From the IMG/VR virus record IMGVR_UViG_3300037961_004224, positions 1-64,000 of that record: a stretch of 64,000 nt of DNA; one strand, given 5' to 3'. The position numbers and the translations under genes were made by a program. The notes beneath the pieces are model-generated. The model made no database searches. It was not told the origin of the DNA and saw only the letters and a list, made by a program, of their open reading frames with translations. Positions 1-64,000 of the stretch are shown one piece after another. The DNA comes from a virus. Within the stretch, counting starts at the first letter, position 1. Every line of letters begins with the position of its first letter.

Positions 1-2
1 GT

Positions 3-260
3 GGCAAATACTACCCATTTAAGAATTTTAGAACAAGATACTGGGAGGTAAAGTTCTTTGACCAAGGTTTTCGTAGAATTATAAAAGCAAAGATATTCAC
101 AGAAACTCATACCCAATACGATCCAGAGGTAGCAGACAGGGAGTTTTTTCCCAGTAAACTCAGGAGAGGTCTTACAAAACTACCGATAGATAAGTCTGCT
201 GTTATAAATAATCCAGAATGGCAAGACTTTGTAGAAAGATTAGTTCCACAATTTAATTAG
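3..260 (+). CDS. hypothetical protein, 5'-truncated by window edge
   Basis: Open frame from nt 3 (GKYYPFKNFRTRYWEVKFF...LVPQFN) to TAG at 258-260; not in ORF track because no start codon is in the window. Confidence 0.6.
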   Translation, partial: GKYYPFKNFRTRYWEVKFFDQGFRRIIKAKIFTETHTQYDPEVADREFFPSKLRRGLTKLPIDKSAVINNPEWQDFVERLVPQFN

Positions 261-268
261 GAAAACAA

Positions 269-703
269 ATGAAAAATATTATTTTTGGATGGAGTATTAT
301 TATTTTATGTATTGTTGGTGGTTGCAGATACGGTCAATACCGTTCTGACTCACAAACAAAAGAACAACTGCAAAAAGTAATTAACTGGAATACAAAACAG
401 ATTCACAGTCTGGGTGTTGCGGCAGCCACAGACAAACACAATGGAGAATTGTTGATTCAGATACTAAATAAGATAGAGGGCAATCCAGTCAAGCCTGTGC
501 CTAAATTTATACCGATTGGAGACATAGTAAGCTCAGACCCAACCGTTGAAGATGATGATGTGCCGATTACATTTGAGCAAGTATTTAAAGATCAGCGTGA
601 AGTAGATCAGTCGATCAGGGCTTTTGCTAGTAACAACCTTTTCCAAGCAGAGTCATTGCATAATATTTTAATAAAAATAAAATCTAATAATGAAAAAGAT
701 TGA
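269..703 (+). CDS. hypothetical membrane-anchored/exported protein
   Basis: N-terminal hydrophobic segment (IIFGWSIIILCIVGGC); no family recognised. Confidence 0.6.
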   Translation: MKNIIFGWSIIILCIVGGCRYGQYRSDSQTKEQLQKVINWNTKQIHSLGVAAATDKHNGELLIQILNKIEGNPVKPVPKFIPIGDIVSSDPTVEDDDVPITFEQVFKDQREVDQSIRAFASNNLFQAESLHNILIKIKSNNEKD

Positions 704-1086
704 GTATAATTGTGATAGTCAAAGTGCTAAAGAAGCACCTGAAAATGGGACATCCTTCTTTAAATAAATGTCCACTCAGTTTGGCTTTTCAAGAGAAATT
801 TGGATTCACTTCTAAATATGATACAAGATTAGTTCAAGTAAGTAGGAAATGCCTAACTTTACTGAACTATAACGGATTGTACGTTTATACAGTTAAACTT
901 CCTCCTATAGCAGAGCAATTTAATGATGCCTATTGGAAACATTATGAAGATGCTAGTAAATTTTCAAAATTACCAAAACCTTGTGAATTTGAGATAGGAG
1001 TAGTTGATGGATATGATGTGTTGCACAAAGTTATATTTGATATAAAAAACTGGCATGGAGATATGGAATATGAGTACCCAAGTTAA
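700..1086 (+). CDS. hypothetical protein (true start probably downstream, e.g. ATG 745)
   Basis: ORF track; a GAGTATAAT promoter-like motif overlaps the predicted start. Confidence 0.55.
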   Translation: MSIIVIVKVLKKHLKMGHPSLNKCPLSLAFQEKFGFTSKYDTRLVQVSRKCLTLLNYNGLYVYTVKLPPIAEQFNDAYWKHYEDASKFSKLPKPCEFEIGVVDGYDVLHKVIFDIKNWHGDMEYEYPS

Positions 1087-1513
1087 ATTGAAGCGTGGTC
1101 AAAAGTTATGTACCGAGTGTGGTTCTGTAAATGCAGCACGACAAAGGGTGTGCAAACAATGTGGTCATCAGTTTATTTCTAAGAATACACCTGTATCTGG
1201 AGAGATAAAAGACTGGAAATCGTTAAAAAAAGGTACTTTAATTAAGGTAATACAGGGTACTGGGCCATATTTTATCAGTAAAAAAGATTGTGATGAAGCA
1301 TTTGCTGGTGAAAAAATTTGCATGGGTAATACTGGTGTATATAAGGTAGTAGGAGTTGATGATAAGGGAATAGTGGCCTATGGAGCATCTCCAAAAAATG
1401 CAGGCTTTACTTATCTTTACATGGGAAATGCTAGAGTATCGCAGACTACCGGAACTTACTTAGAACCATATAGAATAAAATTTGTAAAAAAATTAAAAAG
1501 GAAGAATAAATGA
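1070..1513 (+). CDS. zinc-ribbon protein
   Basis: CTECG...CKQCGH double CxxC; GGAG upstream of ATG 1070. Confidence 0.6.
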   Translation: MSTQVKLKRGQKLCTECGSVNAARQRVCKQCGHQFISKNTPVSGEIKDWKSLKKGTLIKVIQGTGPYFISKKDCDEAFAGEKICMGNTGVYKVVGVDDKGIVAYGASPKNAGFTYLYMGNARVSQTTGTYLEPYRIKFVKKLKRKNK

Positions 1514-2037
1514 GCGATTTAACAGTAACGGCAACCATATCAAATGATATATCATACACGATAGTAAAACTTGGCTCAAATACACAAAGCGAGTCTGCAT
1601 CTTTAGCTTATAGTCAGGCATTGACCTCACCAACTGGCACTTATTCTGCTTCAGGGCTTCAAATAAACTATGGTGTTTTACAAAGCGGTAGTGTTCCTGC
1701 TTCTGGAAAAGTGTCTTTTGATTTAAAAGCATTTGAAAAAGAATCGTTTGGTGCTTCTGCAAACATTTCTTTTACTAAAATTAAATCAATACTTGTGGAA
1801 AATAGAAATACAAGTTATGGAGAAGATTTAATTATTGGTGCTACGGGAACAAAAGCATTTACAGAGCCTTGGAGCAATTCAGGTGGTGGCTCAATCAAGC
1901 CTTATGCAGTTTGGAGTTACTCTGATCCAATATCCGGTGCTGTTGTAGACGCTACAAATAAAGAGTTTGTTATACAAAATAATAATACAGGAACCCCAAT
2001 TCTGTACACTACAATAGCAGTTGGGGTAACGGGATAA
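1510..2037 (+). CDS. hypothetical protein, possibly virion structural
   Basis: S/T/G/A-rich, beta-rich composition; no catalytic motifs seen. Confidence 0.45.
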   Translation: MSDLTVTATISNDISYTIVKLGSNTQSESASLAYSQALTSPTGTYSASGLQINYGVLQSGSVPASGKVSFDLKAFEKESFGASANISFTKIKSILVENRNTSYGEDLIIGATGTKAFTEPWSNSGGGSIKPYAVWSYSDPISGAVVDATNKEFVIQNNNTGTPILYTTIAVGVTG

Positions 2038-2039
2038 AT

Positions 2040-2879
2040 ATGAAGGTTTTATGGATTGCAGATTTTGGACTCCAGCATAATATAGGTGGGGCACAAAGGA
2101 CAGACTCATTTGTAATACAAGAAGGCATCAACAGAGGTCATGAGATAGTTTTTCTAAACTATGACACTCCAAGCGATGTCTTGAATGATACATATGATTT
2201 AGTAGTTACTGGAAACTTAGAAACAATTAGTCAGAGAAGACCTGATGTTTTTCAGTATTTATTAAATCATCCTAATCATGTAAGGTTTGAGCATGACTCA
2301 AATTCTTATTTGTCTCAAGATGCAAGAAAAGCATTATTTAATTCTACAAAAAAAACTATCTTTCTGTCTGAATTTCATCATCAAACATTCGTACAGCTAT
2401 ATGGAAACATATTCAAAAATGTCGAGATAGTCAGACCTTTTATTGATTCAAAAGTATTTTATGATTTCCAACAGGAAAGAGAAGAAAAAACTTTATATGT
2501 TGGGTTTTTTCATTTCCTGAAAGGTACTGTAAAATTTTTGGACTTTGTTATCAACAATCCAGATAAGAAGTTCATAGTCGCCGGATGGGGCAACAAGGGG
2601 TTTGAGGACCATATAAAGTATCTGCACAATGTCGAGTACATAGGCAAAGTAGATCATGGTGAAATGCCAAAATTATTCAATAAATACAAAACCATGTATT
2701 ATCATCCAGAAAAATTTGAGCCATTCTGTAGATCAGTAGGAGAAGCAATAATGTGTGGGATGCAATTAGACGTAAGTGATAATATTGGTGCTTTTCATGA
2801 TCTTCAAAAGTATGGCATAGAAGAATTAAGACAGATGTGTTCTGATTCTCCTAAGATTTGGTGGAACAAAGTTGAATAA
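2040..2879 (+). CDS. glycosyltransferase, GT-B fold (GT4-like)
   Basis: GGAQR N-terminal motif; C-terminal acceptor motif KFEPFCRSVGEAIMCG. Confidence 0.8.
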   Translation: MKVLWIADFGLQHNIGGAQRTDSFVIQEGINRGHEIVFLNYDTPSDVLNDTYDLVVTGNLETISQRRPDVFQYLLNHPNHVRFEHDSNSYLSQDARKALFNSTKKTIFLSEFHHQTFVQLYGNIFKNVEIVRPFIDSKVFYDFQQEREEKTLYVGFFHFLKGTVKFLDFVINNPDKKFIVAGWGNKGFEDHIKYLHNVEYIGKVDHGEMPKLFNKYKTMYYHPEKFEPFCRSVGEAIMCGMQLDVSDNIGAFHDLQKYGIEELRQMCSDSPKIWWNKVE

Positions 2880-2928
2880 TACCGAGTATAATTTTATATG
2901 ACGTGTTGTTTTATACCACTAAAAGGAT

Positions 2929-3804
2929 GTGAATATGAATGTTGGAGTTATTGGAAGAGGCTTTGTAGGCGGCTCAATAGAAAAGTTTTTGAAAACAAGA
3001 AGTAAATATCCTGTAAAATCTTATGATTTAAAAGATGATACAGATATGAATAATGCCTACAGCAACATTGTAAAACGCAGCGATCTTATCTATGTCTGCG
3101 TTCCAACACCGATGGACTATCAAGGAAATTGTTATACTGATATAGTCAGAGGTTGTGTACAACTCCTGAATTTCTATGCAGATGCACATAAAAAAAGACC
3201 TGTCGTTTTGTTAAAATCAACGATGGTTCCAAAGACCACAGAATCTTTTAAAAAAGAATTTAAAAATCTAATCTTTGTAACTAATCCAGAATTTCTAACA
3301 GAAAGAACCGCATATGATGATTTATGCAATAGTAAGTTTCATGTTATAGGCATTGATGATTCTGAAACTGAAACTAAAAAACTACTGCTTGATTATCATA
3401 ACTCGATGTGGCCTGATTCTAAATCTATCTTTGTAACTAATACTCAGGCAGAGATGATAAAGTATCTTACCAATACTTATTTTTCTGTAAAAGTTTCTTT
3501 TGCCAATCACATCTATCAGCTTTGTCAAGCTATGGGAATGGATTACAAAACATTCATTGACGCAGCTATAGAGTCAGACCCTAGACTTGGAGAGCTACAC
3601 TGGAATGTTCCCGGCCCCGATGGTCTTATGGGGTTTGGTGGAAAATGTTTTCCAAAAGACTTTAATGGAATGATTAAACTATTTGATGAAAATAATGTTA
3701 ATTGTGAAATTTTAAAGATGATTTGGAAGTATAATGTAGATGTTAGGGGAGAAAATGACTGGCAAAAAATTGAAGGTGCGGTGTGTCAAGAACAGGATCA
3801 ATAG
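2929..3804 (+). CDS. UDP-glucose/GDP-mannose dehydrogenase family, short form
   Basis: GRGFVG Rossmann motif, VCVPTP, KSTMVP, NPEFL, GFGGKCFPKD with catalytic Cys. Confidence 0.88.
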   Translation: MNMNVGVIGRGFVGGSIEKFLKTRSKYPVKSYDLKDDTDMNNAYSNIVKRSDLIYVCVPTPMDYQGNCYTDIVRGCVQLLNFYADAHKKRPVVLLKSTMVPKTTESFKKEFKNLIFVTNPEFLTERTAYDDLCNSKFHVIGIDDSETETKKLLLDYHNSMWPDSKSIFVTNTQAEMIKYLTNTYFSVKVSFANHIYQLCQAMGMDYKTFIDAAIESDPRLGELHWNVPGPDGLMGFGGKCFPKDFNGMIKLFDENNVNCEILKMIWKYNVDVRGENDWQKIEGAVCQEQDQ

Positions 3805-4790
3805 TATTTGCAACTAAATCTGGACTAGGCATACTAGCTAAAAATTTATATGAATCAAAAATAATAGATAAAGTCTTTATAGCTGGTCATCCTAAATTTG
3901 AATCTCATCCAGAATGGTACGACAGAAAAGATGTAGTTCTTTCCGAGAAGGAGCTTATTGATTCTGTCGATACCCTTTTTATATTGGAGGCTCCACTACC
4001 AGACCCATTTGATTGGTCTATAGTTGAGTTAGCACAATCTATGGGCAAGCGTGTTGTTCTTATGCCAATGTATGAGTCAACACCACGATCTCATCTTGTG
4101 TTTATGGATAAGATTATATGTCCATCTCTTCTTGATCTTGAATATTATGAAGATTATGACTCATGCTTTATTCCCGTTCCATCGCCAACAGATGTAGAAT
4201 GGAAATTAAGAGAGCGTGCAAATGTATTTGTTCACAATGTTGGGCATGGTGGAATATACTCAAGGAATGGCACTGCTGAAATAATCAAAGCTCTGCCGTT
4301 GATAAAATCTCAAGATATAAAAATTATCATAAGAGTACAACCTGATGCCAACCCAGATATAGCACAACTACTAGATAGTATATCGGATCACAGGGTTTCT
4401 ATAGAAAAAAGACACGTTCCTTTTAAAGAACTGTGGTCTACGGGTGATGTGTTTTTATTTCCAGAGAAGTTCAATGGACTTTCCCTGCCTCTGCAAGAAG
4501 CCCATGCTGCTGGTATGCTCGTTATGGCAGGAGATCGCTCTCCAGTTAATACTTGGCTACCAAAAGAACCACTAATACCTGTGTCTGGTTATTTTAATAC
4601 AGAGCTTCCTTGGATTGGAATAAAAGTAAGAAATGCAATCATGTCTCCAGAAGATATAGCAAAGACTATTGACCAATGGGCCGGTAAAGATATTTCAGAA
4701 TATTCAAAAATCGGACAGTCATGGGCATCTCAGAACACTGGAGATTTACTAAGAGAAAAATATTTGGAGCAATTACATGTCAAAAAATAG
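3783..4790 (+). CDS. glycosyltransferase (GT4-like)
   Basis: PEKFNGLSLPLQEAHAAG acceptor-domain motif. Confidence 0.8.
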   Translation: MSRTGSIVFATKSGLGILAKNLYESKIIDKVFIAGHPKFESHPEWYDRKDVVLSEKELIDSVDTLFILEAPLPDPFDWSIVELAQSMGKRVVLMPMYESTPRSHLVFMDKIICPSLLDLEYYEDYDSCFIPVPSPTDVEWKLRERANVFVHNVGHGGIYSRNGTAEIIKALPLIKSQDIKIIIRVQPDANPDIAQLLDSISDHRVSIEKRHVPFKELWSTGDVFLFPEKFNGLSLPLQEAHAAGMLVMAGDRSPVNTWLPKEPLIPVSGYFNTELPWIGIKVRNAIMSPEDIAKTIDQWAGKDISEYSKIGQSWASQNTGDLLREKYLEQLHVKK

Positions 4791-5499
4791 ATGTTATTGC
4801 ATGAATTGCATGTTAAAGATGAAAAAGGTCACTAAGCATGATATGGCACAAGCACATATGAGTTTTTTATCTGATCAATATTATTCCCATTTTTATGCAC
4901 ATGGTCAAGTTAAAAGTATTTATAATTATATTCCAAAAACAGCAGAATATTTTATTGTTGCAGGACCAGCCAATGGAGATGAAGCACAAGAAATCTCAAT
5001 TGATTTTCCCGATTTGAAAATAATTGGATTTGAACCTTCAAAAGAAGCGTTTGAATTTCAGACTAAAAATGATTTTCCCGGAGATTTATTTGATGTTGCT
5101 TTATCTAATGAAAATAAAAAATTGAAATTTTATAATAAATCAATTAATCAAGGAACTTGTTTTGGACAAGAAGATGACAATATAGAAAGCTATAATGTAG
5201 ATGCTATAACTATGGATAGCTTCATAGAGGCCAATCCCAAAATAAATAATATAGTCTTGTGGGCCGACATAGAAGGCGGTGAATATGATATGTTAATGGG
5301 GTTTGAAAAATATCTTGATCGTGTTTTATGTATGAATTTAGAAGTCATGGAAGACCCTAACAATAGAGATGGGTATATTAAAAAAGTGAATGACTTTCTT
5401 GTTAGCAATGGGTTTTATCTTGCACGCAGATGGAATCTAGGTAGACCACAAAAAAATGGTGAATTTTTAAGAGGAGATTACATATATGTCAGAAAATGA
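4777..5499 (+). CDS. FkbM-family SAM methyltransferase
   Basis: VAGPANG motif I variant, IGFEPS, VDAITMDSF, WADIEGGEYDML. Confidence 0.8.
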   Translation: MSKNRCYCMNCMLKMKKVTKHDMAQAHMSFLSDQYYSHFYAHGQVKSIYNYIPKTAEYFIVAGPANGDEAQEISIDFPDLKIIGFEPSKEAFEFQTKNDFPGDLFDVALSNENKKLKFYNKSINQGTCFGQEDDNIESYNVDAITMDSFIEANPKINNIVLWADIEGGEYDMLMGFEKYLDRVLCMNLEVMEDPNNRDGYIKKVNDFLVSNGFYLARRWNLGRPQKNGEFLRGDYIYVRK

Positions 5500-6067
5500 A
5501 TTTTGGATGGATAAAGAAGAACAAGAATTTTTCATGAGCCACGTTAAAAAAAGCCATAAGGTTTTGGAATGGGGGTCTGGAAACTCTACGCTGCATTTAC
5601 AAGATAAAGTTAAGAAATTAGTATCTGTTGAGCATAATCCTGAGTGGTATGATAAGCTACAACCTCAACTAAAAAAATCTGTTGAGTACATTCTTGCAAC
5701 GCCAAATATACCAGACTGGGAAAATCAATTTAGCATTGTCGGTCAAGACGAAAATGGCCAGCCGCAAATAACTAAAAATATAAAAGCAGACGATGGAACT
5801 CTTGAAGATTTTTGCAATTATGTTACAGCACCATCGTTGTTGACAGATCATAAATTCGATATTATTTTTATTGATGGAAGAGCAAGAGTGGCTTGTGCAT
5901 TTGCTAGTATGTTTTTAATAAAGCCCAGAGGCAAAATATTCATACATGATTTCGGACCCGGAGTAAAGCATCCTACTTTGCCATATAGGGTATACTACAA
6001 TTTAGTCAATGATTTTCTTGAACCAGTTGACAATGTGAAAACTATGTATATGTTTAAGGCCAGATAA
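5486..6067 (+). CDS. class I SAM-dependent methyltransferase
   Basis: VLEWGSGNST, LVSVEH, FDIIFIDGRAR, IFIHD. Confidence 0.8.
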   Translation: MSENEFWMDKEEQEFFMSHVKKSHKVLEWGSGNSTLHLQDKVKKLVSVEHNPEWYDKLQPQLKKSVEYILATPNIPDWENQFSIVGQDENGQPQITKNIKADDGTLEDFCNYVTAPSLLTDHKFDIIFIDGRARVACAFASMFLIKPRGKIFIHDFGPGVKHPTLPYRVYYNLVNDFLEPVDNVKTMYMFKAR

Positions 6068-6068
6068 A

Positions 6069-6266
6069 ATGAGAGAACGATGTAAAGATTGCGGCGGTTA
6101 TCATGACAATGATAAAACAAATATGGCAAAATCTGTATTACTAACCACTATACAAGAGTTAAAGAAACACTATGATGCCAGAATAAGATTAGACCAAAAA
6201 ATAAAAACACTTGAAGAAACAGTTTTAGAGTACCAATTAGTTATATTTAGTGAAGGCGAGAGATGA
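6069..6266 (+). CDS. small hypothetical protein
   Basis: Fills gap with coupled start/stop; CxxC followed by coiled-coil. Confidence 0.5.
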   Translation: MRERCKDCGGYHDNDKTNMAKSVLLTTIQELKKHYDARIRLDQKIKTLEETVLEYQLVIFSEGER

Positions 6267-7150
6267 AATTAAAAGTATTGCCAAGCACGCTTCAATATTC
6301 TGCAAAACAGCTAAAATATAGCAATGAATTATTTTTTTCTCCAGTTATAAAATTTCTGTCAGAAAAAATTGATATTACATTTGATTTGTATTCCGAAGCT
6401 GATGTTTGCTTTCTTGGATATTTTGGATCAAATGCAATAGTACCACACAAAGATATTTATAACAGTATTATTTCTAAATTTAGGAAAACTAAATACATAG
6501 CGTATATATTTGATATGTACGAATATGATTCATATCAAGATACAATTAAAATATTAAAAATGTGTGATGAAGTGTGGGTTCCTAGTGATTCTACTCGTAA
6601 AATGGTTAAAGATATTTGTGGTTTAGAAAGCAAAGTTGTAGAAATATATGCTCAATTTTTTGAAACACCTAATATAAAAGATGAAAATTATATTTTAAAT
6701 TGTTCACCGAGATATGAATTTGATCCATATTGGAATTGGGCTAACAAAGCATGTAATGAATTAGACATACCGTATAAAGAGACAGATAAAAGATCAGTAA
6801 AAAGATCGGACGGAACAAGACTGCCTTGTGATGTAGAGATAAGCGATTACTACAAACTAATTAGTGAGTGTACATTTACTATTGTTTCAGAATCTTGCAC
6901 TTCAACAGGAGGGCTTGGTAATTTAGAAGCGTTGAACTTAGGGAAAAAATGTATATCAAATAAAAAAAATGGATTGATAAACTATTGTGGAGATTTTGCT
7001 GACTACTTTGATACATATGAAGAACTTAAAAACTTAATAAAATACAACTGGGAAAATAGAAATTTTAGATCAGTTGAAGACTGCAAGAATCATTGCTATA
7101 ACTTTACACCCGAAAAAACCGCCGAAAGATTCTACAAAGAGTTGTTATGA
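6263..7150 (+). CDS. glycosyltransferase-like protein (paralog of 9465-10331)
   Basis: CDEVWVPS, STGGLGNLEALNLGK; shared WA-KAC-EL-IPY motif with 9465 ORF. Confidence 0.65.
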   Translation: MKLKVLPSTLQYSAKQLKYSNELFFSPVIKFLSEKIDITFDLYSEADVCFLGYFGSNAIVPHKDIYNSIISKFRKTKYIAYIFDMYEYDSYQDTIKILKMCDEVWVPSDSTRKMVKDICGLESKVVEIYAQFFETPNIKDENYILNCSPRYEFDPYWNWANKACNELDIPYKETDKRSVKRSDGTRLPCDVEISDYYKLISECTFTIVSESCTSTGGLGNLEALNLGKKCISNKKNGLINYCGDFADYFDTYEELKNLIKYNWENRNFRSVEDCKNHCYNFTPEKTAERFYKELL

Positions 7151-8037
7151 AAATATTATATATAGCTAAACATGGCCAACAAAATAATGATGATGAAGGT
7201 TCAATATATGAATCATTGACTTTATTGGGACATAAAGTTGATAGATTTCAGTTAAATTATTTCAAAACAGATAAGCCGATATTAGATAATATCAGTAACC
7301 ATTATGATTTTGCTTTGTTTCATAAACTTCCAGATGCAGATTATGTGGAATATGTCTGTAATAAATGGAAGGGCGTATGTTGGTATTTTGATGCTATTGG
7401 TAAGGGGTTTGATAGTAATGACGACTATGTTAATTTAGTTAAAGATTATTTTAATATAGGATTTTTTACGGATGGTGATTTTGTTAATAGTCAGAACAAA
7501 AATAATGTAAAACTTTTGAGACAAGGTTTAGACTTAGCTGATGATAACAATGTATTTGTTCCTAATGTAGCATACAGATTAGGTGCTGAACCAATACCTT
7601 TTATTTTTATTGGAACTATTGGTCATGGTGGATATTTAGAGCGAGAACAATATCTTGAGAAACTTCAAAATGATTTTATAGGATGGAGACCACACAACAA
7701 GTATGATATTTTTAAAGAACACCTATCCTCTGTTTGCCGACAAACTAAAATTATGCTTGCAATGCCACCAGCTACTGATCACTACTGGTCTAATCGTGTT
7801 TACTTACTAGGAGGAAGAAGTGCTTTTGTTCTTCATCCATATTCTTCTGAATTACAAAAACAATTTGGGGATAGTATGGCTTTTTATAAAGACTATGAAG
7901 AGTTAAAAGAAAAGATAGATTATTTTTTAGTAAACCATGAAGAAAGGCAAAGTATGTCACAAAAAGCACACAGTATCATAATCAATGAACATTCCTATTT
8001 AAATAGATGTTCTGATTTAATTAAGGAGATACAATGA
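7147..8037 (+). CDS. CgeB-like glycosyltransferase (Glyco_trans_1_2), copy 1
   Basis: YWSNRVYLLGGRSAFVL...ELKEKIDYFL..HEER...HSYLNR C-terminal CgeB-type pattern. Confidence 0.75.
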   Translation: MKILYIAKHGQQNNDDEGSIYESLTLLGHKVDRFQLNYFKTDKPILDNISNHYDFALFHKLPDADYVEYVCNKWKGVCWYFDAIGKGFDSNDDYVNLVKDYFNIGFFTDGDFVNSQNKNNVKLLRQGLDLADDNNVFVPNVAYRLGAEPIPFIFIGTIGHGGYLEREQYLEKLQNDFIGWRPHNKYDIFKEHLSSVCRQTKIMLAMPPATDHYWSNRVYLLGGRSAFVLHPYSSELQKQFGDSMAFYKDYEELKEKIDYFLVNHEERQSMSQKAHSIIINEHSYLNRCSDLIKEIQ

Positions 8038-8924
8038 AAATACTATATATTGCAAAACATGGCCAGTCAAATAACGACGATGAAGGTGCAATATACAAAG
8101 GTCTTACTCTTCATGATTGTAGTGTTGATAAATTTGATTTAGTATCATTTGAAGACGATAAAAAACGTCTTGATGAAATAGATGAAGCATATGATTATGT
8201 TTTATTTCATAAACTTCCATGTGAAGATTACGTAGAATATGTCTGCAATAAGTGGGATGGTATTTGCTGGTACTTTGATCCAATAAATAAAGGTTTTCCA
8301 TTAAACGATAAATATGTATCCATGATAAAGGATAATATTAAAATTGGTTTTTTTACAGATGGCGATTTTGTAAAAAAAGAAAACAAAGAAAACCTAAGAA
8401 TACTAAGGCAAGGTCTCGATGATTGTGTGCCAACATGGTCAGATTCAAACAGAATAAAAGATTTTTCTTTTATTGGAACAACATGTCCTAAGAAAAATTG
8501 TAGTTGTGGATATAGCACAAGATCAAATTACATAACAAGGCTGCAATCTGATTTTAAAAACTGGAAACCAGACATTACAAATATATACTGGAAAGAATCT
8601 CTTACCAAAGTGTGCCATTTAAATAAAATCATGCTTGCGATGCCGCCAGCCACTGATCTTTACTGGTCAAATAGACTTTATGTTTTGGCGGGTAGGGGTG
8701 CTTTTGTATTACACCCAGAGTCTTACGAGTTAAAAAAACAGTTTGGTGAAAATTTAGCAATGTATAAAAATTATGAAGAACTAAAAGATAAAATAAATTA
8801 TTACATCAATAACCATGAAAAAAGAAATAATATGGCTAAAAAATGTCAAAGTATAATTGTAAATGAACATTCTTATTTCCATAGATGTAAAGAATTGTCG
8901 GAGATTTTAAATGAATACAGATAG
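8034..8924 (+). CDS. CgeB-like glycosyltransferase, copy 2
   Basis: Tandem paralog of 7147-8037; both 296 aa and both start MKILYIAKHGQ-NNDDEG. Confidence 0.75.
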   Translation: MKILYIAKHGQSNNDDEGAIYKGLTLHDCSVDKFDLVSFEDDKKRLDEIDEAYDYVLFHKLPCEDYVEYVCNKWDGICWYFDPINKGFPLNDKYVSMIKDNIKIGFFTDGDFVKKENKENLRILRQGLDDCVPTWSDSNRIKDFSFIGTTCPKKNCSCGYSTRSNYITRLQSDFKNWKPDITNIYWKESLTKVCHLNKIMLAMPPATDLYWSNRLYVLAGRGAFVLHPESYELKKQFGENLAMYKNYEELKDKINYYINNHEKRNNMAKKCQSIIVNEHSYFHRCKELSEILNEYR

Positions 8925-9468
8925 AAATAAATTAGTAGATACATCTGAATTTTGGAAACAAAGAATAGATGATTCTAAAATAACCGGAGATATAAGGCAC
9001 TCTGTTTTTAGAGCACCAGAACAAGAATGGCAAAAGGTTTGCAAAGATCATAAAGATATAATTAAAAAAATATTAAAGAAAAAATTTTTAAAAGGAAGGG
9101 TATATGACATACTAGATGCTGGCTGTGCATACGGAAGAGGTATTGATTTACTCCCAAAAGACTGGTCTGGTAGATACGTTGGAATAGACCAATCTCAAGA
9201 TTTTATAAATTTAGCAGAATCTAAATATCCAGACTATGAATTTTATTGTGAAAACTTAAAGCATTTGCCGTTTGAAGACAATGAGTTTGATGTGGCAATA
9301 TGTACCAGTGTTATGATTATGGTCGTTCAAAATTTAGGATGGTTTGAATGGGAAAAAATACAAAACGAATTGCTTAGAGTTTCTAAATGTATTCTATGTC
9401 TTGAATATGGAACAACAGATACAGCTACCGCATCCTCTACATTTTATACAATAGGCGATCTATCATGA
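8911..9468 (+). CDS. class I SAM-dependent methyltransferase
   Basis: ILDAGCAYG, YVGIDQS, LPFEDNEFDV. Confidence 0.88.
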   Translation: MNTDRNKLVDTSEFWKQRIDDSKITGDIRHSVFRAPEQEWQKVCKDHKDIIKKILKKKFLKGRVYDILDAGCAYGRGIDLLPKDWSGRYVGIDQSQDFINLAESKYPDYEFYCENLKHLPFEDNEFDVAICTSVMIMVVQNLGWFEWEKIQNELLRVSKCILCLEYGTTDTATASSTFYTIGDLS

Positions 9469-10331
9469 AAATATTTGCATTTTGGACGGGTGCTCCTTAC
9501 ATGAAAAGCATCTTGGAAGAGTTTGAAAAACAAGGTCATGAAATAACAGATAGACCATCAGAAGATTGCGACCTACATATATGTTTGCAGATGGGCGATC
9601 AAAATACACACAATGCACTTATTGACATCAAAAAAAGATTTCCAGATGTTCCATTTTTTACTTATGTATGGGACTGTTATGAATGGATTACGAACCCTAG
9701 ACATGATAGAGGTTATGATTGGTCTGGACTTGGCAGAGTTTGCAATGTAAGTGAAAAAGTATTTGTTCCTTCTGAGGGGCAACGATACAGATGCTTACAA
9801 CATTGGGGAGTTGGTTTGGAAAAAACAAAATCAATACCCGCATACGCACCATTTTTTGAGCACCAAACATTAGATCTTGATTATGTTTGTGATCCACTTA
9901 GAGCGATCCCAGATAGACATGCTGGATGGGCAGAACGTGCTTGTTCAGAACTAAACATTCCGTATCAGCATGGAGGAAGAGGCAAAGATAAAACCATAAA
10001 AGATTGGGATGAGTATAAACAATGGATTGCTAACTCTTCATTTGTGATATGCCCGTGGTATGAGGCTTCAACAGGAGGAATGTCTCTGGTCGAAGCATAT
10101 TACATAGGCAAAGAGGTTTTAATATGCAATTCTCCGTATATGGGAGCAAAAGATTACTTTGGAGATCGTGCAAATTATTTTAAGCCAACATATGAATCAA
10201 TGAAAGAATCACTGCAAAAAATGTGGGAAGAAAGACCATCAAGATATTCTTTGAAAGATAGAAGAAAATTTTGTGAAAGATTCAGCCTAGAAAATTTTTG
10301 CAAGAATATAATAAAGGAAATTGACAAGTGA
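9465..10331 (+). CDS. glycosyltransferase-like protein
   Basis: EASTGGMSLVEAYYIGK acceptor motif; paralog of 6263-7150. Confidence 0.7.
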   Translation: MKIFAFWTGAPYMKSILEEFEKQGHEITDRPSEDCDLHICLQMGDQNTHNALIDIKKRFPDVPFFTYVWDCYEWITNPRHDRGYDWSGLGRVCNVSEKVFVPSEGQRYRCLQHWGVGLEKTKSIPAYAPFFEHQTLDLDYVCDPLRAIPDRHAGWAERACSELNIPYQHGGRGKDKTIKDWDEYKQWIANSSFVICPWYEASTGGMSLVEAYYIGKEVLICNSPYMGAKDYFGDRANYFKPTYESMKESLQKMWEERPSRYSLKDRRKFCERFSLENFCKNIIKEIDK

Positions 10332-18480: not shown

Positions 18481-19169
18481 TGGGAAGCAATGCTGGACCT
18501 GATATAGTTGAAGATGGACTGGTCCTTTGCTTGGACGCAGCTAATGATCGAAGTTATCCGGGTGCGGGGACTACGTGGACTGATCTTGCAGGAAACAATA
18601 ATGGCACATTACACAATAGCCCCACCTTTGACACCGCGAATGCCGGTAGTATTGTATTTGATGGCACTAATGATCGCGTAGCAATATCACTAGGAAGTTT
18701 GCCAACACCTCAAAATTCTACTAATTTTACTTACGAGGCAGTTGTAAAGTTTGACTCGCTTGGATCGAGGACGATATTTTCTCAAGAGGCCGGATCGGGT
18801 ACTGGTAGAATATTTCTTGGAGTGCATACTAATTCTAAACTCGTTACTTTTATAACTGGATCTGCCGAACAACCAGATTTTTCCGCATTGAGTACGGGTA
18901 CAATATATCATGTCGCTCTCATAGTATCTCAGACACAATTAATGCTGGAACCATCAATAGCTATTGCTTTGAATGGCGTGGTGGATAGTATCGCTTCAAC
19001 CGTTATCGGCTACACTGGAACTGGAGACATTAATATCGGCACAGAACCCGGTGCTGGTGGGGGTTTCTTAGACGGAAATGTTCTTACTGTTAGAATTTAT
19101 AATCGTCCTTTAGGTGAGAAGGAATTATTTCAAAACTATAGAGCTATAAAAGGAAGATATCAACTATGA
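18480..19169 (+). CDS. LamG/concanavalin A-like virion protein 3
   Basis: DGLVLCLDAANDRSYPGAGTTWTD, IVFDGTND, RIYNRPL...NYRAIKGRY. Confidence 0.85.
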   Translation: MGSNAGPDIVEDGLVLCLDAANDRSYPGAGTTWTDLAGNNNGTLHNSPTFDTANAGSIVFDGTNDRVAISLGSLPTPQNSTNFTYEAVVKFDSLGSRTIFSQEAGSGTGRIFLGVHTNSKLVTFITGSAEQPDFSALSTGTIYHVALIVSQTQLMLEPSIAIALNGVVDSIASTVIGYTGTGDINIGTEPGAGGGFLDGNVLTVRIYNRPLGEKELFQNYRAIKGRYQL

Positions 19170-20398
19170 AAAGAAGAGATTTTATAAAGTTAGGAGTAGG
19201 TACATATGCATTCGGAAATGTTACAGCGACTATCGCAGACGATAAGCAGACTGACGATCCAGCAGTATTGTTCCTTTTTCTTGGTGGTGGGGCTAGTCAT
19301 ATTGAGACTTTTAATCCTATACCTCTTGCTCCTGCTGACAGGAGATCTGTAACTGGCGATATAAAAACAAATGTTGCTGGAATAGAATTGGGTGGTCTTT
19401 TTAAAGAGCTTTCAAAACGCACAAATAAAATAGTTATACCTAGAGCTTTTGGTCACAGAGATCAAAATCACGCATCTGCCGTTCATTGGGTTGTAACTGG
19501 AGAAGCAAATTTTGGTGCTGGAACAAGTTCTAAATGGCCTAGCTATGGATCTATGATGAGCAAACATCATGGTGTAAATACAGACGATGGACTTCCTACA
19601 TATGTAAAACTAGGAAAGTATGACCATAATGGTGCAGCTTGGTTAGGCGGTAAATATACTGGGTTCGATGCAACCAAAGAGGGTAGAAAAGACCTACAAC
19701 TCATGCGTAAAAGTGAAGATTTTAAAACAAGAATTAATGTTTTAAATGTCATAGACAATAGTTTTAAAGCAAAAGATCAACAATTGGCTAAGGACTGGAG
19801 AGATTTACGTAATCAATCAGTAGATATTATTCTTGGAAATGGATCAAAGGCATTCAGGGTAGAAGAAGATAAAGATTACAATAAATTTAAAGAAGCTACA
19901 CTTGGACAAGATGCACTTACTGCAATTAGATTGCTAGAAGCTGGCTCTAAATTTGTATCATTAAGCTATGGAGGCTGGGATATGCACCAAAATATTGGCC
20001 AGTCACTCCAGACAAAACAAGCAGAGCTAGATCATTACTTAGCAAAAATAATGGATACTTTAGAATCAAGAGGTCTATATGAAAGAGTGATGCTAATTGT
20101 AACATCTGAATTTGGAAGAACGCCTAAAGTAAACCAAAATCAAGGTCGTGATCATTTTGGCAAACTAGCACCCCTCATGATTAGTTGTGGATCATATGAA
20201 ATGGGAAGAACGATTGGGTCGTCAAGTCCAAATGCAGACGATGTTGAAGATGGTCGCTGCACTCCAGAAGATTTAGCTTGGACTATATACGATCATCTTA
20301 ATATGAATAGAGCATCTAGATATACAGCAACAGACGGCAGGCCGCACAATATAGTAAAAGATGATGCTAAAAATATATTAAAAGATATTCAAGCGTGA
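19166..20398 (+). CDS. DUF1501 family protein with twin-arginine signal
   Basis: MKRRDFIK Tat motif; FLFLGGGASHIETFNP, WPSYGS, GGWDMH, TSEFGRTP, GRDHF, TPEDL. Confidence 0.88.
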   Translation: MKRRDFIKLGVGTYAFGNVTATIADDKQTDDPAVLFLFLGGGASHIETFNPIPLAPADRRSVTGDIKTNVAGIELGGLFKELSKRTNKIVIPRAFGHRDQNHASAVHWVVTGEANFGAGTSSKWPSYGSMMSKHHGVNTDDGLPTYVKLGKYDHNGAAWLGGKYTGFDATKEGRKDLQLMRKSEDFKTRINVLNVIDNSFKAKDQQLAKDWRDLRNQSVDIILGNGSKAFRVEEDKDYNKFKEATLGQDALTAIRLLEAGSKFVSLSYGGWDMHQNIGQSLQTKQAELDHYLAKIMDTLESRGLYERVMLIVTSEFGRTPKVNQNQGRDHFGKLAPLMISCGSYEMGRTIGSSSPNADDVEDGRCTPEDLAWTIYDHLNMNRASRYTATDGRPHNIVKDDAKNILKDIQA

Positions 20399-20461
20399 TC
20401 TTAATAATTGCAAGCACTGTGCAAGCAAATTTTATATTATTTTAAAATTGGAGGTTTTAAG

Positions 20462-20608
20462 ATGCGATTATTTAACGGGCCATTAGGTCAATTTATTAAA
20501 AAGCATAGATTGATTAGACGAACCGCATTCTTTGGCGGCTTGGCAGTCGGTGTATACTTTATTGGTGTTGCTGCTGGTTGGTGGCCAAATGTATTAGCTG
20601 GAGGCTAA
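20462..20608 (+). CDS. small membrane peptide
   Basis: GGAGG RBS; basic N-terminus followed by one TM helix. Confidence 0.6.
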   Translation: MRLFNGPLGQFIKKHRLIRRTAFFGGLAVGVYFIGVAAGWWPNVLAGG

Positions 20609-20615
20609 TGATCAC

Positions 20616-20642
20616 GGGGAGATGGATTCTCCCCATTTTTTT
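20616..20642 (+). terminator. rho-independent terminator
   Basis: GGGGAGA/TCTCCCC stem plus T-run. Confidence 0.8.
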
Positions 20643-20690
20643 AATAGTTGTATTAGCTTAATTAGCTTTGTCAACTAGAATGGGGTTGAA

Positions 20691-21254
20691 ATGCTTGTGA
20701 TAAAAATATTTATGTGTGTTATACTGGCAGACTTTATAACTGGCTTAGTACACTGGATAGAAGATACATATGGCGTACCTGACTGGCCTTTTGGGTTAGG
20801 AAAGAATGTAGTAGAACCTAATATTATTCATCATCAACATCCTAATTGGATGATAACAATGAGTAATGCAATACAAAGAAACTACATTACAGCTATCCCA
20901 GCATCCATAGCAATTTTTATTGCTTACTATTTTTATGGATGGTCATGTTGGCCTTTTGCAACAACAATTTTAATCGCTGGTTTTCTAGGCAATGAAATTC
21001 ATGGTTGGAATCATACGCCTATCTCAAAACTCAACTGGTTTATAAAATTTTTGCAAGATACTGCTATAGTACAAACTAGACATCAACATGCACTTCATCA
21101 TAAAAAGCCATACAATAAATATTATTGTACAATAACAAATTTAACAAATCCAGTGCTAGAGCTTATCTATTTTTGGAGAACACTTGAATTTTTACTATTA
21201 AAAATATTTGGATTAAAAACAAAAAGATGTACGGAGGTTAGGAACGGTTATTAA
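20691..21254 (+). CDS. CarF/TMEM189(PEDS1)/FAD4-family lipid desaturase
   Basis: ADFITGLVHWIEDTYG, IHHQHP, EIHGWNH, HALHHKKP...YYCTIT..TNPVL...FW..LE match the family His pattern; TM helices present. Confidence 0.85.
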   Translation: MLVIKIFMCVILADFITGLVHWIEDTYGVPDWPFGLGKNVVEPNIIHHQHPNWMITMSNAIQRNYITAIPASIAIFIAYYFYGWSCWPFATTILIAGFLGNEIHGWNHTPISKLNWFIKFLQDTAIVQTRHQHALHHKKPYNKYYCTITNLTNPVLELIYFWRTLEFLLLKIFGLKTKRCTEVRNGY

Positions 21255-21280
21255 ACACTAAAACACGAAAGGGGTTTAAG

Positions 21281-21772
21281 ATGTCGTTAATTATCAGACT
21301 AATTATTTTGGGAGTTGTCATAATGGGTTGTTGTGGAGGTTCATGTCATGGTGACAGAAATCTAGATGAATATATTTCACTTTCTGGAAAATCTGCATTA
21401 TTGTCAAAACAAGAGGACGATAGTGAAGATAAGGAAGTAAAATATAAAGAGGGGGACGTAATTGTTATGCAGTTTAGTGCTGTATGGTGTGGTCCCTGTA
21501 GAGCGTTAAAAGCATCAATTAAATCAGATGCAGAAATACAAAATTATTTTAAAAAAGAAACTAAGGGTTATTTTATAGTAGATGTTGATGATAAGGACAA
21601 AACATCTGCTGCTTGGGTAAAAAAAGCAAAACCTAGTTCCATACCTCTTGTTGTTTTATATAAAAGAGAAAAAGATTCATGGAATGAAGTTAGCAGATTT
21701 ACTGGATCAAAACCACCAAGTGCAGTACTAAAATGGCTTAAAGAAAAGAACAAGAAGTCACCAGTAAAATAG
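21281..21772 (+). CDS. exported/membrane thioredoxin
   Basis: FSAVWCGPC active site; hydrophobic N-terminal signal ending in Cys. Confidence 0.85.
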   Translation: MSLIIRLIILGVVIMGCCGGSCHGDRNLDEYISLSGKSALLSKQEDDSEDKEVKYKEGDVIVMQFSAVWCGPCRALKASIKSDAEIQNYFKKETKGYFIVDVDDKDKTSAAWVKKAKPSSIPLVVLYKREKDSWNEVSRFTGSKPPSAVLKWLKEKNKKSPVK

Positions 21773-21809
21773 TTTTATTGGTTTTTATATTTTTTACAAG
21801 GAGAAATAA

Positions 21810-22073
21810 ATGAAGTATGTAGTTGGATTTTGCTTGGCCGTTTCTATCATGTTCGGCTCTTCTAATGCAAATGCACACGATGCGTGTCAACCCGTTAGAG
21901 ACTTTGCCAATGCTACCGTTTGTGCATCAGCACAGATTATTAAAAATACAGTATGTATGCCAGTCAATGTATTTAAAAAGTTTAAAGCAGAAAAGCCTTT
22001 GCGTTCAGCATTCGCTAAAAAGCCTGTTCGTTCAAGACTAGCTAAGTTTACAAAACGGTCTTGTTGCGAATAG
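21810..22073 (+). CDS. small secreted Cys-containing protein
   Basis: Signal peptide ending ANA; basic C-terminus ending CCE; GGAG RBS. Confidence 0.6.
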   Translation: MKYVVGFCLAVSIMFGSSNANAHDACQPVRDFANATVCASAQIIKNTVCMPVNVFKKFKAEKPLRSAFAKKPVRSRLAKFTKRSCCE

Positions 22074-22077
22074 TTAT

Positions 22078-22269
22078 ATGAGATGTTCAGAATGTGATAA
22101 AGAAATAAGTTGTGAAGAAAGCTTTAGATGTAGAATATGTTTTCTTTGGTTTTGTAAAAGCTGTTCTTTAAAACATTTTGGACTAAAAGAAAAGGATGGT
22201 AAAATCTACCACAAGAGTATTATTAAAAGCTTTTGGTGGATTTTGCAAAAAAGATTTTTCGGTAAATGA
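22078..22269 (+). CDS. small zinc-finger protein
   Basis: CSEC...C...CRIC..WFCKSC...H. Confidence 0.6.
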   Translation: MRCSECDKEISCEESFRCRICFLWFCKSCSLKHFGLKEKDGKIYHKSIIKSFWWILQKRFFGK

Positions 22270-22580
22270 AATATTCAAGGAAGAGATTTATGATTAAAAC
22301 ACTAAGCTTAATGTTTTGTTTGGTACTTCCCACGCTAGATAACTCTATATGGGGAGATGCTATAACAGACCAAGAAAAATGCCAAGCGGAAGCAGACTAT
22401 ATGATTAAGTATCACAAAAACTGTCATGTTGGTCCGTGTATCGGAAGATTTGAAGGTATGGGGTATAGTGTTAATGGAAAAATTCCAAACACCTGTGTGC
22501 CAAATCGTAAAATGAAACTTACAGGCGATGCTACTGCCAGAGATGGCAATAGAGTAGCTAGAGTAAGAAGCTGGAGGTAA
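22266..22580 (+). CDS. small secreted Cys-rich protein
   Basis: Signal-like N-terminus; HVG.CIGRFEG.G...TC.P...LTGDA...RVRSWR. Confidence 0.6.
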   Translation: MKYSRKRFMIKTLSLMFCLVLPTLDNSIWGDAITDQEKCQAEADYMIKYHKNCHVGPCIGRFEGMGYSVNGKIPNTCVPNRKMKLTGDATARDGNRVARVRSWR

Positions 22581-22581
22581 A

Positions 22582-22827
22582 GCATGTATAAAGATTATTA
22601 TTGATGTTGTAGGAGACTGCGGGGCAGTACCGCACACCTCCACTTGCCAAACTAAGGGGGTGAAATAGATTCGATCCACAATATGATGTAGTATATCTCA
22701 TGCACTGGTTGATAGAAGGGCCAGTATAAAAATCTATCAAACTTTTAATTGCAGATGAAAATCTTGCTTTGGCAGCGTAAGCTGTCTGGGGTTTGCCAGT
22801 ACCTTATTATCCAAACTGGCATTTTTT
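22582..22827 (+). ncRNA. ssrA: circularly permuted (two-piece) tmRNA, tag peptide (A)ADENLALAA
   Basis: Acceptor piece first: T-arm TGCGG-GGCAGTA-CCGCA (22618-34), CACCTCC-A (22635-42). Coding piece starts GGGGGTG (22656-62), giving G3:U70. P2 TCC-ACAATAT/ATGTTGT-A-GGA. pk1 ACTGG/CCAGT + TTGATAGA/TCTATCAA. Tag GCA GAT GAA AAT CTT GCT TTG GCA GCG TAA (22751-80). Confidence 0.95.
22794..22827 (+). terminator. terminator ending tmRNA coding piece
   Basis: TGCCAGT/ACTGGCA stem plus T6. Confidence 0.7.
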
Positions 22828-22851
22828 ATGCAATATATATGGTTTTAAAAT

Positions 22852-23088
22852 ATGTTAAAAAAAATATTATATTTATGTTTAATAATTTTTACATTTGCAA
22901 TAGTTATTTGCATCATGCCACGCACCCATAAGTGTCTTCATTGCAACCAAACGTGTTTTTCAGAACCAAATATAGCCTTTTGGATTTCAGGAGACCCAAG
23001 TTGTATTCATGACCATTGCTTAAAAGAATGGGATGGATTTGATTGGAGAATTCCTATGGAATGGCCCCACGGGATTTACATAGAATGA
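22852..23088 (+). CDS. small membrane-anchored Cys/His protein
   Basis: N-terminal TM helix, CLHC...C.HDHC. Confidence 0.5.
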   Translation: MLKKILYLCLIIFTFAIVICIMPRTHKCLHCNQTCFSEPNIAFWISGDPSCIHDHCLKEWDGFDWRIPMEWPHGIYIE

Positions 23089-23270
23089 AACATTTAAAAG
23101 AAACCGGCATGAGCTACTTTCAGCACATGTTACATGCACTTTATATAGGGGCTTTTTTAGTTATAGCTGGATTTTGCTGCATAACACATTCGTTTGCACC
23201 GTTTATATTTAAAAACACAGCATCTAAAATTATCACACACCTTAATGATGATGTAATCAAAAAAACTTAA
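23085..23270 (+). CDS. DUF6356-like small membrane protein
   Basis: HLKETGMSYFQH...A...G...IHS..PF.F..TAS pattern. Confidence 0.55.
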   Translation: MKHLKETGMSYFQHMLHALYIGAFLVIAGFCCITHSFAPFIFKNTASKIITHLNDDVIKKT

Positions 23271-23419
23271 TATACATACTTTTGCCAAACGTTTTTTAGT
23301 TTGCAAGAGTATAATTGCCATAGAGTAGTATCTATGGCTTTTTATTTGGAGTAAAATCATGTTAATAGAACTTGGAATAGCTTTATTTTTTTCATCTTAT
23401 TTTTTAGAGGATCAATCAG

Positions 23420-24508
23420 TTGAAGAAGATTAATTTGAATGTCCCCATAAATTCTTTAGGATATGGAGTTGTGGGGTATAATGTATGGAAAGAATTGAAT
23501 AGCTTAAATGATAAGCTTGATGTAACGCTCTGGCCAATACCAGATGTTCAAAATATAGTTCCTCCTGTAGAATTGAGTGAAGAAGAAACATATCAGCTAC
23601 GAATTGATATTAATAAACAATCGAACTTACAACACGATGCAACATGTCTAAAAATATGGCATGAAAACCAACTAGAATACAGGGTTGGTAAAGGAAAGTT
23701 TATTGCTTGGCCTTTCTTTGAGGTAAACAAACTAGACAACAGAAGGTTGACACATCTTAAATCAGCAGATGAAATTATTGTATCGTCCGAGTGGGCTAAA
23801 GATATCCTATATAATGTGCCCGATTGGACATCACCGGCTGTTCATGTGGTAGAATGTGGTGTTGACAGAGAAATATTTAATGAAACAGGCTCTTTAAACA
23901 ATACAGAAAAATGTATATTTTTTAATTGTGGAAAATGGGAAGTAAGAAAAGGGCATGATGTTTTACACAAAGCATTCAAGGACGCTTTTTCTTCAAATGA
24001 AAATGTAGAACTTTGGATGATGACCCATAATCCATTTTTAAACGAACAAGAGAAAGCTTATTGGGAGTCTCTTTATGAAGACAGCAGAATCAAAAATATT
24101 CAAAGGGTTCAATATCAGCATCAGCTTTCTGAGATAATGAAACAAACTTATTGTGGTGTTTTTCCGGCAAAATCAGAAGGCTGGAATCTTGAAGCACTTG
24201 AGATGATGGCTTGTGGCAAACAAGTTATAATAACAGATTATTCAGCACATACTCAGTTTTGCAATGTACAAAATTCTAAATTGATAGATATAACAGAAGA
24301 GGAGCCTGCTTATGATGCAAAATGGTTCACCGGGGATAATGGAACTTGGGCATCCTTAGAAGGAAGCTCATATGAACAGCTTGTTCAACATCTAAGAGAT
24401 GTTTACGAGCAATGGAAAACAAAACCAGAAATAAATCAATCTGGAATTGAAACTAGTAAAAATTTAACTTGGCAAAAAACTGCCGAAAAGCTATTAGAAA
24501 TTATTTGA
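23420..24508 (+). CDS. glycosyltransferase GT4-like
   Basis: GKWEVRKGHD, FPAKSEGWNLEALEMMACG, TWQKTAEKL. Confidence 0.88.
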   Translation: MKKINLNVPINSLGYGVVGYNVWKELNSLNDKLDVTLWPIPDVQNIVPPVELSEEETYQLRIDINKQSNLQHDATCLKIWHENQLEYRVGKGKFIAWPFFEVNKLDNRRLTHLKSADEIIVSSEWAKDILYNVPDWTSPAVHVVECGVDREIFNETGSLNNTEKCIFFNCGKWEVRKGHDVLHKAFKDAFSSNENVELWMMTHNPFLNEQEKAYWESLYEDSRIKNIQRVQYQHQLSEIMKQTYCGVFPAKSEGWNLEALEMMACGKQVIITDYSAHTQFCNVQNSKLIDITEEEPAYDAKWFTGDNGTWASLEGSSYEQLVQHLRDVYEQWKTKPEINQSGIETSKNLTWQKTAEKLLEII

Positions 24509-24517
24509 GGTAATTGT

Positions 24518-25075
24518 ATGAGTCACAAAGATCATGAGTCTAGAATGAATATGCTTGTAAACCATCAGAGAGCATCTACACTTTTAAATAAACTTAAAGA
24601 TATTGAATCTGTACATATAGATGGTATAAAAGTTAGAGTAAAAATTGTAGATCAAGATGCCAAAATCCCCACAAAAGCAAATCAATTTGATGCGGGTTGG
24701 GATTTATATTCTACGCACGATTGTACAATACAGGCTGGTCAAAGAAAAACAATTAAAACTGGTGTGTCTTTACAAATTCCAGAAGGATGGGTTGGGCTAA
24801 TTTGGCCAAGATCTGGTTTGTCTGTTAAAAATGGTGCAGACATTCTAGCAGGAGTTATTGACTCTGGATATCGTGGAGAAGTCTTGGTTTGCTTACATAA
24901 TACTAATCATGGAATACCTCTTTTGTCAGATGATAATTTAAATATTCAAATTAAAAAAGGAGATAGAATTGCACAAATACTATTTCAGCAAGTGCCAGAA
25001 GTTAGTATGGTCGAGGTAGACGATCTTTCATCAAGTGAACGTGGAGATAAGGGGTTTGGCAGTAGTGGCAAATAG
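24518..25075 (+). CDS. dut: dUTPase (trimeric)
   Basis: AGWDL, PRSGL, AGVIDSGYRGEV, RIAQ, RGDKGFGSSG motifs 1-5. Confidence 0.95.
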   Translation: MSHKDHESRMNMLVNHQRASTLLNKLKDIESVHIDGIKVRVKIVDQDAKIPTKANQFDAGWDLYSTHDCTIQAGQRKTIKTGVSLQIPEGWVGLIWPRSGLSVKNGADILAGVIDSGYRGEVLVCLHNTNHGIPLLSDDNLNIQIKKGDRIAQILFQQVPEVSMVEVDDLSSSERGDKGFGSSGK

Positions 25076-25679
25076 ATTTGATTATAGAGACAGTAACACT
25101 TTTAAAAAAGATATAAAATTTTCTACAATGTTAGAAAAATACTTTTTTCATGAGTGGCTAGACAGAGTAGAAAGCAGAGATTTGCTTGATGTTTCATCTT
25201 GGGACAATAATGGGTGTGATAATAATGGAGAATTTATAGCTAAAGGAAATACAGCCGGTGCAGACTATAAAATTTCTGGATCAATAAAGGGTCAAGGTTT
25301 AGATGCTAAACTTGTAGATGAGCCTTTAGAAATAAAATGGGTTCCTACTTCTGGTAAATTTACACTAAAACAGAATGACTTGAAGGCTTATGTAAAAGAG
25401 TCTGCAAGTATATTGTTTATTTACAATTCAGTTAAATGTGGAACTAATATGAAAAAACCAAAAGATTATGATCTTGAGAAACATATTAAGCTAATTGAAT
25501 CTAAAAAAGATCAAATCAAATGGGGAATCATGTGGTCGCCAAGAGTAAAAAAATTGTATAACCATTCGGTTCAAAATAATCTGTTTAAACCAATATACTA
25601 TATGGGTGGAAAACAAGCCATTGTATTAAAACAATCAGATTTTAGCAAATGGTTTACTTCTTACGACTGGGAGGAATGA
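25065..25679 (+). CDS. hypothetical protein, possible PD-(D/E)XK nuclease
   Basis: AGADY...LEIKW weakly resembles a restriction-fold motif. Confidence 0.35.
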   Translation: MANRFDYRDSNTFKKDIKFSTMLEKYFFHEWLDRVESRDLLDVSSWDNNGCDNNGEFIAKGNTAGADYKISGSIKGQGLDAKLVDEPLEIKWVPTSGKFTLKQNDLKAYVKESASILFIYNSVKCGTNMKKPKDYDLEKHIKLIESKKDQIKWGIMWSPRVKKLYNHSVQNNLFKPIYYMGGKQAIVLKQSDFSKWFTSYDWEE

Positions 25680-25680
25680 T

Positions 25681-26751
25681 ATGAAAATAGTTGATGAAAC
25701 TAAATTAGATTTTGACGATATACTATTAGTTCCAGCGAGGTCTCCTGCTGCTAGTAGAAAAGAAGTTGAATTAAAGAGAACATTTAAATTCTTTCATTCC
25801 ACAAAAGAATGGACAGGGCTTCCAATTATGGCTGCAAACATGGACACTACTGGAAGTTTCAAAATGGGGACCGCACTAAACAAGCACGATGCAGTAACGT
25901 GTTTGCACAAACATTATGATGCAGAAACAATAGACGAGTATTTTGCCTACTACAATATTGAAAGAAATGTTTGGATCAGTGTAGGCATGGGTGATCATGA
26001 ACTTGATAGGTTGTTAAAAATAAAATCATTGATTCATCACTCACCTAATATTTGTATTGATATTGCAAACGGTTACACTGAAAAATTTGTTGAATGGTGT
26101 TCTAAGATTAGACATTATTTTAATGATTCAATTATCATGGCTGGTAATGTTTGTACTCCTGAAATGGTACAGGAGCTAATCCTTCATGGTGGAGTAGATA
26201 TAGTAAAAATCGGAATTGGTCCGGGGAGTGCTTGTACAACTCGACTTAAAACAGGTGTCGGGTATCCACAGTTATCGGCTATTATTGAGTGTAGTCATGC
26301 TGCTCATGGTCTTAAAAATGGCGAACGCAGAATGGGGCTGATTTGTGCTGACGGTGGATGTAGAATACCTGCTGATGTATGTAAGGCTTTCGCGGCTAAT
26401 GCTGACTTTGTGATGCTGGGCGGTATGCTGGCGGGAACAGACGAGTGTGAGGGTGATTGGGAATATGAAATTGACGATGATGGAGAATACCAAAAATCAC
26501 ACTTGAGTTTTTATGGAATGTCATCAGAAAAGGCTCAAAAAAAACATAATGGCGGAATGAGTTCTTATGCATCTAGTGAGGGTAGAATTAAGATGATACC
26601 ATATAAAGGTTTAGCAGGTACTGTTATGAATGATATTGAAGGTGGATTAAGAAGTTGCTGTGCTTATGTGGGTGCTACATCATTGAAAGATCTTCCTAAA
26701 TGTGCAAAAGCAGTAAAAGTAAATAGAGTTCATTTTGATGGTAGTGTTTAA
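25681..26751 (+). CDS. guaC: GMP reductase
   Basis: [49 protein letters not shown]; no CBS domains. Confidence 0.92.
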
Positions 26752-26925
26752 ATGAAATTACAATTATTGATAAACTTTTTGCCTATGATAGTATTTTTCC
26801 TATACGCGATTGTAGGAATTTGCTATATCTTAAAAAAAGATTATGCTTGGGCTTTAGTGTGGATTTCTTATGCCTTGGCTAACGTTGGACTTATATGGGT
26901 AGGAATGAGAGGAGAAACCTTTTGA
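26752..26925 (+). CDS. small two-TM membrane protein (57 aa, not in track)
   Basis: MKLQLLINFLPMIVFFLYAIVGICYILKKDYAWALVWISYALANVGLIWVGMRGETF. Confidence 0.6.
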   Translation: MKLQLLINFLPMIVFFLYAIVGICYILKKDYAWALVWISYALANVGLIWVGMRGETF

Positions 26926-27359
26926 AAAAATTAATTAAAAAAGTCATCAATGCTTTAAAAAGAGAAAAAATTGATTTGGATTCTATAGAAAAGGTTGATT
27001 TTGAATCTTTAGAAGAAAGCATCAAACCGCCTTCGTCTGGGAGAATAGTAATAGACTATGATTCACAAACTGGAGATTTTCAGGTTGAGTCTCAAATAGA
27101 TGATCTATCTAATGATTCAGTTGAAATATTAGCACTATTGATATTTCATATAACAAAAGGAGATTTGGAGTCATTTATATTTGAATCTCTAAGGATTTGG
27201 GCAGACGATGAAGATGAGAAAATAGAGTTTAATGTTAAAGTAGCGTTGCAGACTCAAAAATTAGATAGCATGATAATTGACGAAACAAAAGTAAAAGAAA
27301 AAAATAAAGTTGCCGTAAGTGCTTCGCAAGTTTTTAATTTTAGAGAGAATTTAAAATGA
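26922..27359 (+). CDS. acidic hypothetical protein
   Basis: ORF track; start coupled to previous stop. Confidence 0.55.
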   Translation: MKKLIKKVINALKREKIDLDSIEKVDFESLEESIKPPSSGRIVIDYDSQTGDFQVESQIDDLSNDSVEILALLIFHITKGDLESFIFESLRIWADDEDEKIEFNVKVALQTQKLDSMIIDETKVKEKNKVAVSASQVFNFRENLK

Positions 27360-28246
27360 AATCATATTTAGATATAGTGGAAAATGTTTTATCTGTAGGG
27401 CGACAAAAAGAGAACAGAACAGGTGTAAAGTCATACACTACATTTTGTGAAATTTTTAGACACAATATGTCTGATGGATTTCCACTTTTGACAACAAAAA
27501 AAATGCCTTATAGAACAATAGCTATTGAATTAGAGGGTTTTATTAAAGGAATTACAGATAAGGGATGGTTTCAAGAAAGGGGGTGTAAAATTTGGAACGA
27601 GTGGGCAAATCCCAAAGCTGTTGAATTTTCCCACGGTGGTGTTATTGAGATGCTATCTAACGAAGAATTTAGAAAAAAGGCACAGTTATATGAAAATGAT
27701 CTAGGTCCAATTTATGGGTATCAATGGAGAGCTTGGAATCAAGATTATGGGGATATGGTGGGTGAAAGGCACGGTATAGACCAATTAAGAAATGTTATTG
27801 AAACATTAAAAAATAATCCAGATGACAGAAGAATGGTCGTATCTGCATGGAATCCTAGCCAAATGCACCTTATGGCACTTCCTCCATGTCATTATGCTTT
27901 TACATTGGTTCATATTGATGGTGTATTAAATTTATGTTGGAAGCAAAGATCAGCAGATTTAATGCTTGGGGTTCCTTTCAATATAGCAAGCTATGGGCTA
28001 CTTTTAGAGCTTATATGTAAAGAAGTAGGCATGGTCGCTGGTGAACTGGTAGGAATATTGGAAGACTGCCACATATATGAAAACCATATGGAGGGTGCAA
28101 AAAAACAATTAGAAAGAAAACCAGAAAAATTACCCTCTTTATTGCTGTCTGAGCCATATAATATTTATGAATGGACATATGAGGATTTTGATATTGTAGA
28201 TTACAATTCAGATAAAAGGATAGACTTTGGACAGGTGGCAGTATGA
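27356..28246 (+). CDS. thyA: thymidylate synthase
   Basis: FPLLTTKK, IWNEWA, LGPIYGYQWR, ALPPCH, RSADLMLGVPFNIASY, HIYENH. Confidence 0.96.
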   Translation: MKSYLDIVENVLSVGRQKENRTGVKSYTTFCEIFRHNMSDGFPLLTTKKMPYRTIAIELEGFIKGITDKGWFQERGCKIWNEWANPKAVEFSHGGVIEMLSNEEFRKKAQLYENDLGPIYGYQWRAWNQDYGDMVGERHGIDQLRNVIETLKNNPDDRRMVVSAWNPSQMHLMALPPCHYAFTLVHIDGVLNLCWKQRSADLMLGVPFNIASYGLLLELICKEVGMVAGELVGILEDCHIYENHMEGAKKQLERKPEKLPSLLLSEPYNIYEWTYEDFDIVDYNSDKRIDFGQVAV

Positions 28247-28752
28247 AACACAACTTTTTTCCACTGAAAGGTGTCGATATGAGCAATTTAAGCGACCTTC
28301 CTATACCCAGCGGTAATGATATATATTGGGAACCTTGGATAGATGCATATGATAATGAAGAGGTTTCTAATGCAAAAGCGATGTTTGAAGAAGAAATTAA
28401 AAATATAGATGAAATTAATAGTGAAGAAGAATTGCTTGAAGATCAAGAGCTATATGATGAATTCGCTATGTTCCAAAAGCCCGTTAAGACTATCATAACA
28501 CCCTATGGCGTTTTACCTCTGACAGAAACTTCTTTAGCAAGCTCTCATTTTAAATTTTGGGTAGGTCATTCAAACTTTAAACTAATGGAGAGCTATTATA
28601 GTATAATAGAAGACTGTGCTGGCGTAGAATCATTAGATATCTTAACTCCATACAGGTTTAGGATAGCAGTAGGAAAAATGTTTCTAGATCGCGATGTTAT
28701 GCATCAAGTAAAAAATACTCTCTTGGGAGTAATAGATGAGTCTAAAAAATAG
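28243..28752 (+). CDS. acidic hypothetical protein
   Basis: ORF track. Confidence 0.6.
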   Translation: MKHNFFPLKGVDMSNLSDLPIPSGNDIYWEPWIDAYDNEEVSNAKAMFEEEIKNIDEINSEEELLEDQELYDEFAMFQKPVKTIITPYGVLPLTETSLASSHFKFWVGHSNFKLMESYYSIIEDCAGVESLDILTPYRFRIAVGKMFLDRDVMHQVKNTLLGVIDESKK

Positions 28753-29419
28753 AGATAGAGTTTCTAAAGGATATATTGTAGATGAAATGCATAGATACAA
28801 TATATTACTGGAATCTAGAGAAATATTTCTTCATGGATATATAGATTCTAATGAAGAAGATCCCGGTGTTGAATACAGAATGTCAAATAACTTTTTGAAA
28901 AACATTAAGTTACTTGAACATATGGATTCATCAAAACCTATAACTGTTCATCAACACTCTATTGGGGGTGAATGGAGCGAAGGAATGATGATGTATGATG
29001 CCATAAAACTATGCAAAGCTCCTGTAGTATTTGTATGTCATGGTATTGCAGCATCTATGGGGTCGATAATACCACAATCAGCAGATTTAAGGATCACAAT
29101 GCCAAATTGTTGGTGGTTGATACACGATGGAACTACTGCTGTATCTGGTCACACAATAAGACAAGCCAAATCTTGGCATGAGTGGGAGGGTAAATTAGAA
29201 TCTCAAATGATGGAAATCTACAGTACAGTCTGCATGGAATCAGATTTTTTTGAAGATAAAAGCATCATTCAAGTAAAAAATTATATAAAAAAACAGTTGG
29301 ATAAAAAAGAAGATTGGTGGCTGTCTGGAGAAGAAGCTGTAGAGCGTGGATTTGCAGATGCTATATTTGGTTCTGAAGACTATGAAGATTTAGAAAAGAT
29401 AAAATCGCATGTATATTGA
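28736..29419 (+). CDS. clpP: ClpP-like serine protease
   Basis: REIFL.G, GGEWSEGMMMYDAI, GIAASMGS (Ser), LIHD (His), DWWLSGEEAVERGFAD. Confidence 0.85.
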   Translation: MSLKNRDRVSKGYIVDEMHRYNILLESREIFLHGYIDSNEEDPGVEYRMSNNFLKNIKLLEHMDSSKPITVHQHSIGGEWSEGMMMYDAIKLCKAPVVFVCHGIAASMGSIIPQSADLRITMPNCWWLIHDGTTAVSGHTIRQAKSWHEWEGKLESQMMEIYSTVCMESDFFEDKSIIQVKNYIKKQLDKKEDWWLSGEEAVERGFADAIFGSEDYEDLEKIKSHVY

Positions 29420-30032
29420 ATACTGTAACTATAATAAATATATAGATGATTATACTAAAGAAATAAAAAACGTCTTCCAAGCAATTGCAAATGGCATAGA
29501 TGGCATTTCCTTACCGATACACATGATAAGAGAAATGCGAGAGTATCTTCCTTCTAACTTGGTAGTATCTGCACCGGTAGACTATCCTTGTGGTTTATCT
29601 TCTTCAAAAGTTAGATACCACATGGCTTTAAATAGCATAAAATCTGGTGCTAATACACTTGATTATGTACCAAACCATTATTTCTTAAAGCATAAGTTTT
29701 CAGAACTAAAGAAGGAAATAAGAACATTGCTTGCTATTTGTGATGATTATAAAGCGACTCTCAGAGTATTTTTAGATTATAGAAGATCTACTACAAATGT
29801 ATTAACAATAGCAGAAATCATAAATTCTACAGGTGTGGATTTAGTGTTTCCAACAATCGGATATCACCATGATGACTATTTTGATAATATTATAAATGCA
29901 AAGATGATAGAGAAACATACCAATTGTTCCGTAATTTTTAATGGATACATGTGGAAGAAAGATCAGTTTGACTTTGCCAAGGAATGTGACATATTTGGCC
30001 TTAGATTGTACAATTTAGAGCTTTTGGTGTAA
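29409..30032 (+). CDS. DeoC-like TIM-barrel protein, probably non-catalytic
   Basis: VDYPCG...K...A..SIKSGANTLDYV follows DeoC; KTSTG replaced by FPTIG. Confidence 0.6.
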   Translation: MYIEYCNYNKYIDDYTKEIKNVFQAIANGIDGISLPIHMIREMREYLPSNLVVSAPVDYPCGLSSSKVRYHMALNSIKSGANTLDYVPNHYFLKHKFSELKKEIRTLLAICDDYKATLRVFLDYRRSTTNVLTIAEIINSTGVDLVFPTIGYHHDDYFDNIINAKMIEKHTNCSVIFNGYMWKKDQFDFAKECDIFGLRLYNLELLV

Positions 30033-30114
30033 TATCCTATATAAATAGGACAGGATTTTAAATGTTGGATTTGTAAGGATTTTTCCAAGCTTATGTATAT
30101 TTTGGAGAATTAAA

Positions 30115-30720
30115 ATGACTGCTTGGAGTATTGGCGGCAATAAAAATGCCGTAACTATTAATGGCGTTCCTAGTGGAATGGCAAATGATGTTGGAACAGT
30201 TCGTGCAGGTGGAACAGTTGCTGGATCTAGATTTATCGCAGACGCTGTAAACTTGGGTAATGGCAATATTACTTACATTACTGTACCATCTGGAGTAAGT
30301 GGAATAGCTTCACCATTGGCTGCTGGTGCATTTAACGCTGGAGATCAAGTGATTGTTAGAGTCACAAATGATCTGGCTGGCGTATCTAACACCTATTTGA
30401 TTGGCGGTGCTTCTAATTCTGCTGGCCCCGGAGGTCAATCTATCAAACAGAAAGCAACAGTCTCTACTTTCTATTACAAGACCGCAGTTCGCACGAATGG
30501 CTGGAACGCATACTCAGGTGTGTTTGATCCTGCTGTTACGGTAGCCAGTAGTGGTGCTTGGGATATTGGAAAAACTGGTGACGTTGCAAGCACGATGGTT
30601 GCAAGCGGAACTGATAATGCGGCTAACCCAACACAAACCATTCCGGGTGAACTGGTTTATCGTGATGGAAGTCCAAACCCAGTACAAGACGAATACAAGC
30701 CTAAGACAAATTGGGGCTAA
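30115..30720 (+). CDS. G/A/T/V-rich probable virion protein
   Basis: Low-charge composition; GGAG RBS. Confidence 0.5.
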   Translation: MTAWSIGGNKNAVTINGVPSGMANDVGTVRAGGTVAGSRFIADAVNLGNGNITYITVPSGVSGIASPLAAGAFNAGDQVIVRVTNDLAGVSNTYLIGGASNSAGPGGQSIKQKATVSTFYYKTAVRTNGWNAYSGVFDPAVTVASSGAWDIGKTGDVASTMVASGTDNAANPTQTIPGELVYRDGSPNPVQDEYKPKTNWG

Positions 30721-30777
30721 AACATTGGTGTGGTCGTTTTTAATGCGGCCACATTTTATTTTCCTTTATAGGGGGCG

Positions 30778-31104
30778 GTGTTTATGTTCTCAAGCGATTT
30801 ACTAGAAACAATCAAAGTATTACTTGAAATAACTGCAATAATATTTGTACCAATTGTTGCCTACACACTAAGAAGTGTAGTTCTTCATGGTAGAAAACTA
30901 GAAGTATTGGAAGAAAAAGTGAATTCTGAGATACATCGCAGACTTGAAGTTATGGAAAGGAAAATAGATACTTTTGATAACAAGATCGAATTAAAGATTG
31001 ATAGGCTAGAAAACAATCTTAATGCTAAGATCGACATCATGACGGGCGTATTGACATCTTTTACTAATACATTTGTATCAGAACAAAACAAAAAACCCGA
31101 ATAG
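30778..31104 (+). CDS. single-TM coiled-coil protein
   Basis: TM helix followed by heptad repeats. Confidence 0.55.
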   Translation: MFMFSSDLLETIKVLLEITAIIFVPIVAYTLRSVVLHGRKLEVLEEKVNSEIHRRLEVMERKIDTFDNKIELKIDRLENNLNAKIDIMTGVLTSFTNTFVSEQNKKPE

Positions 31105-31182
31105 TTTAGACTAAAACGATTAAGGCAGAGTATAATTTCTTAACGGAAACTATGCTCTGTCTTTTTTTTTGGAGATATTGAA

Positions 31183-31416
31183 TTGAAAGAAATGAATTTT
31201 GGACACAAACCAGACTTGCAATCTTATACAACGTCTGTAGATCCAGATGTGGTTAGCTTGTATGCACAAGAGGGTTGTAAAGATTGTTATGGCAGGGGAT
31301 ATGTTATAACACAAATTGGAACTGGTCGTAGTATAACAATCAGAAACGATAGACCAATCCAAACATTTATGAACAGATGCCATTGTACATTTAAAGCAAT
31401 GAAAAAATATGGCTGA
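31183..31416 (+). CDS. small Zn-binding protein
   Basis: CKDCYGRG...RCHC. Confidence 0.55.
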   Translation: MKEMNFGHKPDLQSYTTSVDPDVVSLYAQEGCKDCYGRGYVITQIGTGRSITIRNDRPIQTFMNRCHCTFKAMKKYG

Positions 31417-31888
31417 AATAAAAACATCATCAATAGACTGGGATGGTAGATTTTTAAATCTTGCACAGTTGGTGTCGTCTTGGAGTAAAGACCCCAGTAC
31501 AAAAGTTGGTAGTGTTATAGTAGATGAATCGAGAAGGGTAATCTCTGTTGGATACAATGGATTTCCCAAAGGAGTAAGAGATTCTCAACACAGACTAGAT
31601 GATAGAGAATTAAAATATAATTTTATGGTACATGCTGAAAGAAATGCCATTATCTTTTCTAGAGGTTCACTAGAAAATAGTACAATATATACTTACCCTT
31701 TCATGCCGTGTAGTCATTGTGCTGGTATGATAATACAATCTGGAATAAAGCGAGTGGTAACTTTTTATGATAGGAATCCAAGATGGGCTAAATCATTTGA
31801 TATTTCTAAAAAAATGTTTTTAGAAGCAGCAGTAGATTTAACAGAATATAATAAAAATTTTTTTTTAAAAGTTGATAATAACTTTTAG
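31409..31888 (+). CDS. dCMP deaminase
   Basis: SKDPSTKVG, GYNGFP, HAERNAI, PCSHCA. Confidence 0.93.
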   Translation: MAEIKTSSIDWDGRFLNLAQLVSSWSKDPSTKVGSVIVDESRRVISVGYNGFPKGVRDSQHRLDDRELKYNFMVHAERNAIIFSRGSLENSTIYTYPFMPCSHCAGMIIQSGIKRVVTFYDRNPRWAKSFDISKKMFLEAAVDLTEYNKNFFLKVDNNF

Positions 31889-31898
31889 GCGTGTTTAT

Positions 31899-31908
31899 AA
31901 GGTGTATA
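31899..31908 (+). promoter_or_regulatory. AAGGTGTATA motif, copy 2
   Basis: Immediately precedes structured non-coding element. Confidence 0.55.
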
Positions 31909-31915
31909 CTAATAT

Positions 31916-32152
31916 AGCTGGACCATAAAGAGCGTTGAAAATCTTTTTAGATTTGAAATCACCGTTAAAGTGACACGTCCTCCAGCTTTATTTAAAATCA
32001 TTGCGGAGACCCACCGATTACAAATGGGTTGACTTAACTTTAAATTTTTTTTACAACAAATACAATTTAATTTGGGTCTTTAAAATGATTACCACATAGT
32101 GTCACTTATGAAAATTACAACCCGTCTTGTTGTTACAGCAAGATGGGTTTTT
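31916..32152 (+). ncRNA. candidate structured ncRNA or cis-regulatory leader of nrdAB
   Basis: ORF-free gap of ~300 nt with several complementary pairs (AGCTGGA/TCCAGCT, AAGTGACAC/GTGTCACTT, AATCATT/AATGATT, AGACCCA/TGGGTCT) ending in a terminator. Confidence 0.5.
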
Positions 32153-32153
32153 T
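32119..32153 (+). terminator. rho-independent terminator upstream of nrdA
   Basis: AACCCGTCTTGTTG-TTA-CAGCAAGATGGGTT plus T-run. Confidence 0.8.
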
Positions 32154-32188
32154 AATTAATAATGTATTAGAGATAAATAGGGATAATA

Positions 32189-34417
32189 ATGCAAGTCACC
32201 AAAAGAGATGGCAAGAAGGAAAGTTTTTCTGTAGAGAAAATTCATAAAGTGGTTGAGTGGGCAACTAAAGGTATAAATGGCGTTAGTTTTTCTGATATAG
32301 AAATGAACGCAAATCTTTCCCTATATGATGGTATTTCAACAACAGAAATACATAAAATTTTAATAAAGTCGGCAAATGATTTAATATCAACTAGCTCTCC
32401 TAATTATCAATACGTTGCTGCTAGACTTTTAAATATGGAGCTAAGAAAAGAAGTATGGGGCTATGGTGATCAACCTACTGATTTTTTGCTTTTCTTACAA
32501 AGAAATACAGATAACGGACTGTACGATCCATTGATTTTAGAAAAATGGACTTCAAAAAAAATTGATCTACTAGGCAACTATATCAATCATTCCAGAGACG
32601 ATTTATTTACATATGCTGGGTTGCAGCAAATGATTGACAAGTATCTTGTAAAAAATAGAAGCACTGGTCAAATTTATGAAACTCCGCAGTTTGCATATAT
32701 GTGTATTGCTATGTGCCTATTTGATACTATAGACGAGGTAAAAAAAGCTTATGATTGCTACTCTACGTTTAAAATTAATCTTCCCACTCCTATTATGGCT
32801 GGGGTTCGTACTAACATCCGTCAATTCGCAAGTTGTGTTTTGGTTGATGTTGACGATAACCTTGATGGTATATTTTCAAGTATTCATGCAGTTGGAAAGT
32901 ATACGGCAAGAAGAGCAGGAATCGGACTCAACATCGGACGAATGAGACCAATAAACTCTCCGATTCGTGGGGGAGAAGTAATACATACCGGGGTAGTGCC
33001 ATATTTGAAAAATTTTGAGTCTGCCGTAAAGTCAACATCTCAAAACGGACTTCGTGGTGGATCTGCAACTGTTCACGTTCCGTTTTGGCACTATGAGATT
33101 GAAGACATAATGGTACTGAAAAATAATGCAGGAACAGATGACAACAGAGTAAGAAAATTAGATTATTCAATTCAATTTTGTAAGATTTTTTATGACAGAC
33201 TAATATCAAATGAAGATATAACATTATTCAGTCCACATGAAGCCAAAGGTTTATACGAAGCTTTCGGAGATAACGAAAAATTTGAAGAACTATATATTAA
33301 ATATGAAAATGCTAGGTCTTTGAAATTTAAAAAGAAAATACCAGCAAGAAAATTAGCTGAAATTTTTGCTAGAGAAAGATTGGAAACTGGAAGAATATAT
33401 AGTATGAATATTGATTCTGCAAATGACAATGGCTCATGGGATGTTCCAGTGTATATGTCAAATCTATGCCAAGAAATAATTCATCCAACAAAGCCCATAC
33501 AATCAATAAACGATGAAGAAGGTGAGATCGGAATTTGTATTCTTTCAGCTTTAAATCTTCTAGAACTTAGTAATGAAAAAGACATAGAAGACGCTTGTAG
33601 AATGGCAGTAAGAACTTTAGAGTCTATAATTGATTATCAAGATTATCCAGTGATTGCTGGTGAAAATTTTACAAAAAATCGTCGCTCTCTTGGAATTGGT
33701 ATTACTAACCTAGCTGGATTTTTAGCAAAGAATAAACTGACTTATGATAATCCAGCAGCATTAGAATTAATTCATGAAACTATGGAACAGATCCAATGGA
33801 ATTTAATTAATGCTAGTTGTGAGCTTGCAGAGGAAAAAGGAGCCTGTCCTAAATTTGAAGAAACAAAATACTCAAAAGGTTTGTTGCCAATCGACTGGTA
33901 CAAAAAAACAGTAGATGAATTAATTAAACCTCAATATAATATGGACTGGGAGGTGCTACGTGAAAAGGTTAAGAAACATGGACTACGACATTCTACTCTG
34001 TCTGCTATTATGCCTTGTGAATCTAGCAGTGTTATACAAAATAGCACAAACGGTATTGAACCAGTTCGTAGTCTTTTAATTCACAAAAAAGCAAAAAATG
34101 GAGTTTTGAAACAATTAGTACCGAATTACCACATGCGTAAAAATTATTACACGATGGCTTGGGATATGCCAGATAATAAAGGTATGATGAACGTTGCTGC
34201 TGTTATACAAAAATTTGTAGACATGAGCATGAGCACTAACTTATACTACAACTACTCACACTATGACGATGGTAATATTCCGTTAAGTATGTTAATTAAA
34301 GACCAGATATATGGTTATAAATATGGATTGAAAAACTTTTATTATGCCAATACGCCAGATGGCGATGGTGAGACTGAAAAAGAAATGAATTGCGAATCTG
34401 GAGCGTGTGCAATATGA
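32189..34417 (+). CDS. nrdA: class Ia ribonucleotide reductase alpha subunit with ATP cone
   Basis: VTKRDG ATP cone, PTPIMAG, ASCVL, SNLCQEI, IMPCESSS, C-terminal CESGACAI. Confidence 0.97.
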   Translation: MQVTKRDGKKESFSVEKIHKVVEWATKGINGVSFSDIEMNANLSLYDGISTTEIHKILIKSANDLISTSSPNYQYVAARLLNMELRKEVWGYGDQPTDFLLFLQRNTDNGLYDPLILEKWTSKKIDLLGNYINHSRDDLFTYAGLQQMIDKYLVKNRSTGQIYETPQFAYMCIAMCLFDTIDEVKKAYDCYSTFKINLPTPIMAGVRTNIRQFASCVLVDVDDNLDGIFSSIHAVGKYTARRAGIGLNIGRMRPINSPIRGGEVIHTGVVPYLKNFESAVKSTSQNGLRGGSATVHVPFWHYEIEDIMVLKNNAGTDDNRVRKLDYSIQFCKIFYDRLISNEDITLFSPHEAKGLYEAFGDNEKFEELYIKYENARSLKFKKKIPARKLAEIFARERLETGRIYSMNIDSANDNGSWDVPVYMSNLCQEIIHPTKPIQSINDEEGEIGICILSALNLLELSNEKDIEDACRMAVRTLESIIDYQDYPVIAGENFTKNRRSLGIGITNLAGFLAKNKLTYDNPAALELIHETMEQIQWNLINASCELAEEKGACPKFEETKYSKGLLPIDWYKKTVDELIKPQYNMDWEVLREKVKKHGLRHSTLSAIMPCESSSVIQNSTNGIEPVRSLLIHKKAKNGVLKQLVPNYHMRKNYYTMAWDMPDNKGMMNVAAVIQKFVDMSMSTNLYYNYSHYDDGNIPLSMLIKDQIYGYKYGLKNFYYANTPDGDGETEKEMNCESGACAI

Positions 34418-35484
34418 AAACTATTTTTAATACAAAAAACATAGACCCTATGAGTCAGCCATTGTTTCTAGGCAAAGACTTAGGTGTTCAAAGATATGAT
34501 GTAGTAAAATATCCGATCTTCAAAAGTCTTGATAGCAAGCAGATGATGAACTTCTGGAGACCAGAAGAAATCGAACTAAAAAAAGATCGTGCAGATTTTC
34601 AGACATTGACCGATAATGAAAAGTTTATCTTTACCAGTAATCTAAAATATCAAACAATGCTAGACAGTGTTATCTGTAGAGGTGTTCCGACTCTTCTTGA
34701 ATTTGTCACAAACACAGAGCTTGAAGCGTGCATGATGACTTGGCAGTTCTTTGAAAAGATTCATTCGCAAAGTTATAGTTATGTTATTCAAAATGTATTC
34801 GCAGATAGCTCAGAAGTTTTTGGCGGAATCTATGAAGATAAAGAAATTATGAAACGTGCAAATAGTGCTATTGCAGACTACAATAATTTGATGGGAATGG
34901 CCTGCCCTACTACTAAATTATCTGAGCTAAAAAAACAAATTTATATGACGATTGTAAGCATTAATATTCTAGAAGCCATACGATTTTATGTAAGTTTTGT
35001 TTGTAGCTTTGCTTTTGCAGAAAATAAAAAGATGGTAGGCAATGCTGATATAATTAAATTAATAAAACGTGATGAGGCTTTACATTTGTCAAGCACTCAA
35101 AATATTCTTAAAATTCTACATACAGAAGAATCAGAAGGATTTAAGACTACAGCAAAGCAGTGTCAAGATGCAGCAATAAAAATGTTTGAACATGCCGCAG
35201 CAGAGGAAAAAGAATGGGCTTCATACTTGTTTAAAGACGGATCAATCATTGGTCTAAACGAGGCTGTGCTTCATCAGTACATTGACTGGCTATGCATGAG
35301 CAGAAGGAAAGCAATTGGGCTACCATACGATAATGCTGGTAAAAATCCTATCGCTGGTTGGACTCAAGCTTGGATGCAAAGCGAGAGTGTACAGGTAGCA
35401 CCTCAAGAACATGAAATAACTAGCTACAAAATCGGTGCTAGTAAGAACGATTTAGAAGATATGGATTTAGGAGACTTACTTTGA
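34414..35484 (+). CDS. nrdB: ribonucleotide reductase beta subunit
   Basis: FWRPEEI, EKIHSQSY, EAIRFY, RDEALH, VAPQEHEITSY. Confidence 0.96.
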   Translation: MKTIFNTKNIDPMSQPLFLGKDLGVQRYDVVKYPIFKSLDSKQMMNFWRPEEIELKKDRADFQTLTDNEKFIFTSNLKYQTMLDSVICRGVPTLLEFVTNTELEACMMTWQFFEKIHSQSYSYVIQNVFADSSEVFGGIYEDKEIMKRANSAIADYNNLMGMACPTTKLSELKKQIYMTIVSINILEAIRFYVSFVCSFAFAENKKMVGNADIIKLIKRDEALHLSSTQNILKILHTEESEGFKTTAKQCQDAAIKMFEHAAAEEKEWASYLFKDGSIIGLNEAVLHQYIDWLCMSRRKAIGLPYDNAGKNPIAGWTQAWMQSESVQVAPQEHEITSYKIGASKNDLEDMDLGDLL

Positions 35485-35918
35485 GAATAGGAATTATATC
35501 AGGATATTTTAATCCGGTACACACAGGGCACTTGGATTATATAGAGGGTGCAAAAAGAGAATGTGATTTTTTGTACGTTATTGTAAATAATGACGATCAG
35601 GTTAATTACAAAGGTTCTACAAAATTTATGGATGAAGAGTCTAGGGTAAGAATAGTTTCTGCATTCGGGTGTGTTGATAGGGCTATTCTTTCTATAGATG
35701 ATAATCCTACTGTGGTTAAAACTATATCACAAATTTATAGAATGCATCGAGATGATCCATTTATAGAAAGTTTTTCATTCATGAATGGTGGAGATAGAAA
35801 ACAAGGAAACACGCCAGAATCTGATTTTTGCAAAAAAAATAATATAAATTTAATTTATAATGTTGGTGGTGATAAAACTGAGTCTTCTAGCACATTACTT
35901 AAAAATGTGAAAAGTTAA
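35481..35918 (+). CDS. cytidylyltransferase-like protein (HxGH family)
   Basis: SGYFNPVHTGHLDYI, VIVNND, NGGDR. Confidence 0.85.
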   Translation: MRIGIISGYFNPVHTGHLDYIEGAKRECDFLYVIVNNDDQVNYKGSTKFMDEESRVRIVSAFGCVDRAILSIDDNPTVVKTISQIYRMHRDDPFIESFSFMNGGDRKQGNTPESDFCKKNNINLIYNVGGDKTESSSTLLKNVKS

Positions 35919-35926
35919 TAACATTA

Positions 35927-35936
35927 AAGGTGTATA
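35927..35936 (+). promoter_or_regulatory. AAGGTGTATA motif, copy 3
   Basis: Upstream of the peptidase/membrane protein operon. Confidence 0.55.
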
Positions 35937-35978
35937 TATAAATGGTATAGTTCTTTAATTTAAAGAAAGGGGACAAGT

Positions 35979-36905
35979 ATGAGCGACTTTAACACTCCAG
36001 ATGAGCTTATCAAAGCTTATGAGGATGGGTTTGTTGGTGGTGAATGTGACCCAGAAGATGTAATGGCATTGTTAGGAGAATTACCAATGCCTTTGTTCGG
36101 TGCTGCTGCATGGGACTTAGATTCTTCAGGTGCTGGAAAATTAAGCACACCATTTAAATCTTTACTAAAATTTGTTAAAGATTTTGGACCTTCCGAAAGA
36201 CAAACTACGGGAGACTGTGTTTCTCACTCAACAAGAAATGCCGTGGATATTACAAGGGCAGTTGAGATAGACATAAAAGGAGAAGCTGAGTCTTTTGAAG
36301 CCCGTGGAGCCACTGAGGGCATATATCAGTCCAGAGGACATATGGGACAAGGTATGACATGTTCTGGTTCTGCTAGATATGTCAATAAAACAGGTGGAAT
36401 CTTGTTAAGAAAAAATTATGGAGATGTTGACTTATCAAAATATAATTCTACTCTAGGTGCTAAGAAAAGAATACCTAATGACATTTATGTTACAGAAGCT
36501 AAAAAGCATCAAGTAAAAACTATCTCTCTTGTAACTACTATAGAAGAAGCAAGGGATGCCCTCGCTAACGGCTACGCTTTGTCGTGCTGTAGTCAAGTCG
36601 GATTTACTTCTATGAGAGATAAAAATGGAATATCCAATAGAAAAGGATCTTGGGCACACGCTATGGCATGGATTGCGTGCGATGACACTCGTAAAGTATA
36701 TGATGAAACCTTGTTCCTAATACAGAATAGCTGGGGCAAATGGAATAGTGGTCCCAAGGTTCATGGTCAACCAGACGGAAGCTTCTGGGTTAGAGAAAAA
36801 GATGCAAGGTCTATATTGAATGCAAGAGGTTCTTTTGTATTTAGTGATGTTGATGGTTTTCCTGCAAGACAATTGCCTGATTATGGCTTAGGAGGGTGGG
36901 TATAA
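35979..36905 (+). CDS. papain-like (C1-type) cysteine peptidase
   Basis: Q-TTGDCVSHS (Gln, Cys), WAHAM (His), IQNSWG (Asn). Confidence 0.85.
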   Translation: MSDFNTPDELIKAYEDGFVGGECDPEDVMALLGELPMPLFGAAAWDLDSSGAGKLSTPFKSLLKFVKDFGPSERQTTGDCVSHSTRNAVDITRAVEIDIKGEAESFEARGATEGIYQSRGHMGQGMTCSGSARYVNKTGGILLRKNYGDVDLSKYNSTLGAKKRIPNDIYVTEAKKHQVKTISLVTTIEEARDALANGYALSCCSQVGFTSMRDKNGISNRKGSWAHAMAWIACDDTRKVYDETLFLIQNSWGKWNSGPKVHGQPDGSFWVREKDARSILNARGSFVFSDVDGFPARQLPDYGLGGWV

Positions 36906-37744
36906 TGAAAGATATTGATATAAGAATGTGGTTGGGGATTATACTTCTTCTTGTAGGGTTATTCTACAAAGGTGGTTTCCCAATAAATATTCCAGTTGTA
37001 AAGCCTAAATTACCTGCACCAGAACAATCAATTATTGATTTAGTTGATACCCTTCCGAATATAGGCGATCCTGTTGACGCAAATAAACTTGCGGGTACTT
37101 TTTACGCTATGTCGCAAAAAATTCCAGAAATGGAAATTAATTCCAACCTACAGGTTCAATATTTTTTGGATTATGTTGGTACAAATACCATAAAAGATGA
37201 ATTATTTCAAGATGGTGAAAAAAAATATCCAGATTTTTCTCCTGCTGCTGCAAATTTGATAGAAAAAACTATTGGTCCTCAAACAGAAACTGAGGCTCTT
37301 ACAGATGAAGAAAAACAAAATTTGTCAAAGTTGTTGTACGGATTTGCTTGGAAAATGTATGATAAAAATCAAGATAATGTATTTGAATCTTATAAATCTA
37401 AAGCTCTTTCCTCAATCGCAGAGTATAATAAAGAAGACGAAACACCTGATCCAGAACCAGACACAGACTGTCCGTGTGAAGGTAAAGGTTATATAATACA
37501 TGGAGATGGTCATCGCACAGATTGTCCATGTATAGAGTCTGGAAAAAAGTGTGAATGTAATCCAAAATGTGGTAGCGTAAAGGCTTCAGACGAGATACAG
37601 TGCCAATGTGTTTCAAAAGAAAGAAAAACCAAATGTGGTTGCGTTAAAGCATATGGAAAATGTTCCTGTCCTAAGTCATCATCAGAAAATGTGAAAAATA
37701 AATGCTCTTTTGTTAGAGGTATATTTGGATGGAGAAAAATATGA
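36905..37744 (+). CDS. membrane-anchored protein with Cys-rich C-terminus
   Basis: N-terminal TM helix; CPCEGKG...HGDGHRTDCPC and multiple CxC repeats. Confidence 0.65.
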   Translation: MKDIDIRMWLGIILLLVGLFYKGGFPINIPVVKPKLPAPEQSIIDLVDTLPNIGDPVDANKLAGTFYAMSQKIPEMEINSNLQVQYFLDYVGTNTIKDELFQDGEKKYPDFSPAAANLIEKTIGPQTETEALTDEEKQNLSKLLYGFAWKMYDKNQDNVFESYKSKALSSIAEYNKEDETPDPEPDTDCPCEGKGYIIHGDGHRTDCPCIESGKKCECNPKCGSVKASDEIQCQCVSKERKTKCGCVKAYGKCSCPKSSSENVKNKCSFVRGIFGWRKI

Positions 37745-38097
37745 AACTAGAAGAATATGTTTCGCAGTTAGCGTGGATGGTTCATAATGATGTAAAGATT
37801 AAAGCGAGAAAAGATGAATATAAAATTGATCCACTAACGGTCATCACTATCATAAGTCTTATCTTGGAAGTAGTAAAATGGTTCATCAAAAATTATGGTG
37901 ACAACCCTGAAAAATTAGCTGAATCATTTGGGAATATGAATTTAGTCCAGAAATGGATAGTCTGGAGATGTATAAGAAGGGAGTCTGACGATAGACAAGA
38001 GGCTCGTTATATTTATGATTCTTTGGTAAAACTATCAGAGAAAATGTCTCTAGAAGACCGTGTTAAACTTTTTACCCTAAAGGAGAGTGAACTATGA
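37741..38097 (+). CDS. hypothetical protein
   Basis: DPLTVITIISLILEVVKW hydrophobic segment. Confidence 0.6.
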   Translation: MKLEEYVSQLAWMVHNDVKIKARKDEYKIDPLTVITIISLILEVVKWFIKNYGDNPEKLAESFGNMNLVQKWIVWRCIRRESDDRQEARYIYDSLVKLSEKMSLEDRVKLFTLKESEL

Positions 38098-38270
38098 ACA
38101 AAGTTACTTCACTTTTGAAATCCAGACGTTTCTGGGTAGCCGCTGCTGGCCTTGCCGCTGTGTGCTCTCAAGAAGCATTTGGTGTGGAGCTTGATACCGA
38201 TCAACTTGTTGCTGTCGCAACAATTGTAGTTGCTTGGATTGTCGGTGACACTGTACGCGAAACTAAGTAA
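38094..38270 (+). CDS. holin-like small two-TM protein (58 aa, not in track)
   Basis: MNKVTSLLKSRRFWVAAAGLAAV...LVAVATIVVAWIVGDTVRETK; AGGAG RBS; SR[RK]FW start resembles small phage holins. Confidence 0.6.
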   Translation: MNKVTSLLKSRRFWVAAAGLAAVCSQEAFGVELDTDQLVAVATIVVAWIVGDTVRETK

Positions 38271-38292
38271 TTATTGATCAAGGAGAAACGAT

Positions 38293-38610
38293 ATGGAAAC
38301 AGTATTGAGTTTCTTTAGAGGGCTTGATGCTTTTCAATGGGTTTTGATAGTTGCGGGTCTTGTTCTTTTGTGGCCAAACATTCAAGAACGACTTGTTAAA
38401 TTGTTTACGAAAACAGAAAATGAAACAGAAGATGTTGAAGTTCCTGTTATCGACAATGAGACAATTAAAAAAGACGACCTTACATCTTTAGTTTATAAAT
38501 GGGAAGTTCTATATGAATCTTGCCGTCAGCATGATCTTAACGATGCTTGCAATAAATTAAAAGAAGTGTTTCCAATGCTAATCAAGCCTTACGAAAAATA
38601 TGATGCTTGA
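38293..38610 (+). CDS. membrane-anchored hypothetical protein
   Basis: AGGAG RBS; TM helix at residues 14-27. Confidence 0.65.
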   Translation: METVLSFFRGLDAFQWVLIVAGLVLLWPNIQERLVKLFTKTENETEDVEVPVIDNETIKKDDLTSLVYKWEVLYESCRQHDLNDACNKLKEVFPMLIKPYEKYDA

Positions 38611-38707
38611 TCAATTTTACACATAGAATGAGCTATCATGATATCTTTATGGTGTCGTGAATAGCTCTTTTTTTATTTATAACTCAAAAAATAAAATTAA
38701 ATGCAAA

Positions 38708-39241
38708 ATGAATCACAAGCCATGTTTAATATTAAACCAAGACTACACACCACTGACTATAATAAACTGGAAAAGATCAATATGCTTAGAAATAATAGGA
38801 AATGAAATGCCCGGAGAGGGTGTCATTGTTTTAGAACATTACGAAGATGATTTCGTAAAGTCTAGCGGTGGTATTAAATATTTTATACCTGCGGTGGCAG
38901 TAACATCAAGGTATATCAAAAGACAAAGGAACATTAAATTAAAAAAAACAAATTTATTAATAAGAGACAATTCAACATGTCAGTATTGCAATTTAAAACT
39001 TTCTGCAAAAAATACAACGATAGACCATGTAAAGCCTAAAAGTCACTTTCAAACAAAAGAAGATGCTCACACTTGGGATAATGTAGTCATAGCTTGCTCC
39101 AGATGCAATACAAAGAAGGCAAATAAAACATTAGAACAATCAGGCATGAAATTATTAAAACAGCCTAGAAAGCCAAACCCGAATAACTTTTTTTCATTCT
39201 TAAACTTTCCTATTCCAGAAGAATGGAGCATTTATGTTTGA
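38708..39241 (+). CDS. HNH endonuclease (McrA-like)
   Basis: LILNQDYTPL, RDNSTCQYC, TIDHVKP, NVVIACSRCNTKK. Confidence 0.88.
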   Translation: MNHKPCLILNQDYTPLTIINWKRSICLEIIGNEMPGEGVIVLEHYEDDFVKSSGGIKYFIPAVAVTSRYIKRQRNIKLKKTNLLIRDNSTCQYCNLKLSAKNTTIDHVKPKSHFQTKEDAHTWDNVVIACSRCNTKKANKTLEQSGMKLLKQPRKPNPNNFFSFLNFPIPEEWSIYV

Positions 39242-39446
39242 GACTAGACGTTGTGATAATTGTAAACGTATGCTAGAGCATGGCCAAAAAGTGACAGTGA
39301 TTATACCCGATGTGGAATTAGAAGGAAGATATATAAAAAATCGTGAAGGATTTAATTTAAAACTATCCAACGATGGTGTTGAAATTAGAACCTCTAAGGT
39401 ATATTGTAAGGAATGTTTAGACATTAAAAAACATTTCCCGGAATAA
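39234..39446 (+). CDS. small Zn-binding protein
   Basis: CDNC...YCKEC. Confidence 0.55.
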   Translation: MFETRRCDNCKRMLEHGQKVTVIIPDVELEGRYIKNREGFNLKLSNDGVEIRTSKVYCKECLDIKKHFPE

Positions 39447-39518
39447 AAGTGGAAATTTAATAACAAACGTCATATAAAATAAAAATATTAGTGTAAACAA
39501 GGATATTAAGGAGTAAAA

Positions 39519-39899
39519 ATGCCAGAATATAGTTTTAATTGTTCAGAATGCGATTTAGCTTTTTCTGAGGTTTGGTCAATATCAGAGTATGATTGTAAAA
39601 TAAACAAAGTGATTTGTCCAGAATGCCAAAGCAGCAATGTTTTTAGAGACTTTGCAGAAGATAGAGTGGTTTCAAATTATGTTAAAGGTCTTCATGAAGC
39701 GTCAACGCTTGGAGAATACGCCGATAAACAAGTTAAAAAATTAGGCAAGTCTAAGGTTGAGCAAATGAGAAGAGACCAAAAAACTAAAAAGAATAAAACA
39801 CTTGAGAGCAAGCTTCCGAGTGGCATGAGCAAAACTTCTTATGAAAATACTGCAAGAATTTCAAAATCAGAAATGTTAAAAAGAAGGAATGGTAAATGA
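39519..39899 (+). CDS. FmdB-like zinc-ribbon protein
   Basis: MPEYSFNCSEC...CPECQS. Confidence 0.7.
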   Translation: MPEYSFNCSECDLAFSEVWSISEYDCKINKVICPECQSSNVFRDFAEDRVVSNYVKGLHEASTLGEYADKQVKKLGKSKVEQMRRDQKTKKNKTLESKLPSGMSKTSYENTARISKSEMLKRRNGK

Positions 39900-40291
39900 C
39901 AACTTTTAAAATCAACAAAGAGCGTGAAGATGATGTTCTTCCCGATGCAGAAGTGTACACCTTTTCAGGTGAGCATGATATGATTAACGGTGAGGGGTAT
40001 CCTGTCTTAGATTTGTCGTATGAAGATGATATATTTCAAGACCCAGATGCATACGCAGTCAAAATAACAAAAGGTCAAAAAATAAATTACTATGTAAAAA
40101 GAGGAAAGTATGGTAAGCTTTTCAATCCAATTGGAATGTATTCTGAAGGCAGGAAGAGACAACAAATGCGTCACGCAGGAAGACCAGAATGGAGACTTGA
40201 GCATACGACAGAAAAAATATTTAACTACTACATCAATTTTCTAAAAACTAAAAATTTGGCATGGCTAAACAATGCAGAGAGGGAAGTATAA
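39896..40291 (+). CDS. hypothetical protein
   Basis: ORF track; coupled start/stop. Confidence 0.6.
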   Translation: MTTFKINKEREDDVLPDAEVYTFSGEHDMINGEGYPVLDLSYEDDIFQDPDAYAVKITKGQKINYYVKRGKYGKLFNPIGMYSEGRKRQQMRHAGRPEWRLEHTTEKIFNYYINFLKTKNLAWLNNAEREV

Positions 40292-40635
40292 TGAGCAAAG
40301 GAAAAGTAACAGAACAAGAAGCTTGGGTTATGAAGGGTATGTACAGCGATGGTATTTCAATTAAAGAAATATCTAAAAGGCTTTCACGTTCACAGTCTAC
40401 AGTAGAAAAATATTTAGACATAAAAGAACAAGAGCAAGAAGAGCCAGTAAAAGAACATAACAAAAATGATACAACTATGTTTGTTCGCAGTTCAGCAGCA
40501 AAAAATAATAACGGTGTTACTATAATGACCGATGCAGAATCTTCAAGATCAGATTTTATGAGAGGCAAAAGACCGAGTACAATTGGCAATAAGCTTCAAA
40601 GCAATATTCATAAAATCTCGGAAGAAGATGGCTAA
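40291..40635 (+). CDS. helix-turn-helix protein
   Basis: GISIKEISKRLSRSQSTVEKYL. Confidence 0.7.
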   Translation: MSKGKVTEQEAWVMKGMYSDGISIKEISKRLSRSQSTVEKYLDIKEQEQEEPVKEHNKNDTTMFVRSSAAKNNNGVTIMTDAESSRSDFMRGKRPSTIGNKLQSNIHKISEEDG

Positions 40636-41062
40636 AAAAAGAACTGAAAAAAGTAAATACCCATCACGTTACTCTCCTAACGGGTGGGTACATGCTGCTC
40701 AATATATCACAGAACTGATCTGTGAGAAGAAAGCACAAATTGATAAAAAAGAACTCCCACTAAAATTTTGGGAGCTAAAAGAGTGGCTAAAATTCTATAG
40801 ATATCAAATCACATTGGCCAACAAACTCATAAAAGAGTATGGAGAACATGTGATAATATCTGCTTTAAGAGACAAGAGAATGTGGAAGACATATTCTTTA
40901 AGAAGTCCTTTTTTAAAAAATGTAATCGAAGAGTATAAAAATAAACAGGAATTGGCTATGAAAATAGCTAAAGAAGTTGAATATGATTTCTCAGAGAAGA
41001 AAACATTTGAATCTAGTAACAAGAAAAAATCAATCATATCAAAACTTAGGGATTTAGAATGA
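40628..41062 (+). CDS. hypothetical protein
   Basis: ORF track. Confidence 0.6.
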   Translation: MAKKRTEKSKYPSRYSPNGWVHAAQYITELICEKKAQIDKKELPLKFWELKEWLKFYRYQITLANKLIKEYGEHVIISALRDKRMWKTYSLRSPFLKNVIEEYKNKQELAMKIAKEVEYDFSEKKTFESSNKKKSIISKLRDLE

Positions 41063-42051
41063 GTGAAAAAGATATACTAAAAGAATATGGCCAAGTTTTA
41101 CTGGAAGCGTCTTACATTGTAGATAATCCACCTCCTGTAATATCTGTAACGCCAAAAATAGATATTGCTTTAGGTGGTGGCGTACCAGAGGGTTGCCTGT
41201 TTATTATGACAGGTCCAGAAAAAATCGGAAAAACGGTACATGCATTACAATTTTGTAAAAACGCTCAACAAGTAAAACTAGAAAACGACGAGAATAGAAA
41301 AGTATATTATGGAAACATTGAAGGAAGATTAAAGAAAAGAGATCTTGAAGGAATTAGGGGTCTTGATTTTTCTGAAGACATGCTGAAAATAGTGGGTTCT
41401 ACAAAAGGCAATATATTGTCTGGTGAAAAGTATCTGGCTATATTTGACAATATTATTCACAATGAACCACATGCTGTTTGTGTGATTGATTCATTCTCTG
41501 CATTAGCTGCTGAATCAGAACTTGTGGGCGATATTACAGACCACCAAGTAGCTGCTATGAACCGCTACCTTAGTAAATTTACAAGGCGTTTTGCAAACGT
41601 ACTTCCAATTAACAGGGTAACATTGGTTGGCATAACACACTTGATGGCAAACATTCAAAAGTTTGGAGCAGGAAAAAGTAAAATAGAAAAGTCTGGCAAC
41701 GCACTTAAATATGCACAAGATGTAAAGCTATGGGCTACTCATAAAGAACCTTTGAAACAGGGTGAAACTCAAATAGGACAAAAGGTTCACTGGATTGTGG
41801 AAAATTCTGCGATTGGTGCTCCGGGCCAAAAGGTTACGAGTATAATTAAATACGGTCATGGCATATGGAACGAATATGAACTAGCTGAATTAGCAAAAGA
41901 CTTTGGAATTGTAGAAGGAAAAACTTGGATGACATTACCAAATGGTGAAAAAGTTCAAGGCATGTCAAACTTTGCTACTTACTTAGAAGAAAATCAAACT
42001 TACTATGAAGAACTTAGGCAGCAAGTTTTTGAAATGATAGGCATGGTATGA
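41059..42051 (+). CDS. recA: RecA/UvsX-like recombinase
   Basis: DIALGGGVP, GPEKIGKT Walker A, VIDSFSAL, SGNALKYA. Confidence 0.85.
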   Translation: MSEKDILKEYGQVLLEASYIVDNPPPVISVTPKIDIALGGGVPEGCLFIMTGPEKIGKTVHALQFCKNAQQVKLENDENRKVYYGNIEGRLKKRDLEGIRGLDFSEDMLKIVGSTKGNILSGEKYLAIFDNIIHNEPHAVCVIDSFSALAAESELVGDITDHQVAAMNRYLSKFTRRFANVLPINRVTLVGITHLMANIQKFGAGKSKIEKSGNALKYAQDVKLWATHKEPLKQGETQIGQKVHWIVENSAIGAPGQKVTSIIKYGHGIWNEYELAELAKDFGIVEGKTWMTLPNGEKVQGMSNFATYLEENQTYYEELRQQVFEMIGMV

Positions 42052-42458
42052 AAATAAAAGATTTGTATGGCAATATTTCTTCTTGGAAAATAAGTGGAGA
42101 TATAGTTACTGCCAAAGATAATCGTTCTAGATCTAAGCTTCATACTCAAGCCAGAAAGATTTTATATGAGCTATTTCCAACTATGCAAATTCTGGAAGAA
42201 GTTTCAATTAAACCAAGAGGCTCTAAAACTCAGTATCTAGATTTTTATATTAATCAAATTAAATTAGCAGTAGAAGTTCATGGCCAACAGCATTATAAAT
42301 TTAATACTATGTTTCATGCATCTGCACAAGACTTTTTGAATCAAAGAAAAAATGATGCTGATAAAAAAGACTGGTGTGATTTAAATAATATAACATATGT
42401 CGAGCTTGCTTACAATGAAAAGGCAGAGGAATGGAAAAAGAAAATTCAGGACCGCTAG
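42048..42458 (+). CDS. DUF559/Vsr-like endonuclease
   Basis: YLDFYI..IKLAVEVHGQQHY...D..K..WC. Confidence 0.7.
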   Translation: MKIKDLYGNISSWKISGDIVTAKDNRSRSKLHTQARKILYELFPTMQILEEVSIKPRGSKTQYLDFYINQIKLAVEVHGQQHYKFNTMFHASAQDFLNQRKNDADKKDWCDLNNITYVELAYNEKAEEWKKKIQDR

Positions 42459-42919
42459 ACCAAATGAAAATTTTGGACAGTGCTTTAGATGAATACGAGA
42501 GTAAGATTGGATTGCCGCTGTTTGCAGAAAATTCTACTGATGAAAGTGAAGTTCAAAAATACTTATCAATGTCTAGAGAACAAATGGAAAGATTAAGTCT
42601 TGAAGATTGTGCTCAAGCAGCAATTTTGCTTGGTTCTTTTTCTTTTCATATCCAAAGATGCCATAATAGAGAATCTGCTAGAGTTAAATGGGCTGACAAT
42701 AGATTAAAGGCTTTGGTGTCTGGCAAAGAACAACAATATAGAGGCTCTTGGGATAGTCAGTTTAATCAAGCTGTAAAGGATGATGATTTTGCAAGAGGAT
42801 TACTTAAACTTAAAAACTATGCACAACAACGTGCTGATAGACTAACATACTTATCAACATCTGTAAAAAATATTAGCGACTTGTTCGTTAATCTACAAAG
42901 AGCAAAGGTAATGAAATGA
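42431..42919 (+). CDS. helical protein, possibly UvsY-like recombination mediator
   Basis: Long helical composition and position between recA and helicase (inference). Confidence 0.35.
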   Translation: MEKENSGPLDQMKILDSALDEYESKIGLPLFAENSTDESEVQKYLSMSREQMERLSLEDCAQAAILLGSFSFHIQRCHNRESARVKWADNRLKALVSGKEQQYRGSWDSQFNQAVKDDDFARGLLKLKNYAQQRADRLTYLSTSVKNISDLFVNLQRAKVMK

Positions 42920-43443
42920 GTAAAAAAGCATTGATAAAAAAGCTATTAGAAAAGCTAAGTGAAGAAGATCTAGCTGAACTTTTAGGAGATGATGAAGAAA
43001 ATTCAGAAGAAGAAGTACAGCAAGAAAAAGAAGATGTAGTAGAAGAACCTTCTCATATTCATACAACACAAAATAATAATCCTAGCAGTAGGAATAAAAA
43101 TTTAGGTAAGAAGTCTGGAAAAAAATCTAAAAGAAGACATAGCTCAAAAGGTAAGGCTTGCAGAGTTTTACCTATGAATATTGATAATCAAAGACCAAAT
43201 AAATTTGAAGACATGATTTCTAAAGTGGGGCTAGATCCAAGCGAACAAAGAGAGCTTGCCTCTGCGTCACAAATGGATGAAAATGCTAGAACAAATAAGA
43301 CATCATTCAAAAAAACATCAAGAGGTTCTACGCTAGTTGATGTAGAGTGTTCTGTTTGTGGTCAAGAAGAAACAATTTCTGCATCTTTAGTGGCAGATTT
43401 TAATCGTTGGAAATGTAACTCTTGTTGTTGTCAGGCTGGTTAA
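42916..43443 (+). CDS. hypothetical protein with C-terminal Zn ribbon
   Basis: CSVCG...WKCNSC. Confidence 0.55.
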   Translation: MSKKALIKKLLEKLSEEDLAELLGDDEENSEEEVQQEKEDVVEEPSHIHTTQNNNPSSRNKNLGKKSGKKSKRRHSSKGKACRVLPMNIDNQRPNKFEDMISKVGLDPSEQRELASASQMDENARTNKTSFKKTSRGSTLVDVECSVCGQEETISASLVADFNRWKCNSCCCQAG

Positions 43444-43444
43444 A

Positions 43445-44905
43445 ATGATATTATCTGATCCCGCTTCCGAAAGAGCAGTGCTTGCTGGTATTTGCAGACA
43501 TGGCTCTGAAGCATATTTTGATGTTGCTGATATTGTAGATGCAAATACTTTTACTGTTGAGTCTAATTCTATAATCTTTGCTTGTGTAAAAAGAATATTT
43601 GATAAAGATGACTCAATAAAAATTGATGTCCCCTCAATACTATCTTCTGCAAAAGAGATAGGGCTGGCTGATTTTTTTAATAATAAAAATGAAATATCTC
43701 ATTTAAATGCTGTGATGAAATTTCCAGTATTGTTTGAAAATGTAAGGAGGTTCGCAGCTAAAGCTAGAAAGCTTCAAATAGCAAGGATGATGTATGACCA
43801 GCTAGAGGAAACCAAAGAAAAATATTTGGACATAAAGGGAGACGAGTCAGTATCTCATATATTGGGATTAGCTGAAGAATCAATATTTGATTTTACATCG
43901 CTTCTAAATGATCATGATGATGCACCAGAGTTATTGTTTGGAGATCTTGATGAATATTTAGAAGATAGGGCAGAAAATCAAGTTGATCAAATTGGTATTG
44001 CTACCGGATTTACTAAATATGATTTTGCAATCGGTGGTGGTTTAAGAAAAGGAACTGTGAATGTCATTGGGGCTAGAACCAAGGTTGGTAAAAGCTTGAT
44101 TGGTCTAAATATGGGGGCGGATATAGCCAATCGTGACGTTCCAGTTCTTTATCTTGACACTGAGATGACCAAAAAAGATCAGCAGAATCGTGGCGGCTCT
44201 ATGATATCCTATGGAACTAATGGAAAGTCAACGATCAATGATATTGAAACTGGAAAGTTTGCAGATAATGACTACAGGAAAAACTCATTGATGGAGCTTG
44301 CACAAAATAAAAAGAACATACCCTTCTATCATAAGAATATTGGAGGCAAAGCTTTTGAAGATCAACTATCAATCATGCGTAGATGGATAGCGAAAGTAGT
44401 TGGTTTAAATGACCAAGGAAAAGCCAACGATTGTGTTATTATATATGATTATGTAAAGCTTATGGAAGCATCTGAGTTAGCAAAAAGCGATCTTAAAGAG
44501 TTTCAGCTTCTAGGTTTCATGATGACTGCTCTACATAATTTTGCTTTAAGATATGAGGTTCCAGTTTTAGGTTTTATACAACTTAACAGAGATGGAATTA
44601 ATAAAGAATCCACAGATGCCGCAAGTGGTTCTGATAGAATCATGTGGTTGTGTTCAAACTTTACTATCTACAAACAAAAATCTGATGAGGAAATAGCAAA
44701 AGATGGTCCAGAAAATGGAAATCGCAAGTTAGTTCCAATCATTGCAAGGCATGGCGAAGGTCTTGAAGATGGTGACTATATTAATGTACTTATGAAGGGT
44801 GCATACGCTAAATTAATAGAGGGCATGACCGCTTATGAACTTGAGGATGGCGGTTCTTACACTGAGGATAATGATGAATACCAAGAAGAAGACGTGGCAT
44901 TCTAA
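43445..44905 (+). CDS. dnaB: replicative DNA helicase
   Basis: SERAVLAG, GARTKVGKS, LYLDTEM, IIYDYVKL, QLNR, GSDRI. Confidence 0.92.
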   Translation: MILSDPASERAVLAGICRHGSEAYFDVADIVDANTFTVESNSIIFACVKRIFDKDDSIKIDVPSILSSAKEIGLADFFNNKNEISHLNAVMKFPVLFENVRRFAAKARKLQIARMMYDQLEETKEKYLDIKGDESVSHILGLAEESIFDFTSLLNDHDDAPELLFGDLDEYLEDRAENQVDQIGIATGFTKYDFAIGGGLRKGTVNVIGARTKVGKSLIGLNMGADIANRDVPVLYLDTEMTKKDQQNRGGSMISYGTNGKSTINDIETGKFADNDYRKNSLMELAQNKKNIPFYHKNIGGKAFEDQLSIMRRWIAKVVGLNDQGKANDCVIIYDYVKLMEASELAKSDLKEFQLLGFMMTALHNFALRYEVPVLGFIQLNRDGINKESTDAASGSDRIMWLCSNFTIYKQKSDEEIAKDGPENGNRKLVPIIARHGEGLEDGDYINVLMKGAYAKLIEGMTAYELEDGGSYTEDNDEYQEEDVAF

Positions 44906-46025
44906 ATACAAGGATCAAGAAAAGCTAAATCAGCTTACTGAAATTGTTTTAGAAAATATAGAAGATATCTATGAATACTTTGATGTGCAATCACACAGAG
45001 GGCAAAAGGTATACTTTTCTGAATGCTTTATACACGGTGGAGATAACCGTTCTGCACTAAATTTATACTATGATGCAGACTATAGGGTGCATTATAAATG
45101 TAGAACTCATGGGTGTGAAGCACATTTTGGCACATCTTTATTAAGTATGATAAGGGGCGGTCTATCAAATATAAAATATGGATGGTCTGTTCCGGGAGAT
45201 AAAACTGTTAGCTTTGATGAAACAGTTGAATTTCTTCTTGATCGTTATAATCTAGACTTCAATGGCTTAAAAGGTCAAAAAATTGATGCCGGGAATCATG
45301 AGTTCAGTAAACTAGTCAACGGTCTTTCTGGCGATAAGGTACGTGGCGATATAACAAAAGATTTCTATAGAAGTAAGGTTGAAATACCTTCTCAATACTA
45401 TCTGCAAAGAGGGTACAGCATTGAGGTTTTAGACGATTATGACGTTGGAACCTGCAAAACATATGGTAAACCTATGTTCAATAGAGCAGTCGTTCCTGTA
45501 TACGATGAGGTTGGTGAAACAATAATTGGTTTTACAGGAAGAAGCATTTTTGAACAATGTCCTAAATGCAAATCTTACCATGATCCTAGTAAAGACTGTT
45601 TTTATTTTCCAAAATGGAGACATACAAAAGGCTTTCAAAAAGAAAAAGCATTGTATAATTATCATAGAGCAAAAGAACATATTATATCCACTGGAGTAAT
45701 TATATTAGTCGAATCTCCGGGAAACATTTGGCGACTAGAAGAATCAGGAATACATAATGCTGTTGGATTATTTGGAACGACACTTAATCCACCACAGAAG
45801 CAACTAATAGACGAGTCTGGTGCATTGACGGTAGTTATTATAATGGATAATGACGATCATGGTGCTGGTCAAAAGGCAGCAGAAGAAATAAAAAAACAAC
45901 TAGAGAGAACATATAGGGTTTATATAATCGACATCAAAAAGAACGATGTCGGAGAAATGAGCACTAATGAAGTAACAGATGATATATTACCTTGGATTAA
46001 TCAAGCAAAGGAAGCATATTTATGA
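44871..46025 (+). CDS. DNA primase (Zn-binding domain + TOPRIM)
   Basis: C.IHGGDN..A...Y.C.THGC, NRAVVP, IGFTGR, LVESPG, IMDNDDHG.GQ; start codon uncertain. Confidence 0.85.
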   Translation: MMNTKKKTWHSKYKDQEKLNQLTEIVLENIEDIYEYFDVQSHRGQKVYFSECFIHGGDNRSALNLYYDADYRVHYKCRTHGCEAHFGTSLLSMIRGGLSNIKYGWSVPGDKTVSFDETVEFLLDRYNLDFNGLKGQKIDAGNHEFSKLVNGLSGDKVRGDITKDFYRSKVEIPSQYYLQRGYSIEVLDDYDVGTCKTYGKPMFNRAVVPVYDEVGETIIGFTGRSIFEQCPKCKSYHDPSKDCFYFPKWRHTKGFQKEKALYNYHRAKEHIISTGVIILVESPGNIWRLEESGIHNAVGLFGTTLNPPQKQLIDESGALTVVIIMDNDDHGAGQKAAEEIKKQLERTYRVYIIDIKKNDVGEMSTNEVTDDILPWINQAKEAYL

Positions 46026-46240
46026 TTGAAAAAGCAATGGCGTATCTTAAAAACAAAGCATTGTCAGATGTATCTCAGGCTGAAATGAGCTTTGACCTCC
46101 TGCTGCACAAGTCAGTTGGAATTGGAGATCATTCAACAGGCGACTTTACTAAAAATCTAGACGAGGCATTAGATCTTTTGGTCGATGCAAACGATAGACT
46201 AAAAATGGTTGAAAGACTTTCGGAGAAATATAGAGTATGA
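46022..46240 (+). CDS. small hypothetical protein
   Basis: VGIGDHSTGD motif; coupled start/stop. Confidence 0.6.
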   Translation: MIEKAMAYLKNKALSDVSQAEMSFDLLLHKSVGIGDHSTGDFTKNLDEALDLLVDANDRLKMVERLSEKYRV

Positions 46241-47001
46241 CTCAAATAATTGGATTTGCAGGTAAAAAACAAAGCGGCAAAAATACATGCTGTAATTTTA
46301 TTACCATGCTAAAAATGATAGAAAAAAATGTTTGTGAAGCCGCAAGACTCAACGATAATGGCGAGATAGAAGTATCTGACATATTTGGCGAGCGTGTTAG
46401 TGGGCAAGAATATTTTACTTTTAAAAAACCTAAAGTAAATACAGATGTTGTAATTGAACAAATGAATTCTGTAAAGATATATGCATTAGCTGATCCACTC
46501 AAGCAGCTATGTATTGATTTTTTTGGACTTCCTGAAGCTAATGTCTATGGTACAGACAAAGATAAAAGTAAAATGACCGATATTAGATGGGAAAACATGC
46601 CATGTAAAGAACGATATTCAAATCAAAAGAAAAAGGGCAGAATGACTACTAGAGAAGTTTTGCAGCATCTTGGCACAGAAGTGTTTAGGATGATTGATAA
46701 AAACATCTGGGTCAATACATTATTGAGAAAGATAGATGAAGATAGACCTGAAATCGCCTTGATTTGTGACGTTAGATTTGATAATGAGATGAAATTATTG
46801 AAAGAAAATGGCGGCATTATACTTGGACTTAAAAGGGATAAATTCAAGTCTAAAGATAAACATGCGAGCGAACAAGTAAATCTTTCGCTATGTGATAAGG
46901 TAATTGACAATTCGAGCTTGACTATTGCAGAGCAAAACAAAGAAATATATTTTGCACTAAAAAAATTGAACTGCAAATATCTTACAGATTTAGGAGTTTA
47001 A
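46237..47001 (+). CDS. deoxynucleoside monophosphate kinase
   Basis: IGFAGKKQSGK, LADPLK, REVLQHLGTE, ICDVRFDNE. Confidence 0.85.
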   Translation: MTQIIGFAGKKQSGKNTCCNFITMLKMIEKNVCEAARLNDNGEIEVSDIFGERVSGQEYFTFKKPKVNTDVVIEQMNSVKIYALADPLKQLCIDFFGLPEANVYGTDKDKSKMTDIRWENMPCKERYSNQKKKGRMTTREVLQHLGTEVFRMIDKNIWVNTLLRKIDEDRPEIALICDVRFDNEMKLLKENGGIILGLKRDKFKSKDKHASEQVNLSLCDKVIDNSSLTIAEQNKEIYFALKKLNCKYLTDLGV

Positions 47002-48090
47002 ATGGGTATTCCAATAGTATACTTTAGAAGTAGTTCTTTTAATTGCCACAGAACTTGTCCCATGCAATTTTATACAGAGTATGTGCTGGGACTTAGAGGG
47101 TTAGGTAATAAGAAAGCAGATAAAGGTACAATAACCCATAAAATACTTGAGATAACAGCACTTTGTAAAAAGGCATCCCAAGACGGTATTAAAGTTATTG
47201 ATGATGAAGATATTGGTGAAGTTTTTACCGATAACTATGACCCTGAATATTTAAATTCTATAGGTATCAGGGTTTATGAATACTACAAAAATATATTTAA
47301 TTACCACAAAGGGAAAAATGCTTGGAGAGATAGAGACTTTGAAGACTGCATGGGCTGGGCTTGGAAGGCTCTGAAATACAAAGATGGCATGTACGACCCA
47401 AGAAAAAGAAATGTTGTAGATGCAGAGCCACATTTTGATTTTGAAATACAAAAAGAATGGGCCAAATATGATTACCCAGAGTATGATTTAAAGGGCTACT
47501 TATCATTGAAGGGTACTATTGATTTAGTGGCAGATATTGGGGACGGTGTGTATGAAGTGATTGACTGGAAAACAGGACAAAGAAAAGACTGGGCTACAGG
47601 TAAAGAGTATAATCAAGGAAATTTATTTAATAATCCACAGCTTAGAATGTATCATTACGCATGTAAGAAGCTTTACCCTCAAGCTCACACGTTTCTAATG
47701 ACCATTTACTTTATAAATACTGGCGGTCCATTCACTGTACATTTCCAAGACTCTGACTTAGAGCAGACAGAAGAGATTTTGAAAAAAAGATTTGAAGAGA
47801 TAAGAAATACAGATCAGCCAAATATTCTACCAAGAATAAGACCTAAAGATAGTTGGAAATGCAGAACAATGTGTGATGCTGGAAAGACTACATTTCAAGG
47901 AACGAACATTGAGCCAATTAAAGAACATCGTCCCGGACAAAGAACAAAGTATGGGGAAGTCATGAGCAAATGCGAACAGGTCAGATACATGATAAAATTA
48001 AAAGGAATTGATTGGGTGACTAACAATTACATGTCACCGGGGCATACTATTGGAAGATACGGTTCTGGTGGGGGAAAGGTTCAGGATTGA
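47002..48090 (+). CDS. PD-(D/E)XK RecB/Cas4-like exonuclease
   Basis: CHRTCP, KGTITH, GTIDL, VIDWKTG, QLRMY, C-terminal CRTMC. Confidence 0.85.
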   Translation: MGIPIVYFRSSSFNCHRTCPMQFYTEYVLGLRGLGNKKADKGTITHKILEITALCKKASQDGIKVIDDEDIGEVFTDNYDPEYLNSIGIRVYEYYKNIFNYHKGKNAWRDRDFEDCMGWAWKALKYKDGMYDPRKRNVVDAEPHFDFEIQKEWAKYDYPEYDLKGYLSLKGTIDLVADIGDGVYEVIDWKTGQRKDWATGKEYNQGNLFNNPQLRMYHYACKKLYPQAHTFLMTIYFINTGGPFTVHFQDSDLEQTEEILKKRFEEIRNTDQPNILPRIRPKDSWKCRTMCDAGKTTFQGTNIEPIKEHRPGQRTKYGEVMSKCEQVRYMIKLKGIDWVTNNYMSPGHTIGRYGSGGGKVQD

Positions 48091-49979
48091 TGAGATATAC
48101 TCCGCTACACGTTCATTCAGAATACAGCCTTCTTGATGGCCTAAGCAAATGTGAAGATATAGCAAAAAGATTGGAAGTTATAGGTTCTAATGCTTGTGCA
48201 TTGACAGATCATGGTTCAGTTTCTGGTGCTGTTGACTTTTCTAAACAAGCCAAATCTAATGGTATGCGTCCTCTATTGGGGTGTGAGCTTTATGTTTGTC
48301 CTGATGGGCAGGCAACAAACAGAACTAAAGAAAATAGCAAACTAGTACATCAACCCGTTATAGCAAAAAACTTTAAAGGATGGAAAGATCTACTAAAGAT
48401 AGTTTCTTCATCAAACAAAAAAGAGCATTTTTATCATAAGCCCAGAATAGACATGGAAATTATGTCTGAGGTGGCAAGCAATAAAAATTTAATTTGTTTC
48501 AGTGGTCATCTAGGATCAGTGTTGTCAAATGCTATTTGTAATGGAGATGAGCTTGACCCAGATTGGATGAAAAAGGGAAAAGCTATGGCAGAAAGACTTA
48601 GGTCGATGTTTGGCAAGGAAAACTTTTTTATTGAAATACAACTAATAGATTCTAGAATAAATACATTTGCAGCAACTGTCTCCGGTGCATTAAGAGATAT
48701 TTCAAAGGCCACTAAGATACCCTGTGTAGCAACTCCAGACGCACATTACTGCTCTAGGGAAGATGCAGAGGATCAACGTGTACTCTTATGTACGTACTTT
48801 AAAAAGAATATATCTCAGATACAAAGAGAAATAAAACAAGGGACCGCAAATCAATCATTAATAACATTTTTTAAATCAGATAATTACCACATACCTTCAT
48901 ATGAAGATATGAAAGAATTTCATACAGATGAAGAACTACAAAACACAAATCTTATAGTTGATATGTGTGAAGATTATGATATTCTTAAATCACCAGAACC
49001 ACCTCAATTTGTTTGTCCAGATGGGATGTCTCCAGAAGAGTATCTCAGGAAACTTAACAGAGATGGCTGGAATAGAAAAATGCGTCATGTTGAAAAAAAT
49101 AGTGATGAGTTTATTGAATATGGTAAAAGGGTAAATAATGAGCTTGATGTCTTTACTTCTATTGGGCTTTCTAGCTATTTTCTTATTGTCGATGACATTC
49201 TTAATTTCGTTAGAAGCAAGGGATATATTACCGGCCCCGGAAGAGGTTCTGCTGCTGGTTGTATGGTTTCTAATCTACTGGGCATTACTCAGGTAGATCC
49301 AGTACCTTATAATCTTATCTTTGAAAGATTTTACAATGCAGGCAGAAATGCTCCCGGTAAAATATCTTGGCCTGATATTGACTTTGATATACCAAAAGCT
49401 GCTAGAGAAGAAACAATCGAATACATTAAAAGTAAATATGGAGAAGAGTGTGTTGCACAAATACAAACATTCCAAACACTAAAGGGAAAAGCTTCATTAA
49501 CAAGAGTAATGGGTGCTCGTGGCAATATCTCATTTGACGAACAAAAAGCTATTACAAAGTGCTTGCAAGATGAAGCAAAGGTATCTGATGAACTTAAAGA
49601 TATTGAAGAAGAATATGGATATTCATCTAGCATTTTATGGGCACTTGAAAATACACCCGATAAACTAAAACAGTGGTGTCATATAGGAAAAGAAGGAAAG
49701 CTAGAAGGAAGGCTTGCAAAAATATTTGAGCAAGCGATTAGGATTGAGCATACAAAAATTATTGCAGGCACACATGCTGCTGGTATTGTTATTTCGAGTA
49801 ACCCCATTAGTGATTCATGCCCTATGGTATTAGACAGTAAAGGGAAAAGTTATCGTGCTGGATTTGACGGCCCTAGCTGCGAAGATTCAGGGCTACTTAA
49901 ACTTGATTGTCTTGCAATTCGCGGATTAGATAAGGTAATGGATGTGGTTAATATAGTTGGTGGTGAAGACCTATGCTAA
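48087..49979 (+). CDS. dnaE: DNA polymerase III alpha, N-terminal part (PHP + palm)
   Basis: HVHSEYSLLDG, LTDHG, DAHY, GRGSAAG, FERFYN, PDIDFD, HAAGIVI, LLKLDCL. Confidence 0.93.
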   Translation: MMRYTPLHVHSEYSLLDGLSKCEDIAKRLEVIGSNACALTDHGSVSGAVDFSKQAKSNGMRPLLGCELYVCPDGQATNRTKENSKLVHQPVIAKNFKGWKDLLKIVSSSNKKEHFYHKPRIDMEIMSEVASNKNLICFSGHLGSVLSNAICNGDELDPDWMKKGKAMAERLRSMFGKENFFIEIQLIDSRINTFAATVSGALRDISKATKIPCVATPDAHYCSREDAEDQRVLLCTYFKKNISQIQREIKQGTANQSLITFFKSDNYHIPSYEDMKEFHTDEELQNTNLIVDMCEDYDILKSPEPPQFVCPDGMSPEEYLRKLNRDGWNRKMRHVEKNSDEFIEYGKRVNNELDVFTSIGLSSYFLIVDDILNFVRSKGYITGPGRGSAAGCMVSNLLGITQVDPVPYNLIFERFYNAGRNAPGKISWPDIDFDIPKAAREETIEYIKSKYGEECVAQIQTFQTLKGKASLTRVMGARGNISFDEQKAITKCLQDEAKVSDELKDIEEEYGYSSSILWALENTPDKLKQWCHIGKEGKLEGRLAKIFEQAIRIEHTKIIAGTHAAGIVISSNPISDSCPMVLDSKGKSYRAGFDGPSCEDSGLLKLDCLAIRGLDKVMDVVNIVGGEDLC

Positions 49980-49998
49980 TAAACAAGGAGCAAATTAT

Positions 49999-50691
49999 AT
50001 GAAGAATAATCGTTGGATAATATGTTTTGATTTTGAAACTGATCTTCCAGATAAGGACTTGTGCAACCCTGTCCAATTGGCAGCGGTTCCAATTGACCCA
50101 GAAACATTAGAAGTTAAAAAAGATCAAGCTTTTAATGCTATGATAAAACCAGAAGGAATTGATAAACCAGAATACTTTGATGTTCCTAAAAGAGAGGCGA
50201 CTATAAATTGGCACGCACAAAACTATGGAATTACATACGAGGAAGTCATTGAAAAATGGAAAACTGGTGTTTCTGAAAAGGTTGCTTGGAAAAACTTTGC
50301 AACCTATTGCAAAAAATACACCGTAGACAAAAAACCCGGACAATGGTTTCCAGAACCAATACCTGCGGGGTATAATATCACTGGGTTCGATATTCCAATC
50401 GCTGAGAGGTTGTGCAAAAAGCATAAAATTAAAATGCCATTCTCATCAGTAACAAAATTAGATGCTATGGATAATTTATTCTGGTGGTTTGAAAATCTAG
50501 AAGAACCATATGATTTTAAAATGGATACTTGGAGAAAGTTCTTTGGAATTAAAATGAAAGGTGGAATAGCACATGACGCACTGACTGATGTTTTTGAAGA
50601 GTCTGCTATTGTTACTAGATTTATGAAGTTTCATAGAAAACAATCTTCTGTTGGTAAATTTAAAGGAAGCTTTGCGAATGTCTCGATATAG
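49999..50691 (+). CDS. DEDDh 3'-5' exonuclease (epsilon-like proofreading)
   Basis: FDFET, GYNITGFDIP, LDAM, AHDALTD. Confidence 0.88.
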   Translation: MKNNRWIICFDFETDLPDKDLCNPVQLAAVPIDPETLEVKKDQAFNAMIKPEGIDKPEYFDVPKREATINWHAQNYGITYEEVIEKWKTGVSEKVAWKNFATYCKKYTVDKKPGQWFPEPIPAGYNITGFDIPIAERLCKKHKIKMPFSSVTKLDAMDNLFWWFENLEEPYDFKMDTWRKFFGIKMKGGIAHDALTDVFEESAIVTRFMKFHRKQSSVGKFKGSFANVSI

Positions 50692-50965
50692 GTTAGCATT
50701 GGCAATTATTTTTGTTTTGCTTTGTATAGTAGACAATATATTTACATATGAAGTAACAAGATGGCCTTTATACCAAGAAATAGCACCGGTCGCAGTCCTC
50801 ATGCTTTCAATACCATACGGACTTTGGATTCAAAAGTTTTGTGTGTGTCTGGGTTTGTATTATTTTAGAGAGAAGATTAGTAATCAATTTTTGTGTGTTT
50901 TAAACGCAGCTATGCTGTTCATAGTTTGCAACAACGGCTACTTATATTGTAGGGTAATATTTTAA
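50678..50965 (+). CDS. small multi-TM membrane protein
   Basis: Three hydrophobic segments. Confidence 0.55.
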   Translation: MSRYRLALAIIFVLLCIVDNIFTYEVTRWPLYQEIAPVAVLMLSIPYGLWIQKFCVCLGLYYFREKISNQFLCVLNAAMLFIVCNNGYLYCRVIF

Positions 50966-51294
50966 TGTATGAATATAATGCTAAAGTTGATCGTGTTGTT
51001 GATGGAGACACTGTAGACTTTATTGTTGATCTTGGATTTAATATCAATATAAAGATCAGGACTAGACTGATTGGTGTTGACACACCAGAAAGAGGACATC
51101 CAGACTGGAAAAAGGCAACAGCCGAATGTGCAAGATTGCTTTCTTCTGTAGCAGATATTCACAGTGCTTCTATTGGAAAACCAGAACACTGGGTAAAAAT
51201 AAAAACAACGAAAACAGGGAAATATGGTCGTTGGCTTGTAGAAGTTGATGGTGTAACAGATAAATTAGCAGAGACTTGGCCCTATGAAAAATAA
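50965..51294 (+). CDS. thermonuclease (SNase)-like protein
   Basis: RVVDGDTVD, RLIGVDTPE, GKYGRWL. Confidence 0.85.
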   Translation: MYEYNAKVDRVVDGDTVDFIVDLGFNINIKIRTRLIGVDTPERGHPDWKKATAECARLLSSVADIHSASIGKPEHWVKIKTTKTGKYGRWLVEVDGVTDKLAETWPYEK

Positions 51295-52921
51295 CTATAT
51301 TGAGTTCCCATGTGGTTGTAAGTTTGAAAAAAACTCAAAAGGTCTTCCAATATTCAATCCTAACATTGAAGCACTGCCATTGCATTGTGAAAGAACTTGG
51401 GATATGATTTGCGAAGGGAATACCAAGGGTGTATTTCAGCTTGAATCTCAACTCGGTCAAAGCAAAGCAAAAGAAGTAAAGCCAAGAAGTATAGAAGAAC
51501 TATCAGATCTGATTGCAATCATCAGGCCGGGGTGTGGTGATGCAATTGTAGACGGTAAATCTCTTACCCAGCACTATATTGATCGTAAAGCAGGAAGAGA
51601 TGATGTCAAATACTTTGATCCCAGACTAAAACCAATATTAGAACCAACTTATGGAATCTTGGTATATCAAGAACAAGCTATGCAAATAGCACAACTGGTT
51701 GCTAATTTTTCTTTAGGACAAGCAGATAATCTTCGTAAGGCTATTGGTAAAAAGAATGTTGATCTTATGGCCAAGGTAAAGAAAGAATTTTTAGAAGGTG
51801 CTATTGCTCAAGGAAACTTTACTGAAAAAGATGCTGAAGAGATTTTTAGTTGGATCGAGAAGTCTCAAAAATACTCGTTTAACAAATCTCACTCAGTAAG
51901 TTACGCACTCAATGGATATCAAACTGCTTATGCCAAAGCCCATTTCCCTAGAGCTTTTTTCACCTCATATCTTCGTCATGCTGATGGTAAACCAAAGCCA
52001 TTTGAAGAAATAAATGAATTAGTAAATAACGCTAGACTTATGGATATAGACGTGCAACCACCTAGCATTGTTAATATGAACTCTAATTTTTGTTTAGTAA
52101 ATAAACTTCCAACATTTGGTCTAGTGAATGTTAAAAGCGTTGGTATGAGTGTGTTTAAGCAAATAGATGCAGTAGTAAAGCAAAATTCATATAATGTGTC
52201 TGATATGGGCTGGGATAAATTTTTAATGAAGGTTGGTAGGTATATTAAAAGTAATTCTTTTGAATCTATGATTAGAGCCGGTGTTTTTGATTGCTACAAG
52301 AAACAAAGAAATAAAATGCTTTATGACTTTAACATATATAAAGAGTTAAAAGATTTTGATAAAGACTATCTTACAAAAACAAAGTGTAAAACATTTGTAG
52401 AAGCTCTTGAAGATTTGATCCCATACATTAAAAAGACTAAAAGAGCTACAGTGCATACGGAAAGACATATTGAGCAAGTTAGAGGGTCAATATCAGCACT
52501 AAAATCCCCACCATATGAATTGATTGACAGGCCAGCTTGGAGGGCAAAGCAAGAGAGAGATTTGCTTGGCGTAGAAATAACATGCTCAGAAGTTGATGAG
52601 TATGATACAACAGATGGAAATTGCAGTTGTAGAGAATATGTAAAAGGTTTTGAATCTAATTACATAGCTATAGCAGCACAAATAAGTGACATTAGAGAAT
52701 GGAAGATCAGGGGCGGAAAACACAAGGGAGAGAAGATGGCATTCTTAAAAATTAGTGACAGTTCTTGTTCGCTTGATAATGTTACTGTTTTTTCAGAAGA
52801 CTGGCAAAAACTAAAAAGTAAAATTGTTATAGGTAAGATATTGCTTCTTAGAGGAAACAGAGATAAAAATCGAGGAAGTTTTTTAGTAAAACAAGCACAA
52901 AACCTAGAACAATGTATATAA
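51284..52921 (+). CDS. dnaE: DNA polymerase III alpha, C-terminal part (fingers/HhH/OB)
   Basis: TKGVFQLES, IRPG, TYGILVYQEQ, ADNLRKAIGKK, YSFNKSHS, C-terminal OB fold MAF..ISD. Confidence 0.93.
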   Translation: MKNNYIEFPCGCKFEKNSKGLPIFNPNIEALPLHCERTWDMICEGNTKGVFQLESQLGQSKAKEVKPRSIEELSDLIAIIRPGCGDAIVDGKSLTQHYIDRKAGRDDVKYFDPRLKPILEPTYGILVYQEQAMQIAQLVANFSLGQADNLRKAIGKKNVDLMAKVKKEFLEGAIAQGNFTEKDAEEIFSWIEKSQKYSFNKSHSVSYALNGYQTAYAKAHFPRAFFTSYLRHADGKPKPFEEINELVNNARLMDIDVQPPSIVNMNSNFCLVNKLPTFGLVNVKSVGMSVFKQIDAVVKQNSYNVSDMGWDKFLMKVGRYIKSNSFESMIRAGVFDCYKKQRNKMLYDFNIYKELKDFDKDYLTKTKCKTFVEALEDLIPYIKKTKRATVHTERHIEQVRGSISALKSPPYELIDRPAWRAKQERDLLGVEITCSEVDEYDTTDGNCSCREYVKGFESNYIAIAAQISDIREWKIRGGKHKGEKMAFLKISDSSCSLDNVTVFSEDWQKLKSKIVIGKILLLRGNRDKNRGSFLVKQAQNLEQCI

Positions 52922-52934
52922 TAAGGATATATAA

Positions 52935-53381
52935 ATGGACGAATTGATAGAAAAAAATATGGGGCTTGTTGTCTCAATAGTAAATTCTTTTGGACCCAAG
53001 AATCATACTGAGCGTCAAGATTTAATGGACGCAGGCAGAATAGGGCTTTGGAAAGCTTTACAAAAATATAACAGAGAAAATGGTCACTTGATTTCTACCT
53101 ATGCTTGGAGACCAATAAGGTGGTCAATAATTAGGGAGATAAAGAGCAGGAAAAAATTCGTATCTATAGAAAATATAGCATCTCCAGTTGTTGAATCAAA
53201 ACAAAACTTATGGGAATGTTATACTGATGATATGTCACCTGAAGAACAAATCTTAATTGATTTAAGAAAAGAAGGATATAAATTTCATGAAATATGTGAC
53301 ATTCTAGATGAAACTCCTTCTAAAGTAAAAAATAAATTTTATAAACTTATAAAAAGATTAAGAGAAGCAAATGCAACGTAA
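52935..53381 (+). CDS. phage RNA polymerase sigma factor (sigma70 family, regions 2 and 4)
   Basis: QDLMDAGRIGLWKALQKYN...STYA..PIRWSI; C-terminal HTH. Confidence 0.85.
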   Translation: MDELIEKNMGLVVSIVNSFGPKNHTERQDLMDAGRIGLWKALQKYNRENGHLISTYAWRPIRWSIIREIKSRKKFVSIENIASPVVESKQNLWECYTDDMSPEEQILIDLRKEGYKFHEICDILDETPSKVKNKFYKLIKRLREANAT

Positions 53382-55017
53382 GAAAAGAATACTCTTTGTA
53401 ACTGAATCTCATAAACTAGCTTCTGGATTTGGGACTTATGCAAAAGAGATACTGAACAGAATATACAAAACTGGTAAGTATGAAATAGCAGAATTCGGCT
53501 GCTATATGAGTCCTATCGAGAATGAATCAACGGATTGGTTGATATATGGAAATGCTCCAATGCCTCATGAAGAGGAATATCGCAAAGAGCATACCTCCAA
53601 TCCAAATGTGCAATGGGGGATTGCTAGATTTGAACATGCTGTCTTAGACTTTAAGCCAGACATAGTTGTTACCTATAGAGATCCTTGGATGGATGCGTAC
53701 ATAGCTGACAGCGTACTGCTTCCCTTTTTTCACTGGGTTTGGATGCCAACAGTAGATAGCGAACCTCAAAAAAATGAATGGCTATATTGGTTTAATAAAT
53801 GTGATGGGTTAATGGCATATTCTGAATATGGTATCAGAACACTAGAAAACCAAACACATGGAAGATTAAAGGTAACAGATTGTGCATCGCCAGCTATTGA
53901 TCCAAATACTTTTAATATAATCCCAAATAAAGCAAAGCACAAACAAAGTATGGGAATTGATCCAGATAGCTTTATAGTTGGAACAGTGATGCGTAATCAG
54001 AAAAGAAAAATGTTCCCAGACCTTATAAAAAGCTTCAAAATGTTTCTTGAAAATGCACCAAAAGAAATAGCGGAAAAATCTTTTCTTTATCTACACACTA
54101 GTTACCCAGAAAAAATGGGATGGGATATAACATCGTTAGTACACGAGTATGGAATAGGATCAAAAATTCTTGTAACTTATACTTGTAAGGCATGTAAAAA
54201 GTATTTTTGTTCTAATTATAGAGATGCCATAACTCAGTGTAACCACTGTGGAAAAACTGCTGCAACAATGCCGGGAGTCACTAACGGTCTAGACCATTCC
54301 GACCTACCTAATATATATAACTTGATGGATTTGTACGTGCAATATGCAATCTGTGAAGGCTTTGGTATGCCTCAAGTAGAAGCCGCAGCGTGTGGGACAC
54401 CAATAGCGTCTATTGATTATAGTGCTATGGAAGATGTTGTTAAGCACTGTAAAGGATATCCTATCAAGCCAAATCTTCAAAGAGAAATGGAAACAAACGC
54501 ACAAAGATCGGGCCATAATAACGAAGAATTAGCAAAGATTATGCTAAAATGTGCTTCTCAAAATGACGCACAAAGAAAAAAACAAAGGCTTGAAACAAGG
54601 AAAGGCTGTATTTCAAGGTATACTTGGGATAAAGCTGCAAAAAGCTGGGAAAAATATTTTGATAGTGTTGAAAGAACAAAGCCACTAGAAGGACAATGGG
54701 ATGCTCCAAGGCTCATGCGTCCTGTACCAAATGAAATGCCTAAACAACATATAAACAACCAGCAGTTTTCAGAGTGGATTTATAATGATGTAGTGCAAGA
54801 TGATTCAGAAAAATTTTCATACAAAATGCTCTTCATGATAAGAAATTTAAATTTTGGAGCTAGAATTGGTGGCGACATGTCTCCCTACACTAAAGAGAAT
54901 GCTTTTAACGATTCTAAACATTTGGCAAATAGAAGACTTTACTTTGATACAATTAGGTGTGAAGGATTGCAACCGCAAGATTTTATAATTCAAGCACATA
55001 ACAGGATTAAGAAATGA
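53371..55017 (+). CDS. GT4-like glycosyltransferase with Cys-cluster insertion
   Basis: SGFGTYA, RNQKRK.FPDL, CEGFGMPQVEAAACG, YTWDKAA; insert CKAC...CNHC. Confidence 0.85.
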   Translation: MQRKKRILFVTESHKLASGFGTYAKEILNRIYKTGKYEIAEFGCYMSPIENESTDWLIYGNAPMPHEEEYRKEHTSNPNVQWGIARFEHAVLDFKPDIVVTYRDPWMDAYIADSVLLPFFHWVWMPTVDSEPQKNEWLYWFNKCDGLMAYSEYGIRTLENQTHGRLKVTDCASPAIDPNTFNIIPNKAKHKQSMGIDPDSFIVGTVMRNQKRKMFPDLIKSFKMFLENAPKEIAEKSFLYLHTSYPEKMGWDITSLVHEYGIGSKILVTYTCKACKKYFCSNYRDAITQCNHCGKTAATMPGVTNGLDHSDLPNIYNLMDLYVQYAICEGFGMPQVEAAACGTPIASIDYSAMEDVVKHCKGYPIKPNLQREMETNAQRSGHNNEELAKIMLKCASQNDAQRKKQRLETRKGCISRYTWDKAAKSWEKYFDSVERTKPLEGQWDAPRLMRPVPNEMPKQHINNQQFSEWIYNDVVQDDSEKFSYKMLFMIRNLNFGARIGGDMSPYTKENAFNDSKHLANRRLYFDTIRCEGLQPQDFIIQAHNRIKK

Positions 55018-56102
55018 ATGTATTTTATGTCGGCCCCTATAGACAATCTGACGGATGGGGAATAGCCAGTAGAAGCCTCGCTAAAATTATATCACAGCAA
55101 GAAGGTATTGATCTTACTTGCAGGCCAATATGGTATAATTTAAATTCGTTACAACAAGATATAGGGATTCTTGAAGCTTGCGAAAATAAAAAGCTAGAAA
55201 AAAAAGAAACTCTAATACAATTTGGATTGCCTCAATATTTAAATTATAATGGAGATTTTAAAAGGAATATAGCTGCTACTATTGTTGATTGTAGAATTGA
55301 TAATATGGGTTGGGTTGCTAACTTAAATCTATTTGATGAGATATTAGTATTTTCTAAAAATGAAAAAACAATACTTGAAGAATCAGGTATAAAAAGTAAC
55401 ATTCGCAATTTGAATGCTTTGCCAATCGAATTACATGAGCCAATAACAGAGTTTGATGTGGATGAATTTGGGCCGCTGTATACCTTCTACACAAATGCTG
55501 GCTTAGGAACTAATTCAGGTCTCAGAGAAACAATCGTTGCGTTTCTTTCTTCCTTTACAGCACTAGATAATCAAGTATTAGTAATATTTTGCAATGAACA
55601 AAACTCACAACAAATATCGGAAGAAATAGATTTAATAAAAAAATCACTAAATATATTTGGCAATATAAATGATATGTATCCAAGAATAGGTATAATCAAG
55701 GCAGAAGATCAATCTTTAATTAATCATGCTCATTCAACATTTGACTGCTTTATTGATTTATCATATAATTCATCATTAACCTACCAGACTATTCATGCGT
55801 TTTCTAAAAACCGACCTGCAATTTTGCTGGATACTTGCAAAGATCAAATTGGTGAAGATTATGGGTTGCTTGTAAAATCAATTGAAGAGCCTTCATTCAC
55901 TCAACAAAGACCAGTAAAGGGTATGTATTCTGGAGAGCAAGCTTGGTCAAAACCCAAAATACAAGACATAAAAAACAAAATGATTTCTGTAAGCAGCGAT
56001 AATACTATAGCAGACAAAGCAAAAGAAGTAATATACAAATTTAATTCAAATTATAGTTTTGGCAATAATCAAAAAATAAAAGAGATTTTATGTATCCAAT
56101 AG
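55014..56102 (+). CDS. glycosyltransferase-like protein
   Basis: GPYRQSDGWGIASR GT4-type N-terminus; degenerate C-terminal motif. Confidence 0.6.
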   Translation: MNVFYVGPYRQSDGWGIASRSLAKIISQQEGIDLTCRPIWYNLNSLQQDIGILEACENKKLEKKETLIQFGLPQYLNYNGDFKRNIAATIVDCRIDNMGWVANLNLFDEILVFSKNEKTILEESGIKSNIRNLNALPIELHEPITEFDVDEFGPLYTFYTNAGLGTNSGLRETIVAFLSSFTALDNQVLVIFCNEQNSQQISEEIDLIKKSLNIFGNINDMYPRIGIIKAEDQSLINHAHSTFDCFIDLSYNSSLTYQTIHAFSKNRPAILLDTCKDQIGEDYGLLVKSIEEPSFTQQRPVKGMYSGEQAWSKPKIQDIKNKMISVSSDNTIADKAKEVIYKFNSNYSFGNNQKIKEILCIQ

Positions 56103-57031
56103 AGAATATAATTAGAAACGCAGAGAAAAAAGATAGTAAAGATCGTCTATCAATATTAATAGTAAACGATGGAAATGATCGTTACATACAGTCTATGGCA
56201 AAAAAATTGAGTCATGATTTCTATCTAGTTGATAACATTACGGGAAGCGGAAGACAATGGAAAAGCAAAGTCAGGCCAGAAAACCTATCCCTGCTTAATG
56301 ATTTATCTCAAATTCCTAGTAGGTATGTAGATGCAATAATTGTTTTCAACAGAACTAATGAATACGAAAAAGCAGATTTTATTTCAAAAAATTTTTCTGT
56401 CCCACTTATAGTTATTGATACAGTTACAAGTCAGCATAAAGTATGTGTTCCGTTTGGTGCTTCGACCAATATTGAAAATCCATCTCATATCTTAAATAGA
56501 AATATTGACACATGCGTTGCACTGAACGATACTATATTGCGTAGTTGGATAAACAATAATTCATCTTTATGTGTAAAGATCAACCATCTTCCAAATAATA
56601 TAAAACGAGATCAAAACTCTAATCTTGTATTGTTAGACCCAGAATTAGATCGTAACTATTTGGGCAGCATGGGAGTTAATTTTCAAAATGAGATTTACAC
56701 TAATGATCCTGAGAAGGCTTGTGTATATCTAAACATGTGGCAAAGCGTAACCCCTCTGATGATAGATTGTATGCACAACGGCATACCTGTTGCAACCATT
56801 GCTAATAATGAGTTTGAAGATCTTATAAAGAAAGAATGTTGCATTGTAATAGATAATCTAACTTTATTTAATGACCCTAACAATGTAACAAATTTGCTTC
56901 AATTTCAAAAATTACAGAATGTAATAGATAATGCAAAATCATATTTTGAGTATGAAGAGCAGGATTTTAAAAATAAATGGAATAATATTATTAATCATGT
57001 ATGCAACAAAATATTTATGGGAGTACGATAA
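56090..57031 (+). CDS. degenerate glycosyltransferase-like protein
   Basis: PLMIDCMHNGIPV acceptor-like motif. Confidence 0.45.
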   Translation: MYPIENIIRNAEKKDSKDRLSILIVNDGNDRYIQSMAKKLSHDFYLVDNITGSGRQWKSKVRPENLSLLNDLSQIPSRYVDAIIVFNRTNEYEKADFISKNFSVPLIVIDTVTSQHKVCVPFGASTNIENPSHILNRNIDTCVALNDTILRSWINNNSSLCVKINHLPNNIKRDQNSNLVLLDPELDRNYLGSMGVNFQNEIYTNDPEKACVYLNMWQSVTPLMIDCMHNGIPVATIANNEFEDLIKKECCIVIDNLTLFNDPNNVTNLLQFQKLQNVIDNAKSYFEYEEQDFKNKWNNIINHVCNKIFMGVR

Positions 57032-57424
57032 GTGATAAGTAAGAAAATTAATTTGGTGATTGATAAGGTGAATCAGTCAGATTTTACTGAAGAAGATCTT
57101 CAAAATGCACCCGATGGGTTCTTTGAAGAAATATTCGTTTCAGACTTGCTTGAATTGTCAAAGAATAACGCAATCATAGACGATGTTATAAAAAAGGTAA
57201 GGAAAAATGGAATTGTCAAGTTAAATGGCGTTGATGGAATTGATATGTGTCGCAAAAGTTACTACGGAGAAACACCAATCGAAGAATGCTCAATGTATTT
57301 TGGTGCAGTAAACAGGATTAACTCTGTAATTTCAATTAAGAAATATTTTGAAAAAATAGGATGGCAAATCAATTTTGCTGGAATAAACTCAGGAAGATAT
57401 TTTGTGGAGGCAAAAAGAAAATGA
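57032..57424 (+). CDS. hypothetical protein (possible methyltransferase fragment)
   Basis: KVRKNGIVKL.G.D pattern only. Confidence 0.35.
   Translation: MISKKINLVIDKVNQSDFTEEDLQNAPDGFFEEIFVSDLLELSKNNAIIDDVIKKVRKNGIVKLNGVDGIDMCRKSYYGETPIEECSMYFGAVNRINSVISIKKYFEKIGWQINFAGINSGRYFVEAKRK

Positions 57425-64000: not shown

What the first reader, a model, noticed from the sequence alone, without database searches (positions are those of the whole stretch)
20691..21254. CarF/TMEM189-type lipid desaturase in a phage
Seen: the family's ordered histidines are all present (GLVHW; IHH; EIHGWNH; HALHH), along with TM segments and the C-terminal YCTIT..N..L...FW..LE block. Established: Myxococcus CarF and animal TMEM189/PEDS1 make the vinyl-ether bond of plasmalogens, and plant FAD4 makes delta3-trans-16:1 on phosphatidylglycerol. 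Inference: the phage may remodel host membrane lipids (oxidative/singlet-oxygen protection, envelope change). I do not recall this family as a standard phage auxiliary gene, but cannot verify novelty.
Basis: partly seen in the sequence, partly recalled or inferred. Interest (0 to 1): 0.75.

Follow-up and report, generated by a model that had tools for sequence, protein, structure and literature searches.

The report
Minimal lipid desaturase gene in marine phages
An uncultured marine tailed phage carries an intact, strongly conserved gene for a small iron-dependent membrane enzyme of the family that includes the plasmalogen and FAD4 lipid desaturases, but it belongs to an uncharacterised short branch found largely in phages, so it probably alters host membrane lipids in a way nobody has measured.

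Summary
ORF 20691-21254 (+, 187 aa) matches Pfam PF10520 Lipid_desat almost end to end (E 8.7e-40). It has all eight family-invariant histidines, the Asp after the first His, and the C-terminal YC..N..L..FW..E block. The record is a real tailed phage (126 kb; terminase, RNR, DnaB, primase, split polymerase) found in marine metagenomes of 12 studies.

The label "CarF/TMEM189-type" is only partly right:
- It scores 76.6 bits against NCBI's CarF equivalog model (cut-off 500).
- It lacks the N-terminal helix region of CarF/PEDS1.
- It has Asn and Ser where PEDS1 needs Phe and a ninth His.
- It sits across an SH-aLRT 94 split from all PEDS1/CarF references.

Its own 30-row clade holds 12 viral rows. 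Homologues occur in at least 14 IMG/VR contigs and in the cultured Erythrobacter phage vB_EliS-L02, where the gene is annotated "hypothetical". Their genomic position varies. One viral pair gives dN/dS of about 0.03. Close relatives lack the gene, or keep a truncated copy.

Most likely it is an O2-dependent desaturase acting on host membrane glycerolipids; substrate, position and host are unknown. No paper found describes this family in phages, although databases auto-annotate such proteins. FAD4 sequences could not be fetched.

The parts
20616..20634 (+). Terminator-like hairpin (7 pairs, then a T-run) that ends the upstream DUF1501/small-ORF unit. The desaturase therefore starts a new transcription unit.
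   Evidence: pattern scan only; sequence read.
20691..21254 (+). Short-form PF10520 (Lipid_desat) di-iron membrane enzyme, 187 aa. Invariant His are H21, H47, H48, H104, H108, H133, H136 and H137; D25 is conserved. Hydrophobic segments lie at residues 1-24 and 66-103.
21281..21772 (+). Thioredoxin-fold protein (WCGPC) with a lipoprotein-like signal (..VIMGC..), starting 27 nt after the desaturase stop codon. It is probably co-transcribed, but a functional link is not shown. Relatives keep a piece of this gene without the desaturase.
20399..23340 (+). Variable island of about 2.9 kb between the conserved DUF1501 gene and the glycosyltransferase gene. It holds the desaturase, the thioredoxin, small ORFs and a permuted tmRNA. 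In relatives at 67-78% nucleotide identity the island is about 0.9 kb and has no desaturase.
23317..23338 (+). Terminator-like hairpin that closes the island.

Best explanation
The gene encodes a minimal member of the PF10520 lipid-desaturase family, with one N-terminal membrane helix and a hydrophobic hairpin, made by the phage in the infected cell. Eight histidines and an aspartate on the cytoplasmic side hold a di-iron centre (inferred by homology). Using O2 and electrons from a host carrier, the enzyme most likely introduces a double bond into a hydrocarbon chain of the host's existing membrane glycerolipids. The bond probably lies close to the glycerol end, as in both characterised relatives (PEDS1: C1'=C2' of the sn-1 alkyl chain; FAD4: delta3-trans of sn-2 16:0 on PG). 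This would change the infected cell's membrane without new lipid synthesis. It is not a plasmalogen synthase. The gene is an accessory (auxiliary metabolic) gene that several phage lineages have picked up, kept under strong purifying selection, moved around their genomes and sometimes lost. Shown here: family membership, an intact catalytic residue set, phage origin, spread among phages, and selection. Inferred: iron centre, topology, O2 dependence, lipid substrate, and benefit to the phage.
For: Family and active site:
- PF10520 E 8.7e-40, nearly full length.
- Eight His invariant across 110 family members. All eight are essential in CarF and TMEM189 (PMC9131029).
- D25 aligns with the essential Asp.
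- AF2 pLDDT 97.7. The best solved fold, although weak, is the di-iron membrane hydroxylase Scs7p. The best viral fold is a Harvfovirus 'Lipid desaturase domain' protein, E 1.3e-7.

Phage origin:
-.
- The gene's GC (0.32) fits the genome, as it does in every other viral locus.

Spread among phages:
- 14 IMG/VR contigs.
- Erythrobacter phage vB_EliS-L02 and a 595-kb phage.
- Atlas clusters that are 50-61% viral.
- The viral label needs at least 4-6 changes on the tree.

Accessory behaviour:
- Different positions in phages that share terminase and other core genes.
- Absent from 67-78% identical relatives at this locus.
- Truncated in a complete 130.8-kb relative.

Selection and expression:
- dN 0.069, dS about 2.0 between two viral copies.
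- RNA-library contigs at 100% identity cover 20751-22111 but not the flanks (a weak hint only).
- The phage occurs in oxic marine samples.

Dependence on the host:
- No phage-encoded cytochrome b5, 2Fe-2S ferredoxin, rubredoxin or flavodoxin, so electrons must come from the host.
Against: No activity, substrate or product is known for any short-form member. According to PMC9131029, an alphaproteobacterial homologue and the plant homologues failed to replace CarF, so the family's chemistry is not uniform. Neither phage nor cellular gene neighbourhoods contain lipid genes that would point to a substrate. Di-iron enzymes of this superfamily can hydroxylate instead of desaturate; there is a weak PF04116 match (E 4.7e-4) and the nearest solved fold is Scs7p. 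The host is unknown and the clues conflict. DUF1501 and the nearest cellular homologues point to Pirellulaceae. Against that, the phage has a permuted tmRNA that was not found in 121 Planctomycetota, and 36% GC. The expression evidence comes from contigs of one RNA library, which may also hold DNA.
Confidence: 0.55

Rival explanations
1. It is a lipid hydroxylase (or other oxygenase) rather than a desaturase. It would use the same di-iron centre and O2 but add a hydroxyl group to an acyl chain or another hydrophobic envelope molecule.
For: There is a weak match to PF04116 FA_hydroxylase (E 4.7e-4, below its cut-off). The nearest solved fold is the sphingolipid alpha-hydroxylase Scs7p (TM 0.46, E 1.9). 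Atlas neighbours include FA_hydroxylase clusters. It is established that membrane di-iron desaturases and hydroxylases interconvert with few changes (own knowledge).
Against: The match to PF10520 is 116 bits stronger than the match to PF04116. Both characterised PF10520 members are desaturases. The fold matches to hydroxylases are weak.
Confidence: 0.17
2. It is a FAD4-like enzyme that makes a delta3 (trans or cis) double bond on the sn-2 acyl chain of phosphatidylglycerol, helped by the thioredoxin-fold protein encoded next to it. This mirrors plant FAD4, which needs the peroxiredoxin PRXQ.
For: PG is a common bacterial lipid (own knowledge). FAD4 needs the thioredoxin-fold protein PRXQ when reconstituted in yeast (PMC12456178). 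A thioredoxin gene starts 27 nt downstream and is covered by the same RNA-library contigs. An unrelated 64% GC phage has a thioredoxin-fold gene two genes upstream of its copy.
Against: The thioredoxin has a lipoprotein-type export signal, whereas the basic C-terminal half of the desaturase (12 K+R against 4 D+E) should face the cytoplasm. The thioredoxin is not next to the desaturase in the other viral loci, and a relative keeps part of it without the desaturase. Plants usually have Arg at the ninth-His position (PMC9131029), and the phage has Ser. No FAD4 sequence could be fetched, so the phylogeny is untested.
Confidence: 0.15
3. It is a true CarF/PEDS1 plasmanylethanolamine desaturase that turns host alkyl-ether lipids into plasmalogens.
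For: It is in the same Pfam family, and the eight universal His and the Asp are present.
Against: NF045946 scores 76.6 bits against a cut-off of 500. The essential Phe is Asn44 and the ninth His is Ser58 (PMC9131029). The N-terminal 70-120 residues of full-length references are missing. An SH-aLRT 94 split separates it from the references. Complete aerobic plasmalogen pathways are concentrated in Myxococcota (PMC13012113). The one lipid-pathway family searched for in the phage record, glycerolipid acyltransferase PF01553, was not found; specific ether-lipid families were not searched.
Confidence: 0.05
4. The protein is not catalytic in the phage context. It could be a membrane-inserted factor for superinfection exclusion or lysis timing, or a decaying passenger gene.
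For: A truncated copy lies in a complete relative's genome, and the gene is absent from close relatives. It sits in a variable island.
Against: All eight metal-ligand His are invariant in every full-length viral copy examined. dN/dS is about 0.03. This pattern is expected for a working enzyme, not for a scaffold or a pseudogene.
Confidence: 0.05

Closest known systems
CarF (Myxococcus xanthus) / PEDS1 = TMEM189 (animals), plasmanylethanolamine delta1'-desaturase
   Same: Same Pfam family, PF10520. It has the same eight essential His and the Asp four residues after the first His (PMC9131029). The predicted helical membrane fold is the same, with a C-terminal YC..N..L..FW..E block.
   Different: It is about 100 residues shorter, with only 20 residues before the first His against 73-121 in full-length references. 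It has 'PNIIHH...TMS' where PEDS1 has 'FREHH...TRH', so the essential Phe and the ninth His are missing. It fails the equivalog model, 76.6 against 500 bits. It lies in a separate clade.
FAD4 (plant and algal chloroplast delta3-trans-16:1 phosphatidylglycerol desaturase)
   Same: Same Pfam family. Like FAD4, it lacks the ninth His (plants usually have Arg there; PMC9131029). A thioredoxin-fold gene lies next to it, which recalls FAD4's need for PRXQ (PMC12456178).
   Different: The phage has Ser, not Arg, at that position. It has no transit peptide or long N-terminus. The neighbouring thioredoxin looks exported. No sequence or tree comparison was possible because no FAD4 sequence could be fetched.
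Cyanophage vFAD (DesC-like delta9 acyl-lipid desaturases; Roitman et al., ISME J 2018, PMC5776448)
   Same: It is a phage-encoded, O2-dependent, di-iron membrane enzyme thought to modify host membrane lipids in place, and it behaves as an auxiliary metabolic gene.
   Different: It belongs to a different protein family: vFADs have the classical HXXXHH/HXXXXH boxes of DesC, and PF00487 is not among the window protein's Pfam matches at E up to 1. The hosts differ, and vFAD activity has been shown in yeast whereas this protein is untested.
Short-form bacterial PF10520 proteins (uncharacterised; e.g. Pirellulaceae and Vulcanimicrobiota MAGs, and a largely Verrucomicrobiota Atlas cluster)
   Same: They share the ~180-220 aa architecture and the same motifs. 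They are 34-45% identical to the window protein. They fall in the same large short-form clade. Structural TM-score to the Atlas cluster is 0.92.
   Different: These are cellular, stand-alone genes in ordinary chromosomal contexts. None has a known function, so they do not help to name the substrate.

Membership tests
Pfam PF10520 Lipid_desat (CarF/PEDS1/FAD4 superfamily) | Profile match above the gathering score over most of the domain | tested here: met
   137 bits against a cut-off of 26.4, E 8.7e-40, profile positions 2-173 of 175.
Pfam PF10520 Lipid_desat (CarF/PEDS1/FAD4 superfamily) | The eight histidines conserved in all homologues and essential in CarF and TMEM189 | tested here: met
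   H21, H47, H48, H104, H108, H133, H136 and H137 are invariant in the 110-sequence alignment that includes PEDS1 references. Their essential role is taken from PMC9131029.
Pfam PF10520 Lipid_desat (CarF/PEDS1/FAD4 superfamily) | Integral membrane protein with the His clusters next to transmembrane helices | tested here: met
   Hydropathy analysis and the AF2 helical model with pLDDT 97.7. The topology itself is inferred from the charge distribution only.
CarF/PEDS1 plasmanylethanolamine desaturase (NCBIfam NF045946 equivalog) | Score at or above the equivalog cut-off | tested here: not met
   76.6 bits against a cut-off of 500; model positions 58-234 of 269 matched.
CarF/PEDS1 plasmanylethanolamine desaturase (NCBIfam NF045946 equivalog) | Ninth essential His (CarF H113, mouse H131) and essential Phe (mouse F118) in the motif FREHH..TRH | tested here: not met
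   The phage has N44 and S58 at these positions, while all PEDS1/CarF references have F and H. The roles of these residues are from PMC9131029.
CarF/PEDS1 plasmanylethanolamine desaturase (NCBIfam NF045946 equivalog) | Four-helix topology with an N-terminal extension before the first His | tested here: not met
   20 residues precede H21, against 73-121 in full-length references (39 in one partial record).
CarF/PEDS1 plasmanylethanolamine desaturase (NCBIfam NF045946 equivalog) | Falls inside the PEDS1/CarF clade | tested here: not met
   An SH-aLRT 94 split separates 27 PEDS1-type rows from 69 short-form rows that include the window protein. FastTree gives the same picture.
CarF/PEDS1 plasmanylethanolamine desaturase (NCBIfam NF045946 equivalog) | Makes the vinyl-ether bond; complements delta-carF | not testable with these tools
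   Needs a complementation assay and lipidomics.
FAD4 (delta3-trans PG desaturase) | Groups with plant FAD4 in a tree; Arg at the ninth-His position | tested here: inconclusive
   The position holds Ser, not Arg (the plant residue is from PMC9131029). No FAD4 sequence could be obtained, so no tree was made.
FAD4 (delta3-trans PG desaturase) | Dependence on a thioredoxin-fold redox partner (PRXQ) | tested here: inconclusive
   A thioredoxin gene lies 27 nt downstream, but it looks exported and is not linked to the desaturase in other phages.
Phage auxiliary metabolic gene | Lies inside a bona fide phage genome, has cellular homologues, is variably present, and is under purifying selection | tested here: met
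   Phage genes on both sides and in the whole record. Cellular homologues. Variable presence and position. dN/dS about 0.03.
Cyanophage vFAD / DesC-type desaturases (PF00487) | Match to the FA_desaturase profile | tested here: not met
   PF00487 is not among the Pfam matches at E up to 1.

The most novel reading that the evidence does not exclude
The short forms make up a phage-enriched branch of the PF10520 family that carries out a third, so far undescribed lipid modification, neither vinyl-ether formation nor delta3-trans desaturation. Unrelated marine phage lineages would then repeatedly recruit it to re-engineer the membrane of the infected cell, and the cultured Erythrobacter phage vB_EliS-L02 would offer a system to test this at once.
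Probability: 0.25. Interest if true: 0.7.

Novelty: new variant of a known kind. Interest (0 to 1): 0.5.

Why it matters
Only two activities are known for the PF10520 family, and both are unusual: the plasmalogen vinyl-ether bond, and delta3-trans-16:1 on PG. The profile search found 2,437 sequence clusters, and most of the top 150 are short proteins with no assigned function. Several come from phages of very different GC content and genome type.

That phages keep this gene under strong purifying selection suggests that changing host membrane lipids during infection pays off well beyond the cyanophage delta9 case.

A homologue in a cultured phage-host pair (Erythrobacter litoralis DSM 8509 and vB_EliS-L02), listed there as hypothetical, makes the question testable with ordinary genetics and lipidomics. 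The result would also give a function to the whole short-form branch in bacteria.

Tried and rejected
- **FAD4 references.** Two profile searches returned only PEDS1-type or short-form proteins, or nothing. The PNAS 2026 paper has no held supplement. The FAD4 branch is therefore missing from the trees.
- **Solved structures.** No solved relative by sequence. Foldseek against the PDB gave only weak Scs7p matches. The pdb_via and pdb_via_wide libraries were not available.
- **Naming metagenomic clades.** Cluster look-ups gave almost no organism names.
- **Gene neighbourhoods.** Neighbours in cellular and viral loci were checked for lipid genes; none was found.
- **Phage-encoded partners.** Cytochrome b5, Fer2, rubredoxin, flavodoxin and a glycerolipid acyltransferase were not found in the 126-kb record, which is 81% complete.
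- **Cultured relatives.** None at DNA level. Terminase identity to cultured phages is at most about 27%.
- **Host assignment.** A planctomycete host was considered but not adopted, because the clues conflict.
- **Promoter.** The scan was no better than shuffled sequence, 16 sites against 15.3 expected, so no promoter is claimed.
- **Deletion joint.** A contig joint in run X4 that skips 19900-23376 has only 21 letters on one side and is not used as evidence.
- **RNA-library gaps.** Stretches of X13 without cover are not evidence of silence.

Full report
**1. The observation**

Nothing of 40 aa or more overlaps it on the other strand.

It matches Pfam PF10520 (Lipid_desat) at E 8.7e-40 and 137 bits over profile positions 2-173 of 175. 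All quoted motifs are present.
- The protein has ten histidines.
- Eight of them (H21, H47, H48, H104, H108, H133, H136, H137) are invariant in 16 close homologues.
- The same eight are invariant in a 110-sequence alignment that includes fish PEDS1, protist PEDS1 and myxobacterial-type CarF relatives.
- The C-terminal block (C146, N153, L156, F161/W162, E166) is conserved across 165 family members.

AlphaFold2 with that alignment gives an all-helical model with mean pLDDT 97.7 and pTM 0.91.

**2. Is it a phage?**

Yes.
- The window is the first 64 kb of an IMG/VR virus record of 126,253 bp with CheckV completeness 81%.
- Genes are tightly packed on one strand in the window.
- The window encodes RNR, a DnaB-type helicase, a primase and a split DNA polymerase.
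- The second half of the record encodes a large terminase, a minor head protein and very large structural proteins.
- No cultured phage is close: there is no DNA match, and terminase identity is about 27% or less.
- A 98% identical protein sits on a 140.9-kb contig.
- The DNA occurs in marine, seawater, sponge and coral-reef metagenomes of 12 studies.

**3. Which kind of PF10520 protein?**

It is not a CarF/PEDS1 orthologue.
- NCBI's equivalog model for CarF gives 76.6 bits against a cut-off of 500.
- PMC9131029 states that eight His are universal and essential. It adds that a ninth His (CarF H113, mouse H131) is essential, or nearly so, for PEDS1 activity and is replaced in plants (usually by Arg) and in Alphaproteobacteria. 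It also states that an Asp (mouse D100) and a Phe (F118) are required.
- Aligned against named PEDS1/CarF-type references fetched here, the phage protein keeps the Asp (D25). It has Asn44 for the Phe and Ser58 for the ninth His: 'PNIIHH..TMS' against 'FREHH..TRH'.
- It has only 20 residues before the first His, against 73-121 in full-length references. It therefore lacks the first helix region.

Two trees agree on its placement: FastTree with 201 rows and IQ-TREE LG+C20 'quick' with 96 rows.
- An SH-aLRT 94 split separates the PEDS1/CarF-type long forms from the short forms.
- The long-form side holds all references, the long Planctomycetota proteins and the copy of a 595-kb phage.
- The window protein sits on the short-form side in a 30-row clade (support 93) with 12 viral rows and 2 rows from Pirellulaceae MAGs.

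No FAD4 sequence could be fetched, so the relation to the FAD4 branch is untested.

**4. Distribution**

An exhaustive profile search finds 2,437 clusters at 50% identity with E of 1e-3 or better. Most of the top 150 are about 165-230 aa long.

Among phages:
- Only 2 of 50,697 GenBank phage records hold a homologue. One is the cultured Erythrobacter phage vB_EliS-L02 (42% identity, annotated 'hypothetical protein'). The other is an unannotated 595-kb phage.
- The paper describing vB_EliS-L02 does not mention a desaturase or lipids.
- IMG/VR yielded 14 contigs, from 7 to 173 kb and from 30 to 64% GC.
- In every case the gene's GC follows that of its phage, so these are resident genes rather than chimeras.
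- ESM Atlas clusters nearest the protein are 50-61% viral (Uroviricota). The nearest mainly bacterial cluster is mostly Verrucomicrobiota.
- A giant virus (Harvfovirus) has a structural relative.

Among species-representative genomes, close relatives are rare:
- Two Pirellulaceae MAGs, two Vulcanimicrobiota MAGs and two partial hits.
- In Planctomycetota, 29 of 301 sampled genomes carry PF10520.
- In the trees, most of the Planctomycetota copies that were fetched and placed are long PEDS1-type forms, and the fetched short forms fall in another short-form clade.

**5. Behaviour as an accessory gene**

- Phages that share terminase (46-49% identity), portal-region genes, Clp protease and GDP-mannose dehydratase with this phage carry the desaturase at other positions: next to the terminase, next to the dehydratase, or next to the homologue of the ORF at 35979.
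- Two contigs at 67-78% nucleotide identity are syntenic from DUF1501 to the glycosyltransferase. They have an island of about 0.9 kb instead of 2.9 kb and no desaturase. One retains part of the thioredoxin.
- A complete 130.8-kb relative with terminal repeats keeps only residues 69-186 and has no N-terminal remnant upstream.
- Two viral copies that are 89% identical in protein give dN 0.069 and dS about 2.0, a ratio of about 0.03.
- All full-length viral copies keep the eight His.

**6. Local context and expression**

- A terminator-like hairpin (20616-20634) precedes the gene, and another (23317-23338) closes the island.
- A thioredoxin with a lipoprotein-like signal starts 27 nt downstream.
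- Small ORFs and a permuted tmRNA follow (RF04321, 84.3 bits).
- In one marine metatranscriptome library, four contigs at 100% identity cover 20751-22111 (desaturase, thioredoxin, ORF87). No exact contig covers the flanking DUF1501 or glycosyltransferase genes, although 19800-20700 was part of the search stretch. These are contig data from an RNA library that may hold DNA, so this is only a weak hint of transcription.
- The phage record holds no cytochrome b5, Fer2, rubredoxin, flavodoxin or glycerolipid acyltransferase. Any electron supply and substrate must therefore be the host's.

**7. Mechanism**

Shown here:
- family membership
- an intact ligand set
- a confident helical membrane model
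- phage residence
- purifying selection

Inferred:
- The eight His and D25 bind two irons on the cytoplasmic face. The C-terminal half has 12 K+R against 4 D+E, and all CarF His are cytoplasmic (PMC9131029).
- O2 and a host reductant drive removal of two hydrogens from a lipid chain.
- Both known family activities act on intact glycerophospholipids close to the glycerol, so a head-group-proximal double bond in a host phospholipid is the best guess.
- A hydroxylase outcome is the main chemical alternative.
- The FAD4/PRXQ precedent makes the neighbouring thioredoxin a lead. Its export signal and its lack of linkage in other phages argue against a partnership.

**8. Host**

The host is unresolved.
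- Pointing to the Planctomycetota-Verrucomicrobiota group: DUF1501 with a Tat signal and the nearest cellular homologues.
- Pointing elsewhere: the permuted tmRNA, which did not pass the cut-off in any of 121 Planctomycetota sampled, and the 36% GC.

**9. Novelty**

- Phage lipid desaturases are known, namely the cyanophage delta9 vFADs of another family (PMC5776448).
- PF10520 is a known family, and databases already auto-name viral members.
- No paper in the library connects PF10520, CarF, FAD4 or Kua with phages.
- What is new is a phage-enriched, short, PEDS1-atypical branch with untested chemistry, plus a cultured system in which to test it.

This is a sound, moderately interesting finding rather than a new kind of system.

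Noticed in passing
window 22582-22780 (+): A permuted (two-piece) tmRNA gene (Rfam RF04321, 84.3 bits, E 1e-15) lies in the same variable island as the desaturase. ARAGORN did not report it. No permuted tmRNA passed the cut-off in 121 sampled Planctomycetota, which conflicts with the planctomycete host clues.
   Followed up: partly
window 19166-20398 (+); L027, L030-L037: The Tat-signal DUF1501 protein has an 84% identical copy on small contigs (JABXKB010000239.1 and another) of a MAG labelled Promethearchaeota. These contigs are syntenic with the phage at 67-78% nucleotide identity, so they are almost certainly phage contigs binned into an Asgard archaeon MAG.
   Followed up: partly
window 16952-19169 (+): Three consecutive paralogous Laminin_G_3 (concanavalin-like) proteins lie directly upstream of DUF1501. 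Their function was not examined.
   Followed up: no
window 21281-21772 (+); L024 8423-9385: A thioredoxin with a lipoprotein-like signal (WCGPC) lies 27 nt after the desaturase. An unrelated 64% GC phage contig has a 320-aa thioredoxin-fold protein two genes upstream of its own desaturase. This may be coincidence.
   Followed up: partly
L026 9971-10345 (IMGVR_UViG_3300023199_000021, 130,845 bp, terminal repeats): A complete related phage genome keeps only the C-terminal two thirds of the desaturase (residues 69-186). Three of the eight His are lost and no remnant lies upstream.
   Followed up: yes
L061 2965-3423 (LR756511.1, 595-kb uncultured phage): This jumbo phage's PF10520 copy (152 aa) carries the PEDS1-type Phe and a His at the ninth-His position ('EFQEHH..LYH'). 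It groups with the PEDS1/CarF-type clade, though on a very long branch.
   Followed up: partly
L050 2337-2873 (Erythrobacter phage vB_EliS-L02, OL955261.1, UIS25202.1): A cultured CbK-like phage has a 178-aa PF10520 homologue annotated 'hypothetical protein', lying between phoH and the portal gene. Its paper lists 14 auxiliary genes but not this one.
   Followed up: yes
L038-L049, L056-L060 (Planctomycetota genomes): About 10% of sampled Planctomycetota (29 of 301) carry PF10520. Many of these are long forms with the full PEDS1 signature (FREHH..TRHDFIETNG) that group with PEDS1/CarF references. This hints at aerobic plasmalogen capacity in this phylum.
   Followed up: partly
window 35979-36905 (+): Homologues of this 308-aa ORF (no Pfam match) lie directly downstream of the desaturase in three or four other viral contigs (L020, L021/L022, and one gene further on in L017). 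In the window itself the two genes are 15 kb apart.
   Followed up: no

Follow-up and report, generated by a model that had tools for sequence, protein, structure and literature searches.

A phage-encoded two-piece tmRNA gene of the alphaproteobacterial type, very probably functional, in an uncultured marine tailed phage

We report that positions 22582-22827 (+) of a 64,000-nucleotide stretch of viral DNA (here called the window) very probably hold a tmRNA gene that is functional, circularly permuted into two pieces, and of the alphaproteobacterial type, in the genome (roughly 130 to 160 kb) of a marine tailed phage that has not been cultured. The window spans the opening 64 kb of an IMG/VR record 126,253 bp long, for which CheckV gives a completeness of 81%. 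A sequence-only reading had proposed a phage-encoded permuted tmRNA here, with an alanine identity pair and a tag ending in ALAA. We found that a covariance model match, covariation, and selection on the tag all agree with this proposal, and that the record encodes a large terminase (TerL) and a major head protein in its other half.

RESULTS

The window gene matches the permuted tmRNA model

In the 64-kb window, tmRNA_permuted (RF04321) matched 22582-22780 at model positions 1-213 with 84.3 bits (gathering score [GA], 47; E, 1e-14). This was the sole match above gathering score in the whole window (Rfam 15), and the earlier assignment to the tmRNA family was upheld by it. The other permuted tmRNA models scored below threshold. 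alpha_tmRNA (RF01849) reached 47.8 bits, 2 bits short of its GA of 50, and covered model positions 40-278 only, while beta_tmRNA (RF01850) reached 48.3 bits against a GA of 84, and most P2 pairs in that alignment were marked non-canonical. The terminal regions of the alpha_tmRNA model (positions 1-39 and 279-355) were unaligned in the window gene and its clade, which instead have a pk2 like that of alpha-type viral tmRNAs. Clade members L002, L005, L007, L008, L089, L091, and L092 pass the alpha_tmRNA GA of 50 (51 to 86 bits).

The layout of the gene is given in Table 1. A check of the sequence located every element that the sequence-only reading had listed where that reading had placed it. 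The tRNA-like domain has a 7-bp acceptor stem with G3:U70 and a T arm, and it has no anticodon arm. Downstream we found pk1 and then, preceded by UUUUAAUU, the resume codon GCA at 22751, which opens a short frame ending in LAA and a stop codon, as is expected of a tmRNA. CCA is not encoded; A22642 is followed by CUU, which supplies just the first C. The unconstrained minimum free energy (MFE) fold of 22582-22827 (-68.7 kcal/mol; z = -2.2) regained P2, the T arm, the acceptor stem, pk1 S1, P5, and the last hairpin.

Table 1. Elements of the two-piece tmRNA gene, with positions in the window
Element	Position	Strand	Sequence or pairing	Basis or remark
Acceptor piece, P2 5' strands	22582..22614	+	outer GCAUG 22582-86; UAUU 22596-99; UGU 22608-10; GGA 22612-14	Rfam alignment, MFE
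GAC	22615-17	+	GAC	sequence
T stem	22618-22/22630-34	+	UGCGG/CCGCA	sequence, Rfam
T loop	22623-29	+	GGCAGUA	sequence; alpha_tmRNA consensus GGCgGUA
Acceptor 3' strand	22635-41	+	CACCUCC; discriminator A 22642	
Intervening spacer	22643..22655	+	13 nt	sequence; would be removed on maturation
Acceptor 5' strand	22656-62	+	GGGGGUG	pairs 7/7 with CACCUCC, G3:U70 included
D-loop analogue	22663-74	+	AAAUAGAUUCGA	sequence, Rfam
Coding piece, 5' part	22656..22703	+	GGGGGUG; D-loop analogue; P2 3' strands UCC, ACA, AGUA, CAUGC	Rfam, covariation, MFE
pk1 (H-type)	22704..22740	+	S1 ACUGG/CCAGU 22704-08/22721-25	
pk1 S2	22709-16/22733-40	+	UUGAUAGA/UCUAUCAA	
Tag frame	22751..22780	+	GCA..UAA; ADENLALAA-stop	9 codons; stop UAA 22778-80
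Hairpin P5	22771..22786	+	GGCAGC/GCUGUC 22771-76/22781-86	stop codon in loop
pk2-like second pseudoknot	22788..22821	+	S1 GGGG/CCUU; S2 UGCCAGU/ACUGGCA 22794-800/22815-21	
U6 tract 3' of pk2 S2	22822..22827	+	U6	possible intrinsic terminator in window phage only

Covariation supports both halves of the structure

Relatives were collected by two routes. Seven viral contigs contain an exact copy of a 19-mer taken from the D-loop region, and all of them matched tmRNA_permuted (7/7). The glycosyltransferase gene adjacent to the tmRNA (23420-24508) has 333 relatives in IMG/VR, and their records yielded further tmRNA copies. We aligned the tRNA-like half of 12 genes using Rfam and MAFFT. For the coding half only, we built a covariance model, R1, and aligned its 23 matches, 18 of them distinct.

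Across the 12 genes, the T stem and the acceptor stem are each 100% paired, with 4/5 and 2/7 pairs covarying, respectively, and G3:U70 is invariant (12/12 sequences). The inner P2 is 93% paired, and 5/6 of its pairs covary. We checked the outer P2 by hand, MAFFT having displaced that helix by 2 columns in five sequences, and found that it also covaries (GCAUG/CAUGC, ACAUG/CAUGU, GAUUG/CAAUC). An extra P2 segment, AUUG/UGAU, was unsupported in the alignment of 12 genes and was rejected.

In the R1 alignment of the coding half, 95.1% of cells pair and 20 of the 30 pairs have changed on both sides. None of 500 shuffles scored as high, and slid controls paired at 30 to 46%. pk1 S1 is 100% paired with 4/5 pairs compensatory, even though it was left out of R1. 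pk1 S2 is 98.6% paired (6/8 pairs compensatory), and P5 is 96% paired (three pairs compensatory).

The sequence-only reading had seen only pk1 in this RNA and had taken the last hairpin for a terminator. Neither view survived the comparison. All 7/7 pairs of the last hairpin covary, and GGGG/CCUU is 98.5% paired, with changes on one side only. We replaced the terminator-only reading of 22794-22821 with a conserved second pseudoknot, pk2, in which the hairpin is stem 2 and GGGG/CCUU is stem 1; viral genes L325 and L289 share the element. A U run is absent after the last hairpin in most relatives, and so the conserved role of this hairpin is structural. The terminator scan did not call the hairpin because its loop is 14 nt.

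Spacers among the relatives measure 5, 13, 17 to 19, 112, or about 590 nt. The 112-nt spacer of L092 (1451-1797, -) holds a leftover tRNA-like T arm and acceptor fragment (AUAGGGUUCGAUUCCCUAUCCCC), and in L091 (1499-1775, +) the acceptor end occurs again (GACCACCUCCACCG) 3' of its first copy, within the spacer. In L102 (phage G013), the tmRNA pieces lie at about 2215-2290 and 1453-1625. The spacer of about 590 nt contains a 182-aa endonuclease gene (1616-2164, -; phrog_3322, E 2e-28; HNH/endonuclease VII-like), the stop codon of which falls within GGGGGUGA, where the coding piece begins. A spacer of comparable length is present in L067, whose RF04321 match covers 773 nt. The tmRNA directly adjoins tRNA genes in L005 (5245-5316), L007 (8786-8857), L008 (633-705), and L010 (638-713); neither ARAGORN nor Rfam found tRNA genes in the window's own record.

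The tag is conserved as a peptide

Relatives of the window gene encode the tags ADESLALAA, AEETLALAA, and ADASLALAA, and ARAGORN read the same tag frame in six of them. Leu and Ala codons differ synonymously among the relatives (CUU/CUC/CUA, UUG/CUU, GCU/GCA). Such changes point to selection on the tag peptide, and this codon pattern indicates that the tag is under purifying selection across the relatives. A C-terminal LAA is a ClpXP signal in E. coli and Caulobacter. Among the sequences examined, the exact tag ADENLALAA occurred in viral contigs only. It had no match in 401 sampled alphaproteobacterial genomes, and thus it was not simply copied from a sampled host.

ARAGORN misses the window copy

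ARAGORN, which had been proposed as a check of the sequence-only reading, called no gene in the window or in the whole 126-kb record. Its permuted tmRNA calls include six close relatives and SAR11 genomes; L091, L092, L094, and L095 are missed along with the window. We found that the window gene and L092 have in common A22614:U22675, a compensatory A:U in place of the usual G:C of GGAC...UUCGAC. Judging from these motifs, a search that treats the changed position as fixed (GGAGAC...UUCGAU) may explain why the window gene and L092 are missed.

The gene lies in a phage without close cultured relatives

The record has a GC content of about 34%, and nearly all of the window's genes share one strand. 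Their products include ribonucleotide reductase, DnaB, a split DnaE, a PD-(D/E)XK nuclease, glycosyltransferases, DUF1501, a lipid desaturase, and thioredoxin. The terminase is at most 26% identical to that of any cultured phage and DnaE at most 34%; therefore, the phage has no close cultured relative. In blastn searches of phage records, neither the gene (50,697 records searched) nor the related L304 gene had a match.

DnaE (DNA polymerase III alpha) is split into 48087-49979 (PHP and palm) and 51284-52921 (fingers, HhH, and OB), with other genes between. Just upstream of the tmRNA, at 16952-21772, are probable auxiliary genes: three Laminin_G_3 genes, DUF1501 (E 1e-54), a CarF/FAD4-type lipid desaturase (E 9e-40), and thioredoxin. 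The sequence-only reading had described the surroundings as Planctomycete-like; this description applies to one neighboring gene, DUF1501, which has relatives of the Planctomycetota type, and extends to that gene only. An RNA of the alpha type and a low GC content are compatible with a SAR11-like or other low-GC marine host.

We found no SmpB, CCA-adding enzyme, or ArfB-type factor in the phage record; the earlier suggestion had been to look for smpB in the rest of the genome. As the record encodes neither SmpB nor a CCA-adding enzyme, the RNA presumably has to use host factors. Pelagibacter genomes contain an enzyme of the CCA-adding type.

Sequence signature and viral relatives of the alpha type

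The alpha_tmRNA consensus has the T-loop GGCgGUA and the D-loop GAAAuAGGAUCGAC, and the window gene has GGCAGUA and GAAAUAGAUUCGA. The lineage signature, a GGCRGUA T-loop with an AAAUAG D-loop, is therefore present in the window. We searched for the T-arm and acceptor signature with the pattern GAC-N5-GGCAGTA-N5-CACCTCCA and found it in at least 120 bacterial contigs. Among the 120 listed, 94 were Pelagibacterales and 116 were Pseudomonadota, almost all of them Alphaproteobacteria, in line with the earlier statement that permuted tmRNAs with this T-loop are characteristic of Alphaproteobacteria and jakobid mitochondria. The same pattern occurs in at least 120 viral contigs. Two viral alpha-type genes, L304 and L309 (about 130 bits, full length), encode exactly the tag ADENLALAA, and two others, L325 and L289, have a pk2 (GGGGUUUGCCUGUACCUU...AAACAGGCA) close to that of the window gene.

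The SAR11 (Pelagibacterales) chromosomal two-piece tmRNA (RF01849) has the same order of pieces, the same T-loop, the acceptor strand CACCUCC, a D-loop beginning AAAUAG, a 9-codon tag, and a short spacer. Unlike the window gene with its partial match, these genes align to the full alpha model (210 to 226 bits) and encode CCA. Their tags are ANESYALAA, ANQKFALAA, and ANDKFALAA, and their pk1 is different and smaller. The T-loop of the SsrA of phage Melnitz (see below) is that of the window gene. Because of the T- and D-loops, the distribution of the signature, the likeness to SAR11, the four viral bridges, and the Melnitz T-loop, the sequence comparison makes acquisition of an alpha-type gene more likely than a separate lineage of permutation. 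The sequence-only reading had left both origins open; the first has gained ground and the second has lost it.

One-piece and two-piece tmRNAs share a locus in related phages

A tmRNA is present in about half of 50 records of related phages; it is one-piece in 15 and two-piece in about 10. Both related genomes that are at least 90% complete carry one. One-piece tmRNAs of sibling phages were found in L010 (722-1006; RF00023, 107 bits), L015-L018, L031 (542-888), L041 (2211-2554), and L050/L100, with RF00023 scores of 77 to 131 bits. The two forms share one locus, usually upstream of the same glycosyltransferase gene, and on the glycosyltransferase tree they interleave with at least five changes, at least four of which are forced by well-supported branches. 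The sibling one-piece tmRNAs share with the window gene this locus, 9-codon tags (AESQFAMAA, ANENFALAA), and a similar pk1-tag-P5-pk2 layout. They differ in their standard order, an extra pk3/pk4 region, UUCGA-type T-loops, and GG D-loops.

Single segments of these genes have different relationships. Permuted L089 and one-piece L010 have pk1 elements that are 91% identical but different tags and pk2. Members of the permuted clade combine pk1, tag, and pk2 in different ways, and T arms vary among near-identical genes (GGCAGUA, UGCAAUU, UUCGAU). We read these mosaic segment identities as module exchange between phage tmRNA genes. L247 (4021-4456, -) is a one-piece gene (RF00023, 63.6 bits) of standard order that has the alpha-type D-loop GAAAUAG and T-loop GGCAGUA, and it may be a re-permuted gene. 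The interleaving of the forms at one locus, the pk1 of L089 and L010, and the alpha-type loops of L247 led us to a further reading, which we regard as doubtful: that the tmRNA locus of this family is a recombination hotspot at which T arm, pk1, tag, pk2, and even gene form are exchanged, and that phages may permute and re-permute their tmRNA.

Alternative explanations

The two-piece order could instead have arisen independently in the phage family from a one-piece phage tmRNA, with alpha-like T- and D-loops that are convergent or were acquired later. R1 scores sibling one-piece tmRNAs at 67 to 91 bits and bacterial alpha tmRNAs at 21.6 bits at most, which would fit such an origin. So would the pk1 shared by L089 and L010, the interleaving of the forms at the glycosyltransferase locus, and L094 and L095, which are permuted and yet have standard-type UUCGAU T-loops and UGG D-loops. 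However, T-loop, D-loop, tag, and pk2 tie the window gene, via L304, L309, L325, and L289, to full-length alpha-type genes, and L091 matches the leader hairpin of the alpha model. The likeness to one-piece tmRNAs is limited to single modules, which recombination explains better. We consider an independent permutation improbable and retain the acquired alpha-type gene as the preferred origin.

The RNA might also be a decoy that binds SmpB or ribosomes without tagging, or the gene a decaying copy. Mycobacteriophage DS6A offers a precedent for a decoy, in that its tag-less tmRNA inhibits the host tmRNA (as recounted in PMC11915505), and both the ARAGORN miss and the missing CCA could be taken as signs of decay. 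Against this, all helices are intact, and the sole deviation from the motif, A22614:U22675, is compensatory and is shared with L092. The tag frame is likewise intact and appears to be held by purifying selection among the relatives. We judge a decoy or pseudogene to be very improbable. Another source could be host DNA, that is, a bacterial ssrA brought in by imprecise prophage excision, left as an att-site remnant, or joined by chimeric assembly; integration often takes place at tmRNA genes (PMC9004378, PMC11915505). The gene is complete, though, and not a 3' fragment. It has phage neighbors on the same strand and the GC content of the surrounding phage genes, it lies upstream of the same glycosyltransferase in most two-piece-bearing related records, and it differs from every sampled bacterial tmRNA. 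These observations make host DNA an extremely improbable source, and we conclude that the gene belongs to the phage.

DISCUSSION

Phage two-piece tmRNAs of this type have already been published, and the window gene adds one more. There are 53 two-piece forms among 133 unique phage tmRNAs, mostly marine, in addition to those of Melnitz and the pelagimyophages (PMC9004378). The 2025 tmRNA database has 79 phage entries (PMC11915505). tmRNAs also occur in huge phages (PMC7162821).

The SsrA of Methylophilales phage Melnitz (MZ577097.1 45984-46436; Buchholz et al. 2022, PMC9004378) and the pelagimyophage tmRNAs are, like the window gene, phage encoded, permuted, of the alpha type, and marine. Besides its T-loop, Melnitz SsrA shares with the window gene a G3:U70 acceptor, a pk2-like element after the tag, and a tag ending in ALAA. 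It is annotated at 453 nt, compared with about 246 nt for the window gene, and has a long spacer (13 nt in the window) and a tag of 14 rather than 9 codons. In the window gene, CCA is not encoded, and Rfam gave no glutamine riboswitch match in the window, a further difference from Melnitz. The window phage, with its split DnaE replicase and distant terminase, is not T4-like, unlike Melnitz. The case of Melnitz also demonstrated that the tmRNA of a phage need not match the type of its host (PMC9004378).

The window gene differs from the tmRNA of Caulobacter crescentus, which is bacterial, chromosomal, and larger and works with its own SmpB; the two have no direct sequence relation beyond the family. 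The Caulobacter gene is said to be the experimental prototype, Keiler, Shapiro, and Williams having reportedly found in 2000, in work cited by PMC3968760 and PMC9004378, that it is permuted and that two base-paired RNAs are active in tagging. This two-piece tmRNA reportedly has fewer pseudoknots than one-piece tmRNA.

We propose the following model for the phage RNA. The gene begins 2 nt past the stop codon of ORF 22266-22580, and no sigma-70-like promoter was found just upstream of it; thus, it is probably transcribed together with the upstream genes. Host RNase P would cut 5' of G22656 and free the coding piece, leaving a 13-nt trailer on the acceptor piece. The trailer would be trimmed to A22642, and a host enzyme would add CCA. 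Helix P2 and the acceptor stem would hold the two RNAs together, and host AlaRS would charge the RNA by way of G3:U70. With host SmpB and EF-Tu, the RNA would then enter stalled ribosomes, and translation would resume at the GCA at 22751. According to this model, the nascent chain would gain Ala and ADENLALAA, a degron of the ClpXP type. The likely benefit to the phage would be more ribosome rescue and amino-acid recycling while infection degrades host mRNA.

In practice, ssrA (two-piece) is the appropriate annotation for the gene. ARAGORN can overlook such two-piece genes, given that it missed the window copy while calling six close relatives. As far as sequence comparison can establish, the window gene appears to be a well-documented case of a phage that brings its own ribosome-rescue RNA, in a lineage without a cultured relative. 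Because this phage family has both gene forms at a single locus and shuffles their modules, comparative genomics could provide a test of how permuted RNA genes originated.
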